Source: Rozella allomycis CSF55
Taxonomy: Eukaryota
DNA length: 20,000 nt
Reading direction: 5' to 3'
Assembly (NCBI GenBank): GCA_000442015.1
Contig: KE560926.1
Coordinates: 45,698 to 65,697 of the forward strand
Part shown: piece by piece, positions 1 to 20,000 of the stretch
Layout of the letters: the number at the start of each line of letters is the position of its first letter
Position numbering within the stretch: the stretch's first letter is position 1
Made by a program: the position numbers and the translations under genes
The notes under the pieces: model-generated
The model's database searches: none
Told to the model about the DNA's origin: nothing
What the model saw: the letters and a program-made list of their open reading frames with translations, nothing else

Positions 1-2
1 CA

Positions 3-394
3 TCCAAACTTGAAAAATTGTCTGGAAAAATGGACAATTTGCAAAAGTCTTTCAAGGAAAAGTTAGTTCAATATGAAAAGGATGTTTTGTATCGTAAAAA
101 ATTTGAAGATGAATGTAAAATGCTAAGGAAAAAGATCCAAGTTATTAAAGGCGAGTCTTCTGAAGATTTTGATGAAATTGCAGCTTACAAAGTAATTCTT
201 ATTAATAGATCCAATGTTAGAAACTACTGTATTGTAGCGCATGTGAAATTCGCCAGAAAGGGGTGATAATAACGCGTTGCATGCATTTATTTTGTAAAGA
301 ATGCATTGATGACCGTTTGGATTCAAGACAGCGCAAATGTCCTTCTTGTGGTGAAGGTTTTGGCCAAAACGACGTAAAGCCAGTTTATTTGTAA
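3..394 (+). CDS. BRE1: 3' part of histone H2B E3 ubiquitin ligase BRE1 (coiled coil + C-terminal C3HC4 RING); 5' end outside the window; intron 192-220
   Basis: Removing the 29-nt GT-AG intron 192-220 joins ...EIAAYK to KLLYCSACEIRQKGVIITRCMHLFCKECIDDRLDSRQRKCPSCGEGFGQNDVKPVYL*. This is the typical BRE1/RNF20 terminal RING (CxxC...CxHxFCxxC...RQRKCPxC). Stop TAA at 392-394. Confidence 0.9.
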
Positions 395-436
395 TAAATT
401 ATCATTTTACATTTATTAGTTTAGCGTTTTTGTTTG

Positions 437-1455
437 TTAATGTCTTTTTGTTAGCTTTCTCTTCTTTCGTTCTTCTTCAAGTTCCATTTCACGTCTATCC
501 TCTATTTTAGCAATTTTAGAACTTCGAAGTTCTTCTCTTCTTATTGTTTCCGGGTCTGCTTCCATATCGCTGTCACTAAAGTCGTCACGTCGAGCATATC
601 TTATAAACAAGTTTCAACATCTTTTACTTTTGCCTGTTGTATCCAAAGATTTCTCCTATCACTGAGGAAATCATGTTTGGATTACAATCGTCTATATCCT
701 CACTGTATTCGTCTTCATCGTAATACTCATCTTCATATTCATCTCGTACTGGTTTAATTCGTCTTTCTGAAACATTTTGCGGTGCCTTTGTAGAACTTCT
801 ACCATTATTAACCGTGACATTCTTAGCTATAACATTCTTAGCCATAACATTATTAGCTGCGTGGTTCCCTGTAGTTTTCGGCTTTGTTTTGCCTCCATTT
901 GAAGTTGAAGGTCGCGAGCTGTCCTTCATTGTTACAGCTTTCTTGGATGTCATGGAACTGGTAATCTCTTCTATAGTTCTTAAATCTCTCTTTTTAGTAT
1001 TAAGTTTAACTAAATCTCTGGAAAAGGGATCCTTTTCTGTCGTTTTACTAGTTTTAGTTTGAATTGGGATCTTTTTGAGAAACTTTGGCTCTTTAATCTT
1101 CTTTTTTTTTCTTTCTTCTGTAATTTGTCCATCCATTCTCTTAATAAAATCAGGCGTCTTGACCTTTTTCATGTTGACTTGTTCCATTTTTTCCTTGATT
1201 GCTTTTCTTTTTGCTTCATCCATTAACTTTCTAATCTCATCCAGACTCTCCTTTTCTTTCGCAGACTGAAGCGCGCTAATCACATTTTTTCTTTCAGATT
1301 CTTTTCGTTTTTCCAACTCCTTCTTTTCTGATTCTTCTTTCAGCCTTTGTTTCTTCAAGGCATCTGACATGATCTTTTGCTTTATGGACTGCTCTTCAGC
1401 CTGTTTCATGAGTTTATTAAACTAGATTATAATTTTCACGTATAGTTACATCCAT
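437..1455 (-). CDS. SPT2: SPT2 chromatin protein / histone chaperone; exons 1455-1450, 1421-628, 599-437
   Basis: Two 28-nt GT-AG introns (1422-1449 and 600-627) give an N-terminus MDFNKLMKQAEE. The C-terminus is IGEIFGYNRQKYARRDDFSDSDMEADPETIRREELRSSKIAKIEDRREMELEEERKKRK, matching the SPT2 C-terminal domain pattern (IFGY...SDMEA...EE.RS...ED). Confidence 0.85.
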
Positions 1456-1518
1456 AAAGGCTCTAAAAATTCAAAAAGTAGAAATTCAAATTTATGAAAT
1501 ATTGTTTTGGCAATAACC
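1456..1518. promoter_or_regulatory. 63-bp divergent intergenic region between the SPT2 and TPK start codons; putative bidirectional promoter
   Basis: Head-to-head ATGs at 1455 (-) and 1519 (+) with an AT-rich spacer. No specific motif identified. Confidence 0.5.
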
Positions 1519-2226
1519 ATGTCGTCGATAAAATGGTGGGATGAAAAAAAGTATTCAGCGATATTATTGAATGGATTTAAAGGCTTTGTTGACTGGCCAT
1601 TGTTCAGGAATGTTTGGGAAAATGCGCAATGTAAATTGTGCGCTGATGGAGCAGCGAATTCTCTTTTAGCCGAGACCAAGGAAAAATTTAGTTCAGTAAA
1701 TTTTGTACCTGACGCTATTGTTGGGGATTTAGATTCTTTAGACGAATTAACAAGAATAGAGTACCAAAAGGCCAATGTTGCAATTATACATGATTCGTGC
1801 CAAGATACTACAGATTTAACTAAATGCCTTAAATGTTTGGAAAAAATTCCATTATCGAATCCAGTTTTCGTATTTGGTGCATTCGGTGGTAGAGTGGACC
1901 AATCTCTTTCATCTATTCACAGCTCACTTTTATTTAATCATAAACGAATATATTTAATGAATAAAGAATGCTTATCAACAGTATTACAACCAGGAAACTC
2001 TAGCATTATCATTAACGAAAAACATGAAGGACCTATTTGCGGGGTTTTGCCTATTGTTCAAAGTAAAACGGTGGTTAGTACCACTGGCTTGAAATGGAAT
2101 TTGGATAATGCAAACTTATCATATGGCTCACTTATTAGCTCCTCAAACAAAGCGGTAGACACAGTCGTAACAATTACGACTAATCAACCAGTATTATGGA
2201 CAATTTGCTTTAAAAATGTTTCATAA
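1519..2226 (+). CDS. TPK1: Thiamine pyrophosphokinase (THI80/TPK1 family), intronless
   Basis: Contains the motifs CADGAAN, PDAIVGDLDS, QDTTDLTKC, GAFGGRVDQ, TTGLKWNL and LISSSN. First ATG is at 1519; the ORF track starts at a TTG at 1507. Confidence 0.93.
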   Translation: MSSIKWWDEKKYSAILLNGFKGFVDWPLFRNVWENAQCKLCADGAANSLLAETKEKFSSVNFVPDAIVGDLDSLDELTRIEYQKANVAIIHDSCQDTTDLTKCLKCLEKIPLSNPVFVFGAFGGRVDQSLSSIHSSLLFNHKRIYLMNKECLSTVLQPGNSSIIINEKHEGPICGVLPIVQSKTVVSTTGLKWNLDNANLSYGSLISSSNKAVDTVVTITTNQPVLWTICFKNVS

Positions 2227-2255
2227 AGAATAATTATAATTTTGTCACTTAATAT

Positions 2256-2905
2256 TTATTGCTGATAACTATTGACCCATTCCTGATAATGAGCTTCATG
2301 CTTGCGACTTTGGTATCTCACCAATGACAAGGAAGCCAAAACTTTAACATTGATGTGACCATAGTATCCCGCTTTTTTCAACAGCGAGACAATAGTCTCA
2401 TACTTTGTCCATCCTTTGAATGTGATCGTTCATACGTTTTTACCTTGATTATGAGCTACTTCTGGTAGATAAGTTGCAGAATGAGATTTGTAGTTTATCT
2501 TTATTCCATGAATTCCGACATCCCAGTTGTCCCACTTTAGATCATCTTCAAAATCGTCCAAAATTGATACAGCACAAGACAAGTGAGATATCTCTTCCAC
2601 GGTAATTGGTGAAAATCTTGAATCATTAAATGCACTTGTACTATTAGCTAGTCTAGGTTACCTCGTCAATGCATACTTTTTGATTCCACTGTGCAAATCA
2701 AGGGGATTGAAAGTTCCGATGCACCCTCGCAATTCCTTTTTCCCATTTTGATGTGTATACCAGGTAATAAACAGTGGCCAAATATACCCAATGTATTTTA
2801 ATGTTACTTTTTAGAGTTTTCAAATTGCGGCTCTGTAGGGGGTGAATCGCCGTTTAAATGATTTGATAAAATCTCAAAACAATAGAAACAATGATCTGGA
2901 GTCAT
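2256..2905 (-). CDS. AMMECR1: AMMECR1-domain protein; exons 2905-2808, 2778-2662, 2634-2444, 2413-2256 (absent from the ORF track)
   Basis: Spliced translation: [13 protein letters not shown]...[15 protein letters not shown]...ELRGCIGTF...[15 protein letters not shown]...LSCAVSIL...WDVGIHGI...[16 protein letters not shown]...LLKKAGY...RYQS. It includes the LRGCIG signature. Introns are 2779-2807 (GT...TG, see findings), 2635-2661 and 2414-2443. Confidence 0.9.
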
Positions 2906-2955
2906 TTAAGAGATTTGAATAAAGTTACGGAATATCACCAGGGTTAAATAATTTT
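2906..2955. promoter_or_regulatory. 50-bp divergent intergenic region between the AMMECR1 and XRN2 start codons; putative bidirectional promoter
   Basis: Head-to-head ATGs at 2905 (-) and 2956 (+). Confidence 0.5.
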
Positions 2956-5900
2956 ATGGGAGTTCCGGCGCTTTTCCGTTGGCTTAATAATAAGTATCCA
3001 AAAATTACGAGGAGTGTTATAGAAGAAGCTGCAACTGCGAATAATACTGTTTGTGGCAGGCTGGATGCTTCTGGGCCGAATCCCAATGGGGAAGAAAATG
3101 ATAATTTGTATTTGGACATGAATGGAATTATCCATCCTTGTTGTAAACCGGAAGGCAGAGAGGCACCGAAAACGGAGGAGGATATGTTTTTGGCGATATT
3201 TGAGTATATAGACAGAATATTTGCGATGGTCCGACCGAGGAAGCTGCTTTATATGGCTATAGATGGTGTTGCGCCTAGAGCAAAGATGAACCAACAGAGA
3301 AGCAGAAGATTTAGGTCTGTGAAAGAGTTGGCGATGAAAAAGGCGAAAGAGGAAGAGATGATTGAGAATGGATTTGAGGTACCCAACACAGAGGATGGAG
3401 GAGAAGAATTTGATAGAAACTGTATTACCCCTGGGACAATGTTTATGTATAATTTGTCAAAGGCATTAAGATATTATGTGCATGATAGATTGAGTAATGA
3501 TCCTGGCTGGAAGAATGTGAAAGTGATGTTTTCAGACGCGAGTGTACCTGGAGAGGGAGAGCATAAAATAATGACTTTTATTAGACAGCAAAGAATGAGT
3601 GAAGATCACGATATGAATACTAGTCATGTGATGTATGGACTTGACGCTGATTTGATAATGTTGGCGTTGGCTACACATGAACCACATTTTAAAATATTGA
3701 GAGAAGATGTATTTGCAGAAGATAGTACTAAAAGGTTTACGTGTACAAAATGCCAAAAGACTGGCCACATTGCAGCAGATTGTCCATTGGATAATCCAGA
3801 GAAGAGTGCCGTCCAGCCAAAGCCATTTATATTTTTAGATGTTGGGATTTTGAGAGAGTATTTGGAAGCAGAAATGAAAACAAATCCAAAATTAGATTTA
3901 GAGAGACTGATTGATGATTGGGTGTTTTTGTGTTTCTTTGTTGGAAATGATTTTCTTCCGCATCTTCCGTCATTAGAGATTAGAGAAGGAGCGATTGATA
4001 AACTTTTAGAAATATACAAGAGAAGATTTGATGAAATGGGAGATTATTTAACGAATAATGGAATTGTAGATTTATCACGTGTGGCAATCATTATGGAAGA
4101 ATTAGGGAGAATTGAAGATTCGGTTTTTAAGTCTAGAAGAGACAGAGAAGAAAGAAGAAGAGCGAATTTTAAAAGAAGAAGAATGGAAAATAATAATCCA
4201 ATTCCAAACCAAGAAGAAATCATCGCTGCAAAGAATATTGAAATGGCGTCTCTTTTAAGATCTAAATTAGCCAAGAAATCTATTAAAGAAAATGAAGAAA
4301 ACGAAGAAGAGAAAAGAAATTCAAGTGAAGCCAAAGATAAAGATAAAGAAGAGATTAGTGACAAAGTAGAAGTAGAAGAATTAAAAGAAGAGAAGGAAGA
4401 AGGGAATGGGGACAAGGAAGAAATAAAAGTTCTCAAAGGTGATTTGAATGCTCAGCTTACTGAATCAAAAGCTGAAGATTTTAAAGTGGAAACCAAAAAT
4501 AGTTTAGAATCTACTGAAACTAAAGATGAAAATACTGAAATCATGGAATCTAAAAGCGTCACTGAAGTTGGATCAACAATCACAGAAATTAAAAGGCCAA
4601 TCGATGAAGATGAAAGTGACCCTGAACCTTACGATGACGTCAGACTTTGGGAAAATGGTTGGAAAGAAAGATATTACTCTTCTAAATTTGGGATTGAATT
4701 GTCTGATACTTCATTTATAGATGATCTAGTATTCAATTACGTCCAAGGTCTTTGTTGGGTTTTACAATACTATTACAGGGGTTGTCCATCATGGAATTGG
4801 TATTTCCCATATCATTACGCTCCATTCGCTTCTGATTTCACAAAAATATCCAATCTGGATATTAAATTTGATCTAGGAACTCCATTTAAACCACTTGAAC
4901 AGTTGATGGGTGTGTTGCCAGCTGAAAGTAGACAATTTCTTCCTCCAGGGTTACAAAAACTAATGATTGACGATGATTCACCAATAATTGATTTTTATCC
5001 AAAAGATTTTTCGATTGATTTGAATGGAAAAATTCATGCTTGGCAAGGGGTTGCACTTTTACCTTTTATTGATGAACAAAGACTTTTAGAAGCAATTTCA
5101 AATGTTCAATTATCAAAAGAAGAAGAGAAGATGAATGAACAAGGCGAAGAGTCTATTTATCTTGGAAACTCGCATCCTGCATTTTCAATTGTTTTAGATC
5201 TTTATGAACCAACAATAAAAGAAGAAATAATAGAAGTGGATGCAAAACTATTTGATGGTTTATCTGGATTAATTGGCCCCGATTCTAATGCTGTTCTCCC
5301 TGGTCAGATCTTTCCTAGACCATTTAAACAAGTTTCAGATTTGGAAAACAACAATGCTATTTCGTAATTAATTTTAATTTCTTTAATAAAAGATGTTTGT
5401 ATTTCCATCCGCAGTTTCAAGACAAGCATGGATTCCAGTCAGAGTTACTTCCAGGTGTAGAACTTAAAGAGCGAGTTTTGACAAGAAATGATACTGATAT
5501 GGTTAAAAGTGGCAGAAAGCATCTGTCACATGCATCCATGCACAGAGAATCTCATCAACAGAGAGAAGGAAGATCCATGCATGGCAAGTTAGACAGAAGA
5601 TCCAACAGAAATGATAATTATGTTCCTAACCAAAGACAAGAATATAAACCTTACAATCGTCCAAGCAATCGCAGTAATGAGCGTTCTAGAGAACGTCCAA
5701 GTGACAGACACAATGAATATCGTTCGTATGATCAATACAATCGTTCTTATGATCAGTATCAAGCATCAAATTATCAATCTGGATATTCTAATCAAAATCA
5801 ATCTTACAGCTCTAATTCTAATCAAAATCTATCTTACAGTTCTAACTCTTATCACAATCAATCTTATAGCTCTCAATCTAGTCACAATCAATCATATTAC

Positions 5901-6908
5901 AATCAATATTATCCAAACAACAATTTTGATCAATATTCTCAATATCAAAGTCATCAACATGGTCATCATGTACAAAGTAATTCAAATCTCCATAGTCAAC
6001 ACGCTCATAATCAACATGGTCATCCTAATCAACANTTGTCACATGCATCCATGCACAGAGAATCTCATCAACACAGAGAAGGAAGATCCATGTATGGTAA
6101 ATTAGATAGAAGATCCAACAGAAATGATAATTATGTTCCTAACCAAAGACAAGAATATAAACCTTACAATCGTCCAAGCAATCGCAGTAATGAGCGTTCT
6201 AGAGAACGTCCAAGTGACAGACACAGTGAATATCGTTCGTATGATCAATACAATCGTTCTTATGATCAGTATCAAGCATCAAATTATCAATCTGGATATT
6301 CTAATCAAAATCAATCTTACAGCTCTAATTCTAATCAAAATCTATCTTACAGTTCTAACTCTTATCACAATCAATCTTATAGCTCTCAATCTAGTCACAA
6401 TCAATCTTATAGCTCTCAATCTAGTCACAATCAATCATATTACAATCAATATTATCCAAACAACAATTTTGATCAATATTCTCAATATCAAAGTCATCAA
6501 CATGGTCATCATGTACAAAGTAATTCAAATCTCCATAGTCAACACGCTCATAATCAACATGGTCATCCTAATCAACACGCTCCACTCGCTCACCAACAAG
6601 CATTTCCACCGTCAAACTATTCAAACAATCCAGCTCAACAATACGGCTACCAACAGCCACAATACAGCAACATGAATTACTATGGCCCACAATCAGGATA
6701 CAATTGGAACGCACAGTATCAAACACATAATCAACATCAAGCACCAGCCCATAATCAAAACTATTATGTTCAACAATTACAAAACTACCATGGGCAGCAA
6801 CAGCAGCAAAGACCATCAAGAGATCCAAGATCAAGTATCAGAAATCAAACCACGACAAACACTGCTAATCTCGCGTGGTCTAGGAACATTAATCGTCAGA
6901 AAAAGTAA
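2956..6908 (+). CDS. XRN2: 5'-3' exoribonuclease 2 (XRN2/Rat1/Dhp1); exons 2956-5363 and 5393-6908; the C-terminal low-complexity tail is probably inflated by an assembly duplication
   Basis: Motifs MGVPALFRWL, DNLYLDMNGIIHPC, AIDGVAPRAKMNQQRSRRF, PGEGEHKIM, GLDADLIML, GNDFLPHLP and WYFPYHYAPF, plus the CCHC knuckle CTKCQKTGHIAADC typical of XRN2 rather than XRN1. A 29-nt GT-AG intron at 5364-5392 joins the two ORFs in frame (NAIS|CLYFHP). Confidence 0.95.
5524..6577 (+). repeat. Near-identical direct duplication of about 0.5 kb (5524-6034 and 6037-6577) either side of the N at 6035; probably two alleles or overlapping contig ends joined in tandem
   Basis: The copies differ by a few substitutions (QQR/QHR, CATGGCAAGTTAGAC vs TATGGTAAATTAGAT, HNE/HSE) and one extra 30-nt repeat unit. 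The junction is a single N. Confidence 0.85.
5787..5906 (+). repeat. Coding 30-nt tandem repeat (SNQNQSYSSN-like decapeptide), 4 degenerate units; 5 units in the second copy at 6300-6449
   Basis: Units: tctaatcaaaatcaatcttacagctctaat / tctaatcaaaatctatcttacagttctaac / tcttatcacaatcaatcttatagctctcaa / tctagtcacaatcaatcatattacaatcaa. Confidence 0.8.
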
Positions 6909-6971
6909 TAAAAGTTCAAGTTAAATTCAAAAATCTTTTAATTTCATATCCATTATCCATTATAAGTTTAT

Positions 6972-9900
6972 TTATTTGTAGAATCTCTGTCTGAAAGCAT
7001 CCACAGTTTTAGCATTCCTCTCTTTCCTCACAAAACTCGGTTTCATTTCATAAAGCGATCTAGGAAACTGTTTAACAGCCCTTTCTTCAACCTCAATAAA
7101 CGGCGGCGGTCTCTTTAGAATAAACGAAATATCCAAATCCACATCAACATTGACCAAATCCAGCACATTCTGAATAGAAACATCATGCACGGTATAAGAC
7201 GCGTGGTTGACTACAGAGTTGACAATGTGATCGTCGTCGTATTGAAACAGAGAGCATTTGTGGTTGTATTCTTGCTGTTTCAATACTTCGAATGATTTCT
7301 TCAATTGGTAAAATAGAGCGGGTGATGATCGCAGGGGATCGGCAGCGAGTAGTTCAAATGTTTTCAGGATTGATTCTCTGGATTTGAAGAGATTCAGGGG
7401 ATCAATGTTTTCCTATACTTTGAATTTATGCATATTACTGAATCGAATGCAGAGTCTGGGTTGATTTCAAAAGAAAGTTTTTCTAGTTTATCAAGGATGG
7501 CTAGATCAGATTGATGTGAAGTAGACCATGAATTTATTTTGAAAGAAAGGGGATCCAAGTATATTTCTTTTGAGATTTCATTTGGATGCAAAATCTATAT
7601 TAAGATGGATAACAATTTACGTTTTCTATTTTCGAATTGTTAATTAATGATTTTATTTTCTCATTGAATACAATTCTTGTGCCTAAACCTTTAAAGGGAA
7701 GAGTGAATGATTTTTCATGGCAAATGATTGAAAGGGATCCATTCAATGATCCAGTTTTATTGGCGATTAAATTCAAGTCGATTTGTTTTGATTGTTTTGA
7801 TAAAATAGAAAAAGATTCTGGTAAAATTAACTTGTAGTCTTTTGATTCAACTGAAGTAATGACTACGTTGGCAGTAACATCGCCCTTGTTTATTAACTGA
7901 ATTTTAGCTTGTTGAATGAAATAACAAGGACAGAAACCTTTTTAATTAAAATTATGTTTGTATTACCAAAGTTTAGAATAGAAGAGGGTTTGATTAGTAG
8001 ATTGAATGTACCGCCGACACCAAAGGCGATTATTTCCTTGTAATTTGTTCCTTTGCATTCAACAATAAAATTTTCTTGAAATTTAATGAAATTATTTGGT
8101 GTGAATGAAAGATCTACATTTTCAGATTCATGGACATTCAAAGTTCCATGTAATTTTGACAATCTAAAGACATCTTTTTGATGATAATTGATAGACCATT
8201 TAAGTGGTACTTTACCTAATGATTATTCAATAGGTTTCTATTTACCTAATTATTATTAAAGCATATTATTACCTCTGTTAACTAGCGTGAATGATTTGCT
8301 GTATAAACAATCCACAGCACACACGCCAAAATCCAAACAAGAATGCCTAATAAACAAATCGGGCTGCACCGACTTTCCTCTCACCGTGCAATCAAACACA
8401 CCCACATTAGTCTTCAAGTGAATCTGGCTTCTCAGTTCATACGCGCCAGAAGGCAGCCAGCTAATTTTAACCATTGCTCTATCCAGCCCATTAATAGAAA
8501 TACAATTCGGCTCTACTCTGATGGGGAATGCAGCAATAATGTCAATTTGGAGTGGATACTTTCCAATATTTACCAAAGGAATTTCCCTCGTCGACAGTTC
8601 AAAGACGGGACAGGTGGACAGGTTTATTGATTCGATTAGAGATAAATCCAGAAGAGCTTCTTCGCATTGCCCCATCAAGTCGACGTGATAGAATTTGTCA
8701 TTGGCGTCTGTTTTAATAACTATTTTTTCTTCGAATGGGCCAGTTTTGAATGGAATGCAGCTTGTAGAGATTTCAACAGACTTTTTAGGTAGAACTAGTC
8801 CTTTGAATGTGTGCAGTTGAATGAATGAAGGTTTTGTTAATGGTTTAATAGAAAACTTTGTTTTAACAGAGCCAATGTTTTTAATTATGAAAGATAGTTT
8901 GGGTTTGGTGGATTTTTCAAAAAAGCCGAAATCTAATTTTGATTTTGACACTTCTAGACTGATTGTGCCAGAATGTAATTTGATTGGAATTAGATGCCTT
9001 GAATAAGGAGAAGAAACTAATAAATGAAGTTGCAAATCTAAATCTTTTGGTGGTTTAAAATAAATCATTAAATTTGATTCTTCAAATGGTAAAATAGTTA
9101 AATTGGATGGTTGAAGAATTATTAAATTATTAACAATTGAATCTAAAAATAGAAATCTAATAATAATACCCTTGTCTTTATCTTTATCTTTTTCATGAAT
9201 AGAAAATGTTAATGGATAATTAACTTGACCAACATTTTTAAAAGTAATTGAATCAGAATATGTATTCCCTTTGAATATAATTGTATGTTATTTACCAACA
9301 ATGCAGTCTATGAATTCAAGAGATGATTTTGAGATTAGCAAGACAGATTCTCTTCCAGTTCCAATTAATTCAATTTCATATTTTTCTAATAAAGTTCCAA
9401 TTATAACTTTTCCTGCTGGAGGATTCTCTTCCATTGGCATAAAAATTAATGGCAAATTAAATGTCGTTCCTTTAAATTGTTAACAATCAATGTTACCTGG
9501 TTGAAGTGATATTCTATCCATTGGCCATTCAATTCCTTTAACTGTGAGAATAGATTAATTACCTCTAGAATAATGTTTAGATTCAACCAAATCAAACAAT
9601 GTTAAATGAAGAATTGCATTTCCTTCATTTGTTATTGGCAAATAAGACAATGTTTGTTTTCCCAGCATACACAACCCAAAATCAAACCTATATATGTTAA
9701 AAGTAAAGATTTATACCTATTTCAAAGATTAACAATTGATTACCTAGATTATCTACTCTACCTTTTTCTACCTTTTAAATTTGGTTAAACTGATTCGCGC
9801 AAATCCACCCCCACCAAACATCCCCAACCTAATCCTCTGCGAACAATCAGGTTCAAAATACACAGGCGCACTCTGCACAGCTTCTTCCGTCGGCTTAAAA

Positions 9901-12900
9901 ATAAACGCAATAGTAACAGACTCATTAACATTTAAATTACCCTTATTAGGAACAACAACCAGCGATGAATTTTCATTAACAATTTTAAATGAAATAGATT
10001 TATGCCCAACATTTCTGAAATTTCTGTAAATAGTTTCAGATTGGCCCAACGGCTGTCGACCAAAATTTAAAGTTGAATTGTCGTCTACTAGAATTGTGAC
10101 TAGTTTGGGAGAGGCTGTGATTAATGTTTCAATGTTTTTGGTGTTTGGTATGTCTACTTTGCCAATGAGGGTGGATGAGAATGATTCTTCGTTGGGAAGT
10201 AATAGTTCTATTGTTATTTCAATCTCTGAATGTCCATTGATCATTGTTTCTGATGGGAATACTTTGATAAATGGTTTTGTTGTGCATAGTGATTGTGAAC
10301 CAACTGGATTTGTTGTTATTAAATGATAAAACATTTGCTTCTTTTTCAATTGAATTGATAATATATTCAACATGTTCTTTTTAGTCAATTGTTTAATATC
10401 TATCAATGATAATAGATGATTATTTACCCAACCCTTTCTCTAAACAACTCTCAAAGCTTACCTTGATCTTTTAGTACCATTCGTTTAATCAACATCCAAT
10501 AATCTTTAGCTTTAAATTCAACAGATTCATTTCTATCCTTTTTCTCTTTAATTAATTGATTTCTTAAAAAGGGAGATCTTGGATCTGTAACTGAAAATTG
10601 TTCTTCTAGATTAACAAAAGATCCATTAGTTTTATTCTGTCCAACAATTGAAAATTCAAATTTTATTCTCGTTGAAATTGAACCCGCATTCGTTATTTTA
10701 ATCTTCTTTTGATAAGCATACATGGCTGCTATATCACTAAAATTCAAATCTCCATTAAACGCTAAATTAATTGTTCCACTCTTGCCTATTCTAATCATTT
10801 GTGTTATTTCAAACCTTTTAATGGAATAGTCAAGTCATTTCTTTCAGCAAATATGTGAATAAATGAAGTAACACTCTCTTCTACTCTACTATTAAATCTA
10901 ACTAGAAAATCCATGGCACTTGAAGCATTCAACATGAATTGACCATCTTTAATCCAATTAAAGCTAGTAACCTTTAAAAGTACAATTAAAATTAAATTAT
11001 TTACCTATTAATCAAATATAGTTGAATTCTTTCACCTAGTAATCATTTACCAGTACTACTTTACCTATATTAATCATTCCAACTACTACTTTACCTAGTA
11101 ATCATCCAAATTATTCTCCTTTACCTTTTTTCTCTTCTCTTCTTTGATTCTCTCCACAGGATACGCACTGCCAACCACACAAGTACTAAAATCCTGCCCA
11201 TCCTGCCTAACATTAAACTGCATCGACACAAGCCCCACATTAATCAGCCTAAAATAACAATCAAAACTAGTAAACAGTGGAATAGTCCCAAAATCAATAC
11301 ACTCAATTCTAAATCCATCCAGACTCTCCACCTGCAGCTTGCCCAGTCCACCCATCCCAACAACTTTAAGTGAAATGCACTCCTTTTCATACAAGATCTT
11401 CAAATTGGCAATATATTTGCTATCAGTGCGTGGCTTGAACACAAATCTTAGAGGAATTACACTGTTGGCTTCAATGTAGCCTCGTCGTGGTTGGATGTCC
11501 ATTTCACGGATTCCTGTTGGCTGGATCAAATAGTCGATTGAAAAACACGATGAATTTACAAGCTTGAAATTGTTTATCATGCAAGTTAACACTGGCTGCA
11601 CCTTTAAATCCAATTCTACATTCTTGTCTGTTGAACTAATTGTTCTTTCGTTGGAATCAATCAGCGATAATCTTGGAACACTACTGGCTCCATTCAATTC
11701 CACATCTACAAATTCTTTTCGTGTGTAAATTCTTATAATCTTTTTAAATTCAATTGATTCTGCTGGATTGAATACTATTTTACATTTAATCTTGGAATAT
11801 GCATCTACACACCCTTGATTTGGTTCAATAAACAGTCCATCGTTTTCTAATTCAATCATCCATCTTGTTTTGCCATCCTTTTTTATTGTTTCATAGTCAT
11901 CATCTTCCAATAAACTCCAATCCAAGTTTCCTGGTTGTGGTCGAACCTAAAAGATTTAGGGGTTTAAAAGTACATTACCTTGAAATTAATGCCTAAATTA
12001 CTCAAGTTACCTATTATCAAATTATTCAGTATAGATACCTATATTCAAATTATTTCAGTATAGATACCTATTATCAAATTATTTCATCTTATTACCTTGA
12101 AATTGAATGGCAAATTGCCTTTGTTTTCAATAAGAATCTCTTTTTTAAAAGTAGATTCAACTCTACACATCCCAAAGTCTACAAACAATTCATCAACAGC
12201 CAACACAGCTTTCCCTATTAAACACCCACAAACACTCATTACCACCATGCCCTCTCACCAGCGTAACAAACGAGCTAAACCCATAATAAAATTCAATCTT
12301 ATAATCATAAAGCACCATTTCAGTCGGTTTAAACGCCAGCTTCACTTCTACCCCCTTATCAACCTTCAATTCTCCCTTATTCGGCTCAACAGTAAATGGA
12401 CTGGCTGAATCATACACGTATCGTCCCTCTTTCACCTTTAAAAACCTAACTTGGAATTTAATATCAATGTTGCCGTGGTTAAACAGCTTAAACTTTTTCA
12501 CCTCAAAAGACTCAATCTGACACACCCCAAATTCAATACAGTTCATAAACGTTTCTGGTTCAATCACAATCTTTGGAGCGCCAACCTTGCCCTTCAACTG
12601 GATAGTAAAATAGTCGCCTCTAGCATCATTAGACCTAACGTAGATTTTCACATCCAAGTCTTCAATAACAGTCGGAGTAAACAGAACATTCGCTTTGGCG
12701 ACACTGTTTGGGGGAATACACACCATCCCATTGTCGCTGTTGCTCTCCAATTTAATCTGTGGATGGTAACACGCAAAAGTTAGTGATGCTTCTGCTGGGC
12801 CCTTGTTCTCAATTTCAATGGATTTCACATTCAACACGCCAATCAATGCAACATCAAAGTCTAATTCTTTTGTTAACACTTGGATCTCTGGGTATCCGCC

Positions 12901-15900
12901 ACTTCCTTTAAATGATATCACTAGTGGTTTGGGTGTGTTTATTTCTTCTGATTGAACGTGGACTTTTAATTGTCCTTTGATGTTGCAAACACTTTTTGGT
13001 TGAAATTTAATCATCAAATAAACAATTCCATCACCTCATTTCAACAATTCAAACTAGTTACCTTATTATGTCAATATCTTAAACTTTTACCTAATATTTC
13101 AACCCCGTAAACTTTTTACCTTCAATAGTACCATTCTCTGGTTCAACAGACACTTGCGGGTCGCTACTCTCAATATAAAACTTTGCNACAGACACTTGCG
13201 GATCGCTACTCTCAATATAAAACTTTGCCGACATAACACCCTGATTAGTAACAGTAACATGATCGACATAAACAATCTGCCCCACACAAACACACTTAAA
13301 GTCAATAAAATCAGTTGAACAAGTTAAACTCGTAGACGCCCCCACTCCCTGCACAAGAATACTGCAGGTGGAATAATCTTCAGTAACCAAATGCAAAATA
13401 CTCTGCATTTGGTACTGCGGCATTGACGGCTTGAACACCACATCAACAGTCTGCGTGCACCCGGGATACAATCGACCGTGCAATGGGAATATTTCTAGAC
13501 AAGTTGTTAGCAATCTTTGCACTGAGAAATTGGTGTTTGTTATTTGGCCTTGCAGTGCTTTGATTAGGTTTGCGTTTTTGCCGGCTTTTCTGTAGACCAT
13601 TTCTTCTTGCTCAATGCACCAGTTTAATGGGACTAGACCATTGTTAGTGAATTTAATTTCTTTTAAATGTTTATCTTGGACTCCACAAATGCCAAAATCA
13701 ATCTTTTTCTCTGTTACTATTAATGGTGGTTGCAAACTGGCTTTGGTAGAGTAAACAAATTCTGTGATTGTATTGTTTATTGAAGACACTTTAAATGTTA
13801 CATCAGATTCATATTCTCCCTTATTATAAAGTTTCATCGTAATTTACTTTGGATAGTCCACCAAATGCAAAAACAAAATCTATAAATTGATTTGGCGCTA
13901 ATCTTATAGGAAACAATCTCTTCAATGTCTATCATTCTCTATTTAAAACAAATCTTACATTGTCGTTGAATTTAAGTTTAAAGGTGAAATCTAATTCATC
14001 CCAATCAACACAAATAGAATCTGGTTTTTCATCTTGCAATTCAAATTGATTCTTGAATGGATTCAATGCTTCATGATAAGATTTTACATCATCCAATGCT
14101 ATCAATTGATTTGTTCTGTAATCTACAACATTCCAAGCTAATAAATCTGGATTTGAACAATTTAAATTCATCAAACTCAATTCAAATGTACTTGTATTAA
14201 ACAATCTAAATGTTTTTGTTTTACACGAACCAACTCCAACCAATCCAAAATCTATCAAGCTTGGCAAATCTTTAATTGAAACAAATTCAACATTATTAAA
14301 TACATCAACTGCATTTTCATTCTCTTTCAATAGTTTGGCATCTTTCAACACTGAATCTTTTAACGTTGAGTCTTTTAAGATTGAAGAATCTTTCTGTTTC
14401 AACTCCTTTATATCTTTCACCTCCTTGACCTCTTTCAACTCATGTTCTTCAACTCCTTCAACTTCAATTATCCTCTTCACACTCTTAGGCCTCGCCAAAT
14501 TATTCTCCAACACAATCTTCCCACTATTAGCCATCAAAGACACAGCAAATGTTTTTCCTTTATGACAAATACAAATAAAATCAGAAAAATAATCAGTCAA
14601 AATTGGCTGAAACGAAATACTCAACACAATCTTACTCAACTTTGGTATCATCTTGATAATAGACTTTCCATTCAACATAAACGGTTGCTTTGGCGGTAAT
14701 AATGAAATAAAAGTATCCATTGGTGAATTATTATAGATTGTTATTGATTTGTTCACTGAATTGCCAACTTGTACATCGCCAAATGATATTGATTCATTAG
14801 TGAATTGGATCTCTCCTTCGCCAATACTAGACTCCAAATTTATTATCTTTATTGGAACATTTATCAATTTATTCTTTTCATGCTCCAAACAGTTAATCTC
14901 CATCTTTGAATGATAGTTTCCTTGTCTCAATGCTTGAAACGACACATCAACACAATACATTTCATATCCATACAACTTGCCATGCGTAGTATTCAATGAA
15001 AATGGCACTGTAACCTTTTCTTCATTTACTTTATCTAAATATATCTTTGCCTCCCATGACACTTCAATTGGAAATCTATTATAGATCATCAACCGCTCAC
15101 TCGTCTTTTCATTCGATTTCGGTGATCCTATTTGAATAACACTTTTAGTTCTTGTTTCTGTCCATATTTGGTTTTGATACACTCCATACAAACTACATCC
15201 AACACAACTCTTTCCTATCTCAACCCTTCACCATTAATTACCTTGATCATCACACACAGAAATCGATCCAACAATCGTATTGCTCTGATCTTCAATAAAC
15301 AAATCAAAATAGTTATAATCAATCCCCACAACCAACTCTACACTCTTGTTCGGATACAACGTTCCTTCAACTTCATTCACTACAAAGAATGGCCACGACA
15401 CTACAATTCTATACTTTTGCACTATAGAAGCCACACACGTCAATGTAACTGAAACATTCTTATTCACTTTCAAATACAACGCATTGCAACTCAATTTAAA
15501 TATTTCTGGAGGCGCTTGAATAGATTCAACAACTTCAACCAAATAATCACTCTCACTAAACATCAATCTTCTATCCTCTTCTCGCCCAAACAATGTTCTT
15601 ATTTGCGCTACAGTCTTCACCTTCAAAAACGCTTCACTCAAACTCATTCCAAATATCACATAAACTACTTTCGGCATCTTTATCGGCTCACTCATCTTTA
15701 CACTCAAATTACTTTTATAAATCCCTCCCTTGGCTGGATTAAACACCAAATCCACAAAATACACTGAACAACTCGGCATACACAACACCAACACTTGCTC
15801 ATCCTCTTCATTCTTCATCTCTGCCTTTACCATCTCATTCTTATTATAAACACTATTAGGCTTCATACTGAACACACCATTCTTCTTTTCTATTCTAACT

Positions 15901-18356
15901 TCCACTCTGCTACTCTCCAAATGCGGATTATAAATGGGAACAACGATATTCACACTAGCCTTCGGATTCACCGCAGGCATCACAATCGTCTGTCCAAACG
16001 GCACATTCACCATACAATTCACCTTGCAAACACACTCAACACTCTTAACTTCACTATTAGGGCTATAAATATTCAACACACTATTCTTCATCCCTCCAAA
16101 ATTCGGTTTAAAATACACACAAACTTTCCTCTTCTCACCAGGTCTCAACACAAGCGCCTCCATCTCCTCTTCAATCAATACCTCCCTTGACCCACTCTGT
16201 ATAATAACAGGCACACTCTCCTTTTCATCTTTATTAATCAGCGTCAAACTCTTTTCAACCTTCTCCATCGACACATCACACACCCCAAAATCTAAGCGGT
16301 CTTCAACTACCTCCAACGCACTAAAACAGCGTCCTTTCAATTTCACAAAATGCTTCTCCCCATACGCCGTCAATATCATCAGCTCATCCTCAATCTCATC
16401 CTCCTCACACTGCGGCTGGAACGTTATCCATATCTGCTGCTTGTTCCTCGGCCCAATAGTCATGCTACCCACACTGCTCGCAAAAAATGAACTCGTTTTG
16501 CTAGGCACAACACTAAATATACAGTTCAAATCCATCCCCGATAAATTAGACACAACCAGCAACGCCTTTCTCTCGTCTTTAACAATACACGTTCCGAAAT
16601 TCAGTCTCTGTGCTGATAAATGCAAAACTGGAATATTAAACGCTCTCAATGACAGTCTATTCCATCTTTGATAGTTTATTACCTCTCCAACAGGAATCCA
16701 TTCACATTCCTCACACGCAAATACCCATTAATGTCTCTGCCCATCGTAATCTCCAACGGTCTGGGCGTATACTGGATGCTCAAATTGGCATTCGAATTCG
16801 CCTTCAAAAACACATACCCAGGCTCTGCTACAAACAGATTCGGTGGATATGTTTGCAAACACAGCGATACATCCACATCCGATTTATTGTAAATGTTAAC
16901 CTCTTTAGACAAATTAAACTTGTTGAATATCAAACCGGTTGGCAAACTAAATGTTATAGTGGCCGGATCAAGAACAAAATCTCTTTGCTTGTCATTGCCA
17001 GATGCGATTTCATCAAGAAACGTTATAGAAGAAAATTTCCCCATCAAATCTATTTTAGCGATGTGTTTAATTTACTATTGAGAGAGAACGAGCGCAACGA
17101 CGCTGACACTTTACGTTGCCTCTGTGCGATGGTCTCAATATCATCCCTTAATTCTTGGCGCGCAAATACCGTATAAACTGGCGGCTCAACTATATTTTCC
17201 TCATTAAAAGCTCGTTACCATTTTTATCATCATCAAAATACGGAAGCGCTTGCACCATGCCATTAGCCTTTTTCTTATTAGCATTTGCAAACTTTTTAGA
17301 TCTCGTCCATCCAAATTCTGCATTATGCTTTATATCACCCGATTTCCCTGAATCAAACCTAGTAGCATCTTCAACCATCCATTTCCTTCTACGCACAGCA
17401 TACCCGCAATCACCCAAATACTTTTCATTGCCTTCCAAATTGGCCTGCAAAGATGGAAGCTGCGCAATGTGAGAATCAGAGGGCAGCGGATACCATTTGT
17501 TCCAAAACTTGGAAATTGCCTTTACCAGGTGCGGATGGTAGTCTTCATTCATGGATCCGATTTCATCAAACAAATTAAATGATAGCTCTTTGACAGCAAC
17601 AAAGAAAGTATTCATTCTTTGTCGATTGCGATTGGTCATATCCAATCGACACAAAAACGACAATACCTCTGCTTGCAACAGGAAATGCACATTCTCATTC
17701 AACAGATGCAAAAGCACCATGTCAATGTAATCTGCTATATGCTGCTTTATAGCCTTGTTTTCATCACGCATGAAATACGACAAGGCATTCAATATCATTA
17801 TACGATTCTTGGTATGCTCATCAGCAACAAAATACTCCTTGTGTGGCGGCTTCTGTGTATGCACAGCAACAGGAAACAGCTTCACAAACATATTCACAAC
17901 AACAATACAACCCAAACGCAATGAGACACTGTAATTCTCGCCAAATGCGGAATTCAAATAACCAAGCACAACATACGCCAGAAACCTGTTCTGCTCCACC
18001 TTTTATCATCAAAGATATACACCATACTTCATCACTGCTGGCAATATCAGTAACCCGTACGATCAACGCGCGGATACTTTCAGCATTCAGCAACGTGCTT
18101 TGGATAGCATTGGCGCCCATATTAAATAACATTTTCATAGTGGTCAATCTAATGAATGTCTCGGGAGACTTTAGCGCATTAAGGATATTGTTCCAATGTT
18201 CTTCATAACACTTCATATTCATATAATTCTATTAATGCAATACCAATTCTTTACATAGTCACAAGAAAGCATGGAATATGCTTGTATTATTTGCTTAAAA
18301 ATTGGTACAAGGTCAAAATGGCCCATCACGAGAGGTTTGCCCGGAGCAATCGTCAT
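6972..18356 (-). CDS. Giant (~3,430 aa, 25 exons) protein with an N-terminal helical HEAT/ARM-like region and about 20 ASH (ASPM-SPD-2-Hydin)/PapD-like Ig-fold modules; HYDIN/CFAP-like, probably ciliary; 5' end uncertain
   Basis: All minus-strand ORFs from 6972 to 18222 join in one continuous frame using GT-AG introns at 18229-18254, 18000-18027, 17190-17218, 17050-17075, 16657-16682, 15215-15241, 13929-13958, 13820-13847, 13035-13119, 12215-12242, 11947-12095, 10972-11124, 10786-10814, 10434-10461, 10400-10427, 9688-9771, 9536-9562, 9470-9496, 9269-9295, 9143-9169, 8216-8272, 7938-7966, 7595-7620 and 7413-7438. I checked exon phases by hand: 10,335 nt in total, including a 42-nt artefact. 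A module recurs: (L/I)DFGxCxV...(L/I)xNxG...F.V.P..G.L......V.F.P...L.G.G. Confidence 0.8.
8216..8272 (-). other. Compound intron: 2 abutting mini-intron units (8272-8246, 27 nt; 8245-8216, 30 nt)
   Basis: AGAG|gtaataatatgctttaataataattag|gtaaatagaaacctattgaataatcattag|GTAAAGTA restores LVNRG-KVPLKW. Confidence 0.8.
9688..9771 (-). other. Compound intron: 3 abutting mini-intron units (28, 27 and 29 nt)
   Basis: AAAAG|gtagaaaaaggtagagtagataatctag|gtaatcaattgttaatctttgaaatag|gtataaatctttacttttaacatatatag|GTTTGAT restores KFKR-FDFGLC. Confidence 0.85.
10428..10433 (-). other. 6-nt microexon (GGTTGG) between two 28-nt introns
   Basis: CAAG|gtaagc...gagaaag|GGTTGG|gtaaat...tgatag|ATATT gives KDQ-GL-DIKQ in frame. 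Confidence 0.6.
10972..11124 (-). other. Compound intron: 5 abutting mini-intron units (30, 30, 29, 31 and 33 nt)
   Basis: AG|GT junctions at 11125/11124, 11095/11094, 11065/11064, 11036/11035, 11005/11004 and 10972/10971. Removal restores EEKRKK-VTSFNW. Confidence 0.85.
11947..12095 (-). other. Compound intron: 5 abutting mini-intron units (28, 29, 28, 32 and 32 nt)
   Basis: AG|GT junctions at 12096/12095, 12068/12067, 12039/12038, 12011/12010, 11979/11978 and 11947/11946. Removal restores GNLPFNFK-VRPQPG. Confidence 0.85.
13035..13119 (-). other. Compound intron: 3 abutting mini-intron units (29, 29 and 27 nt)
   Basis: GAAG|gtaaaaagtttacggggttgaaatattag|gtaaaagtttaagatattgacataataag|gtaactagtttgaattgttgaaatgag|GTGATG restores NGTIEG-DGIVYLMIKF. 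Confidence 0.85.
13146..13228. repeat. 41-bp direct duplication either side of the N at 13187 (assembly overlap; one mismatch)
   Basis: acagacacttgcgg(g/a)tcgctactctcaatataaaactttgc at 13146-13186 and 13188-13228. Confidence 0.85.
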
Positions 18357-18467
18357 TTTGTAAATTTCGTTATTGATGTTCAATCATTGAAAAAAACCAT
18401 GGGGCAAAAGCTGAAGCCTACATTTTTTATACAATATGACATTAACTACTACACTTGTAACCGGCTN

Positions 18468-19096
18468 CTTGACATTTTGGAGAAAAGGAATGTTAATTAA
18501 TAGTTGTTCATCACAATCCGATTTTAAAAATCCTTCTTTCTTAAAAATGTTATGAACTGTGTGCTTTGCATCCTGATTAAGACAATGTACTTGTTTGACA
18601 TCAATAAACTCTTTAATATCATACTCATCATTTAAAATTTAAATTTTTACAAATCCTGGAATCCCAATATCTTCGGCTACAACTTTAGGTGAATGCTTTG
18701 TCAGAAGTTCCTCGAGTTTAGCAGGGTTTGCCCCTGAAAACGAGTCTACTTTGTTTTTATTTTTTAGAAATATAAAGTAAGGAATTGAAGTAGCTTGATA
18801 TTTCGCAGCTAGAGACTACTTATTAAGTCGATTATGTTCTACTTGGACTTGGTCTACGTTGACTGACAAGAATACCACATTAGTATAAGTACTGCTAAGG
18901 CGATCAAAAATTGGTGAAATCATTTTGCAAGGACCACACCTATAATTTATGAAGGGAAATCAGGACTTACCATTCCGCGTTAAAGTCTACGACAACCTAG
19001 ATTAGTAAAAGCGAGTTTCATTACAAGTTTTCCGGGATTTGACGACAAGATACGGTCAAACTCTTGCTCGGTACTAATCGTTATGACTTTTGACAT
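18468..19096 (-). CDS. TXNL1: Thioredoxin-like protein 1 (thioredoxin + PITH domain), 3'-truncated at the gap N18467; absent from the ORF track
   Basis: Introns at 18997-19024, 18940-18970, 18816-18842 and 18624-18650 give [13 protein letters not shown]...[21 protein letters not shown]...FLSVNVDQ...SIPYFIF...GANPAKLEE. The sequence continues [18 protein letters not shown]...[21 protein letters not shown], the start of a PITH domain. Confidence 0.92.
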
Positions 19097-19794
19097 TAGG
19101 GTGGCTGGAGCAATGTATTACGAGGTATGCAGGAGATAAATTCATTGGATAAGTTAAAAACAATTTAAAAGATTGACAAGACACAAGCGCTCTCCAAGTC
19201 CAGTTCGTCATTAATGGACACTGATAAGTGATAAACTTGATTCAACTTTCTTTCAATTTATTTAATGAGATCAGTTAAAAAATGTTTCACCAGAATCAGA
19301 GGACGGAAAAAAACGATTTACGTCCCTGTGGGATTTGGGTTTGCATCATTGAATTATTGGGTTACAGAAGACATTGAGCAGCTGGTTATGAAGGAATGTA
19401 ACATTTGACAATCGTGAAAGGACTTTAAATGGCAGATCCAGTTACATAATTATGATGATTTTCCTGCTCTAAATTTTGAAAGGCGCCTCTGTTGTGAAAA
19501 ATATTGAATTTCTACAGAACAAAGGCTTGGTGGAACCGTGAATGTTCAAGAATCTTTGACCCAGTCAACAAAATGCTATTTTCACTTTTAAGAATTTGTG
19601 AAAAAGTGGACAGTAGGTTTTATAAATGACAGAAAATACTTCAACGCTACCAGACGCCATTATTATCAGAACATATCTAAAAGCCTATGCTACATCAGAC
19701 ACTGAATCAGAGGGAGAGCTGCAAACTGAAGTCGACACAGAGGAAGAAGACAGGCTACAAGGCTCCAGCAAAACCAGCAGTAAATGGACAGGCA

Positions 19795-19855
19795 ATTGGC
19801 CCCACAATCTGCCTGTATAGACCTNATTGGCCCCACAATCTGCCTGTATAGACCT
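19795..19855. repeat. 30-bp exact direct duplication either side of the N at 19825 (assembly overlap)
   Basis: attggccccacaatctgcctgtatagacct at 19795-19824 and 19826-19855. Confidence 0.85.
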
Positions 19856-20000
19856 GACAAACAACTGAAGGCACAAATGTTGTTTTGATAAGAAAATCGA
19901 CGGCATAAAATCAATCCGTATATATAGAAATTCGGTCTTATCGCTGTATAGGTGTCCAAAAGCACTTCCAAGTCATCCAAAGTGCCAAGATTTTGAATAT

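Follow-up and report, generated by a model that had tools for sequence, protein, structure and literature searches.

Arrays of abutting mini-introns at AG|GT exon contexts in one gene of Rozella allomycis look like intron duplication caught in progress

Where new spliceosomal introns come from is an old question, and rarely has an event been observed while still young. The stretch of the genome of the parasitic fungus Rozella allomycis analysed here (20,000 nt, hereafter the window) raises it anew, as one gene carries five minus-strand runs, each of two to five complete GT..AG units of 27–33 nt placed head to tail. How did these runs (here called arrays) arise, and why does each lie between an exon that ends in AG and an exon that begins with GT? 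Our results concern five arrays, one gene and one 20-kb window of this organism. The flanks had been quoted as AG|GT in the initial annotation, and direct reading of the minus strand confirmed them in five of five cases:

Array A, positions 13119–13035, minus strand: three units of 29, 29 and 27 nt; phase 1; flanks GAAG|GTGA.
Array B, positions 12095–11947, minus strand: five units of 28, 29, 28, 32 and 32 nt; phase 0; flanks CAAG|GTTC.
Array C, positions 11124–10972, minus strand: five units of 30, 30, 29, 31 and 33 nt; phase 0; flanks AAAG|GTTA.
Array D, positions 9771–9688, minus strand: three dissimilar units of 28, 27 and 29 nt; phase 2; flanks AAAG|GTTT.
Array E, positions 8272–8216, minus strand: two units of 27 and 30 nt; phase 1; flanks AGAG|GTAA.

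The structure of the gene that hosts them, like all gene models used here, was built from reading frames and splice signals. A signal-scored model was adopted in place of a flat intron penalty, which mixed units with short exons.

Positions 6975–18228, minus strand: host gene of the arrays; 3,417 codons after removal of arrays and single introns; 21 intron positions.

Once every unit and single intron is removed, there are 0 stops in frame 0. Judging from its sequence, the predicted product is a ciliary protein of the HYDIN/CFAP65/CFAP74/Cep192 type, built of multiple Ig-like (ASH) domains, with matches to PF22544, PF24507, PF22073, PF15780 and other domains on six of the eight exons tested. 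A word-index protein search for longer proteins returned no match for this gene; its public protein model (P0123) was recovered by a full-library protein search. This independent prediction omits arrays A–D entirely: it joins 13118 to 13035 at array A, reads ...NFK|VRPQPG at array B, and runs without all 153 nt of array C and without 84 nt of array D. The array flanks fall in conserved domain motifs (e.g., NRG|KVPLKW and PFNFK|V), and the array sites lie at different points of the Ig-domain motif, in phases 1, 0, 0, 2 and 1 (A–E). Thus, they are not paralogous copies of one site.

The 18 units, all GT..AG, are 27–33 nt long, and the 23 single introns placed firmly from open-frame models are all 26–31 nt long. 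The 5′ end reads GTAA in 13/18 units and 20/23 single introns, the 3′ end reads TAG or AAG in 17/18 and 22/23, and A+T content is 0.76 and 0.74, respectively. The branch-point motif YTRAY, a consensus that fits only about half of either set, is found 5–16 nt from the 3′ end in 10 of 18 units and 10 of 23 single introns. Random intron-like sequence of the same lengths was divisible into 26–33-nt GT..AG units in only 2, 0, 0, 2 and 289 cases per 20,000 trials (A–E). When both strands of the 20 kb were scanned for runs of at least two good units, the five array loci emerged and, beyond these, only overlapping alternative parses of array C and chains antisense to array E. When all subsets of retained units were tested, the frame was kept open by full unit removal alone, except that units 3 and 4 of array B or unit 5 of array C could be retained, in which cases AG|GT contexts persist. 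A sixth, 25-nt unit of array C was rejected because a stop is reached if it is removed. These features suggest that the arrays probably consist of complete U2-type mini-introns that can each be spliced independently, with exons of zero length between them, every unit being predicted to be spliced. Because the exons between units have zero length, each internal junction is itself AG|GT, as read at 13 of 13 junctions, where the next letter is A or G.

Single introns occupy other contexts. AG precedes 7 of the 23 and GT follows 4, and none has both; if the two sides were independent, 1.2 would be expected at AG|GT, and zero is unsurprising when taken alone (P = 0.29). Set against the arrays, the difference is pronounced (5/5 vs 0/23, Fisher p = 1.0e-5), and under the flank frequencies of single introns (joint 0.053) the probability of finding all five arrays at AG|GT is 4e-7. 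The initial annotation had stated that none of 30 single introns sits at AG|GT; the absence of introns with both AG and GT stands, although the firm single introns number 23. Three additional introns, of doubtful status, are also without AG|GT, two of them in-frame and present in P0123 only, the third of twice the usual size:

Positions 10400–10461, minus strand: 62-nt intron, context AG|AT; one intron in P0123 (...LKDQ|DIKQL) and in the open frame.

After splicing, the host coding sequence contains 28 AGGT sites. Five of these are intron positions, all five with arrays, and the other 23 are without any intron, array or single. The AG|GT rule may hold genome-wide.

The units themselves carry marks of how the arrays may have grown. 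The best 7 of 153 unit pairs are all from within one array, and neighbouring units are the most alike: units 1–3 of array B are close copies, and units 1–3 of array C are related. No neighbour similarity was found for the units of array D, unit 5 of array B, or units 4 and 5 of array C. Over all pairs, similarity is weakly higher within than between arrays (0.22 vs 0.13, p = 0.058), and the mean between arrays (0.13) compares with 0.10 to unrelated single introns. By these sequence relationships, the arrays appear to grow by local tandem duplication.

Two units have ends derived from the neighbouring exon. The last ~21 nt of unit 4 of array B copy the end of the upstream exon (score 16.5 vs a null maximum of 12, p = 0.003). 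In array E, the first five letters of unit 2 are those of the downstream exon (GTAAA), and the junction between units 1 and 2 resembles that between unit 2 and the exon, exon GTAAA included (p = 0.01). Exon-derived ends were significant in these two of the ten flank tests (B upstream, E downstream) and not in the other eight, and in no unit did the tests find a head from the downstream exon together with a tail from the upstream exon. Thus, the two duplications were out of register with the intron; as their ends read, the AG or GT of the exon would have been taken over for splicing, with no break at AGGT. A short duplication is also present at array D:

Positions 9757–9776, minus strand: perfect 10-nt tandem duplication, AAAAG|GTAGA twice across the exon/first-unit junction of array D (period 10, 2.0 copies, 100% match).

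Four public DNA runs (X1, X2, X5, and X6) contain other alleles at all five arrays. A comparison of unit number at these loci had been suggested in the initial annotation, and between DNA runs it revealed lengths that differ at 5/5, by whole units in the three alleles that were rebuilt (A, C, and E), the junctions again being AG|GT. Array A has one additional 29-nt unit (+29) in X5 and X6, array C is present as a three-unit allele (−61 nt) in X1, X2, and X6, and array E as a four-unit allele (+60 nt) in X5. Array B is 29–30 nt shorter in contigs of X1, X5, and X6. At array D, 73 letters replace 18 nt in X1 and X6 (+55 nt, approximately two more units), and the loose ends in X2 hold further AG|GT junctions. 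An X6 contig also has 28 surplus letters somewhere between 9712 and 11047. Four of the five array length differences are not multiples of 3; thus, the array DNA is not coding in both alleles. Among the contigs listed, gap-free ones cover 15 of the 23 single introns, which are length-stable, and two other single introns differ by no more than a 1-nt deletion, at 9474 and 17195. Variants occur at half depth, which suggests that the “alleles” could stem from a single strain with two haplotypes and not from different strains. Duplication of whole units had been proposed to be harmless and repeated, and this is borne out by the concentration of the 7 best of 153 pairs within arrays and by allelic variation at all five loci. 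Two scans of metagenome contigs for relatives, one using the exon that separates arrays B and C and the other an exonuclease gene, found none; the exonuclease gene has a Protein Atlas match to family level.

The arrays look like intron duplication caught in progress. We favor, with a probability of roughly 0.6, an account in which the AG|GT context is permissive, in that shifted copies can be spliced at the AG and GT of the exon. Arrays would act like minisatellites, with whole units won or lost by local tandem duplication, unequal exchange or slippage, as we infer for the molecular mutation mechanism of unit duplication. In an AG|GT context, exon ends would be interchangeable with unit ends. 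A duplication shifted upstream would yield a new unit ending in the exon's own AG (compare unit 4 of array B), and one shifted downstream a new unit starting with the exon's own GT (compare unit 2 of array E). In whatever order units were removed, each one left would still be preceded by AG and followed by GT. At AG|GT sites, and hardly at others, a duplication would leave the mRNA unchanged and would be free to drift and expand. As two duplication end points lie off AGGT, permissive context is favored over precise microhomology repair. Under the permissive account, AG suffices for an upstream shift and GT for a downstream shift, and this account alone leaves the presence of both at all five sites unexplained. 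More tentatively, any AG|GT-flanked intron in Rozella might become a self-expanding “intron minisatellite,” in which shifted tandem duplication gives rise, on the spot, to new and fully functional introns that are spliced singly across zero-length exons, as the spliceosome would accept only ~29-nt introns, their number differing even between haplotypes.

The presence of both AG and GT at 5/5 arrays is required if, instead, AGGT at the two intron ends acts as a 4-nt direct repeat at which slippage or microhomology-mediated repair duplicates or deletes the intron precisely, the context then acting at the mutation step; the one-sided permissive model has no such requirement. The whole-unit differences in three rebuilt alleles and the perfect 10-nt slippage product across the AAAAG|GTAGA junction of array D are also consistent with such repair. 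However, the visible end points (unit 4 of array B and unit 2 of array E) lie ~21 nt and at least 5 nt from the junction and are not AGGT, four bases are very short for a slip of ~29 nt, and with two units present, inter-unit homology accounts for further change without AGGT. We regard precise repair as unlikely. It had been the first suggestion of the initial annotation, from which local whole-unit duplication is retained, AGGT being an unlikely cause of it, as the end points in B and E are out of register. A filter at the RNA level is less likely again: duplication would occur at any intron and survive only between AG and GT exon ends, where neighbors stay constant and serial splicing is efficient. 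Internal junctions are AG|GT by construction, so that units would be “used to” that context; diverged units (D1–3, C4, C5, and B5) retain intact junctions, which are rare in random sequence; and human AGGT sites with a double role as 5′ and 3′ splice sites are described as aiding each other's recognition (PMC10809524). Yet ordinary introns do without AG before them (16/23) or GT after them (19/23), and thus the spliceosome here is not dependent on an AG|GT context.

Two further readings are much less probable than either of these. It is very doubtful that the arrays are spliced as single introns of 57–153 nt, their internal AG|GT being inherited marks of duplications that began with a Rogers-type exonic AGGT duplication. 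P0123 handles the arrays it skips, and the 62-nt intron, each as one intron; unit 4 of array B has an exon-derived tail; and the AGGT duplication model predicts AG|GT flanks by construction (PMC3443670). Set against this, 23/23 firm single introns are 26–31 nt, which suggests a narrow size window, old and dissimilar units keep GT..AG ends and normal unit size, and no unit has the expected downstream-exon head plus upstream-exon tail. Slightly less probable still is that mobile intron copies (introner-like or reverse-spliced) target and duplicate AG|GT, or that the pattern is due to chance or annotation artefact. A published model has transposons inserting into AGGT (PMC3443670), and the sample is only five arrays in one gene. 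Chance is nevertheless excluded at p = 1e-5, and the position of the flanks within conserved domain motifs argues against an artefact. Against mobile copies, the window contains no dispersed family, the best pairs are neighbors, and no single intron sits at AG|GT. The idea, also raised at the outset, that units insert with an AG/GT target duplication is unlikely, as units from separate arrays resemble each other no more than unrelated introns do and 23/28 AGGT sites in the host coding sequence are intron-free.

Potato RdRp reportedly gained an intron when a segment containing AGGT was duplicated in tandem in the genome (PMC4974935). The initial annotation was correct to call such duplication a classical model of intron gain; in the Rogers model, an exonic AGGT segment is duplicated once and yields one intron (PMC3443670). 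The Rozella arrays share with this model the AG|GT on both sides, the splicing out of duplicated DNA with the coding sequence unchanged, and, in unit 4 of array B, exon-derived sequence. Unlike the model, they copy mostly an existing mini-intron, repeatedly, giving two to five units that vary between alleles. Dual-specific splice sites (DSS) in tandem repeats underlie a “DSS expansion” model of intron creation, with human UBC as an example (PMC10809524). That work describes, as here, AGGT-delimited tandem arrays with intron length a multiple of the unit, polymorphic copy number, and expansions that are harmless as they can be spliced; UBC units, however, are coding ubiquitin monomers spliced optionally, whereas the Rozella units would be non-coding introns of ~29 nt, obligatorily removed, in a fungus whose introns are tiny. 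In Drosophila, very long introns are reported to be divided by recursive splicing at zero-nucleotide exons, or ratchet points (bioRxiv 10.1101/006163, PMC8605326). There, too, 3′ and 5′ sites are juxtaposed (AG|GT) with no exon between, and by analogy stepwise removal would be expected, but a whole Rozella array is 57–153 nt and each step would excise an intron of normal size. Stwintrons and other complex intervening sequences are fungal intervening sequences of more than one U2 intron that are removed consecutively, with donor duplication proposed as their origin (PMC7138796). The arrays resemble them in consisting of multiple U2 introns; stwintrons are nested, the inner intron interrupting a splice signal of the outer, whereas the Rozella units abut, each with its own GT and AG. 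With introners and transposon-derived introns with target-site duplication (PMC3443670, PMC9860276), the arrays have in common the AGGT proto-splice site as the place of new intron DNA, but their copies are neighbors at one locus and the window holds no dispersed family of sequences. In our literature searches, no account of spliceosomal introns in abutting, tandem or arrayed form of this kind came to light.

What is new here is the existence of array alleles in four DNA runs, the whole-unit differences in the three that were rebuilt, the greatest likeness between neighboring units, and the exon-derived unit ends. The duplication product is still polymorphic, the exon context is all-or-none in the window (5/5 vs 0/23), and two events keep their end points. 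If the minisatellite reading is true, intron gain could be observed in real time, and the proto-splice site would be a permissive condition and not an insertion target. If the AG|GT rule holds genome-wide, Rozella would offer a system in which introns gained and lost can be counted, and the rates measured, at the population level, the proto-splice-site idea could be tested as permissiveness vs targeting, and obligatory serial splicing across zero-length exons could be studied in an organism whose introns vary very little in size.

Gene callers that take an array as one long intron conceal the phenomenon, and short-read assemblies break at array loci. Two candidate introns were rejected as artefacts of the path search: a 25-nt “intron” at 2760–2736, where an AMMECR1 motif runs uninterrupted through the frames, and a 38-nt “intron” at 10477–10440, for which the 62-nt solution is better. 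The 62-nt intron at 10400–10461 may itself be one intron, a doublet that has decayed, or a pair of 28-nt introns flanking a 6-nt exon.

The five arrays (A to E, head-to-tail runs of two to five complete GT..AG mini-introns, or units, on the minus strand of one gene) came out on re-reading at the same positions and with the same flanks as in the initial annotation. In each case the exon before the array ends in AG and the exon after it starts with GT (AG|GT, 5/5):

13119-13035, minus strand: array A, units of 29+29+27 nt, GAAG|GTGA
12095-11947, minus strand: array B, units of 28+29+28+32+32 nt, CAAG|GTTC
11124-10972, minus strand: array C, units of 30+30+29+31+33 nt, AAAG|GTTA
9771-9688, minus strand: array D, units of 28+27+29 nt, AAAG|GTTT
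8272-8216, minus strand: array E, units of 27+30 nt, AGAG|GTAA

Because every internal junction between units is likewise AG|GT, there is no exon between them. The 18 units resemble the ordinary single introns of the window in length, 5' end, 3' end and A+T content, and in 20,000 trials with random sequence of intron composition no more than 2 yielded such units for any of arrays A to D, while 289 did so for array E. When subsets of units were retained, the frame was open only with complete removal, except when units 3 and 4 of B or unit 5 of C were kept, and the AG|GT contexts persist in both exceptions. When both strands of the window were scanned for chains, nowhere else did two or more good units abut; beyond the five loci the scan gave only alternative parses that overlap array C and chains antisense to array E. 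These checks show that the arrays are real.

Gene models were built from reading frames and splice signals. With the five arrays and a further sixteen introns taken out, the host gene (18228-6975, minus strand) forms one open frame of 3,417 codons. Of eight exons scanned, six carry matches to Ig-like (ASH) domains of HYDIN, CFAP65, CFAP74 and Cep192, so that its predicted product is a cilium or centrosome protein, in keeping with an organism that has swimming zoospores. A full-library protein search recovered P0123, a public predicted protein model of 2,578 residues that is near-identical to the window exons. This model skips arrays A, B, C and D each as a whole, at exactly the array borders, also uses a 62-nt intron, and stops short of array E; as a predicted model, it represents agreement with the array borders rather than proof. 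Because the arrays interrupt the domain motif at different places and in different phases (1, 0, 0, 2 and 1 for A to E), and units of different arrays show no likeness, the five are not copies of one ancestral site.

The initial annotation had counted 30 single introns, none of them at AG|GT. The frame-and-signal models, which cover every gene of the window, firmly place 23, and the absence from AG|GT holds among these (0/23). AG precedes the intron in 7 and GT follows it in 4, with both in none, against 1.2 expected if the two sides are independent. This zero is unremarkable alone (P = 0.29); the signal is the presence of arrays at every AG|GT intron position. The spliced coding sequence contains 28 AGGT sites; introns fall at five of them, and each time the intron is an array. 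At the flank frequencies of the single introns, five hits in five have a chance of 4e-7, and the comparison of 5/5 arrays with 0/23 single introns gives p = 1.0e-5 (Fisher's exact test), with all arrays in one gene. The tally is unaltered by three doubtful introns:

10461-10400, minus strand: 62 nt, AG|AT context, twice the normal size
~14228-14193, minus strand: 36 nt, in-frame, stop-free GT..AG segment removed only by P0123, flanks not AG|GT
~11276-11250, minus strand: 27 nt, in-frame, stop-free GT..AG segment removed only by P0123, flanks not AG|GT

The 36-nt and 27-nt segments encode conserved-looking domain residues (e.g., FRLFNT) and probably reflect over-prediction of introns or small allelic deletions. 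The second half of the 62-nt intron is a perfect-looking 28-nt mini-intron, and the first half can be read as a 28-nt intron plus a 6-nt exon; the whole may be a doublet in decay, which would make it a compound intron outside AG|GT.

Contigs of four public DNA runs (X1, X2, X5 and X6) were placed on 6900-20000 and alleles were rebuilt from the joint tables of one tool. Each of the five arrays has a length other than that in the window in one or more runs:

Array C: 61 nt shorter than in the window, in X1, X2 and X6
Array C: ~60 nt shorter in X5
Array B: 29-30 nt shorter in X1, X5 and X6
Array A: 29 nt longer in X5 and X6
Array D: 18 nt replaced by 73 letters (+55 nt) in X1 and X6
Array E: 60 nt longer in X5

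The rebuilt alleles (three with joining letters known) have three units at C, four at A and four at E, and consist of whole units only; the units meet at AG|GT, and the exon flanks are the same as in the window. The length differences at four of the five arrays are not multiples of three, which the 3,417-codon frame would tolerate only with the array DNA removed by splicing. The single introns contrast with this: among the contigs listed, gap-free ones run across at least 15 of the 23, and two more differ by no more than the loss of 1 nt (at 9474 and 17195). Over the same 6900-20000 interval, X1 and X2 carry many single-base variants, and contigs break there and at the arrays. Because these variants stand at about half the local depth, as two diverged haplotypes in one culture would produce, the array "alleles" may be two haplotypes within one strain. 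The copy-number variation of the arrays is new here.

Similarity among units indicates how the arrays grow. The top seven of 153 unit pairs are all intra-array (B1-3, C1-3 and A1-2; chance probability 2.6e-6), and arrays B, C and A were also picked up by Tandem Repeats Finder. Units D1-3, B5, C4 and C5 show no likeness; since some units are unlike while neighbours elsewhere are the most alike, arrays hold both old and young units. The last ~21 nt of B4 together with the first five letters of the next unit are a copy of the upstream exon end and the start of the first unit (score 16.5 versus a null maximum of 12; p = 0.003), and the E1|E2 junction resembles the E2|exon junction, including the first five letters of the exon (p = 0.01). 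The duplicated segments behind B4 and E2 would have been shifted relative to the intron, with the new unit apparently taking as its splice site the exon's own AG in B and the exon's own GT in E. The exon/D1 junction (9757-9776, minus strand) is itself spanned by a perfect 10-nt tandem duplication, a smaller case of slippage at a junction of this kind. The duplication creates a second GTAGA donor 10 nt downstream at array D, the use of which would shift the frame.

The initial annotation attributed array growth to harmless, repeated tandem duplication at AG|GT, which these observations support, and to four-base AGGT microhomology as the driver, which is not demonstrated. We argue instead for AG|GT as a permissive context, in which exon ends would stand in for unit ends and shifted duplications and unequal exchanges would still give complete introns, because both visible end points (in B and E) are out of register with the intron. 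The weakness of this reading is that a single event would need AG or GT only, yet all five sites have both. That both-sided pattern is what duplication driven by microhomology predicts, and this explanation stays live although the end points in B and E favour a permissive context. Also live are a splicing-context filter that retains arrays at AG|GT and the birth of array introns by duplication of an exonic AGGT, either of which would predict AG and GT together; these three explanations are not mutually exclusive. Insertion of mobile units with AG/GT target duplication, the other route initially suggested, is unlikely: units compared within the window form no dispersed family, no single intron (0/23) sits at AG|GT, and the host gene's spliced coding sequence has 23 AGGT sites without an intron.

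The AGGT duplication model invoked initially is stated in the same way in a review (PMC3443670), as is insertion at AGGT, there of a transposon. The nearest published idea found is that of dual-specific splice sites, in which AGGT-delimited tandem repeats, those of human UBC among them, undergo splicing from one repeat border to another, and new introns are proposed to arise as repeats expand (PMC10809524); there the repeat units are coding, unlike those of the Rozella arrays. Drosophila zero-nucleotide-exon recursive splicing shares the AG|GT junction but involves very long introns, and fungal stwintrons are nested (PMC7138796), whereas the Rozella units abut. No description of arrays of complete mini-introns was found in the literature searched; most subscription journals were outside its scope, and a prior report is possible.

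The window uses the standard genetic code, has long open frames on both strands, and its introns measure ~26-31 nt; fungal intron medians of 29 to 197 bp are given in a single-cell genome study that includes Rozella allomycis (PMC8042348). One neighbouring gene is intron-free:

1519-2223, plus strand: thiamine pyrophosphokinase gene, its protein present in the public collection and clustered at 90% identity with one named as from Rozella allomycis CSF55

In keeping with this, the best matches of the 5'-3' exoribonuclease are ~60% identical and come from chytrids and other early-diverging fungi. Queries with the exon between arrays B and C and with the exonuclease gene found no relatives from other species in metagenome contigs. 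The C-terminal tail of the XRN2/Rat1-like exonuclease (5780-6460, plus strand) is strongly enriched in Q, N, S and Y and contains 30-nt and 15-nt repeats, which resemble high-scoring mini-introns when read on the opposite strand, a warning against signal-only intron calling. A single N lies at each of three joints of exact or near-exact tandem duplicates:

6035: ~513-nt duplicate, exonuclease tail
13187: 42-nt duplicate, exon of the big ciliary gene, copy skipped in X5
19825: 31-nt duplicate, near the window end, copy skipped in X1 and X2

These duplicates look like unmerged contig overlaps of the assembly rather than biology. Contigs of X1 and X6 match from 18468 upward and carry unrelated letters below it, and the PITH-domain frame of a thioredoxin-like (TXNL1-type) gene is lost at 18467-18468. 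The N there probably stands for a gap or misjoin between the TXNL1-type gene and the point where the big ciliary gene begins.
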